From assembly GCA_041740355.1 (NCBI GenBank), contig JBGSMD010000026.1, positions 1-64,000 on the forward strand: DNA of 64,000 nt, read 5' to 3'. This stretch comes from Bdellovibrionota bacterium (lineage in GTDB: Bacteria > Bdellovibrionota_C > UBA2361 > CALJRW01). The notes below the pieces were generated by a model. The model had not been told where the DNA came from and searched no databases. It saw only the letters and a list, made by a program, of their open reading frames with translations. Below are positions 1 to 64,000 of the stretch, piece by piece. Position numbers and translations under genes: made by a program. How positions within the stretch are numbered: position 1 is the stretch's first letter; each line of letters begins with the position of its first letter.

Positions 1-3000
1 TAATTGATCTTCCTTAGTCACCAGATGTCTTTCTAATGTTAAATAGTAGCTATTGGCATAAGTATTATCAGAATAGCTCATCGGCGCTAAGGGAACATGA
101 GTGTTGCTTAGTAAAGTATAGGCACTAGCAAAGGGGCCTGCGTATTGAGTGCCAATTCTCACCTGAGATTTATCGACTTGATGCCCATCTTGTAAAGGTT
201 CCGGCAGTTGTTCTAAGTATGACTTGAAAAAATCCTCGTAAATAAGTTTTAGTTGAGCAATAGCACTAGCCTGTGCTGTAAAATTCTTATTAGTTTCAAT
301 ACTATCGCAGATCAAAACTCGTTTAGAATGATTAAGAGTACTTTCTGGGACAATTTCGGAAAGTTTATCTCCAGAACTAAAAGAATCTCTTAAAGTCGGA
401 AAGGGAACCTGCGCATCAAAATTCAAAGTTAAAACACTTTGAGCAACAGTCCTAGTAGCTTTTCCTTCAAGATCTAATTGCTGAATGGTAAACTGAACAC
501 AGTTAGGATTAAGCATGTAAATATTATTTTTTCCCGATCCAAAGGGCATACAACAAGCAGTGTCATCACCTGCCAAGACGGCATCAGGACTGCTTTTTAG
601 GTGAACCTTTGCTAAAAACCTGTTGGGTTTAGTATCAATTAGTTTTTCAGCTAGTAAAACTTCTAGTAAATGCTCTCGCACTTTAGCAACCGTTTCTTCC
701 GAAGGTTGGTATCCTTCCAAAACTACATCTGAAATGCGAACGCCCCCTTCCCGTCCCTCGCTTTGATGCGCTGAGTAAATAACTTTTTGAATGGCCGCCG
801 CATGTTGTGAAATAATTCTCTCCGGCAGTATCCCAACTACTTCGGTTTTTCTACTACCCAGCGTTTGAAGCAGAAGTTCCGCGATTGGTAATGTTTGCAG
901 ATCGGTTTCTAAAATTAAGCCGGGATTTGCAAAAGAATAAATTGTCTCACTTGCTGGCAAAACTTGAATCCTGTCTAATTTACCTTCAACTAATGCATCT
1001 CTAACTTCTTCCGCCGTCAGCCCAAGATGGGGAATTGCTAAATAGTTGGATGGTTTTTTGTCATTATGTAATTGGACTGGTGCATGGATGTCAGACCTTG
1101 CTAAAAATGTTTTTGGATCTTCCACAAACTCAAACAAAGCTTCGCAATTTACTTTGGAGCCAGGATAGAATGCAATTCTCTCAAAGTAATCAGCAAGCTT
1201 CGCTTGACCCGCTTCACGTAATTGACTTACTTTTTTAAGACTAGGTGCTTGATGAACTATTAACTGATTCCATTCAGAGTAGACTTTAAGTTCCCGCCAA
1301 CTGGCTAGTGTTTGGCTACGACTGGCAAAAGTATCGAGTCTTTCTTGTAAGTTGTCGTACCTTGCCAAATCAACATCTGCTAGTACTTTTTGTTTTAAGG
1401 TTTGTGGACCTTCTAAGCCGCGGTTAGCAATACTGTTAAAGTGATGCAAGGCGGTTCCTTCCGGGTATGTCGCATCATCCTGACTTACTTGTAGTAAAAG
1501 ATTTCCTAGTTGCTTATTGGATAATTGATAACCGGCGTCTTGATTAACTTTGTTTAATAAATTTTTAATATCAACTAAGGCAAAGCAAGCATCATGGTGA
1601 CTAATGTCTGTGCGGTTTATGTAGGCAAACATTACTCTATAACCAAATTGATCCGCTGCTTCTTTAAAGGGCAAACTTACTTCTTCAGCCCAACTGGATG
1701 AAGTTTCACTAAGATGTTGATAGATTTTTTGATAGTCCTCCTCTTGCAGTTTATCCTTGTTAAGACATAAATCTTCCACCAGTAAATAATCGGCAAGTCT
1801 AATTCCTAGTTTACTAGCTTGTTCTTTAAGTAAATCAACTCCAAATTTTGATTCGTTATCTTTCAGATGTTCATAAAAATTTGCTTCTGAAATAGCAAAG
1901 CGCTTAGTGAATGCAACTGGAATTGATGAAAAATATTCCAAGTCTTGAAGCACCGTCTGCCCTTTCCCTCTATCTAATGCAATTTCCAGCAAACGCTCAT
2001 CTGTCAGATCAGGGAAGTACGATCTATTCATAATAATTTTGTAAAGAAGTCCTGCATCAGTAACTTTTACGAAATTATCATCAGTATAGAATTGTATGAA
2101 TCGGGCATAGGTAAAAAAAAGGTTTGGTTCATGCCCTTGGAGTATTAGATCGACAAATTCTTGATCGATAGTAAAATCTTTAAAAGGACAAGAATCTGAA
2201 AAAAGTAATGTAGCACGATTCTCTCTAGCCATTTTCTTGACTACCTCATCGGTTGGAAAATCATCGATAAATTGATGTGTTTTAAAGATTACTTCTGGAG
2301 AATTTGTGCAATACGCAAGCGCGTATTTACCAGGCAATCGGTTGCTTTCGTTTAATACCAATGACACTAGACGAGGGTAGTCACGAAAATTTGTGATTTG
2401 ATATGCTTCCCACGAGGGAACAGCACTAGAGTCAACTGCTTGTTGATAACTTTCAAAAACTTTTTCTAGGATTTCAGAAAAACTTACCTGATCTAAGTTC
2501 GCAAGGTTACTTAAAACTGCTCGCCCATCGCCTTTTTTAATCAAATTAAAGACAAGTTCTCTTTGATCAAGTTCTGGAAAGCTTTGAGGAGCAGAACAAA
2601 CCACATCGGCACGACCTGAGATAATTAACAAATGTGAAGTTTCTAGGCTTAAATCTTTAAGTAAAGAAATATAACCATAAAGAGCTGCTGATCGCTCCGT
2701 CTGTAAATATTTATCAACTATCTGGTTATGATCTAGTTCCAAAAATTTATACAAATTTTTAGCGACAGCCTCTGGATATTTCCAATCAGGAAGGTGCTTT
2801 ACTGGATCCAGCATTAAGTCAAAAATTTCTTGCTTATTCAATGATTGAAATGAATCAAGATTTTCCAATAAAGTGATACCATGATTATATCTTATTAACT
2901 GAAGGGCAATTGCTTGGTGTTGTTCGTCTGGGAAAAAATCTATCTGTTTGGCAACCGCTTGTAAGTCTGAAGTGATATTATCATCTAGTAACAAATGACT

Positions 3001-4590
3001 AATGTAAGCATAATTAATATTTTGAAAATCTTTATATCGACCCAAGAAATCTTTTGCTTGGTCATTATTTATTAATTGTATAGCTAGTAATTCATGATTA
3101 TCATGATCGATTGTTTTTAGTAGTAAATCTAATACTTCTGTAGAAACGCTTTTATCTACACTGCTCTTGGGTGTTATCATCCACTCGATAATGTCTTGAT
3201 CACTTACATTTGGAAATTTTTCTCGATTATTTAAGAAATAACAAAATCCCTCTTCCTGTTTGAAATTGGCAATCATTTCTTTTGCTAATACTCGCAAATC
3301 TAGATTTTGGAACTCTGATAGATGATTAATCAAATCGGGTAATCCAAGCCGCGCGAGCTTCATTGCATACTCCTGACCTAAAGGAACAAAGCTCTTTAGG
3401 TTTGCTAGAATGAACCTCGCATTAAGAACAACATTCACTGAGTCTGTGATGAGATGTGAGGCAATCTCTGAACTTAACCCTGACCACGATTCTAAATTCA
3501 TTGCTAACGCTCGGGTGCCCCATTTCGCAATTATTGCTTCTGCTAAAGTATTAGTAGGACCACCAAAAGCATCTGGGTTATCAAGAACTGGAGCAATATA
3601 GCTATGATTTATTAAACTAAGAGCCACATCTTCGGTTAAACAAGAAAACTGACTGGGATGTTTAGCAACAACCTCCGCAAGATTATAATCTTGGACAAAA
3701 GTCTCTGCTATTCTTGTGGGAAGGATCTCAAAAGCAGTTAGTTTATCCTTTAATTGATATTTTTGATCTGCGTTTAATTCTCCTTGCCCAAGAATTGCAT
3801 CCATAACAACTACTCCCCACCTCTCTATGCGTTTTGGATCGATAATCTTCCAGATTAAGGGATGAGTTGGATCTTTTTTAATTAACTCCGCTAGTAGCTG
3901 CGAACCTTCTTCTGGAGAACCTATGCTTGTTATTACTTGAGTAGCTATATTAGCTACTTCATTTTGAAAATGCTTACCTCGATTAACAGTTTTATTCCCA
4001 TACTCAAAAATACTGGCCAGTATTTCATGCGTATCAAGATCTTTAAATGAGTTCTGATTCTGGACTACTTCTTTTACATAGCCTCTTTGAATTAATGTTT
4101 TACCAATCTCAGCATCTAAATTCTCAAAATCTGACAAACTAGATGCAAGTCTTCTTTCACCCCGATTCTCTAAGCAGGCTTGAGCAAGTTTAATATGTAA
4201 ATCTAATGGAACTGCAGTGAAATTATCTAAACAGGCATTAAATAAATTACATTCTATTAACCGCTTACAAAGCTCACTTCCTGGAGGCTTAAAATATGTA
4301 GCAATCAAATATTCAAACAATTGACTTGGATCTTCTTTTCCTTTTTGCGTAGGATCTTTTTCGCAAAGTGCTACGACAAATAGAGCTTCTCGCTCAGATT
4401 TTGTCATTGACCCAAGCTCGATTGCTAAAATTTCAGCTAATTTTATGGCTTCGTCCTCATTGGGAGATTTCATTATTTGGACAGCACGGGCACTTAGATC
4501 TAAAACCATTGGTAAGGCGTTATGCTGGATTTCATCTGCTACTTGCTCAGGAACTTTTCCAGAAGGAGTAGATCTTACTGTATTAACCAT
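1..4590 (-). CDS. Very large (>1,530 aa) helical-repeat protein with a conserved-looking C-terminal domain; partial, runs off the left edge
   Basis: ATG at 4590 (MVNTVRSTPSGKVPEQ...). Every block I hand-translated is open, and the ORF track lists no terminated minus-strand ORF here, consistent with no stop before position 1. Recurrent FxxLDxxxIxxxLI units; C-terminal AGDDTACCMPFGSGKNNIYM...LICDSIE. Confidence 0.85.
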   Translation of the reverse strand, partial: MVNTVRSTPSGKVPEQVADEIQHNALPMVLDLSARAVQIMKSPNEDEAIKLAEILAIELGSMTKSEREALFVVALCEKDPTQKGKEDPSQLFEYLIATYFKPPGSELCKRLIECNLFNACLDNFTAVPLDLHIKLAQACLENRGERRLASSLSDFENLDAEIGKTLIQRGYVKEVVQNQNSFKDLDTHEILASIFEYGNKTVNRGKHFQNEVANIATQVITSIGSPEEGSQLLAELIKKDPTHPLIWKIIDPKRIERWGVVVMDAILGQGELNADQKYQLKDKLTAFEILPTRIAETFVQDYNLAEVVAKHPSQFSCLTEDVALSLINHSYIAPVLDNPDAFGGPTNTLAEAIIAKWGTRALAMNLESWSGLSSEIASHLITDSVNVVLNARFILANLKSFVPLGQEYAMKLARLGLPDLINHLSEFQNLDLRVLAKEMIANFKQEEGFCYFLNNREKFPNVSDQDIIEWMITPKSSVDKSVSTEVLDLLLKTIDHDNHELLAIQLINNDQAKDFLGRYKDFQNINYAYISHLLLDDNITSDLQAVAKQIDFFPDEQHQAIALQLIRYNHGITLLENLDSFQSLNKQEIFDLMLDPVKHLPDWKYPEAVAKNLYKFLELDHNQIVDKYLQTERSAALYGYISLLKDLSLETSHLLIISGRADVVCSAPQSFPELDQRELVFNLIKKGDGRAVLSNLANLDQVSFSEILEKVFESYQQAVDSSAVPSWEAYQITNFRDYPRLVSLVLNESNRLPGKYALAYCTNSPEVIFKTHQFIDDFPTDEVVKKMARENRATLLFSDSCPFKDFTIDQEFVDLILQGHEPNLFFTYARFIQFYTDDNFVKVTDAGLLYKIIMNRSYFPDLTDERLLEIALDRGKGQTVLQDLEYFSSIPVAFTKRFAISEANFYEHLKDNESKFGVDLLKEQASKLGIRLADYLLVEDLCLNKDKLQEEDYQKIYQHLSETSSSWAEEVSLPFKEAADQFGYRVMFAYINRTDISHHDACFALVDIKNLLNKVNQDAGYQLSNKQLGNLLLQVSQDDATYPEGTALHHFNSIANRGLEGPQTLKQKVLADVDLARYDNLQERLDTFASRSQTLASWRELKVYSEWNQLIVHQAPSLKKVSQLREAGQAKLADYFERIAFYPGSKVNCEALFEFVEDPKTFLARSDIHAPVQLHNDKKPSNYLAIPHLGLTAEEVRDALVEGKLDRIQVLPASETIYSFANPGLILETDLQTLPIAELLLQTLGSRKTEVVGILPERIISQHAAAIQKVIYSAHQSEGREGGVRISDVVLEGYQPSEETVAKVREHLLEVLLAEKLIDTKPNRFLAKVHLKSSPDAVLAGDDTACCMPFGSGKNNIYMLNPNCVQFTIQQLDLEGKATRTVAQSVLTLNFDAQVPFPTLRDSFSSGDKLSEIVPESTLNHSKRVLICDSIETNKNFTAQASAIAQLKLIYEDFFKSYLEQLPEPLQDGHQVDKSQVRIGTQYAGPFASAYTLLSNTHVPLAPMSYSDNTYANSYYLTLERHLVTKEDQL

Positions 4591-4825
4591 TATCGATTAG
4601 CGGAAATTTTAGAATTTTTTTTGTAAAAAATATTTACCAGGGGTTTATCTTAATTCGACTGGAGATTAACTTAAATCAAGGTATTTTTTGGGAATTGCGC
4701 CTATTTAATAAACTTAATATTGGCATTTAGAATAGCTTCCCTTGAATAGATCGCTGATTGAACCCCTTGCTTGTTAATCATTCATAAGAGATAACTAGTT
4801 AAAATATTTAATCTTTACACATTTT

Positions 4826-7800
4826 GTGCCTCATTTAAAATCAAGCTTTCGATATTTTCTAGTAGTTTTAGGTGGTGGAGCCTTTAATGATAACTTCTTT
4901 AAAATCATCCTCCTCACTTTAATTGCCAGTCATCACACAGGAACGGAAAAGACCAAGTTAATCAGTTTAACAGGCGCACTTTTAGTTTTACCATTTATTA
5001 TTTTTTCTCCCTTAGCAGGTTGGTTAGCTGATCGCTTTAGTAAATCAAGAATTGCCCTGATCACCCGCTTAGTCGAGCCAAGCTTCATTATCCTGGGAAG
5101 CTATTTCATGTTTACAGAAAATATCGCTGGTCTACTTTTTGTCCTTTTCTTATTCGGGTTACAGAGTGCTTTATTTAGTCCCAGTAAATTTGGAATTATT
5201 CCAGAACTTGTTCATCATAGTGAACTGACTCGAGCTAATGGTTATGTCGAGATGGTTACTTTCATGGGAATTCTTCTCGGAACGGCTGTTGGTGGACAAC
5301 TTCATCTAATTCCAATTGATTTTAAGATTTCTTCGATAATTATTTTATCAACAGTTTTATTAATTGCAATTTACTCCGCAACTAAAATTAGAAAAACACC
5401 GGCACAAAACCCCGATCTAAAATTAGACTTCAATTTGCTTAGAAATTTCTACATTAACCTAAAAGAGATTCGGTCCAATCGTAATTTATTCTTGGTGCTG
5501 CTAGCTAGCTCTTGGTTTTGGTTTGTGGGTGGACTTACACAACTAAGTATCTTTTTGTATCCCGAACAAATGCCTAACATCCCGGAACATGCCATCGGAT
5601 ATATTTTAACTGCACTAATCTTAGGGATTGGTTCTGGCAGTGCGCTTGTGGGCCGACTTTCCCATAGTAGAGTTGAATTAGGGATAGTACCTGTCGCTTC
5701 ATTTATCCTCGGCTTAGCAGCCATTTCTTTAGGGACATTTGCTGACACACTGATTACTATTATAATTTGTTTCCTGATTTTAGGATTTGCTGCTGGATTC
5801 TACATTGTACCACTAAATGCTTATTTTCAAGCACACAGCCCTGTAAAAAAACGAGGTAATTATTTAGCAGCATCGAACATTATCTTTAATCTTTTTATTC
5901 TCTTAGCAAGTTTTGCTTTGTGGTTTTTTAATGGCTTCTTAGGTTTAGATGTTCAAGATGTCTTTTTGATCCTTGGTTTAATTTCCTTTGTGCTAACTGT
6001 TATTTCTTTTCAAGTGATGCCAGAGCTCTCGCTTCGCTGCCTCAATTGGATCCTAACAAATACTCTCTACAAATTAAAAATTGCGGGTGAGCAACATATA
6101 CCTAAACACTCCGGAGCCTTACTTGTTGGAAATCATATGTCATATGCCGATGCCTTAATTGTGCTAGCAGCCAGTAAACGTCCAGTGCGGTTCATTATGC
6201 ATAAAGCAATTTTTAAGATTCCTGTGATTAACTTAATTGTTCGTGGTGTTAATGTAATTCCAATTGATGGAAAAGATAGGAAAGGGAGTGTTGAGTGGGC
6301 TTTAAATGAAGCAAGCGAGGCAATTAAAAATGGCGAGCTTGTTTGTATCTTTGCAGAAGGACAGTTAACAAGGAATGGCAATCTAAATAGCTTTAGAAAA
6401 GGGCTAGAAAGGATTATGGCTAATTGCGAAGAGCCAATCATTCCTTTTTACTTGGATCAAGTCTGGGGAAGTTTATTTAGTTTTTCTAAAGGCAAATTTT
6501 TTTGGAAAATACCTGACCAAATCCCCTATCCGCTAGCTATAAAGTTTGGGCGACATCTACCTGCTAAAAGTACTGCTTTTGAGGTACGACAAAAAGTTGC
6601 CGAGCTTGGTGCAGAGGCATTTCAGTTGCGGGCAGAAGCAGAAGAACGCTTGGATTTTCGTTTAATATCTTCACTTTGCAAACGCCGATACCAAACGATC
6701 ATCTTCAATTCTAAAATTAAAGTTAAAGGAATTAGATTTTTACGGGACGTCTTAAACCTTAATCAAGCTTTAAAACAAAAGTTCTCTACAACAAAGCCAG
6801 TCGGAATTCAGGTTGACGAGCCATATCTACAAGGATTAGTGAACGCAGCCTTAAGCTTCAGTCAGCAACCTGTAGTGAACATTGATTCCAAATGGAGTAA
6901 CGAATTCATTAATAAAGTTTACCTTGATAGCCAAGTTGAAGTTTTAGTAATCAATCAGTTAAAACCTAAGGTTGTCTCCGAACAAATTACCTATTTTCAA
7001 CTAGACGAGCTTCTAAAAGGTATTACAAAATCTACTAGAATAATGAATTGGTTCCTTTCTTTTGCTCCAAGTAAATTAATCAAAGTTTTAACTAGAAATG
7101 ATGGTCAAGGATCGGACCCCTTAGCAATTTTTTATGATCCCAAAAAGAGTGAGTTAAAAGGAGTTACCCTTTCTCACGCTAATGTTAGTTCGAACATTTC
7201 GGCACTTTATCAAGTTTTAAGACTAAGTCATAAAGATCAAATTGAAGCCCTGTTAAATTTAAATACAGCTTTTGGGCTTTCACTTAATTTTTGGTTGCCA
7301 CTACTCTCCGGGGTTAAGATAAGTTACCACAATGATTTGGACCGAAATTTCGATTCTAATATTATTTTTCTTACACCCAAGATTGCTGAGAACATTATTG
7401 AGCATACATTTGACCAACAACTTTCTAGCTTTAAATACATAATTAATGTGGCAGATCATTTAGATCCTGATTTAGATTTAGAATTCGATGACCGTTTCCA
7501 CTTAAATATCCTGGAAAGCTTCGGGCAGAGTGAGTTATCTCCCCTGCTTTCTTTAAATATTCCAGATGTTGATCTACCAGAGGCTAAACAGATTGGTAGA
7601 AAATCTGGGACAGTAGGTCATCCACTTCCAAATATCTGTGTAAAAATTATTAATCCTGATACCAGCGAGCAACTAGGCGTAGGAGAATTTGGTATGGTAA
7701 TGGTCAAAGGCGCTAACGTTTTTCTTGGATATTGGAACAATCTTAATGCTACTAATCAAGTCAAAAATGAGGATTGGTACAACACCGGAGTAATTGGTGC

Positions 7801-7876
7801 GATTGATTTAGATGGATTTTTGACACTTAAAAACTTAAGCTTAGAGAAAGCACCTTTTGAAGTTCAGAATTATTAA
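4826..7876 (+). CDS. aas: MFS (LplT-like) + PlsC-type acyltransferase + degenerate AMP-binding domain fusion (Aas-like)
   Basis: GAFNDNFFK and GWLADRFSK MFS motifs; NHMSYAD (NHxxxxD) and IFAEGQLTRNG acyltransferase motifs; KGVTLSH and GTVGHPLP remnants of the synthetase domain. Confidence 0.85.
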   Translation: MPHLKSSFRYFLVVLGGGAFNDNFFKIILLTLIASHHTGTEKTKLISLTGALLVLPFIIFSPLAGWLADRFSKSRIALITRLVEPSFIILGSYFMFTENIAGLLFVLFLFGLQSALFSPSKFGIIPELVHHSELTRANGYVEMVTFMGILLGTAVGGQLHLIPIDFKISSIIILSTVLLIAIYSATKIRKTPAQNPDLKLDFNLLRNFYINLKEIRSNRNLFLVLLASSWFWFVGGLTQLSIFLYPEQMPNIPEHAIGYILTALILGIGSGSALVGRLSHSRVELGIVPVASFILGLAAISLGTFADTLITIIICFLILGFAAGFYIVPLNAYFQAHSPVKKRGNYLAASNIIFNLFILLASFALWFFNGFLGLDVQDVFLILGLISFVLTVISFQVMPELSLRCLNWILTNTLYKLKIAGEQHIPKHSGALLVGNHMSYADALIVLAASKRPVRFIMHKAIFKIPVINLIVRGVNVIPIDGKDRKGSVEWALNEASEAIKNGELVCIFAEGQLTRNGNLNSFRKGLERIMANCEEPIIPFYLDQVWGSLFSFSKGKFFWKIPDQIPYPLAIKFGRHLPAKSTAFEVRQKVAELGAEAFQLRAEAEERLDFRLISSLCKRRYQTIIFNSKIKVKGIRFLRDVLNLNQALKQKFSTTKPVGIQVDEPYLQGLVNAALSFSQQPVVNIDSKWSNEFINKVYLDSQVEVLVINQLKPKVVSEQITYFQLDELLKGITKSTRIMNWFLSFAPSKLIKVLTRNDGQGSDPLAIFYDPKKSELKGVTLSHANVSSNISALYQVLRLSHKDQIEALLNLNTAFGLSLNFWLPLLSGVKISYHNDLDRNFDSNIIFLTPKIAENIIEHTFDQQLSSFKYIINVADHLDPDLDLEFDDRFHLNILESFGQSELSPLLSLNIPDVDLPEAKQIGRKSGTVGHPLPNICVKIINPDTSEQLGVGEFGMVMVKGANVFLGYWNNLNATNQVKNEDWYNTGVIGAIDLDGFLTLKNLSLEKAPFEVQNY

Positions 7877-8714
7877 ATTCGCTGACAATCGTCGCTCCAA
7901 GAATCATTCCAATAACAAGACCACGAGCGGCCGAATCGCCACCAGATAATAAGTTTTGAGTTAGAGCCTCAGAAAGATTACTCGAGTACTTTAAAATTAA
8001 ATATAAGCTGGCTGGCAGGGCTCCATTAATTGTGCACCCCTGCCCTAATTTAACAATAGCATCCCGTGGTTCTAAGTGTAAATTTTCCTTGGCTTTTTCT
8101 AAACTTAATTTCAAAAAATCTGCACTCATTGTCTTACTTACTGCTTGCTCTAAGGCAACCTCTAACTCGGCGCCCGAGATTACTGCCAGTGAAGTTTCAA
8201 TTAAAAACTCAGCAGTATCAATGACCAAAGAATTGTTATGCGTGAAAGCTGTTTGTGCTCGAGCTGCTTCAATTATTTGAGCCGGGGAATGGCTGGGTAG
8301 CAAACTTAATAAGCCGGCAATGCGTGCTGCACCTCCAAGATCACTTGACTTGGAGCCTGCTAGCTTAATTGCTTGCCCTGATTCTAAATTGCTGATGGTA
8401 GCTTTTGTGGCACCATCATAGTAACCAGCGTAATTTCTGAAAAAATCTTTCCAATCATTTGCGAAACTTTCCAATTTAAATGTGGACTCTTTAATGATCG
8501 ATTTTAATAAAACAACCGCCTGATCTCCGTAGTGTGTATGTTCTCCTAAGCTTTTTTTATTATGGTATTTATTATGACTTGGAGAGTGGAGCTTTGTTAG
8601 ATCTAGCTTTAGATTAGCAATCTCTTCTTGATCATAGATCCAATGAACTGGGAGAGCTAATGAATCGGCGAGTAAGCTTGCCTTAATTGAATTATTTATA
8701 GAGTTTCTATTCAT
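7827..8714 (-). CDS. ADP-ribosylglycohydrolase family protein
   Basis: ADSLALPVHWIYD, HTHYGDQ and GGDSAARG motifs. Confidence 0.85.
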   Translation of the reverse strand: MNRNSINNSIKASLLADSLALPVHWIYDQEEIANLKLDLTKLHSPSHNKYHNKKSLGEHTHYGDQAVVLLKSIIKESTFKLESFANDWKDFFRNYAGYYDGATKATISNLESGQAIKLAGSKSSDLGGAARIAGLLSLLPSHSPAQIIEAARAQTAFTHNNSLVIDTAEFLIETSLAVISGAELEVALEQAVSKTMSADFLKLSLEKAKENLHLEPRDAIVKLGQGCTINGALPASLYLILKYSSNLSEALTQNLLSGGDSAARGLVIGMILGATIVSEFNNSELQKVLSLSLSF

Positions 8715-8770
8715 AATTTATTTATAAATTACTTTTTGTGATTACTAAATTTTTTGCTATAATATTTTTC

Positions 8771-9884
8771 ATGGATTGGAATGAAATAAATTATCAGTTT
8801 AACGAATTAAAACAAAGGCACGCCAAGTTAAAGGAGTTTCTTTGACCTCGATTCTTTAACAGGCAAACTTGCTAAATTAGAAGCAGAGATGCATCGTGAT
8901 GATTTTTGGAATGACCAACAGAGGGCTACAAAGATCTCTCAAGAAAAGTCTCAAAACCAAGAAATAGTTAATAGTTTCAATAGGTTATCTTCCTTAAGAG
9001 ATGATACTGAAACAGCATTAGAACTTGCTAAAGAAGATTCTGATTTTACCGCAGAGGCTGAAGGTACCCTACTAAAATTCATTGATGAACTTAATTCTAG
9101 AGAATTTATCTGTAAGATGAGTGGACCTCATGACAACTCCCCCGCTCTCTTAGAAATCAATGGAGGCTCAGGTGGAACGGAGGCACAAGATTGGGCCGAG
9201 ATGCTAATGCGAATGTATACTCGCTGGGCTGAGCGTAAGAATTTTAAAGTTGAAGTTTTAGATTATTCCCCTGGCGAAGAAGCCGGCTTAAAAGGGGTGA
9301 CCATTTCAATAGTTGGACCCTATGCCTATGGGCACCTAAAAGCTGAGCAAGGAGTTCACCGATTGGTACGCATCTCCCCTTTTGACGCCAACTCTAAACG
9401 ACACACTTCATTTGCTGCTGTTTCAGTCACACCAGATATTGCTGAAGATATAGTTGTTGACATTAATCCTGATGATTTAAGAATTGATACCTATCGCTCC
9501 TCCGGTGCAGGTGGTCAACACGTTAACACAACAGACTCAGCTGTTCGAATTACTCACATTCCAACAAACACTGTTGTTGCCTGTCAAAATGAGAGATCTC
9601 AACATAAAAACAAGGACAGAGCCATGAAAATGCTTAATTCTAAGCTTTTTGAGCTTTTGACGGAGCAACAGGCTGAAAAACTAGATGAACTTAAAGGTGA
9701 AAGGAAGAAGATTGACTACGGGAGCCAGATTCGATCCTACGTCCTCCACCCATACCAAATGGTTAAAGACTTAAGAACACAATTTGAAACTTCCGATACA
9801 GGAGGAGTTTTGGATGGTAAGATCGACGGTTTTATAGAAGCCTTTCTAATGAATAACAAGTCCTCCAAAAATACTACAATTTAA
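8771..9884 (+). CDS. prfB: Peptide chain release factor 2, expressed via programmed +1 frameshift
   Basis: ATG at 8771; 24 codons to CTT-TGA-C (8840-8846) preceded by internal AGGAG. The +1 frame joins the 8889 ORF, which has SPF and GGQ motifs. Confidence 0.97.
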
Positions 9885-9937
9885 AAAAGATAAAGAAATT
9901 GATAATTTAGTAATCGATTTTTCTTAGTAAGTTTTTG

Positions 9938-9967
9938 TTGACTTCCAAGTGCTAAAAGCAATAAACT
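9938..9967 (+). promoter_or_regulatory. Candidate sigma70 promoter
   Basis: TTGACT-18 bp-TAAACT upstream of the 10097 ORF. Confidence 0.4.
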
Positions 9968-10096
9968 TGCCCTACGTTTAGTACGATATTTACTAAGCTA
10001 AATTGCTTTGTTCGGATAGACACCTACTAGTAGCATGTAGTTAATTGATGAAAATTATCTACTAGGAGTTGATCTTTTACCAACTTTGGAAGGTAA

Positions 10097-11419
10097 ATGA
10101 CTATCGGATTTGACTCCTTGATACCAACCAGCCCATCGTCCTCTCCTGATAATTTTCTTTCAATAAATAGTTTCTCAAAGAAAACAGTAACAGTAGCTGA
10201 ATTTGCCAAAATATTTGGTTTTGGAAGTGCTTCTGAAGCCAAGACAGCATTGGCCATGTTTAAACATATCCCAGAGTATCCCCTACTTGCCGGCTCTTCA
10301 TTCCAAGTTGATATCGATCGCTGTGTAAGTGGCAATCATGTTCTCGATTTTTTAGTTGTGGATTCTAAAGGCAAAGCTTTATCTGTTGAATTTCATCCAA
10401 TCTGCTTGGATCGTGAAATGAAGTACAATGATCTTTATCGAAGATTTATGGATCTTACAGAAAAGTACAAGGATAAACATGTTGGAAGAAATGGAAGATT
10501 AATACAATCAGAAGATCATCGAATACCTGATATCTCAAGCAAAATGAAAGCGCTCCAGAAGGATATCTGTGAAAGATACTACATTCAAAAAAGAGCTAAT
10601 TATGTCCAAAACTCTAATTCTAGCTTAGTGCGAGAATCAACTTTTGTTTTAATAAAAGGAGAGCATGAACTATTAAAATTTATTAATCTATGGCAACCAA
10701 AATTAACCAAAAGTGAATTTGAAAATAAATCTTGGTCACAAAAATCGGTCGACCTTGCTGAATTTTTTAGAACAAATGCAAGAAAGCATGAATTTCATGC
10801 CAACTATCAACTTGCTTTTGATTACCAAGCTGTTACCAAAGATAAAACTAGAGTTATTAATATCTTTGAAGAAAGAGTGCTTAAGACTATAAATCAAACA
10901 CTAATCGGACTAAATGCAGAATTTGGCAACAGATATACAGGTAGAGTCGCAATTGATCACAGGTCGCCCGAAAGCTATATAAACTTCGCCCCTTTTCATA
11001 GCTTAGTAGTTAAACCACATGAGGTAAACCTAGCGAGAGATATTGGTCAAAAGTTAATAGTAGAAGATCCCTTCTTAAAACTTGGATTAGCTAGAAAGGC
11101 TCGTGATATATATACAGGTCAACAAATTTATGCTCGCTTTGAAAGCATACTCGGAGTCCTAGACAAAGATGATGCTGCTAAGTTTTTAGATATTCAGGTA
11201 GAGTTAGCTAAGTTTACCAACTATAAACGACTTCGCTGTTCTTTTAGTCACTCGCCTTTTGGTAACTTACCCACAAATAATTTTGTGCATGTAGCGAATG
11301 CTGAGGACCTTTGGAATCGAGTGATTTCCCCCTTAGCTGGCCCAAATATAAATCGTAACTACTTTAATCAGATATGGGATTACAATCAAGAATCTCGAGA
11401 AGCTGTAGCAAGCGTCTAG
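10097..11419 (+). CDS. Hypothetical protein, possible N-terminal PD-(D/E)xK-like domain
   Basis: 440-aa ORF; SEAK...FQVD...LDFLV...LSVEFHP pattern. Confidence 0.7.
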   Translation: MTIGFDSLIPTSPSSSPDNFLSINSFSKKTVTVAEFAKIFGFGSASEAKTALAMFKHIPEYPLLAGSSFQVDIDRCVSGNHVLDFLVVDSKGKALSVEFHPICLDREMKYNDLYRRFMDLTEKYKDKHVGRNGRLIQSEDHRIPDISSKMKALQKDICERYYIQKRANYVQNSNSSLVRESTFVLIKGEHELLKFINLWQPKLTKSEFENKSWSQKSVDLAEFFRTNARKHEFHANYQLAFDYQAVTKDKTRVINIFEERVLKTINQTLIGLNAEFGNRYTGRVAIDHRSPESYINFAPFHSLVVKPHEVNLARDIGQKLIVEDPFLKLGLARKARDIYTGQQIYARFESILGVLDKDDAAKFLDIQVELAKFTNYKRLRCSFSHSPFGNLPTNNFVHVANAEDLWNRVISPLAGPNINRNYFNQIWDYNQESREAVASV

Positions 11420-11654
11420 ATTAAGATATGAGTGAGTTGAGTTTAAGTAACTTAAATCAACCGACTGTGCTCTTTCAGCTAATGATATCACTTACTTAGT
11501 ATTACCACTGACCTAGCAAAAGTCTTTCGAACTTAGCAAATATAGATCTTTTTAAATGATAAATCCACCTCCGCACCGAAGGTTGCTCAAGGTCCACGAT
11601 TGTTGTGTTGTAGTAATATTCCACGCACTTCACCTAGTGTAGCAATGTTCCACG

Positions 11655-11718
11655 CCTGTCACGTCGTAGCAATGTTCCACGTAGAACATTCATCAAGATG
11701 TATTTTTGCGTAGACGGA
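11655..11718 (-). repeat. REP-like element with expanded loop, interrupting a parS site
   Basis: Arms CCTGTCACGTCGTAGC and GCGTAGACGGA match the REP family at 20436/62122. The flanks rejoin to TGTTCCACG^TAGAACA. Confidence 0.75.
11673..11688. promoter_or_regulatory. parS: parS site
   Basis: TGTTCCACGTAGAACA, close to consensus TGTTTCACGTGAAACA, upstream of parA. Confidence 0.85.
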
Positions 11719-11905
11719 TAGAACATTTATCAATATATATTTATATATGCTTTGCGGAGGTTAATAGAAAATTTACCTAAACGTATTGTTCCGCATACTG
11801 ATAGAATGATTAGTTATGACAGCGACACACTTAGATAATAATAAATATCAATTAAAACATGTTTTCGTTTGATTAATTAGATCAGATAGTTTAAAAATAT
11901 TCTCA

Positions 11906-12697
11906 ATGACAGAAATTATCGCAATTGCCAATCAAAAAGGTGGTGTCGGCAAAACCACTAGCACAGTAAATCTTGGAGCTGACCTTGCAATGCTTGGATT
12001 TCAAGTTTTAGTTATCGACTTTGACCCTCAAGGAAGTGCGACAAGTGGTCTAGGCGTGGATCTTCAAGAAGATGTGAAGGATCTTTTTGATATGTTTTTT
12101 GGGGAAGCAAACTTAACCTCAATCATTCTGAAAACAAAAATTCCCAATCTTTCCATTGCTCCAGCGTCCTCCGACTTAGTATCAATTGAGATTGAATTAG
12201 GAAAAACTCCTGGTAGAGAGTTAATCTTAAAGACAGAACTAGATAGTATTAAGAGTCGTTATGATTACATTTTAATCGATTGTCCACCATCTTCAGGTCT
12301 TCTAACTCTAAACGCACTAGGGGCAGCCAATAAGGTTTTAATTCCATTACAATCAGAATATTATGCCTTAGAAGGCTTAAGTGCCTTAATTAAAACAATT
12401 AATTTCGTTCAGGGAACTTACAATACCAAACTTGAAATCCTTGGTGTATTTCTAACTATGTACGATGCCAGAACTAATTTATCTGCTCAAGTTTGGGAAG
12501 AAGCGAAGAACCATTTTGGCGATAAAGTTTTTCTGACAAGAATCCCAAGAAATATTAAGTTGTCTGAAGCTCCAAGCCATGGAGAGCCAATAGCAATTTA
12601 TGCTCCGGAATCAAATGGAGCAGAAGCTTATAGAAGTTTAGCAAAAGAAGTAGCAGCAAGATGCCAAGGAACAATGGCTCAGGCTTCGAATTTATAG
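11906..12697 (+). CDS. parA: ParA/Soj partition ATPase
   Basis: NQKGGVGKTT deviant Walker A, DCPPS, EAPSHG. Confidence 0.97.
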   Translation: MTEIIAIANQKGGVGKTTSTVNLGADLAMLGFQVLVIDFDPQGSATSGLGVDLQEDVKDLFDMFFGEANLTSIILKTKIPNLSIAPASSDLVSIEIELGKTPGRELILKTELDSIKSRYDYILIDCPPSSGLLTLNALGAANKVLIPLQSEYYALEGLSALIKTINFVQGTYNTKLEILGVFLTMYDARTNLSAQVWEEAKNHFGDKVFLTRIPRNIKLSEAPSHGEPIAIYAPESNGAEAYRSLAKEVAARCQGTMAQASNL

Positions 12698-12707
12698 GAA
12701 TGTTCTA

Positions 12708-12770
12708 TCCGCCTACGCGCCCAAGCATCGAATAAATGTTCCACGTAGAACATAGCTTCGGCGTGACAAG
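12708..12770 (+). repeat. REP-like element with expanded loop, interrupting a parS site
   Basis: Arms TCCGCCTACGC and GCTTCGGCGTGACAAG. The flanks rejoin to TGTTCTA^CGTGGAACA. Confidence 0.75.
12737..12752. promoter_or_regulatory. parS: parS site
   Basis: TGTTCCACGTAGAACA between parA and parB, identical to the 11673 site. Confidence 0.85.
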
Positions 12771-12803
12771 CGTGGAACATAAAGAAATTTTAAAGAGTAA
12801 AAT

Positions 12804-13757
12804 ATGACTGAAACAAAGAAATTTAGAAAACCATTGGGCAGGGGACTTAGCGCACTCATCTCATCGCCAAGCGTGCAAACATCTCCTGAAAAACAGTCTG
12901 AAACAGTATCAAGATCAGAGGTAATCGGCACAATTTCACCAGTTCAAATTGATAGCAGAAATTCAATTCTCTATATTAAAATTGAGCAATTATCTCGCAA
13001 TGAAGCTCAACCAAGAACGGAGTTTAAACTTCCAGAGTTACAAGAACTAGCCGAATCCATTAAGCAACATGGCGTTATTCAACCAATTATAGTTCGCAAG
13101 GTAGACAAAAATAGCGAGCAATATCAAATAGTTGCAGGTGAACGTCGGTGGAGAGCAGCAAGTCTTGCGGGCTTAAAACAAGTCCCTGTAATCTTAAAAG
13201 ATCTTCCCGATAAAGACACTTTAGAAATTGCCTTAATTGAGAACATTCAACGTCAGAACCTAAATGCCGCGGAAGAAGCTCGGGCCTATCAAGCATTAAT
13301 GGACGAGTTTTCCATGAACCAACAAGAAGTTGCTGACAAAGTAGGGAAGAGTCGCAGTGCTATAGCTAATTTTGTCCGGATTCTAAACCTAGTTCCTGAA
13401 GCTTTAACAATGTTGGAAAAGGGCGAAATTAGTTTAGGTCATGCTAAGGCCTTACTAACAATTAAAGAACCCTCTGCTCAACTTAATCTTGCCAAAAAAA
13501 TCATTGCCGAAAGTTTATCAGTAAGAGCATTAGAAGAAATTGTTGAACGTAGCGTGCAAATTGAAAGTCGAGGGAAAACCAAAAATCGCATTGCTCCTGC
13601 TGTGGGGTATTCTGATTTAGAAAACAGATTAAAGAATATGCTTGGCACAAAGGTTAAAATTAAAACTAACAAAAAGGGCACTGGCTCTATACAAATCGAA
13701 TACTACTCGGAAGCAGAGTTAGGAAGAATTATCGATCTTGTTGAAAATAAAAATTGA
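12804..13757 (+). CDS. parB: ParB/Spo0J partition protein
   Basis: LGRGLSALI, QPR, VAGERRWRA, ENIQRQNL, HTH. Confidence 0.97.
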   Translation: MTETKKFRKPLGRGLSALISSPSVQTSPEKQSETVSRSEVIGTISPVQIDSRNSILYIKIEQLSRNEAQPRTEFKLPELQELAESIKQHGVIQPIIVRKVDKNSEQYQIVAGERRWRAASLAGLKQVPVILKDLPDKDTLEIALIENIQRQNLNAAEEARAYQALMDEFSMNQQEVADKVGKSRSAIANFVRILNLVPEALTMLEKGEISLGHAKALLTIKEPSAQLNLAKKIIAESLSVRALEEIVERSVQIESRGKTKNRIAPAVGYSDLENRLKNMLGTKVKIKTNKKGTGSIQIEYYSEAELGRIIDLVENKN

Positions 13758-13834
13758 CTTTGAGTTCGATAAGATTAAAATACATAAACTAGATTTAGCT
13801 AATATTGACGGCATCAAAGCTTATCTTAGCACAA

Positions 13835-13953
13835 ACCGTTTTGCGTTTGAGCGGAGGTCGAATTAAAAAGCTTAGCAAAAAAGCAGGCGTACTTCAGTAC
13901 AGCGAGTATTTTGCTAAACTTTTTCTTTCGAGATCTGCCAAAGACTAAACGGT
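13835..13953 (+). repeat. ~120-bp palindromic hairpin element, copy 1
   Basis: ACCGTTT...AAACGGT ends; core GCAGGCGTAC-TTCA-GTACAGCGAG; homologous to 21404-21529. Confidence 0.8.
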
Positions 13954-13974
13954 GATTATTTTGGAGTAAAAATT

Positions 13975-14430
13975 ATGAGTTTCGGATTTGGTAAAGCAGA
14001 AAATAATGATTCAACAACTAAGACTGTAGCTGATTTTCAGATTAGCCCCAAACAGGTAAATAACAGCACTCCAACTGCCAATCAGGAAGTGTACATTGGA
14101 AATGGAACTACTTTAGAAGGTAGCTTTATCTTCGAAGGTCCAACATATTTAAATTGCAAAATAGTAGGCGACATCAAAGCAAAAAACATGCTGAAGATCG
14201 GACCTGAAGCTGAGATTCGCGGGCAAATCGAAGCAACCGAAATTAGTGTTTCTGGAAAGTTAGAAGGAAACATTATTGCTAGTAAAAGCATTTCATTAGA
14301 AAAACCAGCTGAAGTAAAAGGGGACTTGCGTGCTCCTAAAGTTAGTATCAGTGAAGGTGTTATTTTTAACGGTCAGTGTTCTATGAAATCTCCAAGTGAA
14401 ATTGTCGATCTAAAGATGGGCACTCACTAG
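13975..14430 (+). CDS. Bactofilin (polymer-forming cytoskeletal protein)
   Basis: IGNGTTLEGSF...GQIEATEISVSGKLEGNI...GVIFNGQCSM beta-helix pattern; located after parB. Confidence 0.92.
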   Translation: MSFGFGKAENNDSTTKTVADFQISPKQVNNSTPTANQEVYIGNGTTLEGSFIFEGPTYLNCKIVGDIKAKNMLKIGPEAEIRGQIEATEISVSGKLEGNIIASKSISLEKPAEVKGDLRAPKVSISEGVIFNGQCSMKSPSEIVDLKMGTH

Positions 14431-14440
14431 ACCTCTCAAA

Positions 14441-15445
14441 GTGCAGCTAAAGCTAAATAAAATCCAAATTTTCTCAATCACTATTGGCGTAATCTACGGG
14501 ATTACTTGCCAATTAGCTGGCAGACAACTACCCATTTCTAGCTTGGCAAGCGAGCTTTTTGTTGTGATGTCTTTTGGGTATGTTTTTGTACTACCAATTG
14601 TTTTGGGAATACTTAGCGTAGCATTCGCGACAAAGGAACAACAGAAATCATGGGACTTTAGAATATTCAATCCTATCTGCACTGTTGCACTCAGCCTGTT
14701 TTTCTCAATTTTAGTAGGCTGGGAAGGGGCGATTTGCGCTACCATGGCTTTCTTTATTTACTTACCTCTTGCTGCACTATCTGGTACTATAACCGGCTTA
14801 ATATTATCAAAAAGGGAAAGTAATAAACTATCTACTAGCTTGCTAGTAATAATTCTTTCACTCCCACTAGGTTCAGCCTATTTAGAGCAGTACTTCGAAT
14901 TACCTTCAGCAATCAGCAAAGTAAAAACAAAAATTTCTATTGAGGCACCTGTAGCTAATGTTTGGCAGAACATTATTCGCGTTCCAAAGATCACCGAGGA
15001 GCTTGATGGATTCTTTTATAAAATGGGTTTTCCAAAACCCTTGGAAGCAACCCTTTCCTACGAAGGCATTGGGGGAGTAAGAGAAGCATCATTTGAAGGT
15101 GGATTATTATTTATTGAAACAGTTGCTGTTTGGAAAGAAAACGAAGAGCTATCTTTCACAATTGTTTCAGATCCAAAAAGCGTTCATCCAACAACTTTAG
15201 ATGAACATGTTGTAGTTGGTGGTCGATACTTCGATGTCTTTCGGGGAACCTATCGCATCGAAAAAGTTGATTCCCAAAATGTTATCCTACACCTTTCTAG
15301 CGACATTAGAGTCTCTACTCGTTTTAACTTCTACTCCGGAATGTGGGCAAATTTCCTGATGAAAGATATTCAAAACACTATCCTTAAGGTTATTAAGCAG
15401 CGAGCTGAAAAGCCAATAATGCAAAAACTAGCACATATTTATTAG
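14441..15445 (+). CDS. Membrane protein with C-terminal SRPBCC/START-like domain
   Basis: About 5 N-terminal TM segments followed by ISIEAPVANVWQNI...GIGGVREASF. Confidence 0.75.
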   Translation: MQLKLNKIQIFSITIGVIYGITCQLAGRQLPISSLASELFVVMSFGYVFVLPIVLGILSVAFATKEQQKSWDFRIFNPICTVALSLFFSILVGWEGAICATMAFFIYLPLAALSGTITGLILSKRESNKLSTSLLVIILSLPLGSAYLEQYFELPSAISKVKTKISIEAPVANVWQNIIRVPKITEELDGFFYKMGFPKPLEATLSYEGIGGVREASFEGGLLFIETVAVWKENEELSFTIVSDPKSVHPTTLDEHVVVGGRYFDVFRGTYRIEKVDSQNVILHLSSDIRVSTRFNFYSGMWANFLMKDIQNTILKVIKQRAEKPIMQKLAHIY

Positions 15446-15555
15446 AGCTAAGAGCCTGATTATATTTTACTAATCTTACATACAAACATTGTTTTGATTT
15501 AGTCCTTTATCCATGATAAACCCACAGTCCGACTAAATTTAGTACTAAAACAATT

Positions 15556-16935
15556 ATGACTCCAGCACCTACTCAGGCTCCGGCAAACTCCTCTTCAGAA
15601 AATCCACTTCACCAAGCACACCTAACTAGAGTTCATGTAATGACGCCTTCAGAACTTAATCCGATGATACATTACGATCGCTTAGCAATCGAAGCTCAGC
15701 ATCGTAAGATTCTTGCACAAGCAAAAAAAACAAAAAATGATTCAATTAACTTAATAGCAACAGGAAGAGTTGAAGTCGGACTTACTTACAGTGATGTTTT
15801 ACTAGAGCCAGTATCACTTAGCAGAGCAACGTCACGCTTTGATGCGAAATTTGATACCAGTTCACTATTAACTAAAAACCTAGTTGTTCCAAATCCATTA
15901 GTTCCAGCTAACATGATGACCGTATTCTCAGAAGGTTTACTAAGAACATTGATTGCGGAAAATCCTAACATCGTATTAATCGCAGATCGTTTTCCAAAAT
16001 CACTTTGTGGAAATCATAAAGATCACCTAATCACAGAGTTATCCTCTGAGTGGCAAACAGCAATTTCAGAACGTTTAGCAATTGCACCTAAAAACCTAAT
16101 TCAGTCACTAGGAGTTGATGCATTCAAACGAGAGCCAGAAAAGTACATTAGCCAAATTCAAGCAATTGCTTCAGTTGGAATCGCAGGATTTTGTATCGAT
16201 ATTGCTCATGGCTCAAATCAAACTGCGCTCAACTTATTAAAAGCAATTAAAAAGGTTCTTCCGAATATCAACGTAATTATTGGTAATATTGCTACAGTTA
16301 CTGAATATCAGGATTGCGTAAAAGCTGGCGCTGATGCTGTGAAGGTAGGAATTGGTCCAGGAGCAATGTGCAGCACACGAGCAATCGCAGGAGTTGGATT
16401 TCCACAACTATCAGCCTTAGCCCGTATTTGGCCGGCAAGACTATTAGCAGGAGTTCCGGTGATTGCAGATGGTGGAATTCAATGTCCAGGAGACGTCAGT
16501 AAAGCCTTGGTATTTGCAGATACCGTTATGATTGGTGGTGAATTTGCAAAAGCTCAAGAAAGTGGTGCTTTCACCGTTCCTGAACTGATTGAAGTTGCCA
16601 AGCGCTTTGACACCGGATGTCGGGCCCAACAAATTATTGAGGCTAAGATCAAAGAGTGTCCGGATCCAGCACATTTTAAACTGTATGCCGGCCAAGCATC
16701 TGAATTCTTTCAACTAATCTACAATGGTATCCTTAGAGAAGGAGTTACTCCAGAGGGTGAAGCCAGATGGAGAGATTGTCCAAGAGGAATTGTTGAGATT
16801 TACAATGAATACTTAACAGCACTTGCAAGTAGTCTGTCTTATCGCGATTCTTTCTCAATAGGTGAGGCAAGACCAAAGAGCGTCTTTATTGGAGTAAGTG
16901 CTGGTGGCGGTCACAGGGAAAACGGTGTTAGATAA
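15556..16935 (+). CDS. IMP dehydrogenase / GMP reductase family protein (no CBS domains)
   Basis: GLTYSDVLL, IDIAHG, GNIAT, KVGIGPGAMCSTR (catalytic Cys), IADGGI, VMIGG. Confidence 0.85.
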   Translation: MTPAPTQAPANSSSENPLHQAHLTRVHVMTPSELNPMIHYDRLAIEAQHRKILAQAKKTKNDSINLIATGRVEVGLTYSDVLLEPVSLSRATSRFDAKFDTSSLLTKNLVVPNPLVPANMMTVFSEGLLRTLIAENPNIVLIADRFPKSLCGNHKDHLITELSSEWQTAISERLAIAPKNLIQSLGVDAFKREPEKYISQIQAIASVGIAGFCIDIAHGSNQTALNLLKAIKKVLPNINVIIGNIATVTEYQDCVKAGADAVKVGIGPGAMCSTRAIAGVGFPQLSALARIWPARLLAGVPVIADGGIQCPGDVSKALVFADTVMIGGEFAKAQESGAFTVPELIEVAKRFDTGCRAQQIIEAKIKECPDPAHFKLYAGQASEFFQLIYNGILREGVTPEGEARWRDCPRGIVEIYNEYLTALASSLSYRDSFSIGEARPKSVFIGVSAGGGHRENGVR

Positions 16936-17037
16936 TTATTAAAAACGTCCTTAAGTCAAACATGCCTTTGGGACAAGTAAAATTCCATTCAAGAAAGCAT
17001 ATCCTTTGTTTTAAGTGAGTTAAATGACCTGCTTAAG

Positions 17038-17065
17038 TTGACTTTTTAGTCCCATAGAATATAAC
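17038..17065 (+). promoter_or_regulatory. Candidate promoter of the atp operon
   Basis: TTGACT-16 bp-TATAAC, about 35 bp before the first atp gene. Confidence 0.4.
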
Positions 17066-17100
17066 TGGGCGCAACAATTTAAGTAATTAATACCATCCAA

Positions 17101-17691
17101 ATGTCTGCTAAACATTCCTCTTCTGCCGCCAAAAAAGGACACCCAATTCAGCAAGGTATCGTTTTCTTAGTAATCCTTATTATTATTGAAGCTGTTATTT
17201 TCATGCTTCCACCATCCGCAATGAAATTTGCCGAGGAGTCACTGAAGCTTACTCCTACAGATTTAATATTTATTCCTATTGGTTCCTTCCTATTCTTCGT
17301 TTTTTGGAAATTAATGGAGAACGCAGTTTTTGATCCATTTCTTGCTTTACATGAAGCCCGTGAAGCAGCTACAGAAGGCAGCCAAGAACTAGCTCTAGAA
17401 AAACTTGCCGAAGCTACTCGTTTAGAAAACGAAGCAGAAGATCAAATAAACTTAGCTCGTCGCGATGCTGTTCAAGAAAAAATGTCCCAAGTAGCGGAAG
17501 CTAAAAAACAAGCATCTCTAGTTATTACAGATGCCGAGAATCAAGCAATGCAGAACAGTGAGAGAGCAATCAAAGAAGCTGCAGATAGAATTACAAAATT
17601 AAAAGCAGACCTTGAAACACAAGCAGGCCAACTTGCCGGAGACGTAGTTGATAAACTTAAATCTGCTCCACAAATTGCTAACGGAAAATAA
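17101..17691 (+). CDS. atpF: ATP synthase F0 subunit b' (with extra N-terminal hydrophobic segment)
   Basis: TM followed by FDPFL..HEARE and a long Ala/Glu coiled coil; first gene of the atp operon. Confidence 0.85.
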   Translation: MSAKHSSSAAKKGHPIQQGIVFLVILIIIEAVIFMLPPSAMKFAEESLKLTPTDLIFIPIGSFLFFVFWKLMENAVFDPFLALHEAREAATEGSQELALEKLAEATRLENEAEDQINLARRDAVQEKMSQVAEAKKQASLVITDAENQAMQNSERAIKEAADRITKLKADLETQAGQLAGDVVDKLKSAPQIANGK

Positions 17692-17697
17692 TCATTT

Positions 17698-18279
17698 ATG
17701 AAAAACAAAACATTTTCTAAAATTTGCCTTCTGGGACTGACACTTTTATTAATTGAGCCTACTAGCGCTTGGGCCGAAGGTGCACATCATGGACCAACTC
17801 TTACAATCATGTGGATAAACTTTCTGATCTTTGCAGCCGGAATGTTTTTCATTATGAAAAAGCCCTTAGTCCAAATCTGGAAAAGACGTGTTTTGGATCT
17901 AGAAGAAAGCATTTTGAAAAGTGAGCGTGAACTAGCTAAGGCTGAGGATCGACTAAACACTGTAAAATCAAAAATCGCTAATGTTGCTAGTGATGTTGCT
18001 AAAATTCAAGCTAACATCAATGAAGAAACAAAACATGAAAGTGCCAGAATCAACCAACAAGCACTTGAGCAAAAATCAAGAATAATAAAACAAGCTGAAG
18101 CTTCTGTTGAATCAGAAATTAAAGCTGTCGAAAAATCTGTTAAGTCTGAATTCGCCGTTAAGGTTTGTGAAATTGCCAAGGGTCGACTTAAACAAGAATT
18201 CACAGCTGATAATGACCGAGCCTACCGTACTGCTAGTCTTGCCGGCTTAAACTCTTTAATCAAAAACAAACATGTCTAA
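17698..18279 (+). CDS. atpF: ATP synthase F0 subunit b
   Basis: WINFLIF...KKPL...KRR followed by coiled coil. Confidence 0.88.
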   Translation: MKNKTFSKICLLGLTLLLIEPTSAWAEGAHHGPTLTIMWINFLIFAAGMFFIMKKPLVQIWKRRVLDLEESILKSERELAKAEDRLNTVKSKIANVASDVAKIQANINEETKHESARINQQALEQKSRIIKQAEASVESEIKAVEKSVKSEFAVKVCEIAKGRLKQEFTADNDRAYRTASLAGLNSLIKNKHV

Positions 18280-18814
18280 GATTGTTTCTAAATCTGCCCG
18301 TAAACTTACTAAAGCTCTTTTTGCTAGCTGTCAGCCAGAAGCATTGTCTAGTATCGCTGATACTCTTGATGCACTTAGCCAAGCTTGGAATAATGATCCA
18401 ATGATCACTAGTTTTTTTGGCAACCCTGCAGTAATTCTAGATAATAAAAAACAAGTTTTAAATTCCTTGTTAGCAGAATTAGATAACACTGCTGTGTTTA
18501 ATAACTTCGCGAATATTTTATTAGATAGTTCTAAGCTTAATTTACTTCCAGAAATCGCACTGGAATTTCGTAGTCTTTACAACCATTTCTTAAAAAGCCT
18601 TGAGCTATCAATCACAACAGCATCAGATATTTCTGAGCAAGAAAAAGAAGAAGTTGTGAAATACTTAAAACAGAATTTTGGTTCAACTGTACAAGTTGAA
18701 TGGCAAAGCAATCCAGAAATTATTGGAGGGTTCGTAGTGAAGTCTGGTGACCAACTACTTGATAGCTCCATTAGTGGAGCTTTGGAAAAAATAAAAATAT
18801 CTTTACTTAGTTAG
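18272..18814 (+). CDS. atpH: ATP synthase F1 subunit delta
   Basis: NPEIIGGFVVKSGDQLLDSSI. Confidence 0.93.
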   Translation: MSKIVSKSARKLTKALFASCQPEALSSIADTLDALSQAWNNDPMITSFFGNPAVILDNKKQVLNSLLAELDNTAVFNNFANILLDSSKLNLLPEIALEFRSLYNHFLKSLELSITTASDISEQEKEEVVKYLKQNFGSTVQVEWQSNPEIIGGFVVKSGDQLLDSSISGALEKIKISLLS

Positions 18815-18848
18815 ATTATAGCTAAATTTACTTAATACAGGAAAAACA

Positions 18849-20393
18849 ATGGCAATTGACGCTGATGAAATAAACAAGATCCTCAAGGATAAAATTCAGA
18901 ACTACACTAGCGCCCAAGAATTAAGCGAAACTGGTACAATTATTTCCGTATCAGATGGTGTGGGAAAAGTTCATGGTCTGCGAAACGTAGTACTAGGTGA
19001 ACTAGTAGTAATCGCTGACGGAATCAAAGGTATCGCTCTTAGTTTAGAAGAAGACTCCGTAGGGGTTGTAATCATGGGGGAAACACGTGAAGTAAAAGAA
19101 GGGGACACTGTTAAACGTACAGGTAAGATCGCTGAAGCTCCCGTGGGAGAACCAATGATTGGACGTGTGGTGGATGCCTTAGGAAATGCTATTGATGGAC
19201 TAGGTGAAATCACTGGTACAGAACTTCGTAAGATTGAAATTAAAGCTCCCGGTATCGTTAAAAGAAAAAGCGTTAACCAACCAATGCAAACAGGGATTAA
19301 AGCAATCGATGCCATGATTCCAATCGGACGTGGTCAGCGTGAGTTGATTATTGGTGACCGTAAAACTGGTAAGACTGCTGTAGCAATTGACACAATCATT
19401 AACCAAATCGGAACTGGCGTTATTTGTATTTACGTAGCTATCGGGCAAAAGCGTTCTTCTGTTGCTCAAGTAGTAAACAAATTAAGAGAAGCCGGCGCAA
19501 TGGAACACACAATCGTAGTTTGTGCTTCAGCCTCTGAGCCAGCTCCAATGTCATTCCTTGCTCCATTTACTGGTTGCACTATGGGTGAATATTTCATGGA
19601 AAGAGGACAACATGCTTTAATCATTTATGATGATTTATCAAAGCATGCTCAAGCTTACAGAAGTATGAGCTTACTTCTTAGACGCCCACCAGGACGTGAA
19701 GCATATCCAGGTGACGTGTTCTATCTTCACTCTCGATTACTTGAGCGTGCTGCTAAATTAAGTGACGAAATGGGTGGTGGATCTTTAACAGCTCTTCCAA
19801 TCATTGAAACACAAGAAGGTGACGTATCTGCCTACATCCCAACAAACGTAATTTCAATTACTGATGGTCAGATTTACTTAGAGTCAGAATTATTCCACTC
19901 AGGTATTCGCCCAGCGGTTAACGTTGGTCTTTCTGTATCAAGGGTAGGTGGATCGGCTCAAGTAAAAGCAATGAAAAAGATTGCTGGTACTCTTCGTATC
20001 AACTTAGCTCAGTTCCGTGAAATGCAAGCTTTCGCTCAGTTTGGATCAGACTTAGATGACGCCACTCTTTCTCAGCTAAAAAGAGGGGAAAGACTTGTGG
20101 AAATCTTAAAACAAGATCAGTACGTACCAATGCCAGTTGCCTATCAGATTATTTCTATCTTAGCGGTAAGTAATGGTCACTGTGATAAGTTGGCTCTAAG
20201 CGAAATTAAAGCTTTCGAAGTAGGCTTACATCAACACTTGGCTGCTAATCATGCTGATACTGTTAAAAAACTTGCTGATACTGGTAGCTTTGATGGTGGA
20301 GTAGATACTCAACTAAATGATTTAATCGGAAGTTTTGTAACTCAGTTCCGATCAGCTTCTAACTATCAGAATGCTGGAGCAACTGTTCAGTAA
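18849..20393 (+). CDS. atpA: ATP synthase F1 subunit alpha
   Basis: [28 protein letters not shown]. Confidence 0.99.
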
Positions 20394-20407
20394 TATTGAA
20401 CAGTAAA

Positions 20408-20432
20408 TAGTCGAGGCGAATAGCCTCGACTA
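20408..20432. other. Intergenic hairpin after atpA
   Basis: TAGTCGAGGC-GAATA-GCCTCGACTA, perfect 10-bp stem with no U-tract. Confidence 0.7.
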
Positions 20433-20435
20433 ACC

Positions 20436-20466
20436 CTTGCCTCGTCGAAGCTTTAGCGAAGGCGGG
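20436..20466 (-). repeat. REP-like element
   Basis: Reverse complement CCCGCCTTCGCTAAAGCTTCGACGAGGCAAG matches 62122-62153. Confidence 0.75.
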
Positions 20467-20483
20467 TTTTAGAATAAATACCA

Positions 20484-21377
20484 ATGGCTGGATTAAAAGA
20501 AATTAATATCCGAATCAAATCGGTAAAGAACACTAAGAAGATCACTTATGCGATGAAGCTTGTGTCGGCCACCAAGATGCGTGGAGCACAAGACGCTGTT
20601 GCTCGTTCTCGTGAATACAGCAATGCTCTTAAGAAATTACTTTCCGGGGTTCTCTCTGCTACTGATGTTTCTGAACTTACTCATCCCTTATTGGAACAAC
20701 GCACAATTAATAAAATCAAACTGATCGTAGTAGGTGCTAGCCGTGGACTTTGCGGAGCTTATAACTCGAACATTAACAAGGCGATTACTGCTTTCACTAA
20801 AGAGCAGAAAGAAAAAAATCCTAATGTTAAAATTGAAGCAGTGCTTTTAGGTTCTAAACTTGCTGAATTCTATCAACGTGAAAAAAACAAAGATTTCGAA
20901 TGTTATAAAGATTTACCAGAAAGTGTGTCTAATTGGCCGCTAGATGAGATTTGCAAACAAGCAGAAGTTGAATTTCTAAATGGTGATGTTGATGCGGTGT
21001 ATTTAATTTACACTCATTTCAAATCAGCACTTACAATGACTGCTACAGTTACTCAGTTATTACCAATTACTTTAGATCAACTAATGGCTAAAGTTGCAGA
21101 AACTAATACTGCGACAAGCAAGTCACAAACGAAATTTGAACCCTCCAGTGACGAAGTTTTTGCAGCATTACTTCCAAGACTTACAAGAATCTCTTTAAGA
21201 CAAGGAGCTCTTGATGCTAAGGCCAGTGAACACGCTAGCCGAATGACAGCGATGGATAACGCGACTAGAAATGCTGGAGATTTAATTGAAGGTTTAACAC
21301 TTACTTACAACAAACTAAGACAGGCTGGTATTACTGGTGAAATCTTAGACATTGTTGGTGGTGCGAACGCGGTATAG
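20484..21377 (+). CDS. atpG: ATP synthase F1 subunit gamma
   Basis: KITYAMKLVS, RGLCGAYN, LRQAGITGEILDIVGGA. Confidence 0.98.
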   Translation: MAGLKEINIRIKSVKNTKKITYAMKLVSATKMRGAQDAVARSREYSNALKKLLSGVLSATDVSELTHPLLEQRTINKIKLIVVGASRGLCGAYNSNINKAITAFTKEQKEKNPNVKIEAVLLGSKLAEFYQREKNKDFECYKDLPESVSNWPLDEICKQAEVEFLNGDVDAVYLIYTHFKSALTMTATVTQLLPITLDQLMAKVAETNTATSKSQTKFEPSSDEVFAALLPRLTRISLRQGALDAKASEHASRMTAMDNATRNAGDLIEGLTLTYNKLRQAGITGEILDIVGGANAV

Positions 21378-21403
21378 GTAAATAATTAATTTAATATATA
21401 ATT

Positions 21404-22987
<1,584 letters not shown>

Positions 22988-22992
22988 TGGTA

Positions 22993-23066
22993 ATTCTCCC
23001 CTTTTGCGATGCACAGCATAGTTGAAGTTAACATTCACTATCTCAGGCATCACAAAAGGGGAGAAT
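22993..23066. repeat. 74-bp intergenic hairpin between atpD and atpC
   Basis: ATTCTCCCCTTTTGCGATGC ... GCATCACAAAAGGGGAGAAT (19/20 complementary) plus an inner stem. Confidence 0.75.
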
Positions 23067-23112
23067 AAATTTTTAGTTATATTTAGTTTCGCTAAAATTT
23101 TTTGAAAAATTT

Positions 23113-23520
23113 ATGAACGATTTCTTTAAGATTAAAGTTGTTACTCCCGACGGCCTAGAAGTCGAAGCGGAAACAAATGAAGTAACGCTCGAAACTTCCA
23201 AAGGACAGATCACAATCCTACCATCCCACATTACCTATACTTCTCTTTTAGGTTCAGGGATTCTAAATTTCACTGACAGACAAAACAAGAAGCACCAGTT
23301 CGTAACCTGCAACGGATTCTGTAATTTCTTAGAAGATTCAATTATCATCCTTACTGACTATGTTGATCATGCTGAAGGCTTAAACTCTACTGATATCAAC
23401 GCTAAAATCAAAGACCTAGAAGCAAAACTTGGAACGTTAAATCTTAGAGAACCAGAAGCTCAGATGCACACAGAATCACTAGCAAGATACAGAGCACAGT
23501 TGGATTTAATTAGTCATTAA
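23113..23520 (+). CDS. atpC: ATP synthase F1 subunit epsilon
   Basis: IKVVTPDG, GQITILPSH, operon position. Confidence 0.93.
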   Translation: MNDFFKIKVVTPDGLEVEAETNEVTLETSKGQITILPSHITYTSLLGSGILNFTDRQNKKHQFVTCNGFCNFLEDSIIILTDYVDHAEGLNSTDINAKIKDLEAKLGTLNLREPEAQMHTESLARYRAQLDLISH

Positions 23521-23527
23521 AAATTGC

Positions 23528-23818
23528 ATGGCCCCAAAAAAGGATTTAAATAAAAACAAACTTAACTGGAAAGTTTGTTTAAATTGTAAATTCGAGGGAG
23601 AGTTTAACCAAATTAAAGGACTGGTTTGGCTGATAAATTACTTAACATTCTTTCATCCTATCTTCTCAGAAGATGATAACTACTACAAATGCCCAAAGTG
23701 CAAACACAGGCAAAAATCTAACACCAAAGACGATTCATTCACACATATAATGATTGCTTGTTCACTCATCTTCCTAATTGGTATCGTTGTTATCTGGATG
23801 GATGTATTTTTGTTCTAA
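23528..23818 (+). CDS. Small zinc-ribbon membrane protein
   Basis: CLNC...CPKC and a C-terminal TM helix. Confidence 0.6.
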   Translation: MAPKKDLNKNKLNWKVCLNCKFEGEFNQIKGLVWLINYLTFFHPIFSEDDNYYKCPKCKHRQKSNTKDDSFTHIMIACSLIFLIGIVVIWMDVFLF

Positions 23819-23926
23819 ACATTTCATTAATCATCATGATAAGTGACTGATTTTAAATTATTTACGATCTGAGGTATTCCTAATTACTTTTTACAGTAGT
23901 TAAAGATTTAAATTATATTGATCTCC

Positions 23927-24320
23927 ATGAATACTTGCAATAATTTTCCAAAACTAGGGCCAATTATTATTGGAACTGCTGATATTGAACGAGCAAAGAA
24001 ATTTTATATTGCTGTTTTTGGCTTAATTATTGAAAGAGAAGACTTGCATTATGTTAGTGCCCGAGGCAAAGACGGAACCCATATAGAATTAGAAGAAGAT
24101 TCTGCCGACAGATTTCCTAACTGGAAAGAAAGAAACATTGGAACATACAAAAACAGCGAATTTTTTGTTTCTGATATTAATCTTTTCTTAAAAACCTTAG
24201 TTAAAAATGGGGGGTCAAATAATCAGCAATCCTGTAATAAGACCTTGGGGAGACATGGCAGCAGAATTTGCCGATCCAGATGGTAATATTTTTTTGATTA
24301 GCCAGAAGTTGCCTGTATAG
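23927..24320 (+). pseudogene. VOC/glyoxalase family gene with a one-base frameshift
   Basis: DIERAKKFY...FG N-terminus. Removing one G from the G6 run at 24209-24214 restores NGGQIISNPVIRPWGDMAAEFADPDGNIFLISQ to TAG at 24320. Confidence 0.85.
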
Positions 24321-24336
24321 CGCTTACAAGTGGGCG

Positions 24337-24612
24337 CTACCCGATCTTCCTTCTTAAACTAGCCAACTCTTTCTCAATCTTATCTAATCGCCGATTAGAA
24401 TCATCAACCTTAACTAGTCCCGATTTAAGAATTTGATTTAAAAGTCTCTGATAGGGAACGCCGGTATTCTGTGACTGATTTTTTAATTCCAGAAGTGATT
24501 CGGCATCAATATTAATAGTAATTTTTACAGACTTAGCACGCTGAACATTTAAGCGAATTTCCTTCGTTAATTTCCTATTATCTACAAGGCTACTTAGTTT
24601 TGGTTTTTTCAT
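24337..24612 (-). CDS. BrnA/CopG-like antitoxin
   Basis: KITINID...LK......GVPYQRLLNQIL ribbon-helix-helix pattern; overlaps the toxin gene; likely start MKKPKL at 24612. Confidence 0.85.
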   Translation of the reverse strand: MKKPKLSSLVDNRKLTKEIRLNVQRAKSVKITINIDAESLLELKNQSQNTGVPYQRLLNQILKSGLVKVDDSNRRLDKIEKELASLRRKIG

Positions 24613-24871
24613 GATAGTACTCTTTATATTCTCGCCATTCTGCACAACCAAAAATTCTAATCTTATCCTCACGCCATGTAAATCTAGTAGTTAAGATTAC
24701 TCCCTTACTAGATTTGCCAATCCAATAAAATCGTTCTTCGATACTAGAATGTTTTTTATCTTCTAGCACAAAACCAAATGGATCTTTAAATGAGTCAACT
24801 GCTTCGGAAAAGGAAAACCTATGTTTCCTAACATTAGCAATTTCTTTGTCCAAATCCCATTCAAATATCAT
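24590..24871 (-). CDS. brnT: BrnT family toxin (DUF497)
   Basis: FEWD..K...N..KH..SF.EA...F.DP, H...EERF..IG, IRI. Confidence 0.9.
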   Translation of the reverse strand: MIFEWDLDKEIANVRKHRFSFSEAVDSFKDPFGFVLEDKKHSSIEERFYWIGKSSKGVILTTRFTWREDKIRIFGCAEWREYKEYYHEKTKTK

Positions 24872-24946
24872 TTAAACTTTACCATATTTATACATATAGA
24901 TCCATATTTAATATTCTACGAAACAAATATTAGCGAGAACACAGAC

Positions 24947-25794
24947 TTGATATCGCACATTGCAGTATTAAGTTGTCTTGATAGGTGAATAGGGGGATCG
25001 TGGCAGAAAGCCTTGGTAAAATGTGTTGCAACCTATACAACTTGAGGTCACAATATGTGACTTCAAGTTGTTAACTTTTTGAATTGATTATTAAAATATC
25101 AAATCTTCAGAAAATTTGAGATCACAGTTTGAGATTTCAAAGAATGAATCGAAGCAAATGGATTTCCTGATTAATATTTTGCGTCCCTTTCTGATCCGCC
25201 TTACTCATCATCGTGTCGAGAAAATCCCAATTTTCGCTTTTTCGGCTCGGGGACTTGTTCAAGTTGTGAAATTAGAAATCTAATTTCTTGCAATTCTTCA
25301 GAGTGATGAGCAAAGCCTTTAGCTACTTTCAGTTCTAAAGTGTGAAGCCTGTTCTTCAAATCAGAATGTTCGTAAGCAATTTCCTTTAACTTAATAAATA
25401 CTCGAACTAACATAATACTGGCATCAATTGCGATTTCACTATTTAAGACATTTGCCGCCATAACTGCACCATACTCAGTGAATACCCTTGGAGGTTTTCT
25501 TCTTCCACCATGGAGCGAACTTGATATCGCAAATTGCGATATCAAGTCTCTAAACTCTTGAAATGACGATAGAAACATGAAATCACTTGGAAATCTTTTG
25601 ATGTTCCGACTGACTTGTTCATTAAGTCGCATGGTACTAACCCCATATAGCTTCGCAAGATCACTATCTAAAATAACCCTTTGACCTTTAACTATAATAA
25701 TCTTTGATTCAATTTGCTGTGACATTCCAACTAATATCGGGAGTATAAACCAAGAGTTGCGTCGAATGTTTGAGATCCCAAATTGGGATCTCAA
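24947..25794. repeat. Five copies of a 25-bp palindrome TTGANNTCNCA-NNN-TGNGANNTCAA
   Basis: Copies at 24947, 25042, 25116, 25521 (inside the CDS) and 25770. Confidence 0.9.
25201..25725 (-). CDS. ORF6N domain DNA-binding protein
   Basis: GQRVILDSDLAKLYGV...LNEQVSRNIKRFPSDFMF...GGRRKPPRVFTEYG...ANVLNS; likely start MSQQIESK at 25725. Confidence 0.92.
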   Translation of the reverse strand: MSQQIESKIIIVKGQRVILDSDLAKLYGVSTMRLNEQVSRNIKRFPSDFMFLSSFQEFRDLISQFAISSSLHGGRRKPPRVFTEYGAVMAANVLNSEIAIDASIMLVRVFIKLKEIAYEHSDLKNRLHTLELKVAKGFAHHSEELQEIRFLISQLEQVPEPKKRKLGFSRHDDE

Positions 25795-26099
25795 GTTTGT
25801 ATGTTTCTGAGAGGGTTATTAAAAGAAGTTAATAATATGAGATATTGAAACGATGAAACGTAAGGCAAATACTTCTGCCGCCCCCTCGAAGTTGATGTAA
25901 TGTGCAAAATAACAAAATTTACTTCCTTACTTTCACATACCCGTTTCTTTGTGTTCTATAAAGTGAAATCAGAAGAAATGAAACTCTACGAGCTAACGGA
26001 ATAACATTTCCTAGCGTTATCATCAGAATAATAGGTATTTGCAGGTGCACAATATTACTCTAAAATGAGACTAGCTTAAATTTAATAATCCTTAAAAAC

Positions 26100-26942
26100 A
26101 TGCAATTAAAATTATTCCCCACACTAATCACACTACTACTAGCCTTATCTCAGCCAGTGGCGATGTATGCGGACAGTTGCATGCCAAAGAGCATCAGAAC
26201 CTCTGGCCAAAACAAGATATACAAAAAGAATAAGGAATTAATCAAAGAGTCTTGCCTTGATACTGAGAAACGCAAACAATGTTTAAATAAAAAGTTAAAT
26301 AATTATTGTGCCGTTTTCTTTGATTCAGACGCTTCGAAGGTTTCAAAAGATCGAGACCTTGATGGGTTAAAAAAAGCTAAAGACAACTGTCCCTACATTG
26401 AAAATCGTGACCAATTAGATACAGATAATGATGGTAGAGGTGATGTTTGTTTTTGCGATTCTCAAGGCGATGGTGGAATTATCTATTCAGACGTTCAATT
26501 TCTAGAATTTGGTGAGCCAACTACTTCAATTGACACCGTTCAAGATGATGACTGTGATGGTGACTCCGGAACATTCGATCCTGAGCCATTTTCAGATAAC
26601 CACGTTAATTTCACACTTACTAACTCCTTTGGAATTGCTGCTTCATTTGCTACTTTTGGGTACAGGATTAAGAACCTAGATGGTGACACAGAATATCAAA
26701 CTGACGCATATGAACTTAATACTCCTCTAACTCTTGCTGGAAATTGTGCCGCTACAAACGAAACCTTAATTTTGCTATCCGAATTAGACGGAATTAAATA
26801 TATCCTTGGCGCAACGCTTCCAGAATCCCTAATTGGTTTCAAAGAAATTGAATTAGAGTTAAGGGGAAACTTAGCTAATGGACAGGCTATTTATATTCAG
26901 AAATCCGTTAATGTTAGTTTTGGCGATTTCAACAATTGTTAA
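26100..26942 (+). CDS. Secreted protein with thrombospondin type-3 (Ca-binding) repeat
   Basis: Signal peptide; DNCPYIENRDQLDTDNDGRGDVC. Confidence 0.8.
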   Translation: MQLKLFPTLITLLLALSQPVAMYADSCMPKSIRTSGQNKIYKKNKELIKESCLDTEKRKQCLNKKLNNYCAVFFDSDASKVSKDRDLDGLKKAKDNCPYIENRDQLDTDNDGRGDVCFCDSQGDGGIIYSDVQFLEFGEPTTSIDTVQDDDCDGDSGTFDPEPFSDNHVNFTLTNSFGIAASFATFGYRIKNLDGDTEYQTDAYELNTPLTLAGNCAATNETLILLSELDGIKYILGATLPESLIGFKEIELELRGNLANGQAIYIQKSVNVSFGDFNNC

Positions 26943-27159
26943 TTGTTTAAGCCTGGCTCAGTAAAATAAGGTTCAAATAGTATGGGGATGAAAGCTTAAC
27001 CTAGTGCCACGCTTCCTCCTCCTCAAGCAACTTGGCACAAATAGCCCCCTGTAGTTTTATAACATCTCTGATTTTGTCTGAATTAAATCGATCTCTTATC
27101 AGAACACTAGATAGATCTCTAGACTCCCAGCCTGAAGTCTAGATTTTGGATAAGTGGAA

Positions 27160-28125
27160 CTATAACCGATGCTCAATCAAGTGATGAAGTAGCGGTAGCC
27201 TTGGAGGAAACAACCCTGCTGGATATTTCTCTGAAAAGTCACCCCCTAATATCTTTTGATAGATCTCATTTGCCTCTTCACAAATTATCTTGGCATAGTT
27301 AATAAATTGCCTTCTTAATGTCCTATTGCCTGAAATACACCACATCTTCCTACCAGTGCGCTTAGATCTGTACTTTAAATCAATCCCTTGATTCTCAAGC
27401 TTCGATCTTCCCATAAATGATTTCTTTTCTTCCCAGATAGCTAACTGAGTTTCGATAATCATTTTGTGAATTGATTTATTAATCTCATTTACTTCTTTAA
27501 GATCTTTAATATTAAAAGCTTTCATCCAACCATTGGGGCTCAATTCAAGGTTGCCTCTGGCAGGATTATCCTTAGTTAGTAGATTCTTGATCTTTTGAAA
27601 GAACTGAAAGCCTTTGTCTTGGCGTAATTCGAATAGCGAATCTCTAGTAATGTAATTACATTTAATATTTGGAGTATTAGCTTGGTAATTATCCCAAGAA
27701 GATAATCCTGGATACTTATTAATAGACTCTATTAGTCCATCCTTTACTGGATTAGTGTACAGGTAATTAATCTTACTAATTACATCTTCTCTAGTTAATA
27801 AGGCAGGAGAATCATACCTCTCGCACCAGACGGTTCTTTTGGTTCTACCAAGGATTCTGTTTAAGTAATGTGCTGATTCTGTTTTAAAGCGTTCCATGAA
27901 CTTGGGAAGATCTTCAGGATTATCAATCCTGACTATCATGTGAATATGAGTTCCGTTTACGATAAAATGATTGATTTCGAGTGGATGGTGCTTAAAGGCA
28001 CGGATTAATGCTGCCTTTAGTAAGAACTTAACTAAGGGATTAGCTGGAAGCATAATTCCTTCTTCCACGCTTAGCGTTACGAAGTAGACTTTGTTGTTAA
28101 GAATTAATTTACGAAGACGGGGCAT
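27160..28125 (-). mobile_element. HUH Y1 transposase, REP-associated (RAYT-like)
   Basis: MPR...VYFVT, THIHMIV (HUH), VWCERY, YLYTNPVKDGL, YPGLSSW. Confidence 0.88.
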
Positions 28126-28409
28126 AAAACTAGTCAATATTTTTACAATATTGAGCTATCGAAGATACAGGACTGAAGTTGTTCTAAAATTCTTATAAAG
28201 TTGCGTGGCACAAGATGGAAGATGGGAACTACAGGGAGGGAGAGAGACAACAACAAGCCTGCTATTATCAAAATTGTTTGATAAACAAATTGTTAAAGCA
28301 TTATTTTACTATTCATCGTTCAACATACTCCTTGGAATCTCAAATCTCATAGGTTATATTATTTGCCCTAAACAAACCGCATCGACTAAGTGTAAGTGAG
28401 TAAAATAAT

Positions 28410-29495
28410 GTGAAAAAATTATTAAATATTTTTATTAGTGTAGTTTTACTTTTGATACCAATTAATACTTTTGCCGAATCAGAAAAGTGTAAGATTGCGG
28501 TAATCATTCCCCTTTCTGGACAGGTGGCTTCACTGGGGAATTACGTAAAAAAGGGGATTGATTTAGCACTTGAAGAATTACCAATAGATCAAAAAAACAA
28601 ACTAGAAGTAATCTATGAAGATGATCAGTTCAATCCCGTAAAAACTATTAGTATTTATCGACAACTAAAAAGTACTAAGAACATTAATGCCGTTTTCGTT
28701 TTGGGATCTCCTACAGCGAATGCACTTGTACCAATCACTGAAGCAGATAAAACTTTGCTGGTTGCTATTGGGGCCTCTGATCCTACAATTGCAGTAGGCA
28801 AAGAATATTCCTTTATCCACTGGGTAATTCCCCAAGTGCTGGGAGAAAAATTAGCTGCTGAACTTGTCAGAAAAAAATTTCAAAGGATAGCTTTTGTCGC
28901 GGGAGAAGTTTCCGGAGCTATTGCTGATGTGGGTGCTGCAATTGAAGCTTTAGATAAAAAAGGCAAAAAGGATTCAGTTGTTTATCAACAGAATTTTATG
29001 AAAGATATTACCGATTACCGTAGTGAACTTTTAAAATTACGTCAGAACAAAGCTGATGCTGTGGTTGCCGTATTATTTCCGGGGGCACTATCATCTTTTG
29101 CCAAACAATTTAGTGAGATGAAAATTCCAGCAGAACTAATTGGAATGGAAACTTTTGAAGATGAGGCCGAAGTTAAAGCTGCAAATGGTGCGCTGTTAGG
29201 AACTTGGTATGTAAATGCTTCTAATAGCACTTCTGATTTTACTAAGTTATATCAAAAGAAATATAACGAATATCCAGGATGGGCGACGGGCAATAGCTAC
29301 GACTCATTAAAATTAATCGCCTCTGGAGTAAAAGAACTTGGATTTGATAATCATGCGATTAGAGACTCCTTGCGTAATCTTAAGGATTATCAAGGTGCCG
29401 CTGGAATCTATTCAGCTTCTGGGGATAATCGCTTTACTTTACCAGCTTCACTTAAAAGGGTGACAGAGAAGGGGTTTGAAGATTATGAACCCTAA
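28410..29495 (+). CDS. LivJ/K-type periplasmic substrate-binding protein (no permease nearby)
   Basis: Signal peptide; IAVIIPLSG..A..G, YEDDQFNP, YQGAAG. Confidence 0.88.
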   Translation: MKKLLNIFISVVLLLIPINTFAESEKCKIAVIIPLSGQVASLGNYVKKGIDLALEELPIDQKNKLEVIYEDDQFNPVKTISIYRQLKSTKNINAVFVLGSPTANALVPITEADKTLLVAIGASDPTIAVGKEYSFIHWVIPQVLGEKLAAELVRKKFQRIAFVAGEVSGAIADVGAAIEALDKKGKKDSVVYQQNFMKDITDYRSELLKLRQNKADAVVAVLFPGALSSFAKQFSEMKIPAELIGMETFEDEAEVKAANGALLGTWYVNASNSTSDFTKLYQKKYNEYPGWATGNSYDSLKLIASGVKELGFDNHAIRDSLRNLKDYQGAAGIYSASGDNRFTLPASLKRVTEKGFEDYEP

Positions 29496-29739
29496 ATGCA
29501 TGCGTTCCAAATTAACGAGACCATTTGTAACCACACCTCTCTTGATAATAGTTCATTAAGACCCATCCTATTAAAAATCCTAGAATCGTAAACTTGGATA
29601 TCAGCAGATTTTTACCCTCATATATCTAACTATTAAACTTCAAACAGGAAGTTTTTTGATTATTTTGGCTACTAAAAGATGAACTATTTATTGACTTAAC
29701 ACCTAGAATCCTTATTAATAGAACGGCTTTATATTTCAA

Positions 29740-31380
29740 TTGCAAATGATCACATATCAACGAAGACCTGAAGAACTTAGCCTTGTAGCTAAGCGACAAT
29801 TAGAAAATTCACCAATCATTTCAGTCGTTGGTATTAATACGGGAGATGAAGGTAAGGGCAGAACAGTTACCGATACTGTTAAGCTGCTATCAAAGTTAAG
29901 AAATGTTCCCAATCCGGTGCATATGGTTTTTAAGGTCAATGGTGGATCCAATTCTGGTCATACAGTTGACGGACTAAAACACAACTTAGTTCCTGGAGGA
30001 ATTAAAGATCCAAACATAAAATTTTTGGCTCTTGGTCGAGGTGTAGTTGCTGACCCGCGAAAACTTCTTTGGGAAATAACAGTTTTAAAAGACATTCTAG
30101 AGAAGGATGGTGTGCAAGTTGATCGGCGAATAAAAATTGATAACCGCTGTATGGTTTCAGACTTAAGCGATCGCTTATTAGATTTAGCAGGTGAATTATC
30201 TTTGCAAAAAAAAGAAGGTACTAGCCGGGGCTCTACAGGTCGGGGGATTGCACCAGCGTTTGAACATGAAGCCAATCATTCTCAAATATTTTTTGAAACT
30301 CTAATTGACGATCCTGAATTATTTGCTACCCAGCTAACTAAACGTATGGAAGAAGCCGGCCTTCGAATTCGTGATATTTATCAGCTGACAGAAAGGGAAT
30401 GGTACCAGTTGTTTGAGAAATTAACTCAAGCTGAAACTAAAGCACACTTAGAACCAATACGTGATGGTGTATTATCAGAAGATGAATTTAATTTTAAAAG
30501 ATTTGCGACAAGTCGCCCCTTTGAGCTTAATCATCAAGCTTTAATTGCAGAGTATTTTCAAACTGGTCAGTATTTCAAGAAAGACTTAATTGATGTTGGT
30601 GAGCTAGCACTAGAAATAATTGCTCATGGTCACCAAATTATCGCCGAACATGGGCAGTCTTACGGACTAGATAAAAGACATGGCCTTACACCCTTTAGTT
30701 CAACATCATCACACACCTATACCCCAGAAGTCTGGCAGAGTTTAGATATACCTTCTCAAATCACAGCTTACATACAAGGTGTTTGTAAAGCCTATGACAC
30801 TAAAGTTGGAAATCATATTTTTCTAACTCAAATAGAAGAAGAACATCCACTTAGATCTATTTTAGAGCAAGTTGAGTTTGGAACTTCCACTGGTAGACAA
30901 CGAATGGTTGGTTGGAGCGACCTTGTAGAGAAAGGGCATACCTTAAGAAGAGGTGGATATGATGATTTAATCATTAATAAACTAGATATGCTAACAGCTA
31001 GTGGAGATTGGCAAGGCCCACTAAAGGCTTGTGTGGCCTATGAAGATACGGAAGGACATAAATATTATTCTGTTCCATCTAATAATAAGATTCGAGCGGT
31101 GCTTAAGCCAGTATATGTTGAAATGGATGTCTGGAAAGAAGACATTTCTGGAATCAGAGAATTTGAAAAGTTACCACAAGCAGCAAAAGACTACATCGTT
31201 TTTTCTTACTCACAAATTGTAACTATTGCCGAAACGAAAGGAAACATTCTACCAAGCGGTTGGCCAACCTTGCGTTTTGTGGGCGTTGGTCCAGACTCAG
31301 ATCAAATTATTTCTGATATTCCAGCACCACATATCCTGATGGCAATGGCGGATCAACTAAAAGAAAGAATGTTCCCATAA
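29740..31380 (+). CDS. purA: Adenylosuccinate synthetase, long divergent form
   Basis: GDEGKG, GGSNSGHT, STGRGIAPA, EFGTSTGRQRMVGW, NKLD, VGVGP. Confidence 0.9.
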   Translation: MQMITYQRRPEELSLVAKRQLENSPIISVVGINTGDEGKGRTVTDTVKLLSKLRNVPNPVHMVFKVNGGSNSGHTVDGLKHNLVPGGIKDPNIKFLALGRGVVADPRKLLWEITVLKDILEKDGVQVDRRIKIDNRCMVSDLSDRLLDLAGELSLQKKEGTSRGSTGRGIAPAFEHEANHSQIFFETLIDDPELFATQLTKRMEEAGLRIRDIYQLTEREWYQLFEKLTQAETKAHLEPIRDGVLSEDEFNFKRFATSRPFELNHQALIAEYFQTGQYFKKDLIDVGELALEIIAHGHQIIAEHGQSYGLDKRHGLTPFSSTSSHTYTPEVWQSLDIPSQITAYIQGVCKAYDTKVGNHIFLTQIEEEHPLRSILEQVEFGTSTGRQRMVGWSDLVEKGHTLRRGGYDDLIINKLDMLTASGDWQGPLKACVAYEDTEGHKYYSVPSNNKIRAVLKPVYVEMDVWKEDISGIREFEKLPQAAKDYIVFSYSQIVTIAETKGNILPSGWPTLRFVGVGPDSDQIISDIPAPHILMAMADQLKERMFP

Positions 31381-31640
31381 AGCAAATCAAAGACTTTTGA
31401 ACTTATTATTTTGCTAGGATACATCCCGCTGGTAATACTCCACCACAATCACTACCATACTGAGCTGCATCTTGAAGATCTCCGTAACATATTCAGCCTG
31501 GTTCTCGAAACTTGCAGTCTCTGTAATCCTAATCACATTAAAAGCAACATTTTTTATGTAGTAAGCTAGATAAAGTCTTAGCACCAGATAACAAATCGCT
31601 TATAATGTAAGTATGCCGAGAATTCTCCTTTTTTAATTAA

Positions 31641-32564
31641 ATGAAAGTGACACTGAATATTTCCAAGCTACTGGAACAAGGTAAAATTACCAAGGATGAA
31701 TACTTGCGTTTAAATTCTCTTGCCGATCCACCAACGACTTTTATAAATACAAAGCTCTTAGTTGGATTATCTATATTAGCAATATCTATTAGTGGAGTCT
31801 TCCTTCCGCGCTCACCAGAAGCAACACTCTTAACGGGTATTGGCCTTCGCTTATTTACAATCTTCATTTCTAAATTACCTAACTGGCAGATACTCAAGAC
31901 TATCTCTTCACTAGCTGGAGCATTATTTATGGGAGCTGGTATTATCTGGATGGGAGAAGGTTCACATGTCGCATTTTTATTGGTTACTTTTTTATTTGCA
32001 CTGCTTGGATTATACAGTAAAGATAAGCTTCTAATAATTCTCTCCGTACTGAGTTTAACATTTATTCCAACTGGTATTACCGCAGAATCGTCATGGGATT
32101 ATTTTATGCCGTTTCGTGATCCTATCTTAACAATTTCTATCCATACAATTTTAATAATTGTTGGTTATCAGCTATCATTTAACTTACGCAATCACGCTGA
32201 GCAGTTAGCAATAGTTGCAGCACGTACTGCTGTCATTGTAGTAAATCTTGGATTTTGGGTGGGTGCTATCTGGGGCTCTAGCAGTGGATTAATCCCCCTT
32301 AATATTTCTGCTGGTTGGTTTTCAATAATTTGGATTCTTACCCTCGTTTATGCTGCACTCTGGGCATCAAGAGCAAAACGTCCTTGGTTACAAAATGTAT
32401 TATCACTTTCTGTAGGAATACATCTTTATACACAATGGTTCACTAATTTCGGCGTTTCTTTATTTACTCTTCTGCCAGCAGTGATTCTTGCCACAGTAAT
32501 TGCTTTCCTGATCTGGAAATATCTTCAATTCCAGAAATTAGATATTATTAATAAATGGTTTTAA
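31641..32564 (+). CDS. Polytopic membrane protein
   Basis: About 9 TM segments; N-terminal LLEQGKITKDEY. Confidence 0.75.
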   Translation: MKVTLNISKLLEQGKITKDEYLRLNSLADPPTTFINTKLLVGLSILAISISGVFLPRSPEATLLTGIGLRLFTIFISKLPNWQILKTISSLAGALFMGAGIIWMGEGSHVAFLLVTFLFALLGLYSKDKLLIILSVLSLTFIPTGITAESSWDYFMPFRDPILTISIHTILIIVGYQLSFNLRNHAEQLAIVAARTAVIVVNLGFWVGAIWGSSSGLIPLNISAGWFSIIWILTLVYAALWASRAKRPWLQNVLSLSVGIHLYTQWFTNFGVSLFTLLPAVILATVIAFLIWKYLQFQKLDIINKWF

Positions 32565-32766
32565 CTTGTTATCTTCTCAAAGAAAGAGTGTAACCATACC
32601 AAATTGCTTACTAATTTATTCTGATTAATGTCTCAAAAATATCTAATTATTTAAAGTAATAATATGATTCCTATCATATAAAACCCAATCATTGTCTGCC
32701 ACTCTCATTACTAAATAAATCCAAGTTTGAAAAAACCACTAGATAATTTTATTTTAGGTATTCCAT

Positions 32767-33924
32767 ATGAAAGCTGCTGTTTTTCATCGTCCCGGCAAAA
32801 TCACTGTTGATAATGTAGAAGATCCTCAAATTGAACATCCACAAGATGTAATTTTAAAAGTAACTGCAACTGCCATCTGTGGTTCAGATCTACATATGCT
32901 TAACGGGTATATACCGCAGGCACGCCCCATGACTATGGGCCATGAATTTATGGGTATAGTAGAAGAAGTTGGAAATGAAATCTCAAATTTAAAAGTAGGC
33001 GATCGGGTTGTTGTTCCATTTCCGATCGCCTGTGGTAATTGCCATTTCTGCCATGAATTACTTCCTGGTCACTGTGAACATTCCAACGAAAAAAAATATG
33101 GCCCAGAAGGTGGCATTCTAACAGAAAAGGGTGGTGGCATGTTTGGTTACTCCGATCTATATGGTGGATACAACGGAGGGCAGGCTGAATATGTAAGAGT
33201 ACCATATGCGCAATTTGGACCAAGAATTGTTCCCGCTGAACTAAAAGACGAAGAGGCTTTATTTTTAACTGATATTTTCCCTACCGGATATAGTGCGATT
33301 GACTGGTCGCAGATGAAAGGTGGTGAAACAGTAGTTGTTTTCGGTTGTGGTCCGGTAGGATTAATGGCCATGAAATCAGCCTGGTTAAAAGGTGCTAGTA
33401 GAGTAATTGGTGTTGATTTTTTAGAGTATCGCTTAGCAGCAGCTCGTCAACATGCTCAAGCTGAAACAATTAATGCTAATGATGAAGACCTAATTGAAAA
33501 AATTCGTTCGATGACTAACGGACGTGGAGCTGATGTTGCAGTTGATGCCGTGGGATTGGAGGCTAAGCGAAGTTTATTAGAGAAAGCTGCAAATATTATC
33601 CATGCTCAAGTTGGTTCAATTAACGCCCTTCGGATGGCAATCAGCGCTGTGCGACGGGGTGGCGTGGTAACCACTGTTGGAGTTTACGCTATTCCCTATG
33701 ATAACTTTCCACTTGGACAAATTTTTGACAAAGGATTAACTCTTCGCTTTGGTCAGGCTCCTGTGCACAAATATATTGATCAGCTAATGAAATTGGTAGT
33801 CGAAAGAAAATTAAAGCTTGATGATATCATTACTCACCGCATGCCATTACTCCAAGCTTCTGAGGGCTATGATTTATTTAATAATAAAGAAGATAACTGC
33901 GTGAAGGTGGTCTTAATTCCTTAA
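32767..33924 (+). CDS. Zinc-dependent alcohol/aldehyde dehydrogenase (MDR superfamily)
   Basis: ICGSDLH, GHEFMG, CGNCHFC, GCGPVG. Confidence 0.93.
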   Translation: MKAAVFHRPGKITVDNVEDPQIEHPQDVILKVTATAICGSDLHMLNGYIPQARPMTMGHEFMGIVEEVGNEISNLKVGDRVVVPFPIACGNCHFCHELLPGHCEHSNEKKYGPEGGILTEKGGGMFGYSDLYGGYNGGQAEYVRVPYAQFGPRIVPAELKDEEALFLTDIFPTGYSAIDWSQMKGGETVVVFGCGPVGLMAMKSAWLKGASRVIGVDFLEYRLAAARQHAQAETINANDEDLIEKIRSMTNGRGADVAVDAVGLEAKRSLLEKAANIIHAQVGSINALRMAISAVRRGGVVTTVGVYAIPYDNFPLGQIFDKGLTLRFGQAPVHKYIDQLMKLVVERKLKLDDIITHRMPLLQASEGYDLFNNKEDNCVKVVLIP

Positions 33925-34115
33925 GATAAATTAATTTGGATCCAATTTTCAGAAATTCTTAGTGATCGCTATTAATCATAGGGGTTACTACCATCGAGTA
34001 GATTACCCTAATAAAATTAAATCTAATTATAATTAATGGAAGTTTCCGATTATGACTGGGTTGTTTGAAGCGACCAAAGGGGCTTACTAAATCTGACATA
34101 ACAGAACAGGAAAAA

Positions 34116-34649
34116 TCAATCTTCGTGGTCATCTGATTTGTCCACTGTGAGCTTTTTACTGGCATCCCGTTCATAGTTCACAGTACATGTTGATTCGAAA
34201 TCAGACCAAGCATATTTAATATCTTTGCGAGGAAAACCTTTTTCTTCAATCGCAGCTAGTAGAGAAGCTTGGAAATCTCTGGCCATCTTAGGACTGCGAT
34301 CGTCGCCAGGTGATAGCCCAGCAACAGCTATCTCAGCTTTGGAAACATTAATCTTTAACAGATCAATTAAATCTAAAAACTTACCAACTATTTCTGGATC
34401 GTTTCTGATGGGATCTGGATAATGTAATCCAAGAATCACTTGTGGTTGTTTGGAAACTAGGATCATACCAAGACAAGGACCTACGCCTTCTGAAGTAACG
34501 AACTCAGGATTGCCAGTAATAATTAATACTTCATGTTCTTGAATCCTTACCTCATCACTATATTCCGCACGGATATGCCTGAAATTAGCAGCTTTAAACA
34601 AAGCGGCTTGTTCGCTAGTTATCTGTAAATTTGATTCTGGATTTGGCAT
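34116..34649 (-). CDS. Hypothetical protein, CheD-like Cys-His fold
   Basis: VTSEGVGPCLGMILV...ILGLHY resembles CheD TxxLGSCxxxxL...GxxH. Confidence 0.6.
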   Translation of the reverse strand: MPNPESNLQITSEQAALFKAANFRHIRAEYSDEVRIQEHEVLIITGNPEFVTSEGVGPCLGMILVSKQPQVILGLHYPDPIRNDPEIVGKFLDLIDLLKINVSKAEIAVAGLSPGDDRSPKMARDFQASLLAAIEEKGFPRKDIKYAWSDFESTCTVNYERDASKKLTVDKSDDHED

Positions 34650-34761
34650 GATGCGATAAATTCGACTGTTTTTTAGGTAATCTTTAGCTATATTTATTAC
34701 GATAAGACAATCTAGCTTCTAAGCTCATAATATCTTATAGAGTGACTATTGCTAAAAATTA

Positions 34762-35748
34762 ATGTCTTACCTTCGTACTTTTTACAAAAAACCATCTCTC
34801 AAAGAGTTTAAAGCTTCCCTGATTTGGTATGCCTACCTCGCTCCTTATTGTCTAGCAATCCTCTCCCTCGTCACGGCTTATTCAGGTTCAAGCTCCTTTT
34901 ATATACTTGCTCTCTTTGAACATTTTCGATTGCAATATCTAATCCTCGGAATAGTGTTTTTGGGTTTTAGTATTTTTCATAAAAGGCCCCCTTTAATCCT
35001 AGCTTCTATAATAATTATTTCGGTGAATTACTATTTGCTGAGTCCATATGTAACAAACTCTTGGAAAGACTCTGAAGTAACGGCCCAAACAACATTAAAA
35101 GTAAGTAGCTTTAATATTTATACTGCTAATCCATATAAAGAAGAATTTATCAGCCAATTATTAAAGCTAAAACTAGACATTGCGGTCATACTAGAAGTTA
35201 ACAATCTTTGGTTTCAATCATTACAGCAACTAACAAGCGAATACCCATACACAATATCAAAAGTGCGCGAAGATAATTTTGGAATTGCTTTGTTTAGCAA
35301 ATATCCCATAAAGAATGCTCAAGTGATAGAATTATTTCCAGATGCCCCTCCGAGTCTAAAAGCCAAGATTGAAGTGCATGGCAAAACTTTTCAGATCCTA
35401 GCGACTCACCCAGTTCCACCAGTTAGTCAAAAATATTTAGAACTTAGGGATCAACAATTAGCTAGCATTGCCTTAAATATTAATCAAAGTGGAACTGATT
35501 ACCAAGTTGTCCTAGGTGATTTAAATATTACACCGTGGTCACAAAACTTTAAAAAGCTTCTGGCAGTTAGTAATTTACAGGATGCTCGTAGTAATTTTGG
35601 GTATCATGCAACATGGCCGAGTCATAAAAAAATAATGTTTATACCAATTGATTATATTCTAGTCGATAAAAGTCTTAGAACTCTCTCCTTTGAGTCAATT
35701 CCAATTTTAGGATCAGATCATTACGGAATTATTGCTAGATTAAAATAA
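34762..35748 (+). CDS. Membrane-anchored endonuclease/exonuclease/phosphatase family protein
   Basis: N-terminal TMs; SFNI, LEV, HPVPP, GDLN, IDYIL, GSDH. Confidence 0.9.
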   Translation: MSYLRTFYKKPSLKEFKASLIWYAYLAPYCLAILSLVTAYSGSSSFYILALFEHFRLQYLILGIVFLGFSIFHKRPPLILASIIIISVNYYLLSPYVTNSWKDSEVTAQTTLKVSSFNIYTANPYKEEFISQLLKLKLDIAVILEVNNLWFQSLQQLTSEYPYTISKVREDNFGIALFSKYPIKNAQVIELFPDAPPSLKAKIEVHGKTFQILATHPVPPVSQKYLELRDQQLASIALNINQSGTDYQVVLGDLNITPWSQNFKKLLAVSNLQDARSNFGYHATWPSHKKIMFIPIDYILVDKSLRTLSFESIPILGSDHYGIIARLK

Positions 35749-35864
35749 AAGTACTAAATTTTTGATTGAGATTTTCAATTATAATCAAATCTTTTATTTA
35801 TACTAGACGATATTGAAAACTACCGTTTGATTTTTAGTTGTCTAGCAGATTAAGCACAACGTGT

Positions 35865-36374
35865 TTAATGCGACCCAAGTGGGGTCGCAAAGGTATTTTT
35901 TATTTCACTAAATTGTGTTTTAACAGCTGGAAACTGCTTTTCCAGTTCCGTTATTAACCATTTAATTTCTTCTTGAAGTGGAGAAACAATTTTTGGAAAT
36001 AGCGGATCTTGAATTAATCCTGCAATCAATAATAACTGCCGAGCTTGTGCCGGATCAAGTAATCCTTCATTTATCTCAACTCCTTTACTTAATCCAGCGA
36101 CTACACCCTTTAGTGTTGTTTGGAAATCAAGCGCAGCAATATTGGAAATTTGCTGAGACTTAGCCAGCTTAGCACGATGTGCTTCTTTCAGGTCATCTTC
36201 TAGATAATGAATTCTTTCGTCATAAGCAGAATTTTCTCCGAATATTTTAATAGTACGTGCTATTTCAGCTGAACGAAAAAGAGACTCAATATCAGGAATG
36301 TCAATAACTGTATGGGGATCAGTCTCTGGTTTCATTTGGATATTTCGTACGATAGTCAAAATCCAATTTACCAA
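35865..36374 (-). CDS. Hypothetical protein
   Basis: Open frame filling the intergenic gap; start probably at MKPET. Confidence 0.55.
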   Translation of the reverse strand: MVNWILTIVRNIQMKPETDPHTVIDIPDIESLFRSAEIARTIKIFGENSAYDERIHYLEDDLKEAHRAKLAKSQQISNIAALDFQTTLKGVVAGLSKGVEINEGLLDPAQARQLLLIAGLIQDPLFPKIVSPLQEEIKWLITELEKQFPAVKTQFSEIKNTFATPLGSH

Positions 36375-36400
36375 AAATCAGACTGCTAAGATAGCATTAC

Positions 36401-37204
36401 TTAACTCTTAAGGACCGAACGCTTTAGCTGATTGAGTAATTTTAGAATCCACCAAACCGGAAGTAATCGATAGCCTTTTCTAAAAAACAGGGGGGCAGTA
36501 GAACGAAGATACATAATGTATCTTTTCCAAATTCTTAAAATACTATGGGACTCAAAGTCAGATAACTCACCTTGAACTACAGTTGGAAAAAATACCCCCG
36601 TCATCCTGTGCTTTAAGCAATTTTCAATAAAATAGAAATCACTATAATCTAAAAAAACCTGCTCGTTATATCCCCCTACAGTATTAAAAAGTTCTAAGTC
36701 AATAAGCAATCCCGAATTTATTGGACGAAAAATATTTAAATTGATCAAACCATGTTTAGGCTTTGGATTAGCATACCAGGCGCGAGAGTATTTAAACTCC
36801 GCAGGGGAAATCATTTTTTTATTAGCTATAACTTCTGGAAAAAAGATTTGCTCCTGTGGTAAGTCAGCCTTAGAAAGGATAAATGTTTGCATAAAATTAT
36901 CTGGGAATTCAGAATCTTGATCGGCTAGTAAGAGATAATCATATCCATGACTAGAAGCATACTCCGCCGCACGGTTATATGCCTTACTAACTCCGGGGTT
37001 AGAGTAGTCTTGATAAGAATACACTCGCGGATCTCCTAAAGTTTCGGAGTCAATGCTATTTAAATGAACAAAGAAATTGAGCCCCTTATTTTGAGCTAAG
37101 GAGTGATAAGCAGCTGAGTCTTTTAAACTACACTGATAAAGCACAATCACAGCGAGGATCTTTGGTTTTTCAGGAGTGTGGTTATTCATGGTTCCAAGAT
37201 TCAT
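36401..37204 (-). CDS. GT2 glycosyltransferase, rhamnosyltransferase-like
   Basis: NPGVSKAYN, LADQDS, INSG, LDYSD. Confidence 0.85.
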   Translation of the reverse strand: MNLGTMNNHTPEKPKILAVIVLYQCSLKDSAAYHSLAQNKGLNFFVHLNSIDSETLGDPRVYSYQDYSNPGVSKAYNRAAEYASSHGYDYLLLADQDSEFPDNFMQTFILSKADLPQEQIFFPEVIANKKMISPAEFKYSRAWYANPKPKHGLINLNIFRPINSGLLIDLELFNTVGGYNEQVFLDYSDFYFIENCLKHRMTGVFFPTVVQGELSDFESHSILRIWKRYIMYLRSTAPLFFRKGYRLLPVWWILKLLNQLKRSVLKS

Positions 37205-37267
37205 GCTGAAGGAAATTTAAGTATTCAATTTAGCTTTAGAAGTATTATCTTAATATTAAGATTTGGC

Positions 37268-38935
37268 CTATTTAGATTTCTTTAATACATCTTTCCATTT
37301 AATACAGCGCCATTTTGCTTCAAGATCATATAAAACTAAGCGTTGCTTCTTTAATATTGGTTTTAATTGCGAAATGAACTCTGGAATATAGTCTGTTTTC
37401 TTAAAGAGTAAATATCGAAACCCATCTTCTTGACAAAGAATTTGCCACTCGCCCTTTTTTATTTTTTCTTCGATCTGTCTAGAACCTTCCTCTACATAAC
37501 TAGGGAGGCGAGAAACATAACCATTCGACTTTGGCATTTCATAAATAGTTTGCCAAAATAAACCTTTAGCTAAGGGTGCAATATTATTAACATCGATCAA
37601 GGCATATTCTTTAGAAAGGCTACTCATTTGAGAAATCAATGTCGGAACGTGAAGTTTAGACAATGGTAACATTTTAGGCAAAGTTTCCAAAACGATAAAA
37701 AATGTTAAAAGACAATAAATAATGGTTTTCTTGCCCTTTAAAGACTCCACCGCAATTCCACACAAAACTGCAAGCATTAGTGAAGTAATCATCGCCATGC
37801 GCGAAGGAATTCCACCAACTTTTAAAATTGGAATCAGCATTTCCAAAAATTCATATGGCATTATTGATAAGGTATCTTTGCCAAGAATCTGCAAAGTAGG
37901 GCCAAAAGAAAAAAGTAAAAAGATTACCCCAATGCCAAATAACCCAAGTCGTTCAAAAAGTGATCTTTTGCCTCTGATCACTCCGATAACCGCCAAGCAA
38001 ATAGTTGCTATCCCTAGATAGGCACTACCCTCAATTGGACCAGCTCTAAATTTTGACCAAAAATAATGTGTATACTCGGCAAACTTCCAATATCCTCCCG
38101 GAACAAATGCTGAATATAAATCAAGTGAAAATTCTGTGGCAGTATGTGTTTGGGCAATTCCACCCTTAGATAATGTCAGTAATCTTATAATAAATGGCCA
38201 GGTCCAAATTAATGTCAGAAGCGTAAAGCTGATCAGAACAATAGAACATTTTTTGACCGCTGAGATACTTTTAAAATTGCCGTAAATGACAAGAAAGAAA
38301 CAAGCAACTAAGGCTGTATATACTGCATAATAATAATCACTAAAAAAAACTGGCAGAAAGGCAATCGAGGAAAGAATTGCTCCTTTAAAACTTGGCAATT
38401 GAATTAAATATTTCCAACTAAGTAAAAACAAAGGAATCCACTGAGTTGTGATAAGATTAATATGACCCTGCGCATGAGCGATACGATAAGCACAATAAGT
38501 AAAACTAAGACTACCTATAATCTGACCAATCTTACCAACGCCATAAGATCTTATTAACACTCCAGTGGTCACTCCCGTCAGAATAAAACTGAGAAGTACT
38601 GTTAAGTTATGTATCTGAGTTATCGAGAGGAAGCTGCTCAGCAAGACGGCAGGAAAGGTATTAATGGCCGAAAGGGTATGAACCACCAAAGGTGCCCCGA
38701 TTGGAAAGAATTGAAAATGACTATACCAAGGATTTTGACCTAATTCGCGAATCGAATAATTTACCCACCAAAAATTCCAATAATTTTGCAAACCATCACC
38801 AGGATGCGACATCAAGTGGCTGCTAAAAGACAAGACCCATGGGTATGTTACAAAAAATAAATATATTGAGTGAAATAAAATAAGAATCAGGATGTCTTCT
38901 AATACAGGATATTTTCTAAAGACTAGAGACTTCAT
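37268..38935 (-). CDS. Polytopic GT-C-like glycosyltransferase
   Basis: GDGLQNYWNFWW, FFPIG, GHINL...QWIPL, YLG, RM; many TMs. Confidence 0.7.
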   Translation of the reverse strand: MKSLVFRKYPVLEDILILILFHSIYLFFVTYPWVLSFSSHLMSHPGDGLQNYWNFWWVNYSIRELGQNPWYSHFQFFPIGAPLVVHTLSAINTFPAVLLSSFLSITQIHNLTVLLSFILTGVTTGVLIRSYGVGKIGQIIGSLSFTYCAYRIAHAQGHINLITTQWIPLFLLSWKYLIQLPSFKGAILSSIAFLPVFFSDYYYAVYTALVACFFLVIYGNFKSISAVKKCSIVLISFTLLTLIWTWPFIIRLLTLSKGGIAQTHTATEFSLDLYSAFVPGGYWKFAEYTHYFWSKFRAGPIEGSAYLGIATICLAVIGVIRGKRSLFERLGLFGIGVIFLLFSFGPTLQILGKDTLSIMPYEFLEMLIPILKVGGIPSRMAMITSLMLAVLCGIAVESLKGKKTIIYCLLTFFIVLETLPKMLPLSKLHVPTLISQMSSLSKEYALIDVNNIAPLAKGLFWQTIYEMPKSNGYVSRLPSYVEEGSRQIEEKIKKGEWQILCQEDGFRYLLFKKTDYIPEFISQLKPILKKQRLVLYDLEAKWRCIKWKDVLKKSK

Positions 38936-38943
38936 AAGGGCAA

Positions 38944-39765
38944 CTATTTGTTACAAATTACTGAAATTATGCTTGGACGTGCTTTGTGCCTATATTTTAT
39001 GACAAACAGAGTAAAAAACATTTTTATGGAATCAGTGATTAGATTGACCTTAGAACCAGGAGTACTATGCCAGTTAACTGGTATCTCAGAAAAAATAAAA
39101 TTATTAAGTTTTGCCAAGTACAAAAGCTCTACGTCGAAATTAAATCCTTCGATGCTCTGACAAGGGAAAATTGTCTGGGCTGCTTTTTGTGTAAATAACT
39201 TAAAGCCACATTGCGTGTCCTGAACCCCTTTAATTAATAATAGATTTACCAAAAGGTTAAATGTTCGTCCAATTATAATACGATGGAAGTGAGCCTTAAT
39301 TTCAGTTTCGCCGTTCTGTTTGGCACGAGATCCAATAGCAATATCAGCATTTGTCTCCTTCAGGTTTGAAAGTAACTTACTTATTTCTGAAATTGGAGTT
39401 GAACCATCCGCATCATTAAACAATACAAATTGACCTTTAGAATTTAGCGCTCCAGTTTTAACAGCATGCCCCTTGCCTCTGTTTCTTGCTAATTTAATCA
39501 GCCGAACCTGAGATCTAATTTTTTCAAATTTCTTAACGACCTGAGAGGTTTGATCAGTGCTGCCATCGTCAACGACAATTATTTCATAGGAATAATCTTG
39601 CTCATCAAGATAATCAATCATTTCAATTAAGGTTGGAGGAAGCCGTCGCTCTTCATTATAGGCTGGTACGATAATGGATAGATATATTGGCTTCTCAGAC
39701 ACGGGAAAGTCTTTTAACCAATCTTCATAACTTGAGCTATTCATAGTAGTGGGAAGATACACCAA
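38944..39765 (-). CDS. Polyprenyl-phosphate glycosyltransferase (Alg5/DPM-like GT2)
   Basis: PAYNEERRL, DDGSTD, NRGKG, DADG, DTQCGFK, FDVE. Confidence 0.9.
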   Translation of the reverse strand: MVYLPTTMNSSSYEDWLKDFPVSEKPIYLSIIVPAYNEERRLPPTLIEMIDYLDEQDYSYEIIVVDDGSTDQTSQVVKKFEKIRSQVRLIKLARNRGKGHAVKTGALNSKGQFVLFNDADGSTPISEISKLLSNLKETNADIAIGSRAKQNGETEIKAHFHRIIIGRTFNLLVNLLLIKGVQDTQCGFKLFTQKAAQTIFPCQSIEGFNFDVELLYLAKLNNFIFSEIPVNWHSTPGSKVNLITDSIKMFFTLFVIKYRHKARPSIISVICNK

Positions 39766-39942
39766 AATTTATTACAAATCGAGTGAAAGGGTCTATTAAA
39801 TCATCGGCATATTACCTTTCTGGTAACAATAAAGCGCCACAATGAATTCTAGGAGTCAAATGACTTCTGGGTTTTAGTACAAACCTAGCGTTATTCATTC
39901 TGAATAAAATAAGAAGTAAAGGATCTATTCAAGGTACACAGA

Positions 39943-39969
39943 TTGACATCGAACAGTATGGTTTATAAT
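39943..39969 (+). promoter_or_regulatory. Candidate sigma70 promoter
   Basis: TTGACA-15 bp-TATAAT; perfect boxes but a short spacer. Confidence 0.4.
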
Positions 39970-40026
39970 CTGTTGGTAATGCAATAACATTTTTTTAGAA
40001 TAGACTTTCAACGAAATCATCATACA

Positions 40027-41163
40027 ATGCAAAAACTGCATAAATCTTTTAATAATTTCTATTTTTTAGCTTTCGATTCCGCTTTTTATTGGGTTCGAAG
40101 TTCTACCTTGGAGTCTGATGTGGCAACCGCCGCAGGAATTAAAGTTTCCAAAGTCTATGAAAGTCATAAAATTCCGGATGATGCAGTTCTTTGTTTTAAT
40201 CGCTTTAATATCACGCGCTACTATCAACTATTTGCTAGCTTTGCAGCGAAGCTAAATATTCCCATGGTTTTCGATATCGACGATCTGTTTTGGGATTTAC
40301 CAGAATTTTCGCAGGACTTTGCTAAAGGAGGAAACTCTTACATTTCTAAAGTGGAGAAAATAATTGCTAATTGCAAAATGATTACAACTACGCAAAATTA
40401 TTTAAAAACAGAGATTGAAAAGCGCTATCCTAACAAAAAAGTAATTATTGTTCCAAATGCTCAACCAAATTGGAATGCCCCAAGGGGAGCAGTATTAATT
40501 GCTAATACTGACTCTTTTAAATTTAATAATAATGATCTTTCTTGGTTTAGTGAAATCTTTAAAAAATTAATTAATAATGGTGTGCCAATTCAATTAATTG
40601 GAAGTAACTCGGCAATCACTAATCAATTTGGTCTAAGTTGTTATATATCTAAAGAAATGGGCTATCGAGAATATCTTCAGAAAGTTAACTTGTCTCACTT
40701 TAAATTTGGACTGATTCCTGTTAGTAATTCCAGTTATGCCGATTGCAAGTCAGCTATTAAATTAAATGAGTTTTTAGCGAATCAGATCAAAGTTTTTGCC
40801 AGCGAAATTTATCCTTATCAAGAATTCAAAGAAAGTTATCCGACGATTAATAATTTGCACTTAGTATCAAACACCAAAGAAAGTTGGTCAGGGGTAGCGA
40901 CCGAAATTGCAGAAGAGTATTCCAAAAACCCTGAACTATGTCAGGCGACATTAATGGATAGCAACCAAAGAAAGCTACAACTAGCTGGATGGAAATTAGT
41001 AATTTCAGAGCTTAGCAAAAATCCAAAAAATCTTAGTAAAAATGCTTACCGCAAAATATCAATTTTTAATTATTTATATCTTTGTCAGTTTAGCCGCTTA
41101 GTTCGCTGGACTAAATTCTTGCTTCGACCAGTTAAACTTCTGAGAGCATTTTTCCGTGGTTAA
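40027..41163 (+). CDS. GT-B-like glycosyltransferase
   Basis: VFDIDD, CKSAIKLNEF motifs; glycan locus context. Confidence 0.65.
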   Translation: MQKLHKSFNNFYFLAFDSAFYWVRSSTLESDVATAAGIKVSKVYESHKIPDDAVLCFNRFNITRYYQLFASFAAKLNIPMVFDIDDLFWDLPEFSQDFAKGGNSYISKVEKIIANCKMITTTQNYLKTEIEKRYPNKKVIIVPNAQPNWNAPRGAVLIANTDSFKFNNNDLSWFSEIFKKLINNGVPIQLIGSNSAITNQFGLSCYISKEMGYREYLQKVNLSHFKFGLIPVSNSSYADCKSAIKLNEFLANQIKVFASEIYPYQEFKESYPTINNLHLVSNTKESWSGVATEIAEEYSKNPELCQATLMDSNQRKLQLAGWKLVISELSKNPKNLSKNAYRKISIFNYLYLCQFSRLVRWTKFLLRPVKLLRAFFRG

Positions 41164-43267
41164 TTTACAAAAATATAAACAAACACTGCGACAAGTTCCA
41201 GGCCTCCGTCGCGCCTATCAATTTAGCAAAAAAATCTGGAAAAAGTTTAATCAGGTGAAGTTACCAGAGAAAAGTTTGGCTAATACCAAAGAGGATTTTA
41301 TTCGTCTGGCCAAGCGTGATCTACAAACTTTTTTACTAGGACAAAGGGTAATTTCTTTCTCTTCAGCAAATCAATATGATTTATCAATTGTAATTCCTGT
41401 TTACAACAAAGCTGAATTTACTTTTCGTTGTCTTCGAAATTTAGCAGAAGTGAAAGACTTAAAATTACAAATAATAATTGTAAATAATGCTTCGGAAGAT
41501 ACAACAAACGACTTGTTATCTAAGGTTGAAAATATTGTTGTAATAAACAATCTGGAAAATCTACATTTTCTTAAAGCCTCTAATCAAGGGGCTCAAAGAG
41601 CTAGTTCTAAATATGTTTTGTTTTTAAATAATGATGCCGAACCTCAGACTGATGCCTTAAAAAATGCGCTAGCCAAAATCAAATCAGATCCCAAAATTGC
41701 TGCAGTTGGAGCAAAGTTAATTTTACCTGATGGCAAATTACAAGAAGCTGGCTGTCTAATTTGGAGTGATGGATGCTGTCAGGGGTATGGGCGAGGGGGA
41801 AGCGTTGACCAAGCTGAAGCACAATATGAAAAAGTAGTGGACTACTGCTCAGGTGCTTTCTTATTAACCTCCAAAGAAATCCTAGAAGAAGTTAATTATT
41901 TTGATGAGCGTTTTGCTCCAGCTTACTATGAAGAAGTAGACTTCTGTCTTACTTTACAATCATTGGGCTATAAAATCGTTTATTTACCAACAGCAGAAGT
42001 GAATCACTTTGAGTTTGCCAGTGCAGGGATGAGTAACGCAATTGATTTAATGAATCGTAATCGATTAATCCTACTAGACAAACATCAGCAATTACTAAGT
42101 ACAAAATTAGATCGAGAAACTCCAGCATTTTTATCTAGATCTTTAGAGACACGTCCTAAAGTATTATATATTGATGAACTTCTCCCGCAGATCAAAATGG
42201 GTGCAGGATATCCCCGAGCAAATTCATTAGTTCAAACAATCGATCAGCTAGGATTTTTTGTAACTGTTTATCCTCTATTACGAGCTGATTACGCAGAGTC
42301 TTGGTCTGAAGTTTATCAAGAATTTCCAAGAGCCGTAGAGATTCTAATTAAAGATAACTATGGCATCTCAGGCTTAGTAAGAACTCTGACCGAGCGAGCA
42401 AATTACTACGACTATGTTTGGATTAGCAGGCCAAGCACCATGACTGAAATTAGAAAATTATCTCCAAACTTAGAAATTTTTTCTGGCGCAAAAATAATCT
42501 ACGATGCTGAAGCACTCTTTACACTAAGAGATATTGCTTATGGGAAAATTAGCAACGCGCCGCTTAACGAGAAAGATATTGAACAAAAAATGTCGGCCGA
42601 GCTAAAGCTTAGTCAGGGAGTAGATGCTGTTTCCTCCGTCTCCTTAGCCGAAGCTAGTTATTTTAAACAAACGGGAATTAAACAAGTAGAAGTACTTGGT
42701 TTTCAACATCAGCTAACAACTTCCACGCCATCATTTAATGATCGGAATGGCTTGTTATTTCTGGGGGCTCTCCATGATGATTTTGGACCAAATTCGGATT
42801 CGCTAATTTGGTTTATTGAAAAAGTGCTGCCAATACTAAAAGACAAAGGATTTACTGCGCCACTTAAAATTATTGGCACAAATAAGAGTCCCCGTATCCA
42901 ATCAATTAAAGATCCGCAAGTTATTAACATTGGGGCAGTTGATGATTTAAGCCCATCAATCAATCAAGCAAAAATTTTTATTGCTCCGACTAGATTTGCG
43001 GCTGGCATTCCTCAGAAGGTTACGGAAGTAGCGAGTTATGGCTTGCCCGTAATTGTTTCCGAATTAATCCATCAGCAATTAGGTTGGCAAGTTGAAAGTG
43101 AATACTTATTAGGATTAACTCCCGAAGAATTTGCTAATCAAGTTATAAGATTAGATCAAGACGAGGCTCTTTGGACTCAACTCCATAAAAATTCTTTAGC
43201 AAGAATCGAACAAGACTTTTCCAAAGAAGCTTTTACCAACACAATCAAAAAACTACTGACTAAGTAG
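41156..43267 (+). CDS. GT2-GT4 fusion glycosyltransferase
   Basis: IVIPVYN, FLNND, LQEAG, DYCSGA, PAYYEE; C-terminal APTRFAAG. Confidence 0.92.
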   Translation: MVNLQKYKQTLRQVPGLRRAYQFSKKIWKKFNQVKLPEKSLANTKEDFIRLAKRDLQTFLLGQRVISFSSANQYDLSIVIPVYNKAEFTFRCLRNLAEVKDLKLQIIIVNNASEDTTNDLLSKVENIVVINNLENLHFLKASNQGAQRASSKYVLFLNNDAEPQTDALKNALAKIKSDPKIAAVGAKLILPDGKLQEAGCLIWSDGCCQGYGRGGSVDQAEAQYEKVVDYCSGAFLLTSKEILEEVNYFDERFAPAYYEEVDFCLTLQSLGYKIVYLPTAEVNHFEFASAGMSNAIDLMNRNRLILLDKHQQLLSTKLDRETPAFLSRSLETRPKVLYIDELLPQIKMGAGYPRANSLVQTIDQLGFFVTVYPLLRADYAESWSEVYQEFPRAVEILIKDNYGISGLVRTLTERANYYDYVWISRPSTMTEIRKLSPNLEIFSGAKIIYDAEALFTLRDIAYGKISNAPLNEKDIEQKMSAELKLSQGVDAVSSVSLAEASYFKQTGIKQVEVLGFQHQLTTSTPSFNDRNGLLFLGALHDDFGPNSDSLIWFIEKVLPILKDKGFTAPLKIIGTNKSPRIQSIKDPQVINIGAVDDLSPSINQAKIFIAPTRFAAGIPQKVTEVASYGLPVIVSELIHQQLGWQVESEYLLGLTPEEFANQVIRLDQDEALWTQLHKNSLARIEQDFSKEAFTNTIKKLLTK

Positions 43268-43306
43268 TCTTCTTAAATCCCAATTTTTTAGTAATTCTAA
43301 ACAAAT

Positions 43307-46288
43307 TTAATTATTATATTTGAGTTTCTTACCTAACTGTTTGGCCCAGGCCTTATGAGTCTTAACCTTTTTGCCGGTGGCATTCTTGATATTTAAAACT
43401 GGGATGCTGATCACTGAACTTTCCCTTACTCCATCACAATTTGCCTTCAAGAAAACGCTTTTCTTTTTCTGGGGTTTCTGAACTGGATTTAGTTTACTAG
43501 CTGCCAGCACTAGATGATCACGACTAGCCGTAGCAAAACCCTTAATTGTTTGGGGAGCAGAAACCAGTCCATTAGCGGAGTCAGACCAAAGTAAATTTAC
43601 ATTAGTACAGCCAACAGTATTACCAATAGTCATGGAAAGCGTTCCTTTCTTAGCTTTCAAAGTTCGTGAAATAGTTAGTGCCGGCAGTTCGACCACGGGA
43701 TTCTCAATAGTAATTGGGGAGGCTTGAGTAGCCGTTGGTGGAATTTCGGGATCTGGGTTAGCACCGGCATATTTAACTACACCAATGATACCAGAAGAAG
43801 TAACATTACCAGCTGTATCATAAACTAAAACTTCAAGATCTCTCGGACCTGTGGGGATTGAGCTAGCATCTATTGTCTCAAAAAATCCTGCGTTACCACT
43901 CTCAGTAAGTGCAGAGTAATCAGTTTGTGCTCTGGAATCAAAACGCTCAGGATTAAATCTTGCTAATAATTCACCATCGATGAAAACTTCCACCGAGGCT
44001 GTTTGGATATTATCGAGAGCATAACCTTTAACAACAAAGTCATTATAAATCTTTTGAGCAGATACTGGACCATCAAGTTGTAAAACAGGAACAGTGGTAT
44101 CTTGAACTCGATCAGAAATCAGGATTGGTCCACTAGCTTTCACTGCATGAGAGTTGTGTCCATCATTAACAATTCCATAAACATAATAATTTCCATTAGA
44201 AATTGCACTTGTATTCCAAAGTAAGACACTAGTTTCATCACTGAGTAGCTTTGTACCAATTAAAACTCCGCCTGATGTGGCAGCAGGGTCGAAATGGTAA
44301 TAAAAACTGACACTGGCATCGTCGCCATCTTCGTCGCTTAAATCATAAGTGATTGCAAACTTAGTATTAGACTCATCGTCGGCAGTAATTCGTATAAAAT
44401 CAAAAAAATATTCTGTAGCTTCACTAAACTCATGCGGATCGATCCGAAAAGCATCAGTAAAATCATACCAAGGATTAGGCACTGAACCTACCGGGTGATT
44501 AAGTTCTTCTAATTGAATTGTATCCATATCATAACTATATGTGCGCCAACCATTAAAGGTTACGATATCATCGCCGTTTAAAAAATTTGCTGGTGCTTCG
44601 GGTTGACTATGCCAAATCACCCGAACAACAGAACCTTCATTTAAATCTTGCTCACGCGCCGTTAGTAAGCGAAAAGAAAGGTTTTTATATCGACGCGTAT
44701 CAATCATCTTTGTTGGATCATCGGTATAAATAGAATACTGGTGTGGATCACCATCGGCAGTAGTTGCAACGCTGGTAGCAGAAAAATAATTACCTTGAAT
44801 TCCATCAACACTATTATTTGGAAGTATTGCCGGATTAGTTACATTGTAGGCATAAGCAACGTCGGCGGTATCATCAAAGTTCCATGGGTTTCCTAAAACT
44901 TCGGTGGCAAAATCAGCACCACCAAGTTTATCTGGTTGTAATATTTTTAACTGTGGGGGAGTGTTAACTTTAATATCCCATGAATTAATTGTCGCGCTTG
45001 GAGCAGACCCGATTGCTCCCAACCCATCATTTCTCAAAGAAATCTCTGGAATTGTAAAACTGACATTTTGTTGGCTGGCAATTGTCACATGAATTTTAGC
45101 AACGCGTGCCGATAGAGTACCAAGAGTAAAATCATAGTTTTGAAAACCATTGCTGATTCCCTTAAACTCTTGGAAGATCGTACTTCCATTAGCATCAAAC
45201 ATATAAACGACCATAGTTGCCCCAACGGTAACTCCAGATAAGGTCATTGGAATTCTCATAAAGTTGAATGCACTAGTATCAATGGTCTCATCACCCATAT
45301 TCAGATAAAAGTAATTGGGTATAGAGCTAGTTGATCCTGTCATGTTACCACCAGTGAAACTTACACTTAATCCATAATTACCAAAGATATCGCCAGCTGA
45401 ATTCATATCCCAAGGATTGTTATTGAGCGTTGCCCAGTCATTACTCTCAATAGAAATCAATTTGTATTCCCCAGGAATTAATCCTTCCGAAGTAATTTCA
45501 GTATTCTCGCTAGTACCTTCTGCAATATGCAAGGCACGAACAAATCCATCGGTTAAAGTAGAGTTGTCATCAAGAAACATGGAGTAATACTTGTTTGCGA
45601 CAGGACTAAAAGAGTAATCAACCTCAACAGTCTCGCTAGGAACATCACCAGTTAATGTAACCCAATCAAGTTGAATCTGTGTTCCGGCATGAATAGCTGG
45701 CAAAATTCTTATGCCGGTAGCCGGACGATTATTCCAGGAGGGGTTTTCTGTTCCAGAATAAAATTCATGGGGTATGGTTTGTAGATCAATTTGATATGTA
45801 TGCCACCCAACAGAAGTATTTATTGCCTGAGATGTCCAGTTATCGGCAAACCAAGTACAAGCTGTATTAACAACAATTCTCATTTGTGAGGCATTGCTTG
45901 AATACATCCGCAACGTCAGGTAACGATACTTATTAGTATCGATCGGTTGCGTTGCTCCGGTAATTCCAGATGGATTTGTACTGCAATATGCTGGCGACAA
46001 TAGTTGTAGGTAAGAAAACCCTTGTACTAAAGTTTGAGTTGTCATCACACCATCACTAAAAACGGGCGGGGACATGTCTAGCGTGTCAGAAGCCGTAACA
46101 TAGTTTCCTAAATCCTCTACGGAATTCATATCCCAAGGATTACCTAAAACTTCAGTTGCAAAATCAGCAGCCATCGGAAGTGTAGTGTTGGCTGGTGGCG
46201 TTGAATCAATAATAACTTGTGCTGAAACTTGAGAAGTAAGCAACCAAGCCAATAAAAATAATCGGCGAGTAAATTTAGAAATTTTCAT
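43307..46288 (-). CDS. Large secreted beta-rich repeat protein with Ig-like domain
   Basis: Signal peptide; three D(F/W)AT....NPW(D/N) modules; Ig-like GYALD...VEVFIDG...DTAGN; Lys-rich C-terminus. Confidence 0.8.
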   Translation of the reverse strand: MKISKFTRRLFLLAWLLTSQVSAQVIIDSTPPANTTLPMAADFATEVLGNPWDMNSVEDLGNYVTASDTLDMSPPVFSDGVMTTQTLVQGFSYLQLLSPAYCSTNPSGITGATQPIDTNKYRYLTLRMYSSNASQMRIVVNTACTWFADNWTSQAINTSVGWHTYQIDLQTIPHEFYSGTENPSWNNRPATGIRILPAIHAGTQIQLDWVTLTGDVPSETVEVDYSFSPVANKYYSMFLDDNSTLTDGFVRALHIAEGTSENTEITSEGLIPGEYKLISIESNDWATLNNNPWDMNSAGDIFGNYGLSVSFTGGNMTGSTSSIPNYFYLNMGDETIDTSAFNFMRIPMTLSGVTVGATMVVYMFDANGSTIFQEFKGISNGFQNYDFTLGTLSARVAKIHVTIASQQNVSFTIPEISLRNDGLGAIGSAPSATINSWDIKVNTPPQLKILQPDKLGGADFATEVLGNPWNFDDTADVAYAYNVTNPAILPNNSVDGIQGNYFSATSVATTADGDPHQYSIYTDDPTKMIDTRRYKNLSFRLLTAREQDLNEGSVVRVIWHSQPEAPANFLNGDDIVTFNGWRTYSYDMDTIQLEELNHPVGSVPNPWYDFTDAFRIDPHEFSEATEYFFDFIRITADDESNTKFAITYDLSDEDGDDASVSFYYHFDPAATSGGVLIGTKLLSDETSVLLWNTSAISNGNYYVYGIVNDGHNSHAVKASGPILISDRVQDTTVPVLQLDGPVSAQKIYNDFVVKGYALDNIQTASVEVFIDGELLARFNPERFDSRAQTDYSALTESGNAGFFETIDASSIPTGPRDLEVLVYDTAGNVTSSGIIGVVKYAGANPDPEIPPTATQASPITIENPVVELPALTISRTLKAKKGTLSMTIGNTVGCTNVNLLWSDSANGLVSAPQTIKGFATASRDHLVLAASKLNPVQKPQKKKSVFLKANCDGVRESSVISIPVLNIKNATGKKVKTHKAWAKQLGKKLKYNN

Positions 46289-46553
46289 AAGTTACCTATC
46301 GGTCTAAAACTCATTTTGCTTTAACATCAGTTAAATTTCCAAAACGGTCTAAAAATAACAGTGTTGAAGTTAATTACTAAGGTTTGATTTGTATTAATAA
46401 TAAATAAAATCAAAGACTTACTGTCAATTTTGCAAAAAAAACTAGCTAAGCCCAGTATAGCTTGTTTGAGTAATTTGCAACAGCTCAACTAGAATAACTT
46501 AGGTTATTAGATGCTAAATTCGAATAAAACTACTCTAGCATTTTAGTGATAAC

Positions 46554-47549
46554 TCAGTACCTATTGCGAGGACGTTTGGGAACAGAGGTAATATCATAGC
46601 TTAGGAAGGCTAAAAGCAGTTGAGTGCCCATTAGAATTGGTAACGCTGCCAACATGACGGTTCCGGCAGGTGTTACAGCTCCAACTAAACTTGAAGCAAT
46701 CCAGTGATAAAATCCAAAGCAGCTACCAATAAAAATTAATAACAAACCAAGTGGCAACTCGATTGAAGCTAGAGACATGTCTCGTAGGTAATAGTTGTAA
46801 AAAACTCTCTTGGCAAAGTTAGCACAATGCCTCCACAAGAATTCTCCAATAATATCAGCAATCTTTAAATTACTAACTTCATCAGCATACTTAGCTACCA
46901 TTGGCACATCTACAACAACGGCTCGGAGTGTATTAAGACGAAACAGCAAGTCAGTCTCGAAAAAATATCTTCGGCTAATTTTAGCAATTGGTAATTCTCG
47001 AGCTACAAGCCGGCTAATTGCAGTGAAACCATTAGTCGGATCAAATAAATCCCAATAACCCGTAGATAGTTTGGCCATCAAAGACAAGATTGCATTTCCA
47101 AATAAGCGCATACCTGGCATTGCACTAACTGACTCCAAGTCAAAGAAACGATTTCCCTTGGTATAATCAGCTTCGCCCGCCACAATCGGCGCAATTAACT
47201 GGGGGATCAAAGCTGGATCCATCTGACCATCACCATCAACCTTCACTATGATATCAATATTCTCAGCTAGCGCTGCTTGATAACCCGTTAAAACTGCCCC
47301 GCCAACCCCTTGGTTTTTTTCATGAAAGATAACTCGCAGACGGGTATCACTAAATTTTTCCTGCACGTATTTCCCACTACCTTCTGGGCAAGCATCATCA
47401 ATAACAAAAATTAGGGAAACATCAGAATCAATTTTCTCTAGCACACTTAAAATTTGACTTGTCACCTTGTAAGCAGGAATTACCACGGCGACTTTTTTAT
47501 TAGATGTATTCATCGGTAGCAAGTGTAGGATATTATGATAAAAATACAA
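46554..47549 (-). CDS. GT2 glycosyltransferase with C-terminal TMs (polyprenyl-phosphate type)
   Basis: VIPAYK, NQGVGGA, KVDGDGQMDP, KGNRF, DPTNGF. Confidence 0.9.
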   Translation of the reverse strand: MYFYHNILHLLPMNTSNKKVAVVIPAYKVTSQILSVLEKIDSDVSLIFVIDDACPEGSGKYVQEKFSDTRLRVIFHEKNQGVGGAVLTGYQAALAENIDIIVKVDGDGQMDPALIPQLIAPIVAGEADYTKGNRFFDLESVSAMPGMRLFGNAILSLMAKLSTGYWDLFDPTNGFTAISRLVARELPIAKISRRYFFETDLLFRLNTLRAVVVDVPMVAKYADEVSNLKIADIIGEFLWRHCANFAKRVFYNYYLRDMSLASIELPLGLLLIFIGSCFGFYHWIASSLVGAVTPAGTVMLAALPILMGTQLLLAFLSYDITSVPKRPRNRY

Positions 47550-47626
47550 GCAATTTCGATAGCACGCTTGGCTTGCTCCAAGCCTAATAATAGGATAAAT
47601 TTCTGACCCTTGATGCCCTGCTACTT

Positions 47627-48406
47627 ATGTTTGAATTTCTCAAATCTATTTTTCTCTATCGTGATTACCTGATCCAATCAGTCCTGCGAGATTTGCGAAA
47701 ACGATATAAGCGCTCAATTCTAGGCTATCTTTGGAGCATGTTAAATCCATTACTGATGATGATGGTTCTGACAGTGGTCTTCTCTAAAATCATGAGATCG
47801 GAAGATATCGAATATTATGCTATCTTCCTATTTGCTGGCATGATTCCTTGGGCCTATTTTTCTAGCACCGCTTTAACTTCACTGCATGCCGTTAAAGGTA
47901 ACATTCAAATTATTTCTCAAATACCAGTGCCAAAATACTTGTTTGTTCTCTCTCTCGCATTTTCAAACATGTACACGTTTGTTATCTCGCTGGTGCCCCT
48001 AATTCTAATTAGTCTCTTTATGGGACATCCGATTACTTGGCACTTTTTACTATTTCCGATTTGTTTTATCCCTCTGTTCTTTATCACCATGGGCGTTTCG
48101 CTTTGTTTGGCAGCACTGAATGTCTTTTTTGAGGACACCGAACATTTAACAACTGTCTTAATTCAAGCAATGTACTTCCTCTGCCCAATTTTATACCCAA
48201 TGACCATGCTTCCCCCAGAAGTAGTTAAAATCTTAGAATTCAATCCGATGTTTACCATGATTCTAATTTTCAAAGACATCTTTTATTTCAACCAAATTCC
48301 CGATTGGCATAATGTAATCTACACTACAGCTACAAGTATAATTGTCTTAATTATCGGACTAGTAATCTTCAATAAAGCTGACAAGCGAATGATTTATTTT
48401 ACCTAG
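47627..48406 (+). CDS. wzm: Polysaccharide ABC transporter permease
   Basis: RYKRSILGYLWSMLNP, PILYP, FNPM. Confidence 0.92.
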   Translation: MFEFLKSIFLYRDYLIQSVLRDLRKRYKRSILGYLWSMLNPLLMMMVLTVVFSKIMRSEDIEYYAIFLFAGMIPWAYFSSTALTSLHAVKGNIQIISQIPVPKYLFVLSLAFSNMYTFVISLVPLILISLFMGHPITWHFLLFPICFIPLFFITMGVSLCLAALNVFFEDTEHLTTVLIQAMYFLCPILYPMTMLPPEVVKILEFNPMFTMILIFKDIFYFNQIPDWHNVIYTTATSIIVLIIGLVIFNKADKRMIYFT

Positions 48407-48621
48407 AACCTAAGCTTCGGATAATCAAGCTACTACGAAAGCCTAACTGCCCGAAATCGCGTTGGAAAGAAAAAATTTCAGTCTCGCTGATGCACTGCAT
48501 CAGCTGCGAATAAAATTTTTACTTTCCTTATCAATTTACATTGATTGAAAAATAAACTATTTTTCAATCAATTCAAGCACTTCAGCTTTCTCGTTACGCT
48601 TTCTAATCCAAAGCTCAGGTT
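48407..48621 (-). repeat. 215-bp branched palindromic element between wzm and wzt
   Basis: AACCTAAGCTTCGGAT...ATCCAAAGCTCAGGTT ends; reverse-complement core CGCAG-CTGATGCA-G-TGCATCAG-CGAG; side hairpin at 48540-48572. Confidence 0.75.
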
Positions 48622-48626
48622 AAAAC

Positions 48627-49406
48627 ATGAATATTAAACCAATAGTTGAAATTAAAGATGTCCAAGTAAGTTATCGCTCTTATCAAGAGCGTCCAACTTC
48701 ACTTAAAGAGATGGCAATCAAGTTTCTGCGCACAGGTAAACTAAAGTACCATTCTTCATTTGAAGCATTAAATAAAATCAGTTTTAAAATTAAACCTGGT
48801 GCCGTGTTCGGCATTTTAGGTAGTAATGGCGCTGGCAAAAGCACACTACTTAAGGTTATTGCCGGAGTCCTACCACCTACGTCAGGGGAAATTATTACTA
48901 ACGGAAATCTTGATTGTTTAATTCAACTTGGTGCTGGGTTCGATCCTGATTTAAATGCCATCGAAAATATATATCTTTATGGATCGCTCCGAAGAAGGTC
49001 CGTTAAAGAATTAAAGACTCGAGTTGATAGTATTTTAGAATTTGCAGAACTAGGTGACTTTGCCCTAACGCCTATTAAATATTACTCCTCAGGTATGTAT
49101 GCCAGGCTCGGGTTTGCTGTAGCAATTGATAGCGATCCCGACATTCTGATTGTCGACGAAGTTTTAGCTGTGGGCGATCAACGCTTTAAAACTAAATGTG
49201 AGAGAGTTTTCTTAGATCGTATTAAACGTGGCAAAACAATTATTATGGTAAGTCATGATCTAGAATCTATTAAGCGGCTATGTAGTGAGGCTTTGCTGTT
49301 ATCAGCAGGCAATATTGTTTTTCAGGGCGATCCAGATACAGCTGTTAATCTCTATCTTGGAAACCAATATCAGAGTCGCTTAAGCACTGCCCCTGGCTCC
49401 GCTTAA
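48627..49406 (+). CDS. wzt: Polysaccharide ABC transporter ATPase (no C-terminal CBM)
   Basis: GSNGAGKST, YSSGM..RLGFA, DEVLAVGD. Confidence 0.93.
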   Translation: MNIKPIVEIKDVQVSYRSYQERPTSLKEMAIKFLRTGKLKYHSSFEALNKISFKIKPGAVFGILGSNGAGKSTLLKVIAGVLPPTSGEIITNGNLDCLIQLGAGFDPDLNAIENIYLYGSLRRRSVKELKTRVDSILEFAELGDFALTPIKYYSSGMYARLGFAVAIDSDPDILIVDEVLAVGDQRFKTKCERVFLDRIKRGKTIIMVSHDLESIKRLCSEALLLSAGNIVFQGDPDTAVNLYLGNQYQSRLSTAPGSA

Positions 49407-50371
49407 AGTAATTTCTTCATTCTAGCCTGGCGAATCTTCATTAAGAAGCTAGCAATTGCAAAAGCTACAATAATAAAAATTATATTAACCGAACGATCTA
49501 AAACAGAGGCTACTAAAATGTCGTGCGGCGTAAAGCTTACCAGATTAGAAGCCGCCATCATCATGGACTCTCGTATTCCAATTGCCCCAGGTGTAATAAT
49601 TAAGATTGATGACAGCAAGTTGAAGACTGAAAGAAATAGCGCATCAAAGAATCCCGGTACTTTGCCACTAGCAGAAGTGAATCCTAAGAAAATTAGCTCG
49701 GAATATAGCATTAAGGAAACGATGCTTAAATTCAAACAGCTAAAGAAAAATAAGCGCAACATATTATTAGGCTTCTTGCAGATTAAGCGCCAGCCTTGGT
49801 AAAAGGGGAAAAGAAATTTGCGAATCTTTTTAAACTTAATCAGAAAATAAATTTTCTTACTAAAAAACAGGGGAATTAAAATTATCACTAACATCATACT
49901 TAAAGCCGAAGTTAATTGATAATCCTGAAAACCTGACTTAACAAAAATCTGAATACTAAATAAAAACATTGCCAGCAGAGCAACTAACAAAACAATTAGC
50001 AACTGGGCCATCATCGCCACCATAAAACGCGAATATGTGAACTGATAGTGTCTTTTTAAATAAATCCCACGTAGTGCAGCTCCACCTCTAAATGGCAAGA
50101 AGTAATTACCAAAAGTTGTCAAAACGCTGAGATAAAACTGTTCAAAAACCTTTAAATTAATATTAAAACAACGAAGCAGACTGTTAGTAATAAAACCATT
50201 AACTAAATAGAAACAGAAATTCATTAAGAATAAAAACCCAAACTGACCTAAAGAAATATCTTTTAGGGAGTTAAAGTTTTCTGAATTCTTTTGAAAATAT
50301 AGGACAAAGCCAATGAGGAACAGGGCCAATAATCCATACTTTAAGATTAAAAATATTCGCCGCTTATCCAT
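49403..50371 (-). CDS. Lysylphosphatidylglycerol-synthase TM domain (flippase-like) protein
   Basis: GNYFLPFRGG, TPGAIGIRE; polytopic. Confidence 0.8.
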   Translation of the reverse strand: MDKRRIFLILKYGLLALFLIGFVLYFQKNSENFNSLKDISLGQFGFLFLMNFCFYLVNGFITNSLLRCFNINLKVFEQFYLSVLTTFGNYFLPFRGGAALRGIYLKRHYQFTYSRFMVAMMAQLLIVLLVALLAMFLFSIQIFVKSGFQDYQLTSALSMMLVIILIPLFFSKKIYFLIKFKKIRKFLFPFYQGWRLICKKPNNMLRLFFFSCLNLSIVSLMLYSELIFLGFTSASGKVPGFFDALFLSVFNLLSSILIITPGAIGIRESMMMAASNLVSFTPHDILVASVLDRSVNIIFIIVAFAIASFLMKIRQARMKKLL

Positions 50372-51494
50372 TACCTAACAAACTTTCTTTAAAAACTGTT
50401 TCTTTTCTCTTAATAATCCGATGCCAACCATAGTTTTCTTTTACACTTTTGGCGATAGTTGCCTTTTCTGCGGGCAAATCCTTCGCTAACCACTTAGTAA
50501 TTCCTGCGATAAAAGCATCGGAGTCTTTTGACGTTACAAGACTACCCGTAACTTCAGGAATAATTGAATCAGGGATACCATCAAGGTCCGCCGCAATAAC
50601 TGGCAATCCTGCAAGTCCCGCTTCAATATTTACAATACCAAAGCCTTCGCGATCACTATTACAAGAAATATTTGGCATGATTGATAAATCAGCAATGGAA
50701 AGCAGGTTGTTTAAATCTTTCGATGTTATTTTACCTAACCAAATAACTCGATTCTCTAATTTATATTTCCTAATTAAATCTTGCAACTCCTTGGCAAAGC
50801 TGACTTTTTTTATTCCAATTAAACTTCGGAAACCATTAATGTCAGAGCCATCAGGCCCAACAATGATATAAAGATGTTTCGGATCTAAATATGGCATAAC
50901 ATTTTCAACAAACCAAAGCTGCCCCTTACGGAGAGAGAGGCGACCTACTGTTATTAATATCTTACGATCTCTAAGTTCTAATTTGAACTTGGCAGTAAAG
51001 TTTCTTCGTACACACTCTAAATCGATAGTTTGAATAAACTTATCTGGGTTAATTCCGCAGGGTATGACTGTAATTTTTTTAGGGTCAACTCCAATAGCTA
51101 AAGCATCCTGAAAAGTTGATTGACTAATTGCAATGATCGAGTCGATCTTTCTAATCCAAGGAACTATCAACTTTTGGTAAAAAAACTTTTTGAAAACAAG
51201 ATCCTTGCCATGAACAGTCATCACTGTTTTTCTACCAAAAAGTTTTTTTAACAACCAACCTAATGGCGCTAAAACACCATCTCCAATATAAATCAGATCA
51301 ATCTTAGGATCTTTTATCAAATGAAAAGAAGCTTGAATGAAAAATTTAATAACAATAAACGGAAGCCATTTTTGAGAATATCCATAACTAAGAACTACTT
51401 TTTCGCCTTGAAAGTTTGTAATTAAATCATACAAATAATTTTCCATACCACCAGTTGCTGGAGGAAATTTCCTGGTGATAAAAATAATTTTCAT
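50364..51494 (-). CDS. GT4 glycosyltransferase
   Basis: FPPATGGME, GRL..RKG, EGFGIVNIEA. Confidence 0.92.
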   Translation of the reverse strand: MKIIFITRKFPPATGGMENYLYDLITNFQGEKVVLSYGYSQKWLPFIVIKFFIQASFHLIKDPKIDLIYIGDGVLAPLGWLLKKLFGRKTVMTVHGKDLVFKKFFYQKLIVPWIRKIDSIIAISQSTFQDALAIGVDPKKITVIPCGINPDKFIQTIDLECVRRNFTAKFKLELRDRKILITVGRLSLRKGQLWFVENVMPYLDPKHLYIIVGPDGSDINGFRSLIGIKKVSFAKELQDLIRKYKLENRVIWLGKITSKDLNNLLSIADLSIMPNISCNSDREGFGIVNIEAGLAGLPVIAADLDGIPDSIIPEVTGSLVTSKDSDAFIAGITKWLAKDLPAEKATIAKSVKENYGWHRIIKRKETVFKESLLGNG

Positions 51495-52468
51495 ACTAGC
51501 TTATTATTGGAGGAAAACTGCTCTAACTCTAAGCGACGAATTTTGGTTAAGGAACGATTAATCATAATTCGATTAATCGCTAACAAGTCACCCAAAACTC
51601 CAATTAAGACCATTAAGAAGCCTAAGATTAGGCAAACACCACTAGCAATAATCGACTGTAAGTGCCCGTCAGATCCACCTTCAATAAATAAGAAGAAAAA
51701 CATATATCGCAAAAGAAGTAACAATCCAGGAATAAAGAAAATTAAACTTACGGCAAGAAAAGTTTTAAAAGGTTGATAGGCGGTGGAGAGTCTAAGTAAT
51801 GTAGCGCCAGAAAGACGCACTTTACTAAAAAGACTGGCAATCAACCTTGATTCTCTAGTTTTCGAATTAGCTGTAATTGGGTGCCATTCAATAACCAAAC
51901 CATGCTGCAAAGCTTGAACCAATGTATCTACAGTATAGGTATAATTTGTAACAATATTAATCTGTAGCAATGCCTCTCGAGAGTATGCTCGAAATCCAGA
52001 TACAGCATCATGAATTTCACAATTTGTAACTAACTGTACCATTTTGTTACCAAACCACTGTAAGAATTTTTTAATTGCCGAAAATTCTTCAATTTTCTCA
52101 GGTGATCGATCTCCAATTACAATATCGGCTTTCCCTGCTAAAATAGGTTTAACTAAACATTCAATCTGATCGGAGGGGTATTGATTATCACCATCTGTAT
52201 TTACAACTAGATCAGCTCCATTTTTTAGGGCATTTTCAATTCCTTGTCGAAAGGCTCGACCTAGCCAACGTCGATTTTTACCTTTAATAATTACAATATG
52301 GTGAACACCTAAGGCCTTAGCGACCTCTACTGTTCGATCAGTCGAACCATCATCAATAATTTGGTATTCAATACAATCAATTCCTGGTATCTCGCGAGGC
52401 ATTTTTTCAAAAACCGTGGGCAAGGTAGTTTCTTCATTATAGCAAGGAATTTGAATTATTAATTTCAT
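51491..52468 (-). CDS. GT2 glycosyltransferase with C-terminal TMs
   Basis: IQIPCYNEE, DDGSTD, NTDGDNQY, SGFRAYSR. Confidence 0.92.
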   Translation of the reverse strand: MKLIIQIPCYNEETTLPTVFEKMPREIPGIDCIEYQIIDDGSTDRTVEVAKALGVHHIVIIKGKNRRWLGRAFRQGIENALKNGADLVVNTDGDNQYPSDQIECLVKPILAGKADIVIGDRSPEKIEEFSAIKKFLQWFGNKMVQLVTNCEIHDAVSGFRAYSREALLQINIVTNYTYTVDTLVQALQHGLVIEWHPITANSKTRESRLIASLFSKVRLSGATLLRLSTAYQPFKTFLAVSLIFFIPGLLLLLRYMFFFLFIEGGSDGHLQSIIASGVCLILGFLMVLIGVLGDLLAINRIMINRSLTKIRRLELEQFSSNNKLV

Positions 52469-52631
52469 AAAAATTATATAGTCGATAATAAAAATTTATG
52501 CTTAGGTAAGCTACCTTGGAAATTAGTTAACTAATTTGCCTACTGGCCAATCCTTTCTGTAATTTGACATCTAGATACTAAAAATAAAACAATAGCTTAT
52601 TTTAAGAGCAGAATCTATTCCGCAATAAGCC

Positions 52632-53738
52632 CTATTGTAATGCATAAATTAGTTGTTTTACATATCGTTCCCAAGTTAATTCAGCTTTTAATTTAATAAT
52701 ACCTGGAGTCATATTATCCAAACTATAGAAACGGACTATTGCATTTGCTAAACTCTCCGGGCTTTCGGATTTAAAAATACATCCTGTTTTGCCCTCTGTA
52801 ATTAAATCAGTGAATGATTTTAAGTGAGATACAATTACAGGCTTATTATGAGCTAAGGCTAAAGTTAGACTTCCTGATTGAGTAACAGATCTAAATGGAA
52901 AGACAACCACATCGGAACGAGAAAAGAATCCAGATACTTCTTCATTAGGAATATAGTAATTACAAAGCTCAACACAATCCTTAAGTTGCAAACTATCAAT
53001 TAAAAGTTCAATACTATTATCATCTTTTCCGGAATAAAAATTTTCTCCGGCAATGATTAATTTTATTTGGGGAATCTCCCTTTTTACAATTGTTAATGCT
53101 TCTAATAAAATATCAACACCTTTGTAATGCCTGATGATCCCAAAAAAGAGCATACAAAATCTTTTTGTTTTAATTTCTGGTGTAAGCTCTTCTACAAAAA
53201 AATCGTGAAGCGGCAAAAATAATTTAACTACTTTACTATTTGATACAAAAGTTAGCATTTTTCTCTCTTCTGAGCTGCTATGAATAATAATTTTGTCTGC
53301 TAAATGAAAAACAAGCTTGCTCAGTGTTTTGGCTAGAGAAAACCGTTCGTGCGGAATTACATTATGACATAGCAATACTATTTTAGCCTTCCGAAACAAC
53401 TTAAGCAGCCTTATAATCACAATATAATGCGGAGCATGAACAGGATGGGCCCAATTTAAAATAACAAGTTCAGTATCTTTAGGTACGGCTCTAATAAACT
53501 TATAAATTGAAAACGGATTACAATAACTTAAAATAGGCTTAGCTTTAGATTCCGTAATTTTGTCCTTACTAACTTCATCTTTAAAATTACGCTTCAGCAA
53601 GAATGCTGGATACATTTTTAACCAAGTAATAAAAGCAACTTGGTGTTCCGGCTCTAAAGCTGTAACAAGAGTTGAAAAGAATTGAGCGATTCCACCTTTA
53701 AAAGTATTGCCACAAGGGCCTAGACAAACAATTTTCAA
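52632..53738 (-). CDS. GT4 glycosyltransferase
   Basis: GGIAQF, FFGIIRHYKG, TQSG. Confidence 0.9.
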   Translation of the reverse strand: MKIVCLGPCGNTFKGGIAQFFSTLVTALEPEHQVAFITWLKMYPAFLLKRNFKDEVSKDKITESKAKPILSYCNPFSIYKFIRAVPKDTELVILNWAHPVHAPHYIVIIRLLKLFRKAKIVLLCHNVIPHERFSLAKTLSKLVFHLADKIIIHSSSEERKMLTFVSNSKVVKLFLPLHDFFVEELTPEIKTKRFCMLFFGIIRHYKGVDILLEALTIVKREIPQIKLIIAGENFYSGKDDNSIELLIDSLQLKDCVELCNYYIPNEEVSGFFSRSDVVVFPFRSVTQSGSLTLALAHNKPVIVSHLKSFTDLITEGKTGCIFKSESPESLANAIVRFYSLDNMTPGIIKLKAELTWERYVKQLIYALQ

Positions 53739-56350
53739 TTTCTTGGCATCTTAAATTCTAATTGTCTAATTTGTTCTTCGGCACGCTCTAGAGCTTGTTT
53801 TTTTAAATCTAACTGATCGTAAAGATTATGAATCTTATTAATTGCACCCAAGTATTCACCATGAAAATTCCAAGCACTCTGGAGCACAAAATGTAAGCGA
53901 ATTCTTTCAAAAACTGGTAAGTTATCTAATTCTTTAGCTGTTAGTAAAATATCAGGATAACTATGATTGGTCTGGGTAACACTACCAGGTCGCATTCGAT
54001 AAGCGGAAATTGTAAGTGGAAAAACTGCTATTTTAAAATTAGCACAAATCATCTTTGCATAGACTCGAAAATCGTCTCCTGACTCCATTTGATTTCCTGT
54101 CCATCCACCCAATTCTCGAACAACTTTTGTATTTACAACTCCCATAGCTTGCCCTAATTTATTGAGTCTTAGGTTAGCCGCAATTCCATCACCATAAGCC
54201 CTAAGCGAGTTAATAACATTTTCAGATTCAATCAATTTATCCACTGAAATAATATCACTAAAACCAATTGCCACAGCGCTCTCTGGATCAGCTTCAATAG
54301 CCTGATAAAGATTTAGAAAAAAGTTAGGGTATGGTATGTCATCAGAATCAATATTAGCTAAATACTTAGTGTCACAAACTTTTAGTGCTGTATTTCTAGC
54401 ACCCGCACAGCCTAAATTCTTTGAATTAAGAAGCAATTGATAAGGAATTTCTAATTCTTCCAAGCAAAGTGCTTCTAGCTTTTGGAAATAATCTCCCCTC
54501 GAACAATCATCAACAATAATAATTTTTGAAGGCTTAAAAACTGCCAATTTTAAACTATCAAATAATTGTCTTACATACTTTAAATTAGTCTCATAGACAG
54601 GAATCATCAAAGTTAAATCCTTAGATTCAAACTCAATCTTGGGTAATGTTTTTGTTGGTAAAGTCTTGGAGATATTTTTCCAAGCCTGATTAATCTCATT
54701 ATAAAATTCAAGGTAAGCCTGCTTGATCTTAAAAACTTTCTCTACAAGATTATCTGGGGTCATGTTTATTAAGTTTTCAGCTTGCTTAAAAAGCGCTGCA
54801 TTATCACAAGCACAAGCAAAATCATCTTGAAACTCGGAAAGAAGTACTTCTTTAATTCCACCACGAAGATAGCAAATAAAAGGAATCTCAGCTGATACGG
54901 CCTCTATAATGACATTTCCAAAGTTCTCTTGAGGGTTTGGAAAAAGAACTAACGACTCCGGAGCTAAAAACGCCAATAAGTTTTTAGCATCTCGAGAGCT
55001 AAGATTATATTCAACAACAGAAACTATTGCTTTAAGTTGAGCCAACTGCTCTAAACAAATATCTGATTGAGGACCAATAAAAACAACTTCTTGAATAACA
55101 GGATATTTTTCTACCAAACGCTTGGCAACGGCTAAGAAGTCAGGATAGCCTTTCATGGCAACACGCTTGCCGAAAAAAACTAAGCGTCGAATTTGACGCC
55201 GTGGCTCATTCACAGATGGTGTTAAAACAAAAGGATGCCGCAAAACTTTTACTTTAGATGCTTCCAACTTAAAACCATTAGCAATAGTTAAGTCGACAAT
55301 AAACTGTGTTGGGGCAATTACGTAATCTGCTAATTCTGTGGAAATCTTTTCTTGGGCGATCTCTAACTCATCTACAAAGAAGGAACAGACTCCAGAAGCA
55401 TTTTCTACATATTGGTGATTGCCATTTAAGGAAACAATCGTATTAATTCTTTCTGGTAAATCCCGGCTTTTAGCTGCTTGGGCAATACGAAAACCTATCC
55501 CAGAATAATCATGATAATGAATAAATCGTAAATTACTAAAAAAAGCTGCTAATACTCGAATTATTAATAATGCTAAATCAGGCTCAGTAATATTTTCTAG
55601 TTCGTTTTGGTCATAAAATAATTCCGGCGTAATGATTCTTAAACTTGCCGCCAGTTCTGTATTCCTTAGGTAAACAATAGCAACTTCGTCGGGATTCATT
55701 TGATAGCGATTATGAACAAATGTCCCAATCCCCCCTGTGGGATGGGCTGGGGCATATTCTTTTGTCACAAAAACAGTATTGATTTTTGAAGGTTGAAAAT
55801 CGAAACCAAAAATTTGATTAGTGACCTCCTCTTCGTAGGCTAAATCATAAGTAACAAGTAGTCCCTCAAATAATTCTTCCGTTTTGAGGCCTAGAAATTT
55901 AAAAAAAACTTTCGCTTGTTCCTGATCCCAATGACGATAAACAGTTTTTGGAGCAACTTCCGTATTAAATAAATAAATTATTTGTGAGGTTGGTGATTTA
56001 CTTAAAAATTCTTTTAGAGCGCTTGCTAAAATAAGTGGATTAGAAGCTGATTCTAAAGCTAAATTTAGTAAAAAAAGATTACTTTCTTGAGGATTTAACT
56101 CAGAAAAAAATTGCTCGATAGATGGGTAGGAGTCAAAATATAATCGATTAGAGCTATTTAAAAGATCAGAATGGAGTTGACTATCATTACATTCAAAACT
56201 TCCAATTAGATAAATCTGTTTGGTGTTTAAATCGGATATCGTTGATTTTTGATAATTATATTTTGGACGTTCCGCCAAAATTGGAAGGAGATTATTAGTT
56301 TGGGGAGTGGCACAATAATTTTGGATTTCACAAATTGAACCTAATTGCAT
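53735..56350 (-). CDS. GT4-GT2 multidomain glycosyltransferase
   Basis: TGGIGT, FFGK..MKG, ENFGNVIIEA; then IPVY, VDDCS, GARN, IDSDD. Confidence 0.85.
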   Translation of the reverse strand: MQLGSICEIQNYCATPQTNNLLPILAERPKYNYQKSTISDLNTKQIYLIGSFECNDSQLHSDLLNSSNRLYFDSYPSIEQFFSELNPQESNLFLLNLALESASNPLILASALKEFLSKSPTSQIIYLFNTEVAPKTVYRHWDQEQAKVFFKFLGLKTEELFEGLLVTYDLAYEEEVTNQIFGFDFQPSKINTVFVTKEYAPAHPTGGIGTFVHNRYQMNPDEVAIVYLRNTELAASLRIITPELFYDQNELENITEPDLALLIIRVLAAFFSNLRFIHYHDYSGIGFRIAQAAKSRDLPERINTIVSLNGNHQYVENASGVCSFFVDELEIAQEKISTELADYVIAPTQFIVDLTIANGFKLEASKVKVLRHPFVLTPSVNEPRRQIRRLVFFGKRVAMKGYPDFLAVAKRLVEKYPVIQEVVFIGPQSDICLEQLAQLKAIVSVVEYNLSSRDAKNLLAFLAPESLVLFPNPQENFGNVIIEAVSAEIPFICYLRGGIKEVLLSEFQDDFACACDNAALFKQAENLINMTPDNLVEKVFKIKQAYLEFYNEINQAWKNISKTLPTKTLPKIEFESKDLTLMIPVYETNLKYVRQLFDSLKLAVFKPSKIIIVDDCSRGDYFQKLEALCLEELEIPYQLLLNSKNLGCAGARNTALKVCDTKYLANIDSDDIPYPNFFLNLYQAIEADPESAVAIGFSDIISVDKLIESENVINSLRAYGDGIAANLRLNKLGQAMGVVNTKVVRELGGWTGNQMESGDDFRVYAKMICANFKIAVFPLTISAYRMRPGSVTQTNHSYPDILLTAKELDNLPVFERIRLHFVLQSAWNFHGEYLGAINKIHNLYDQLDLKKQALERAEEQIRQLEFKMPRN

Positions 56351-57048
56351 AAAGATAAGATATCCTAAATTTTTAAATAGCCAAACGATTGTTAATTAGG
56401 CTTTATTTTTTATAAAAGCCTAACTAGATTAGTTTGTTCAAGAAAAGACGTCAATTAATATGACGCCTGCAATCTAGTCCTTCTCCAAATTCAATAAGAC
56501 AGCAGCTTCCTGAATGGTTAAGTCAATTCAAACCTAATTCCAAGGCCTGCTATTAAGTATGTGCTAAACATTCGGCCACTATATAAAAAGTAGATCAGAT
56601 AGAAGTATATATTTTGCAGGATAATAATTTCTGCGCTAAATACAAATTCAATTAAAGGAGAATTTTATGTAATACGCAATATTTCAACTTATAAAAGCTG
56701 ATTCCGATAGCTAAATTTTGCTTAGAAAATATTCTTTCGTTGGCAAAAGCTAATTCTAATAACTCTACAGTAAATATGAAATATAATATAAATTAGAATT
56801 TTTATTAAACAGATGAAATCGGTTTGTTAAACGATTGTTTATTTTTAAATCCCCAATCTGAAACAAATAAGATATGGTAAACCCAAAAATGGATTTCCGA
56901 AAAATAAATTAACTAAGACTTTAGTTGGCTCTTATATTTTTTACCCACAAGTAATTTTAGGATCTAAGTTTATTGCAAAAGAAGCGCCTCCCATAATACT
57001 ATCTAGTGATTAGTATCTTTGAAATGACTCTTTATCACTCATTACGAA

Positions 57049-57807
57049 TTAAGTATCCGTCACTAATTCTTGTTTTCTTAGAATTAAAATAATAGTAGGT
57101 AGGAAAGGAGCCATCATTCTCCATAATCCAAATGGAATTTTCTCAAAGATAAAATGAAGTCCTGGCATCATATCTAAAGAATATTTCTTAGGTTGGTGCA
57201 TAATATGTGGGGAAAGTTCTACAACATCAAAACGTTTTTCTGCAAGATTAATAATCATACTTGATGTCAGAGGTTGAATATCCCAAGTTTTATTCCGAAC
57301 TAATCTCAAATATTTTGCAGAAAATTTTCTACTAAACCAAGATAAAAATAATATTCGATAGTGTGGCTCCATAAACGTAAATTTTGATGGAGTAGCTAAA
57401 TAAAATATTCCTCCCGGTTTTAATACTCGATAAATCTCATCTAAGTGCTCCTTTTGATCTTCAACATGTTCAATAACATGATTAGAAATAACAATATCAA
57501 ATTCTTGCTCTCGATATGGAATCTTAGTGCCCGTCATTTGTATAAATTCATACCCAATTTTCTCCACTCTCAAATCATGCGGATCTATACTACAAACCTT
57601 GCTGCCATAATTACTAAAGGCTTTGGCAATATGTCCTGATCCCGTGCCTATATCTAACAATTTAGCTGATTTAATCTTTGTAAAATGAGTTAAAATTGAA
57701 AATATTTTTTGAGCTTTTTTGTAGCGAGTATCCGCCGAGAGAATTGCATGTGTGATCTCTGAACGCTCATTGGTTATTCTATAATCAGTATTTTCGGTTG
57801 GCATCAA
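57049..57807 (-). CDS. Class I SAM-dependent methyltransferase
   Basis: LLDIGTGSG, FDIVISNHVIEHV, RVLKPGG. Confidence 0.92.
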   Translation of the reverse strand: MMPTENTDYRITNERSEITHAILSADTRYKKAQKIFSILTHFTKIKSAKLLDIGTGSGHIAKAFSNYGSKVCSIDPHDLRVEKIGYEFIQMTGTKIPYREQEFDIVISNHVIEHVEDQKEHLDEIYRVLKPGGIFYLATPSKFTFMEPHYRILFLSWFSRKFSAKYLRLVRNKTWDIQPLTSSMIINLAEKRFDVVELSPHIMHQPKKYSLDMMPGLHFIFEKIPFGLWRMMAPFLPTIILILRKQELVTDT

Positions 57808-58226
57808 AAGTATCTAAAGTTTTAATTTATTGGATATTAATATGATTTAAAGTAGGACAAGTAGGGAATCAATTTGAACACTAATAAAGATCCCCCACTG
57901 AGCAATATAGCAAGTCGTTATCGAGTTTCCTAAATTCAAAAAACATATAATTAATTATTTTTTCGAACTCTACTATCAAAAAATACTCTGGTACTGATCA
58001 TAGACATATAAAATTTCTAATCAACACTTACCAAAAGCCTTCTTTAAAGATGCCTAGAAAATACTAGTTGCATTTCATTTTTATCAAAATTTAAATGTGG
58101 TGAGTCTCTGTATAAACCAAATTAGTCCAGTCTTTCCAAGTAAAGCCGGCATATTAAAAAACTAGAATTAATGAGTATCATGTGAATTTCATAGAAGAAA
58201 TTATAGACGTATCTCTTTAATTTGGT

Positions 58227-60182
58227 ATGGTAAGGCCTATGCCAATACTTTTATTGTACCTGCTTGTAACAGTTATCATATTTTTTACTCATCTTGCCGG
58301 TTATAACACTTTTTTCGCATCTGGCGATGCCGCAGTTCAATCCTATGCTTGGTTTGCAAAAATTGAACGAGCCTTACTAAATTTCGATTTTCCACTTTGG
58401 GATTTCGGAACCGATTCTGGCACTTCTTTTATTGGAGAGCTACAATCAGGGGCTTTCTACCCTCCTGTTTGGGTAATTTCGTTTTTACCTCCTTACGGAA
58501 ACTATACTAAGTTTGAATTGTTTATCGCGCTACATTTTACTTGGGGTGCCTTTGGAGCTTACACTTTATTTCGCGAATTTGGACTATCAAGAATTTCGGC
58601 ATTCTTTGGTGGGCTACTGTTTGGATTTGTTGGGCCTGCTGCTGCTCGTGCTTTTGGACAACCCAATCTTCATGCTGGTGTAGTTCAAATTCCATGGATG
58701 ATTTATTTTGCTCTTCGTGGCGCAAAGTCCACTTCTACAAAAGTAATTCTAAGTAATTTTGCCTGTTGTGCTGGAATGGGAGCACTTGCAATCCTTGCAG
58801 GTCACATGCATGCCTTTATTCATGGACTACTAGCCTCGGCCTTAATTATTCCTTTTGCAAGTAGGCACTCTTGGAAAAAACTAATCTACTTTAGTCCTGT
58901 TTTTCCATTTGCTTTAGGCCTCGCTGCAGTTCAGTTTTTACCTACGTACGAGTATTTTAAATTAGCCTACAAATGGTTTGGAGCTGGATTCACAAAATAC
59001 CCTCACCTTGTGCCTTTTGCCGAGTTTGAACGCTTTGCACTTAAATCAACCTGCTCGCTTAGGCTAGGCATTTCAGATTGCCAAAGCCCTGAAGGAGCCA
59101 GCTTATTCTTTACATATTCTGGTTATGCTCTAGCAATATTAGGTATCGTTTACATATCTCGATATCGCAAAGACCTAACTAACTATTATTTCTTAGCACT
59201 ATTGGTTGTAGCTTTAGTCATAGCAACAGGTGGTAATAATTTTTGGGGTCAACTAATTTACAACACTCCAATTCTTAATCTTGTCAGGATTCCATCAAGG
59301 GCAATGCACCTCTATAGCTTAGCGACCGCTGGGCTTGTAGCTCTAGGAATACAATTATTACTTAATAATTATCAGTCCCGGCTACTGAAATCGAGCTTAA
59401 GACTTGTTGCATTAGTAATAATAGTATCTTTAACTTTTGAAATGCATACATACACAAAGAGGTATCATCGATCTGCCTCGAATCTGAATGCTGGTCCAGT
59501 ATATTACAAACTAAATCCAATTTCCGAGTTCTTAATTGATCAACAGATAGCAGATCAAGGACTATATCGTTTTGCGAATTTACCAAACTCAGTGATTCCA
59601 GCTAACATAGGAAATGTTTATGATATAAAAAATATTACCTCTCATAAATCAAGTAAATACGGCAACTATTATGATTATTTGTCTAAGGATTGGAACTATC
59701 AATCGAAACGATTTAATGAGCTTGGCTTAAAATATATTGTTTCAAATAAGGAAATACCAAACCTAAGAAAGGTTAAAGAATATCAGGGTATTATGATTTA
59801 TGAGAAGCCAGAACCTTTACCAATCTTTTATTATAAAAAAAATAAGAAGTTCTTTCCAATTCCTTTAGATTCAAAAATAACTTGGAATGAAAATAGTGTT
59901 ACAGTTACCTTTCCACATGCCTTTAAAGCTCCACTCGGTGGTCGGTTTATTTTTGCTCAAGCAAACTATCCAGGCTGGCAAGTCTTAGTAAATCAAAAAC
60001 CTAGAAACATTCTTAAAAATCCTTCACTATTAACGATTAATAATAAATCAAAAATTAACCAAATAACTTATCGCTATCAACCGAAGAGTGTTGTTTATGG
60101 TTTCCTGATAACGTTTATGTGTTTAATAATTTTTTTATTTTTAATAAGAAACAAAAAAAACGAAACTACAAATGACTATTGA
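58227..60182 (+). CDS. YfhO-like GT-C membrane glycosyltransferase
   Basis: PLWD...G..F......FYPP, LAAVQFLPT, RIPSR, NYPGWQVLVN, YRYQP. Confidence 0.8.
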   Translation: MVRPMPILLLYLLVTVIIFFTHLAGYNTFFASGDAAVQSYAWFAKIERALLNFDFPLWDFGTDSGTSFIGELQSGAFYPPVWVISFLPPYGNYTKFELFIALHFTWGAFGAYTLFREFGLSRISAFFGGLLFGFVGPAAARAFGQPNLHAGVVQIPWMIYFALRGAKSTSTKVILSNFACCAGMGALAILAGHMHAFIHGLLASALIIPFASRHSWKKLIYFSPVFPFALGLAAVQFLPTYEYFKLAYKWFGAGFTKYPHLVPFAEFERFALKSTCSLRLGISDCQSPEGASLFFTYSGYALAILGIVYISRYRKDLTNYYFLALLVVALVIATGGNNFWGQLIYNTPILNLVRIPSRAMHLYSLATAGLVALGIQLLLNNYQSRLLKSSLRLVALVIIVSLTFEMHTYTKRYHRSASNLNAGPVYYKLNPISEFLIDQQIADQGLYRFANLPNSVIPANIGNVYDIKNITSHKSSKYGNYYDYLSKDWNYQSKRFNELGLKYIVSNKEIPNLRKVKEYQGIMIYEKPEPLPIFYYKKNKKFFPIPLDSKITWNENSVTVTFPHAFKAPLGGRFIFAQANYPGWQVLVNQKPRNILKNPSLLTINNKSKINQITYRYQPKSVVYGFLITFMCLIIFLFLIRNKKNETTNDY

Positions 60183-61830
60183 CCTACCAGCTTCAAATTA
60201 TTTTCGAGGATCAAAACCTAAATCTAAAATAATAGATTTATTACTAATCCTTACAGTTATAGCTATTGCTTGTTTCTTATTTAGAGGCTCGCAAGATCAT
60301 GGTCTTAGCTTTGATGAGGTCTTTCGAAGAAACAATCTAATTCCCTTTTTTAATGCGGAAGCCCAACCATACAATCAAAGTATCTATAATTTCCCCAAGA
60401 CAAAAATCCCTCTAATTTATAAAAATTATATCTCCAGCATGCAATTACTCCCAGAGTTAATTTGGGTAGGATTTGATGATTATCGATATGGTCTCAGGTT
60501 GTCATACTTAATTTATTTTATCTTAGGGGCACTAGTATTATACGCTGGTCTTAGAACGGTGAATCAACCTTTAGCTTTTTGGTCGACACTCTTAGCAATC
60601 ACCAACCCAATGCTTTTTCCGGAATGTCGTTACGGGTTTGCTAATCCAATTCACTTCTTTTTTATTGGATTATTAGTTTACTTAACTCGCAAGTACTTGC
60701 TATCTGATCGTAGACCAAGCTACTTACTATTTTTAATTTCCTTAGTTCTATTCTTGCTACCAAACTTCATTTTCTATTCTTGGTGGATTGTTGCCGCAGT
60801 AATCATTTCCGCGATCGTTCTTTACCCGAGTAGCCTATTTAACTTAATTAAGCAGCCACTAAATATTTTAGCCATTGGTGCCGGGTTCTTGTTCGGTCAC
60901 TTTAACTTTATCCTTTATAATCTTTTCCGAGATTTTCCAAGCATTCGCCCCTTATATAACTTTATTTTTCACCGTGAAAAATACAACGAAAAACCAATTG
61001 ATTACTCTGAAAGTGCTGGGTTTTTGGGCGATCTTACTAATAAGTTTAAAATGTTCCAAGCCCAATTTGAAATCTCAATTACCTTACTAATGATGATCGT
61101 AACCTTGGGCTGCTTATCATACTTTATTATTATTTATTACCTAAAGAAACAAAAAGATATTCATAGAAAATGGATTTACTTTGCACCCCTTGTCTTAGTC
61201 CTTACACTAATTTTCATCCTACTCAGTCCCAATGCGCATCGCAGTGGACATTTCATTTTTCTTTCCCCTACATGGGAAATAGCTCTCGCCATTATTGCTC
61301 TAAAGATTAGCTACCTTTGGCCGAAGTTCAAACTATTTCCTATGTTCAGCTTACTTGCCATTTCATTGATAAATTTTAATGGCGCAAATTCTGCGGTTAT
61401 TAAGGCCAATGAAACATTAGGCGAGGGACACTTTTCGCCTGCATTTTATAATTTAAATCACTACATTAATGATAAAGGAATCAAACATAAACTAGTTCAT
61501 CTGCATTGGGGCTTTTACGCACAGCTCTATTTTTTAAACCGCGGAGAAATCATTTCTAATAGTTTAGTTTTCAACTTAATTAATAATCCTTCAGAGGAAG
61601 ATACATTCCGGACTTTTGATGCCTTCTTTAGTGATCCAATTATTACAAGCTTAGCAGATCCCATCTATTTTCCATTATTTACAGACTGGCATCAATTTAC
61701 AGTAGAAAAATTTAAAAAATACATAGCAAAAAGAGGTTGGACGCTGGAATTAGAAAAAGAGTTTTTGGAACGTAATAAAAAGCCAATTTTTAATTTGTAT
61801 CGCTTAACTCGAGATCCGGAAATGAATTGA
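60172..61830 (+). CDS. GT-C-like (ArnT/PMT-type) membrane protein
   Basis: First loop GLSFDE acidic motif; about 10 TMs; periplasmic C-terminus. Confidence 0.6.
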   Translation: MTIDLPASNYFRGSKPKSKIIDLLLILTVIAIACFLFRGSQDHGLSFDEVFRRNNLIPFFNAEAQPYNQSIYNFPKTKIPLIYKNYISSMQLLPELIWVGFDDYRYGLRLSYLIYFILGALVLYAGLRTVNQPLAFWSTLLAITNPMLFPECRYGFANPIHFFFIGLLVYLTRKYLLSDRRPSYLLFLISLVLFLLPNFIFYSWWIVAAVIISAIVLYPSSLFNLIKQPLNILAIGAGFLFGHFNFILYNLFRDFPSIRPLYNFIFHREKYNEKPIDYSESAGFLGDLTNKFKMFQAQFEISITLLMMIVTLGCLSYFIIIYYLKKQKDIHRKWIYFAPLVLVLTLIFILLSPNAHRSGHFIFLSPTWEIALAIIALKISYLWPKFKLFPMFSLLAISLINFNGANSAVIKANETLGEGHFSPAFYNLNHYINDKGIKHKLVHLHWGFYAQLYFLNRGEIISNSLVFNLINNPSEEDTFRTFDAFFSDPIITSLADPIYFPLFTDWHQFTVEKFKKYIAKRGWTLELEKEFLERNKKPIFNLYRLTRDPEMN

Positions 61831-62121
61831 GAGAATTGGCAATTGAACTTCCCCTAGTCAGAATTTTTAAAGGGATCTATTAGGAAAAACTGTAAATTAC
61901 TGTAATAAAATCTGCTTACCTAGTACTTTAAGCACAAAGTGCTTGATGTAACCCAATCGGGTTAAATACGGGGGAAAACAAATATAGTGAGTCCAAAAAA
62001 TAAATTACTTTAAAAAACTAACGATTTTGCTTGGACTCACTATTTATGTTGTTTTTAGCTATGCAAACTTGGATAAAACCAAGATTTGCATTAGCCGTAA
62101 TGACTCTGTTCAATTTACTAA

Positions 62122-62153
62122 CCAGCCTTCGCTGAAGCTTCGGCTAGGCAGGC
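62122..62153 (+). repeat. REP-like element nested in a larger hairpin
   Basis: CCAGCCTTCGCTGAAGCTTCGGCTAGGCAGGC flanked by AATTTACT/AGTAAATT and GTAATGAC/GTCATTAC. Confidence 0.75.
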
Positions 62154-62200
62154 AGTAAATTATTTCTTGTCATTACTATATACTAAAACCTAATATGTAT

Positions 62201-62229
62201 TTGTCCCCCTTAGCTTTAGCGAAGATGGA
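62201..62229 (-). repeat. Degenerate REP-like element
   Basis: TTGTCCCCCTTAGCTTTAGCGAAGATGGA shares AGCTTTAGCGAAG with the 20436 copy. Confidence 0.55.
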
Positions 62230-62392
62230 AGCTTTTTTGCTAGCCGTAGGGTAATCATTAATTGATTTTAGTATAACATCACAAAACTCAGGGTTAAGGT
62301 TTGACTGTAGATTCACCTGTGCTAAAAAATAGTTAAATTGGTAATTTTAGCTTGCATTCTCAATCTCTACAGAAACTTTCAAAGTAATACAC

Positions 62393-64000
62393 ATGACTAA
62401 TCAGTCTTCCTATTCTGCTAAAGCTAAAAAATTACAGCGGGAACTAGCGCGCCAAAAAAAACTTTCACAGAGTAAAGTAAAACACAGTCCTTGCCAGTCC
62501 ATAATAAAGACCATTATGCCCTCATTCCAATCGGAGCGCTATTATTCCAAAAAGCTTAAGCTTGATGTGGATCGAGTAATGTTTCTAGATGATAATTTTT
62601 ATCGCCATGCCGATAAAACTCTGCTCGACTCTGGGCTTTCAGCAGAAGAAAATTTTTGGCAGGAAGGAATAAAAGATTGTCGGCGTCCGAATCTATTCTT
62701 TAATCCGTCCTTCTATCTTTATGGAAATCCAGAACTTGGACTCGCGGGAGTTAATCCGATTGATCATTACTTTAATCACGGCTTTGCGGAAGGACGCTTG
62801 GTCCATGAAAGTTTTCATCCCCCCTATTATTTAGAGCAAAAATATCCCAATGAACCAGCTAGTTTAGCAAGATTAATGCTGGATTATTATAGTGGGGAAA
62901 TATTTAATAAGACTCCCGTTCCACACGATGTTAAGCCTATAGATTTTAGAATCAGTAAGCTTTTTCGAACAGCTTTATTAGAGTTTCCATTCAAAAAACT
63001 TCCGAGCACGCTGCAATTTACTGAAGGTAAGAAAGCAAAGGTCTCAATTATTATTCCAGCTTACAATCAAATTCAGTATACCCTGAACTGTTTAAATTCT
63101 TTAGCACTTAATCCTCCGAGTGTAGCTTGGGAAGTTATTGTGATTGACGATTGTTCCAACGATCAAACTGCGACGTTACTGCCACAAATTCCTGGGCTAA
63201 AATATATTCGCAATGAAACAAATTTAGGATTTCTAAAAAGTTGCAATAAAGCAGCCGCAGAAGCTTCTGGTGAATATCTAGTGCTTTTAAACAATGATAC
63301 TTGTCCATTACCAGGGTGGATTGATAGTCTACTAAAAACCTTTCAGCTTTATCCTAATGCTGGACTTGTTGGCGCAAAATTAGTCTATCCTGATGGACGT
63401 TTACAAGAGGCCGGGGGACTAATTTGGCGTGATGGTTCTGGAACTAACTGTGGTCGTTTTGCTTGCCCAGATCATCCAAATTTTAACTTCGTTCGAGAAG
63501 TTGATTATTGTTCTGGTGCTGCAATCATGATCCCTCAAAAAATTTGGGATCAAGTTAAGGGTTTTGATGAACAGTTTGCTCCAGCCTATTACGAAGACAC
63601 GGACTTATCTTTCTCAATTAGAGATGCTGGCTACCAAGTGATCTATCAACCATGTGCCGAGGTGATTCATTTCGAGGGAGTTAGCTCGGGAACTGATACA
63701 AACTTAGGAGTAAAGGCCTACCAAATTATTAACCAAAAGAAATTTAAAATTAAATGGCAAAATGCCTTATTAAATCATTGTGTTCAGATCGATCATAGTA
63801 GACTGTTTTCTAATCATTCCAAACCGGAAATATTAATAATTGATCAACAAACACCAACGCCCGATCAAGATGCTGGTTCTGTTTATTCTTTCAACTTAAT
63901 TAAGATCCTCACTGAATTCTTTCAAGTGACATTTCATTCTTCGCAGGATGTAAATTACCAAAATCAATATACTCAAAATCTAGAAGAGATTGGTGTGCGC
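62393..64000 (+). CDS. GT2(-GT4) glycosyltransferase; partial, runs off the right edge
   Basis: Hand translation from ATG 62393: FNPSFYL..NPE....NPIDHYFNHGFAEGR, VSIIIPAYN, IDDCS, LLNND, LQEAG, DYCSGA, PAYYED, TPDQDAGS. Absent from the ORF track because it has no stop in the window. Confidence 0.92.
   Translation, partial: MTNQSSYSAKAKKLQRELARQKKLSQSKVKHSPCQSIIKTIMPSFQSERYYSKKLKLDVDRVMFLDDNFYRHADKTLLDSGLSAEENFWQEGIKDCRRPNLFFNPSFYLYGNPELGLAGVNPIDHYFNHGFAEGRLVHESFHPPYYLEQKYPNEPASLARLMLDYYSGEIFNKTPVPHDVKPIDFRISKLFRTALLEFPFKKLPSTLQFTEGKKAKVSIIIPAYNQIQYTLNCLNSLALNPPSVAWEVIVIDDCSNDQTATLLPQIPGLKYIRNETNLGFLKSCNKAAAEASGEYLVLLNNDTCPLPGWIDSLLKTFQLYPNAGLVGAKLVYPDGRLQEAGGLIWRDGSGTNCGRFACPDHPNFNFVREVDYCSGAAIMIPQKIWDQVKGFDEQFAPAYYEDTDLSFSIRDAGYQVIYQPCAEVIHFEGVSSGTDTNLGVKAYQIINQKKFKIKWQNALLNHCVQIDHSRLFSNHSKPEILIIDQQTPTPDQDAGSVYSFNLIKILTEFFQVTFHSSQDVNYQNQYTQNLEEIGVR

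Follow-up and report, generated by a model that had tools for sequence, protein, structure and literature searches.

In an uncultured hot-spring bacterium of the Bdellovibrionota, both parS sites that neighbour parA have been entered by short, non-coding REP-type hairpin elements, which split an older parS copy while holding an intact parS in their own loops. This observation of REP-split parS with intact parS in the loops is confirmed for the two loci, and upstream of parA the insertion appears to have recurred, one element lying within the remains of others.

The window, that is, the whole stretch of DNA that was analysed, comprises 64,000 nt (positions 1–64,000 of the forward strand of contig JBGSMD010000026.1, Bdellovibrionota bacterium GCA_041740355.1) and belongs to a metagenome assembly of 3.27 Mb and 36% GC (genome G000). 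Comparison was made with a sister species (G001), a genome of the sister genus (G002) and the parS loci of ten further genomes of the order. A second sample of the study yielded contigs, built independently, that show 0 differences over both parS loci (X2, records 7 and 12), so that the structure is not an assembly artefact. No alternative, polymorphic or intermediate alleles were found in the contigs of three public runs from one study, all of which equal the window; the X3 contigs end at the left element, and the X3 stretches without cover carry no evidential weight.

parS-bearing elements on either side of parA

The genes parA and parB are both complete, and parA has one parS-bearing element on either side.

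11906–12697, plus strand: parA, soj-type ATPase (Pfam AAA_31, E 9.5e-63; CbiA; ParA)
12804–13757, plus strand: parB (Pfam ParB_N 6e-36, HTH_ParB 9e-35, ParB_C 1e-10)
11655–11718, minus strand: left REP-type element, innermost and predicted youngest of its locus (two-arm pattern match; 64 nt, loop of 37 nt)
11655–11670, minus strand: left element, 3' arm and tail
11671–11707, minus strand: left element, loop
11708–11718, minus strand: left element, 5' arm and leading T
11673–11688, no strand: intact predicted parS in the left loop, 1 mismatch to the order-wide palindrome
12701–12707, no strand: outer left half of the split parA-parB parS
12708–12770, plus strand: right REP-type element (two-arm pattern match; 63 nt, loop of 36 nt)
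12708–12718, plus strand: right element, T and 5' arm
12719–12754, plus strand: right element, loop
12755–12770, plus strand: right element, 3' arm and tail
12737–12752, no strand: intact predicted parS in the right loop, the second of two in the genome
12771–12779, no strand: outer right half of the split parA-parB parS
12677–12691, plus strand: stretch at the 3' end of parA that resembles the right loop (12/15 identical to 12719–12733)

The palindrome taken as reference is perfect in the sister genus, present at nine of the ten other loci of the order and near-perfect at the tenth. Only two sites within one mismatch of the parS consensus occur in the G000 genome, both inside REP-type loops; each is a 16-bp site one base off the palindrome of the lineage and lies beside parAB, and these loop sites are the predicted chromosomal parS, i.e., the putative ParB-binding centromere sites of the organism.

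Each element is built of a T and a 10-nt GC-rich 5' arm, a loop of 36 or 37 nt, and a 3' arm with a short tail. In both window elements parS is split after base 7 in the orientation of the element, and excision of either one in silico restores a 16-bp parS-like palindrome; the original prediction, which had described two REP-like elements inserted at the same base of two parS sites and removable so as to rejoin a complete site, thus holds in its coordinates and in its anatomy. A perfect parS in single-stranded form would show a 4-nt tip, the split falling after the first base of that tip. The parS of the right loop is flipped relative to its flank, as had been described, and is the reverse-complement variant of its outer split site, from which it differs by two bases, at the paired positions 6 and 11.

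The window carries, ahead of the parS-parA region, a 440-aa open reading frame without a Pfam match (10097–11419). In the sister species (locus L002) the end of the upstream gene is different and resembles, by eye, a peptide chain release factor, and synteny between the two genomes ends exactly at the nested upstream site.

Nested layers at the upstream site

The left element is enclosed by decayed arms, loops and half-sites, which extend on both sides up to relics of a native parS.

11593–11598, no strand: relic of the native left half of the upstream parS, preceding the layer-3 unit in a register shared with the other half-sites
11599–11625, minus strand: layer-3 (predicted oldest) left unit, decayed 3' arm and tail followed by half parS
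11626–11654, minus strand: layer-2 left unit, decayed 3' arm and tail, then the parS half separated by the inner element
11719–11764, minus strand: layer-2 unit on the right, made up of a half parS, an old loop and a 5' arm that has decayed
11765–11801, minus strand: layer-3 unit on the right, likewise a half parS, an old loop and a 5' arm that has decayed
11802–11808, no strand: remnant of the right half of the native upstream parS, opening the next unit in register

Three left units (11599–11625, 11626–11654 and 11655–11681), each an arm with a half parS, are followed by three right units (11682–11718, 11719–11764 and 11765–11801), each a half parS with a loop and an arm, and judged from these alignments the upstream locus is a stack of three layers with the oldest outermost. 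The layer-3 units are identical to their inner counterparts at 19/27 positions on the left (against 11655–11681) and at 26/37 on the right (against 11682–11718), values that were reached by 0/200,000 random windows in each comparison; the arm parts taken alone give 9/16 on the left and 7/11 on the right (p 0.003 for both). In layer 2, the last 16 nt of the left unit are identical to the inner unit and its arm has diverged, with a 2-nt indel in an alignment made by eye, while the first 24 nt of the right unit match 11682–11705 at 21/24 and its old loop matches the inner loop with p 0.001. The 37 nt to the right of layer 3 show no relation to the loops (10/37, p 0.57). From identities compared by eye, arms and loops have decayed side by side, the more so the farther out they lie.

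Loops and their flanks

When the left site is rejoined (11639–11654 plus 11719–11742), it matches 11666–11705 at 37/40, exactly the figure given in the original prediction, and the similarity survives masking of the 16-bp parS, as the latter had demanded, with 21/24 identical positions, a level that 0/300,000 random genome windows attain. This flank is the loop of an older layer and not native DNA, so that the 37/40 match does not prove copying of the target, nor does it discriminate between explanations, because target copying and re-insertion of an element into its own loop both predict it.

On the right side, the part of the loop outside parS is 12/15 identical to the 3' end of parA, with a displacement of 6 nt; the loop-flank p is 0.008 with a window of 40 nt and 0.003 with one of 25 nt, and an equal score is obtained against the orthologous flank of the sister species. 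The flank in question is coding sequence common to both species and contains no old loop. A decayed older layer within the 3' end of parA is a by-eye impression and is not claimed; derivation of the generic 34-nt loop from this gene end was also considered and rejected (score 9, p 0.34). The proposal that the non-parS part of each loop matches its own flank stands in part: on the left the identity is high and the flank is an older loop, and on the right the match is modest.

The right loop shows no relation to any loop of the upstream locus (p at least 0.39), and between the two window elements the arms are identical at 23/27 positions and the loops at 5/18 (Fisher p 0.00015), in agreement with the earlier claim of independent events rather than one duplication. 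The simplest reading of the likeness between the right loop and the native parA 3' flank is that target sequence was captured locally at least once. Between the oldest upstream layer and the native flank there is no match (p 0.87). In the sister species, the upstream inner element has no match to its own well-preserved 5' flank (score 3, p ~1), and the comparison of the parA-parB element with its flank is not significant (p 0.08–0.13). No two of the four loops from these two species are related, yet they have a common geometry, with lengths of 35–37 nt and, in three of the four elements, a parS that stands 17–19 nt from the 5' arm and 2 nt from the 3' arm. When loops were compared between the species by orientation class, their similarity was not significant (p 0.07–0.12); as the loops of the sister species match neither their flanks nor the loops of G000 significantly, descent and capture are not separable in that species.

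The loop-flank test was extended to 31 long-loop copies of the REP family and to controls. Six of the 31 exceed all controls, five of them being tandem or nested arrays and the sixth the left parS element; the control fraction is 0.033 for the right parS element and 0.036 for two further tandem copies, and 22 of the 31, tandem and single copies alike, show no loop-flank identity (control fraction at least 0.1). A loop equal to the rejoined flanks is therefore not found in every long-loop copy, and the expectation that long loops generally match their rejoined flanks failed, such matches being confined, among the 31, to the two parS elements and to arrays, tandem or nested. For the target-copying mechanism originally put forward, the outcome is divided: the right loop-flank match (p 0.003) speaks for it, while the left match is confounded and the elements of the sister species and the remaining long-loop copies speak against it.

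Empty and occupied sites in relatives

The genomes of the two species and of the sister genus have exactly two parS each, which lie upstream of parA and in the interval between parA and parB. In the sister genus both are perfect and uninterrupted, and at the loci fetched from ten other genomes of the order parS is perfect or near-perfect and likewise uninterrupted; these are empty alleles, which the original prediction had proposed to look for in relatives. In the sister species, both parS lie within loops of the same REP family, in orientations opposite to those in the window, and the upstream element adjoins a further, one-sided older arm. The occurrence of elements at both sites in opposite orientation indicates that such events recur.

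A strict half-full-half pattern of parS was found in the G000 genome alone among 91 genomes of the order; a match in G072 consists of three intact tandem sites, and the sister species is missed by this strict pattern. In a ParA search of metagenome contigs the genus was absent among the 80 loci kept, the best of which has 58% identity. The pattern of the 5' junction, searched in the genome contigs, returned 120 stretches, all attributable to chance, and the three that passed a filter for half parS sites were rejected on inspection, having neither a REP element nor a split parS. As a separate observation, long tandem arrays of parS are located beside parAB at loci L009 (genome G009, with a spacing of ~50 nt), L005, L004, L008 and L011; tandem arrays in the order mix the perfect palindrome with a position-6 variant that is also present in G000.

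The REP family and its landing sites

The arms of both parS elements belong to a family with the properties of REPs, a short imperfect palindrome in very many copies: 129 two-arm pattern matches were counted in the G000 genome, 126 under a stricter pattern. A short member had been announced elsewhere in the window and is present:

20436–20465 (approximate), minus strand: ordinary short (tetraloop) member of the REP family (pattern match)

Loop lengths within the family cluster at 4–7 nt and at 33–37 nt. Ordinary long loops have a consensus of their own, with two ~17-nt direct repeats, and often occur as 60-nt tandem doublets; the parS loops have the usual length and a different content. The leading T precedes the 5' arm in 25 of the 31 long-loop copies, many of which end in a CAAG-type tail. 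Tandem doublets of long-loop members are located in G000 at contig C9 76498–76790, C16 499–620, C19 16095–16215 and C6 ~59660–59781, and in one doublet member the 3' arm is interrupted by a short REP. Two long-loop members with a 7–8-bp inverted repeat of their own in the loop, at C61 ~59144 (minus strand) of G000 and at C27 6539–6591 of the sister species, resemble the parS elements and have flanks without a matching half-site.

The sequences bordering 16 of 126 members can pair over 8 bp or more, starting immediately at the ends of the element, compared with ~1% of 3000 control positions; the 16 represent ~4 types of host palindrome, many being copies of one composite repeat, so that the independent landing events are few. 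Short members are also found within other members, placed behind the first base of the tetraloop (2/26 by a strict pattern, with further cases in the census of the genome and two in the sister species). From these positions the family appears to land preferentially in hairpin tips, and the split parS sites would fit the type of target that it apparently favours. Across the 31 long-loop copies the 5' flanks are not alike, and the identity of the two parS junctions is explained by the shared target; a palindrome being alike on both strands, both orientations of the element occur. Folding of the single strands returned the expected nested topology, which is not unusually stable (z −0.88, −2.11 and −0.85).

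A composite repeat of ~150 nt, located at ~62040–62160 of the window and in ~25 other places of the genome, contains two REP-like hairpins, each in the tip of a longer host palindrome, the inner hairpin occurring in either orientation. Short REPs with a second 3' arm and no second 5' arm are seen at C15 ~8720, C51 ~141143 and C54 ~27300 of G000, and are likely nested pairs that have lost one arm through slippage between direct repeats.

RAYT-like HUH genes

Five genes with a Y1 (HUH) transposase domain are encoded in the G000 genome, in open frames of 324–341 aa, and Y1_Tnp genes are also present in the sister species and the sister genus. One of the five lies in the window and had been named as the candidate enzyme.

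27160–28137, minus strand: RAYT-like HUH (Y1) transposase gene, candidate enzyme (profile matches)

Its product scores 30.6 bits with Pfam Y1_Tnp, above the cut-off of 23, and 72.7 bits with the NCBIfam profile NF047646 (REP_Tyr_transpos), below the curated cut-off of 80, this latter match having an E value of 2.8e-20 and covering profile positions 3–144 of 146. No REPs flank the gene, the nearest census matches in the window being at ~20465 and 62123. The candidacy of this gene is accordingly retained as far as its RAYT-like character goes, and weakened by the score below cut-off, by the presence of four other such genes and by the lack of an adjacent REP. The first codons of RAYT-like genes hold a stretch resembling the REP 5' arm (window 28105–28137, minus strand; C63 ~206584; C4 ~12999), i.e., the start of these genes and the REP repeats have sequence in common.

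Origin of the nested sites

The reading to which most weight is given, tentatively and with a probability judged a little short of even, is that parS-bearing REP variants nest in parS, that the loop was captured locally at least once, and that selection removes insertions which destroy parS. REP-type hairpins would presumably be moved on single-stranded DNA by RAYT-like HUH enzymes and would land in hairpin tips, and both ancestral parS flanking parA may thus have been entered after the first base of the exposed 4-nt tip. The copies that persisted would be variants with a complete parS in a loop of 36–37 nt, so that the centromere site was retained. The parS of such a loop would again be a hairpin-tip target, and re-entry by a like element could have built the three-layer 'Russian doll' upstream of parA. 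The content of the loop was probably taken from the local target at least once, as the likeness of the right loop to the parA 3' end suggests, and the later layers would most simply be re-insertions of a parS-bearing hairpin into its own or its sister site. The direct repeats produced by nesting may allow layers to be lost through slippage, and the one-sided forms (the upstream locus of the sister species, the short REPs) can be understood as such deletions. Even under re-insertion of the later layers, the first parS-bearing hairpin would still require a capture, which counts against this reading.

That a founding capture is needed whichever model holds also counts for a rather unlikely, still serious, alternative, according to which every insertion copies ~37 nt of its target (~26 nt 5' and ~11 nt 3' of the cut, in the orientation of the element) into the loop, the product being a half site, an arm, a full copy, an arm and a half site, and the upstream layers three successive captures. 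The constant geometry among unrelated loops would follow directly, as would the mutual unrelatedness of all four loops, the likeness of the right loop to its own native flank and the 37/40 match of the left loop. Against it, the upstream inner element of the sister species is not a copy of a 5' flank that is well preserved, its parA-parB element and the oldest layer of the window locus fail to match their flanks significantly, the 22 long-loop copies without loop-flank identity have loops with a family consensus, and no known enzymology yields such a product. An improbable account would dispense with repeated insertion and derive the locus from one founding event, after which the left array (units of 27–29 nt) and the right array (37–46 nt) grew through replication slippage, or through unequal exchange among direct repeats, within either arm of a long palindrome, with the differences of orientation between species arising from flipping of the palindrome. 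Both arrays are indeed head-to-tail direct repeats, and one-sided forms exist in the sister species and among the short REPs with an extra 3' arm; the count of three units on either side, with a matching outward decay judged by eye, argues for layers instead, the family members nested in other hairpins show that tip insertion happens, and the founding event and the second site are left unexplained.

It is highly improbable that repeat mis-assembly, or a chance likeness of AT-rich intergenic DNA, has produced the pattern. The genome is a metagenome assembly and the X3 contigs end at the left element, but the second-sample contigs are identical over both loci, the same architecture is found in the sister species, and the identity outside parS is beyond all 300,000 random windows. 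With regard to the chemistry, there is some, clearly minor, chance that a single-strand reaction linked to HUH/RAYT enzymes adds the arms at the tip together with a ~37-nt copy of the target, or else that self-complementarity of the loop parS or bridging by ParB guides the hairpin to other parS sites. Either would be new in principle, since a transposable hairpin would then bring along, or make a copy of, the target that it enters; if the target-copy reaction were true, an essential palindromic site such as parS would be regenerated inside a mobile element.

Relation to known systems and implications

The closest known system is that of REP/REPIN sequences and RAYTs, in which short GC-rich imperfect hairpins likewise occur in singles, doublets and clusters (here with more than 100 pattern matches), RAYT-type HUH Y1 genes are present, and a larger hairpin is made by the REPIN as it is here by the long-loop class (PMC2817692, PMC3333891, PMC3116915, PMC3479197). 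In the available text of a survey of REP families, loops of 2–20 bp and conserved terminal tags of the GTAG or CGTC type are described, and the terms 'nested', 'inserted into' and 'target site' do not occur (PMC3733652). The present elements differ in that the loop holds a host cis-acting site, parS, and the element lies inside an older copy of it, in that nesting is systematic, and in that the RAYT-like protein of ~325 aa is below the NCBIfam cut-off and has no adjacent REP. Among the titles and abstracts covered, no literature linking REP or RAYT with parS was found, nor any on parS sites and ParB with miniature inverted-repeat elements, and in the titles and abstracts of the REPIN/RAYT literature 'nested' refers to replicators within genomes.

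Insertion of IS1397 is known to take place in the REP loop. In IS1397 and ISPpu9 a mobile element similarly picks the apex of a chromosomal palindrome, these being protein-coding insertion sequences of other families that enter REPs (PMC1525189, PMC12288879). Here, by contrast, a non-coding REP-type hairpin enters palindromes, including parS, and the target is regenerated.

Elements that exploit Xer recombination at dif (e.g., the CTX phage) and tRNA islands integrate into an essential site and rebuild it, the islands restoring the 3' end of the tRNA gene. By analogy, in both situations the incoming DNA would supply a working copy, leaving a site that is functional, may be hit again and gives rise to arrays. 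The dif and tRNA elements depend on tyrosine recombinases and a shared core sequence and leave one partial duplicate, whereas here a complete copy resides in a hairpin loop with both old halves outside, the target is parS, and no tyrosine recombinase is implicated.

IS200/IS605 elements insert 3' of a fixed sequence of 4–5 nt. With their HUH Y1 enzyme, their ends formed by hairpins and their use of single-stranded DNA of the replication fork as a target, they are the likely frame for the present case. Their single-strand transposition is of the 'peel and paste' type (PMC6006769). The targets found here differ in having a hairpin tip in common, with 5' flanks that vary among copies.

What is new here is the tendency to land in hairpin tips, with parS putatively split in its exposed tip, the three-layer upstream locus, and a right loop resembling the native flank. 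REP and REPIN sequences are abundant, yet their choice of targets and their effects on them are poorly known, and the present case offers clear insertion junctions, empty sites in relatives and a nesting that may be read as a record of successive events. The parS hairpin and the REP hairpin together would make a defined substrate pair for RAYT-type enzymes, and the question is raised whether partition sites elsewhere have been shaped or multiplied by such elements. For this bacterium, the predicted centromere sites, the only ones of the chromosome, are now inside mobile hairpins and have not been lost, which suggests that a mobile element can enter an important DNA site without destroying it.

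Follow-up and report, generated by a model that had tools for sequence, protein, structure and literature searches.

An ORF6N gene with a palindrome in its coding sequence

The ORF6N proteins form a large family, predicted to bind DNA and hardly studied so far, with members in phages, mobile elements and chromosomes. In the window analysed here, a stretch of 64,000 nucleotides from a Bdellovibrionota bacterium (assembly GCA_041740355.1, contig JBGSMD010000026.1, positions 1-64,000, forward strand), the signature peptide of one ORF6N gene is encoded by a perfect palindrome and variant copies of that palindrome lie on both sides of the gene. We asked what keeps a palindrome inside this coding sequence and what the surrounding copies are. 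A sequence-only reading of the same DNA had offered three alternatives: a reservoir of cassettes that diversifies the peptide, operators for a protein that binds the DNA encoding its own motif, and a small mobile hairpin domesticated in the gene. The coordinates and sequences that it gave for the palindromes and its translations of the flanking copies were correct on re-examination. The features of the locus are:

24947..24971, degenerate palindrome copy, 8/11 arm pairs
25037..25071, solo palindrome downstream of the ORF6N gene; core 25042-25066 with 10/11 pairs, arms reaching 16 nt
25116..25140, degenerate palindrome copy, 9/11 arm pairs, 61 nt past the ORF6N stop codon
25201..25725, minus strand, ORF6N gene, 174 aa; N-terminal winged-helix ORF6N domain, then a long C-terminal helix
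25521..25545, perfect 25-nt palindrome within the ORF6N gene; arms reaching 14 nt (25519-25547)
25770..25794, perfect solo palindrome, ending 44 nt upstream of the ORF6N start codon
25800..25931, minus strand, decayed ORF6N gene fragment covering family-profile positions 53-98, with a badly degraded palindrome near its 5' end

The product of the ORF6N gene matched Pfam PF10543 (E 2.9e-28; 98.4 bits, cut-off 27.8) over all 86 profile positions and the gene is one of four in the genome above the PF10543 cut-off. Its start codon is the ATG at 25725 and not the TTG at 25794: the 1774 homologues, mostly of 168 aa, begin at the Met corresponding to 25725, and the longer N-termini seen in homologues are unrelated. 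The copy at 25770 is perfect, open and in frame with the gene, as had been noted earlier, but given the start shared by the homologues it precedes the coding sequence. The in-gene palindrome encodes LISQFAIS, residues 61-68, in a low-confidence loop of the ORF6N domain.

A search of the window with an IUPAC pattern of the palindrome gave four matches (25042, 25116, 25521 and 25770) against 0.02 expected, and four or more matches occurred in none of 100 shuffles of the window. The copy at 24947 was detected at a looser threshold only; its left arm and two flanking bases are the same as in the in-gene copy, from which it differs at 3 of 22 arm positions. A palindrome resembling the 25042 copy was found inside other ORF6N genes (L096 and L101). 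Folding as single-stranded DNA gave -13.3 kcal/mol for the in-gene copy (z -7.8), -10.6 for the 25770 copy and -13.0 for the 25042 copy (z -6.7); z values of the three hairpins ranged from -5.3 to -7.8 and none of 200 shuffles folded as well. The 25116 and 24947 copies did not fold better than shuffles (60/200 and 48/200 as good), so that the compensatory arm changes reported earlier for all four flanking copies hold for 25770 and 25042 and not for the other two.

Scanning of the 3.27-Mb assembly with the strict pattern returned five matches, and six when up to two mismatches were allowed, all at the four ORF6N loci; the copies were not evenly scattered. The number rises to seven when the degenerate 24947 copy is counted, and three of these 6-7 copies lie within coding sequence. 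When any 11-3-11 palindrome with this centre was allowed, the assembly contained 11, compared with 2-3 in shuffles; six were at the four ORF6N loci, one within each of the four genes, and the other five were unrelated sequences. Family-type copies outside the ORF6N loci numbered zero in this genome. Solo copies in other genomes likewise adjoin ORF6N genes, and viral ORF6N genes have nearly no further copies within 10 kb on either side. The palindrome element is tied to ORF6N.

Conservation of the palindrome across the ORF6N family

Among about 270 ORF6N genes, drawn from many phyla, almost every one has the palindrome at the same position. Analysis of 93 gene copies from 84 loci revealed a mean of 9.69 Watson-Crick pairs in 11 arm positions, against 4.50 expected when synonymous codons were resampled; 11 pairs were present in 41 copies, 10 in 36, 9 in seven, 8 in one and four or fewer in eight, and in these eight the palindrome was present at another offset or in another frame. 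With the peptide fixed, a perfect palindrome would arise by chance with a probability of about 5e-6 to 4e-5. In a second, independent set, which comprised 86 gene copies at 80 metagenome loci, 11 pairs were present in 54 copies, 10 in 26 and 9 in six. The palindrome was also found in 10 of 12 more distant genes (32-45% identity) and in nearly all ORF6N genes from viral contigs.

Double compensatory changes are common in the arms: the pair 5/21 is GC in 38 copies, TA in 18 and AT in 10; 6/20 is GC in 49 and AT in 20; 8/18 is CG in 66, TA in nine and GC in four; and 9/17 is GC in 60, AT in 13 and CG in 11. That the codon block would be palindromic in homologues, with covariation between its arms, was a suggestion of the sequence-only reading which both locus sets bear out. 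These changes frequently alter the encoded amino acids. Among close homologues with Ile or Met at motif position 2, position 7 was Ile in 44 and Thr in seven, while with Arg or Lys at position 2 it was Thr in 53 and Ile in three. A subfamily with the motif VVANCDH, to which a paralogue of this same genome (contig C51) and the loci L080, L081 and L083 belong, has this inner palindrome too, translated in another frame and still with one compensatory pair. Almost no variation is seen at arm positions 1-4, 7 and 10-12, whatever the phylum or reading frame.

What is constrained is therefore the nucleic acid and not the peptide, as compensatory changes alter amino acids and a whole subfamily translates the palindrome in another frame. 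The palindrome is a cis-acting nucleic-acid element carried in the coding sequence of the ORF6N family itself, located where the gene encodes a permissive loop of the winged-helix domain. The ORF6N signature peptide is in effect the shadow of a DNA palindrome, and its conservation says little on protein function; the element offers a clear natural example of a nucleic-acid constraint that prevails over amino-acid sequence and reading frame. The earlier reading had expected something undescribed at this locus, and the portions of the ORF6N and PDC-S05 literature that were available make no mention of a palindrome in ORF6N genes.

Extra copies, relics and truncated genes

Extra copies are present at about one quarter of the loci and about three quarters have no second copy. 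Family-like extra copies were found at 19 of 81 loci (27 copies) and, in the metagenome set, at 20 of 80 (22 copies), which agrees with the enrichment of flanking copies at ORF6N loci proposed from the window. Most lie about 50-135 nt upstream of a start codon, and many are contained in truncated ORF6N fragments that start or stop at the palindrome. An extra copy differs from the resident in-gene palindrome at a mean of 4.85 of 22 arm positions, compared with 5.59 +/- 0.40 for random assignment; values as low as 4.85 occurred in 3% of permutations and one of the 27 extra copies was identical to its resident. Locus-specific matching of extra and in-gene palindromes thus appears marginal, and because the extra copies are barely closer to the palindrome of their own gene than random there is no sign of site-protein matching per locus.

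With the four palindromes masked, the relic at 25800-25931 scored 1.1 against the family HMM, a score above zero being reached in none of 100 shuffles, and tblastn with subfamily proteins detected it at E 2.7e-4 in a small flank database. Similarity around the 25770 copy was weak (E 0.06-0.1) and that beside the 25042 copy (E 1e-3) was obtained with the palindrome unmasked; with palindromes masked, the DNA beside the downstream copies scored -6.4 against a shuffle median of -4.4, which is not significant. A different ORF6N subfamily, present in six related genomes, has the sequence of the 25770 copy without a single change as its in-gene palindrome; exact matches of 25-28 nt occur in G033, G028, G036, G025 and G007, each in an ORF6N-type frame. 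This subfamily has no gene in the present genome, and the flanks of the 25770 copy share no DNA similarity with the six genomes having the identical 25 nt. The sequence-only reading had taken the spacers to have no relation to the gene and the copies not to be duplicated gene fragments; this is partly wrong, in view of the relic, of the match of the 25770 copy to another subfamily and of the truncated fragments bounded by the palindrome at other loci.

Such partial ORF6N fragments had a boundary within profile positions 51-72 (motif at 59-66) in 12 of 23 and 8 of 17 cases, for example at L029, L047, L095, L101 and L214, an excess swollen by relatedness among the loci and by the way local alignments stop where the level of conservation shifts. 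Short ORF6N proteins in the databases frequently stop a few residues past the motif. Other rearrangements at the motif include a hybrid palindrome whose two arms differ in type (L047), a motif segment duplicated in frame (L208) and an internal deletion beginning in the motif (P0146), and tandem arrays of divergent ORF6N paralogues occur at L030 (four genes), L074 (three) and L087. The flanking copies of the window are best read, on these comparisons, as leftovers of broken sister ORF6N genes and not as cassettes. The palindrome explains both the short ORF6N fragments and the orphan palindromes that litter such loci, which matters for annotation as fragments of this kind get called as small ORFs.

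The ORF6N protein

The AlphaFold2 model of the protein (pLDDT 80.7) contains a beta-hairpin, a helix-turn-helix, a wing and a helix of 60 residues; residues 51-80, which include the motif, have pLDDT 55-70. Family conservation peaks at the helix-turn-helix and the next segment (about 0.9 per column), and the motif peptide is conserved less than the helix-turn-helix. The homodimer model scored 0.74, with 0.00 for the best control, a mark reached by 20 of 30 proteins solved as same-chain pairs and by 1 of 23 solved as single chains; model runs had at least 37% of contacts in common and a partner pLDDT of at least 68. From these models the ORF6N product is a plausible symmetric DNA binder.

Foldseek with the model found no structural relative at E <= 1e-3, the best matches being Dachshund/Ski (probability 0.84, E 0.34), followed by MerR and MarR rows at E 0.3-1.5. 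Membership of the MerR-type regulators was rejected on that result together with the lack of a Pfam MerR match and of any PDB match in a sequence search; 'MerR-like' is used here as a description of the predicted model and not of family membership.

The protein matched three PADLOC models of PDC-S05, a candidate single-gene defence system, at E 8.9e-45, 4.3e-44 and 7.3e-32. A PDC-S05 representative lowered the plating of T7 and T5 about 1000-fold; it is described with a RhuM domain, and the available part of that report does not mention a palindrome (10.1101/2024.09.26.614923).

Possible functions of the palindrome

The explanation that we favour, with a probability of roughly 0.4, is that the palindrome is a symmetric cis-site bound by the winged-helix homodimer of the gene that carries it, giving autogenous control, and that the site is also fragile. 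This is the second of the three earlier alternatives, operators for a protein that recognises the DNA encoding its own motif. The palindrome would be the symmetric recognition site of a dimer joined through the long C-terminal helix in a MerR-like layout, and the protein would control its own gene from the in-gene site and, where present, from another site close to the promoter. The recognition helix, itself nearly invariant, would contact the invariant bases (arm positions 1-4, 7 and 10-12); the remaining arm positions would be free to vary, but dimer symmetry and hairpin-templated correction of one arm by the other would keep the two arms alike. Such correction is needed because symmetric covariation at freely varying positions is a prediction of base pairing and not of simple duplex recognition. 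In favour of autogenous control, promoter-proximal extra copies recur in two locus sets; it would be odd for a regulator to have no visible target besides its own gene. A promoter scan at the window locus gave seven sites against 5.5 expected, none convincingly placed relative to a window copy.

The fragile side of this proposal, which is partly shown, supposes that a hairpin-forming palindrome is a weak point at which neighbouring ORF6N paralogues tend to be truncated, and that fragments centred on or bounded by the palindrome outlive the rest of the gene. The four flanking copies of the window, and a fifth, very decayed one near 25900, would then be leftovers at differing stages of decay, the perfect 25770 copy having possibly been retained as an upstream site. 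A bolder version, which we regard as improbable, makes the locus a self-recognition module: the 25-bp site of the dimer would also encode a peptide in the DNA-facing wing, so that site and reader would change together, and the hairpin would make the gene breakable, so that paralogues of a defence-type family would arise and vanish quickly.

Several rival explanations were weighed against this one. The palindrome could act through structure only, as a single-stranded DNA hairpin or cruciform that serves as a substrate for breakage, template switching or recombination and turns over ORF6N arrays, breakage itself being the function, for instance in rapid gain and loss within a defence-type family such as one matching PDC-S05. 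We consider this unlikely, although several observations would suit it: matching changes in both arms at positions where loci vary freely, strong predicted DNA hairpins, the clustering of fragment boundaries at the palindrome, the hybrid, duplicated and deleted motifs, and the arrays of divergent paralogues. Pure structure does not require the near-invariant arm positions, no recombinase or nuclease gene is conserved beside ORF6N (70 upstream neighbours match 109 families), and recombination at the motif was not detected among 109 close homologues. In a max-chi-square scan of 5809 pairs of these, 44 pairs exceeded 15, and their breakpoints lay at columns 90-145 except for one at 25-29; as none falls at the motif (column 60), swapping of gene halves finds no support. 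The same scan speaks against the cassette reservoir, in which flanking copies would donate peptide variants to the expressed gene by conversion. That idea arose from several variant copies within 600 nt of the gene which translate to versions of the same motif. Ala is kept at motif position 6 in 110 of the 111 close homologues with a readable motif, and the Gly, Glu and Val versions of the flanking copies occur in 0 of 111. Two of the four flanking copies are decayed, the copies consist of the 25-mer alone, with no homology to the gene in their flanks, and hence are no usable cassettes, and neither a conserved recombinase nor another partner gene is present. In-gene alleles equal to a flanking copy, which the sequence-only reading had proposed to look for, were absent from the contigs of three DNA runs of one study, although such contigs drop rare variants. 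A reservoir is, on this evidence, the least credible of the explanations considered and very improbable.

A selfish or frozen palindrome, that is an ancient insertion in a permissive loop with arms kept by hairpin-templated repair, a tolerated peptide and no present cis function, would account for the position of the peptide in the least confident part of the AlphaFold2 model, for its weaker conservation than the helix-turn-helix and for the tolerance of a wholly different reading frame. It would also suit the loop variants, which come as reverse-complement pairs: palindrome centres occur in both orientations, those encoding Ile and Phe being similarly frequent among close homologues. The in-frame palindromic insertions reported for Rickettsia would be a parallel. 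We judge it quite unlikely, given that the palindrome is kept in nearly all of the roughly 270 genes in spite of being a break point, that core bases are invariant in both reading frames, that the 25770 solo copy is unchanged within flanks saturated with changes and that solo copies sit at a preferred distance upstream of start codons. The two orientations count against an RNA hairpin in the mRNA or its untranslated regions that would control translation, processing or stability. All copies of the window could share one transcript, the stem of 11-13 pairs is stable and T-rich tails follow two copies, yet these tails are on the plus strand, opposite to the gene. Mismatched pairs read on the sense strand were 9 G-U, 19 A-C and 25 other in the 84-locus set and 6, 18 and 14 in the 80-locus metagenome set; the combined counts (15 G-U, 37 A-C) show no G-U excess, the surplus of A-C arising from synonymous third-position changes. 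Rfam gave no match at threshold (best 21.5 bits, gathering score 48). A structured RNA motif was rejected on the last two results, and we give any RNA reading little chance. An equally poor chance is given to a site read by a different factor with no linkage to the gene, for instance a nucleoid protein of the host, a methyltransferase, a restriction enzyme or a phage protein directed at ORF6N genes. Palindromes within one locus differ from each other, which would fit a single reader everywhere, and the family is flagged as a defence candidate; a general factor should have other sites in the genome, however, and this site has none, and a single host factor would not be expected over so broad a range of taxa.

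Binding of the palindrome by the product of its own gene is a concrete hypothesis and a cheap one to examine, with a 25-bp probe and a 19-kDa protein. If true, a signature motif dictated across phyla and reading frames by the gene's own operator would be a novel way of coupling a protein with its cis-site.

Comparison with known systems

In phage lambda the O gene contains the ori iterons, dyad-symmetric sites for its own protein that lie in a region encoding a tolerant linker and are conserved as DNA. The ORF6N gene resembles it in having predicted dyad sites of the protein inside a tolerant part of its own coding sequence. Lambda O has four iterons that form a replication origin, whereas ORF6N has one 25-bp palindrome with no indication of a replication function, and the gene studied here is a stand-alone chromosomal gene among housekeeping genes. 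Escherichia coli purR encodes an autoregulated dimeric repressor with a palindromic operator past its own start codon and a second site near the promoter, an arrangement that the in-gene and promoter-near palindromes of ORF6N would share. To our knowledge, in-gene operators of the purR type are not conserved across phyla and do not dictate the signature peptide of a family; the ORF6N site, unlike these, overrides the protein sequence and, beyond that, the reading frame. Regulators of the MerR family recognise long dyad sites and, like the predicted ORF6N model, have an N-terminal winged helix-turn-helix and a long pairing helix that touches the DNA-binding domain of the partner; the two differ in that ORF6N has no Pfam MerR match and its Foldseek MerR rows were at E 0.4-1.5.

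REPs are short hairpin-forming palindromes that cluster in intergenic DNA, as the copies of the window do, and occur in tens to hundreds per genome, flanking a RAYT gene. A RAYT-like gene is located at 27160-28137, 1.4 kb from the locus (NF047646, 72.7 bits, below the cut-off of 80), and 16-mers from its flanks were not repeated elsewhere in the genome. A REP/RAYT system was rejected, as the 6-7 copies are neither numerous nor dispersed, all being at ORF6N loci and none beside the RAYT-like gene. The palindromic elements of Rickettsia are in-frame insertions in protein genes and, like the ORF6N palindrome, consist of translated palindromic DNA in a tolerant protein region; they are longer, scattered over unrelated genes and recently mobile, in contrast to an ancient 25-nt palindrome of one gene family. 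A mobile miniature element was rejected for ORF6N because of the confinement of family-type and solo copies to ORF6N loci, and with it, as a present-day element, the domesticated mobile hairpin that had been the third of the earlier alternatives.

Genomic context of the locus

No conserved neighbour of ORF6N was identified; among the Pfam families matched by the 70 upstream neighbours the most frequent were methylmalonyl-CoA mutase (four, from related loci) and ORF6N itself (three). Matches among phages were limited to four unannotated metagenomic phage records, with none to cultured phages. In contigs of the three DNA runs, ORF6N palindromes of other organisms matched 25038-25074 and no flip of the centre was seen. 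A metagenome scan for orthologous loci gave nothing above 54% identity, and the closest locus in a genome, L005, shows 75% identity. The genome G001, of the same genus, is collinear with the window up to 23520 and again from about 34200 and lacks the ORF6N locus, so that an empty site could not be defined. A BrnT/BrnA pair neighbours the ORF6N gene and the locus lies in a variable island, which provides a weak context for defence.

Palindromes at the ORF6N locus

Analysis of the minus-strand frame 25201-25794 indicated a match to Pfam ORF6N (98.4 bits against a cut-off of 27.8). The homologues are mostly 168 aa long and their first residue corresponds to the Met encoded at 25725, and the N-terminal extensions of longer database homologues are mutually unrelated; the gene was therefore assigned to 25201-25725. 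All palindromes named in the sequence-only reading were found in the window sequence. They are 25 nt long (11-nt arms, 3-nt centre) and are designated here by their start positions.

25201-25725, minus strand: ORF6N gene, from the Pfam match and homologue starts
25521-25545: in-gene palindrome, perfect; single-stranded DNA (ssDNA) fold -13.3 kcal/mol
25770-25794: upstream palindrome, perfect; ssDNA fold -10.6 kcal/mol
25042: downstream palindrome, 10 of 11 arm pairs, arms reaching 16 nt; ssDNA fold -13.0 kcal/mol
25116: downstream palindrome, 9 of 11 arm pairs; ssDNA fold no better than shuffles
24947: downstream palindrome, 8 of 11 arm pairs; ssDNA fold no better than shuffles
25931-25800, minus strand: decayed ORF6N fragment (profile positions 53-98), directly upstream of the 25770 copy

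The ssDNA folds of copies 25521, 25770 and 25042 gave z values of -5.3 to -7.8. An IUPAC pattern of the palindrome had four matches in the 64-kb window (0.02 expected), and four or more matches occurred in 0 of 100 shuffles.

Conservation of the palindrome in ORF6N genes

A first set of 80 loci was collected from species-representative genomes (40-75% identity) of phyla including Bdellovibrionota, Acidobacteriota, Bacteroidota, Planctomycetota, Omnitrophota and Nitrospirota, and the 25 nt aligned to the window motif were excised from each gene. Among the 93 gene copies, own paralogues counted, 11 of 11 arm pairs were Watson-Crick in 41, 10 in 36, 9 in 7, 8 in 1 and at most 4 in 8; these last eight hold the palindrome too, at a shifted register, and are not true exceptions. 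The mean was 9.69 pairs against 4.50 after random synonymous re-encoding of each peptide, and for the commonest peptides a perfect palindrome would arise by chance with a probability of about 5e-6 to 4e-5. A second, independent set (80 metagenome loci, 86 gene copies) had 11 pairs in 54 copies, 10 in 26 and 9 in 6, and nearly all ORF6N genes on 80 viral contigs carry the palindrome. The expectation that homologues would be palindromic was thus borne out in both locus sets and in the viral contigs. It is this palindrome, shared across the family irrespective of reading frame, that is of interest; the initial observation is confirmed and much extended.

Among 12 more distant genes from five further genomes, ten have the palindrome, one of them displaced behind an insertion, and two are without it. 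The genes L109 and L112 of genome G043 (~35-43% identical to the window protein) have no palindrome at all and could be used as natural controls for the element's function. In a related genome, the ORF6N gene of L099 (~230-345) is broken 15 nt past its palindrome by a MITE-like insertion of ~120 nt whose terminal inverted repeats measure 12 nt; the gene resumes beyond the insertion.

Covariation of the arms and the encoded peptide

The arm covariation proposed from the window alone proved real across homologues: each of the four variable arm pairs occurs as three Watson-Crick types (pair 9/17, for example, is GC in 60, AT in 13 and CG in 11). The compensatory changes often alter amino acids. 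In 111 close homologues, I or M at motif position 2 goes with I (44 times) or T (7 times) at position 7, and R or K at position 2 with T (53 times) or I (3 times). The own paralogue on contig C13 pairs a C-initial Arg codon with Ala in place of Ser at motif position 8, and the synonymous Ser codon used is predictive of the partner residue, Ala, Val or Gly. The VVANCDH subfamily (the own paralogue on contig C51 and loci L080, L081 and L083) has the same inner palindrome at the same gene location in another reading frame, which again contains a compensatory pair. This subfamily is the strongest evidence for constraint at the nucleic-acid level; the signature peptide thus follows from the DNA sequence as a by-product. 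In an AF2 model of the window protein (pLDDT 80.7) the peptide falls in residues 51-80, the one part of the domain modelled with low confidence, which lies between two strands flanking the helix-turn-helix; the peptide is also less conserved than the helix-turn-helix.

Sense-strand mismatched arm pairs were not enriched in G-U in the first set (9 G-U, 19 A-C, 25 other) or in the second (6, 18 and 14), and the A-C excess is located where synonymous third-position changes create it. Both orientations of the palindrome centre were found: Ile and Phe centres, each the reverse complement of the other, are present in similar numbers, and His-Phe, the flip partner of the Asn centre, is also present. 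An Rfam search matched the palindrome to no family. The lack of G-U excess, the two centre orientations and the Rfam result favour a strand-symmetric DNA element rather than RNA.

Distribution and origin of additional copies

In the whole assembly (3.27 Mb, 74 contigs, 36% G+C), which has four ORF6N genes, the strict pattern matched five times, or six with up to two mismatches allowed. Generic 11-3-11 palindromes with the same centre numbered 11, where shuffles gave 2-3. The ORF6N loci account for six of them, each of the four genes containing a perfect copy, and the remaining five are unrelated sequences. Since both scans place family copies at ORF6N loci, the element is tied to these loci and is not dispersed genome-wide.

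Comparison of the 25770 palindrome with six genomes of the same order revealed 100% identity over 25-28 nt in five and 88% over 34 nt in the sixth. All six matches fall within ORF6N-type frames that share 38-49% identity with the window protein and belong to a different subfamily, one with no gene in this genome. The fragment at 25931-25800 scored 1.1 with all four palindromes masked (above 0 in 0 of 100 shuffles) and had a tblastn E of 2.7e-4, obtained with a small flank database; the surroundings of the 25770 copy showed weak ORF6N similarity (E 0.06-0.1), and similarity beside the downstream copies was not significant after palindrome masking. From the relic similarity and the subfamily match, the locus appears to be an intact gene amid sister-gene remains. 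The palindrome is what stays recognisable longest in these remains, and the copies run from perfect (25770) to almost lost (24947 and ~25900). The flanking palindrome cluster is best read as ordinary gene debris. The 25 nt of the 25770 copy are unchanged although the flanks lack DNA similarity to the other genomes; this copy has therefore either been kept, by selection or self-correction, or is recent.

Enrichment of flanking copies was also seen elsewhere, with 27 family-like extra palindromes in 19 of 81 loci of the first set and 22 in 20 of 80 of the second. The majority are found 50-135 nt upstream of the start codon, which leaves 13-77 nt between their ends and the codon; a smaller group is ~300-320 nt upstream, and a few directly follow the stop codon. 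Only 1 of 27 was identical to the resident in-gene palindrome, and on average 4.85 of 22 arm positions differed, against 5.59 +/- 0.40 for random partners; the extra copies are thus not duplicates of the resident palindrome.

Incomplete ORF6N genes harbour many of the extra copies. A family profile searched against six-frame translations of both locus sets gave 23 and 17 partial ORF6N matches, of which 12 and 8, respectively, have a boundary inside profile positions 51-72, a range that includes the motif (59-66). Examples are:

L029: intact VVANCDH-type 5' half ending five codons past its palindrome; a complete gene begins 20 nt on
L047, L214: 5' half ending at the palindrome
L095, L101: 3' parts starting at the palindrome
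L025, L026, L038, L251-L254: pieces spanning the motif to about profile position 90-98

Among short database proteins, some of which stem from contig ends, many N-terminal fragments stop a few residues past the motif, and 24 of 72 consist of the C-terminal 80 aa, beginning with the first Met past it. As related loci and alignment-end effects inflate the counts, the excess of fragment boundaries at the palindrome counts as moderate evidence.

The palindrome at L047 57-81 is a hybrid that combines a left arm of the common type with a right arm typical of the frame-shifted subfamily, and it terminates a 5' gene fragment, as expected from crossover inside the shared core. In the ORF6N gene at L208 1501-2103 the palindrome segment is duplicated in tandem and in frame (profile positions 52-69 twice). 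At loci L030 (384-2193), L074, L087 and L096, two to four complete and mutually divergent ORF6N genes stand in tandem ~600 nt apart, with palindromes differing between genes; L096 additionally contains a convergent ORF6N pair. As an exception to differing copies, L026 has the same palindrome in a complete gene and an upstream fragment.

Candidate reader and mechanism

No conserved neighbour gene was found (70 upstream neighbours match 109 different families, mostly housekeeping), and almost no further palindrome copies occur within 10 kb of ORF6N genes on viral contigs; the obvious candidate reader is the ORF6N product itself. The AF2 model consists of a beta-hairpin, a helix-turn-helix (residues 20-40), a wing and a 60-residue helix. 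The two-chain model is a symmetric dimer formed via the 60-residue helix, each helix contacting the partner's DNA-binding domain. Its score is 0.74 (best control 0.00), a value attained by 20 of 30 proteins solved as one-chain pairs and by one among 23 single-chain structures. No fewer than 37% of contacts agree between runs, and partner pLDDT is 68 or higher. Family conservation peaks in the helix-turn-helix region and, within the palindrome, at arm positions 1-4, 7 and 10-12. The layout of the modelled dimer resembles MerR proteins; membership in MerR was unsupported by Pfam, PDB sequence search or Foldseek.

Three explanations had been put forward for the palindromes. The best available mechanism, to which we give a probability of about 0.4, is that they are operators; the ORF6N dimer would read the palindrome inside its own gene and thereby autoregulate it. 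The weak point of the operator reading is that arm positions free to vary covary symmetrically, a pattern that taken alone indicates base pairing. For this reason correction of one arm from the other within a hairpin, a known mechanism for quasi-palindromes, is invoked; it would produce such covariation and account for the fragility of the palindrome as well. A cassette reservoir diversifying the peptide is not supported, nor is a domesticated mobile hairpin, family-type copies being confined to the ORF6N loci of this genome.

No published description of an ORF6N palindrome was found in the literature searched. The closest known precedents are in-gene operators of autoregulated repressors and the ori iterons that lie within lambda gene O. 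There is a small chance that the finding is more unusual than these in-gene sites.

Genomic context

The window protein matches the PADLOC candidate PDC-S05, one representative of which, described with a RhuM domain, is reported to have protected E. coli against T7, T5 and T4 (10.1101/2024.09.26.614923). The stretch ~23521-34200 holding the ORF6N locus has no counterpart in G001, a genome of the same genus that is collinear to window position 23520 (81-93% identity) and again from ~34200. Besides the ORF6N locus, this variable island contains a toxin-antitoxin pair, a transposase and a lipoprotein-like gene that has a thrombospondin-type repeat.

24337-24871, minus strand: BrnT toxin gene (PF04365, E 8e-18) and adjoining CopG/BrnA-like antitoxin gene (E 8e-6, slightly below the Pfam cut-off), overlapping by 83 nt as listed; directly downstream of the palindrome cluster
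27160-28137, minus strand: RAYT-like gene, 1.4 kb from the ORF6N locus, for a 325-aa REP-associated-type Y1 transposase (Pfam Y1_Tnp; NF047646 72.7 bits, cut-off 80)
23918-24320, plus strand: glyoxalase/bleomycin-resistance-type gene

No 16-mer of the RAYT-like gene flanks recurs elsewhere in this genome, and no ORF6N palindromes lie beside the gene; its sequence matches many G001 contigs and is thus multi-copy there. The glyoxalase-type gene appears split into two overlapping frames (23918-24286 and 24207-24320), suggesting a frameshift or assembly error.
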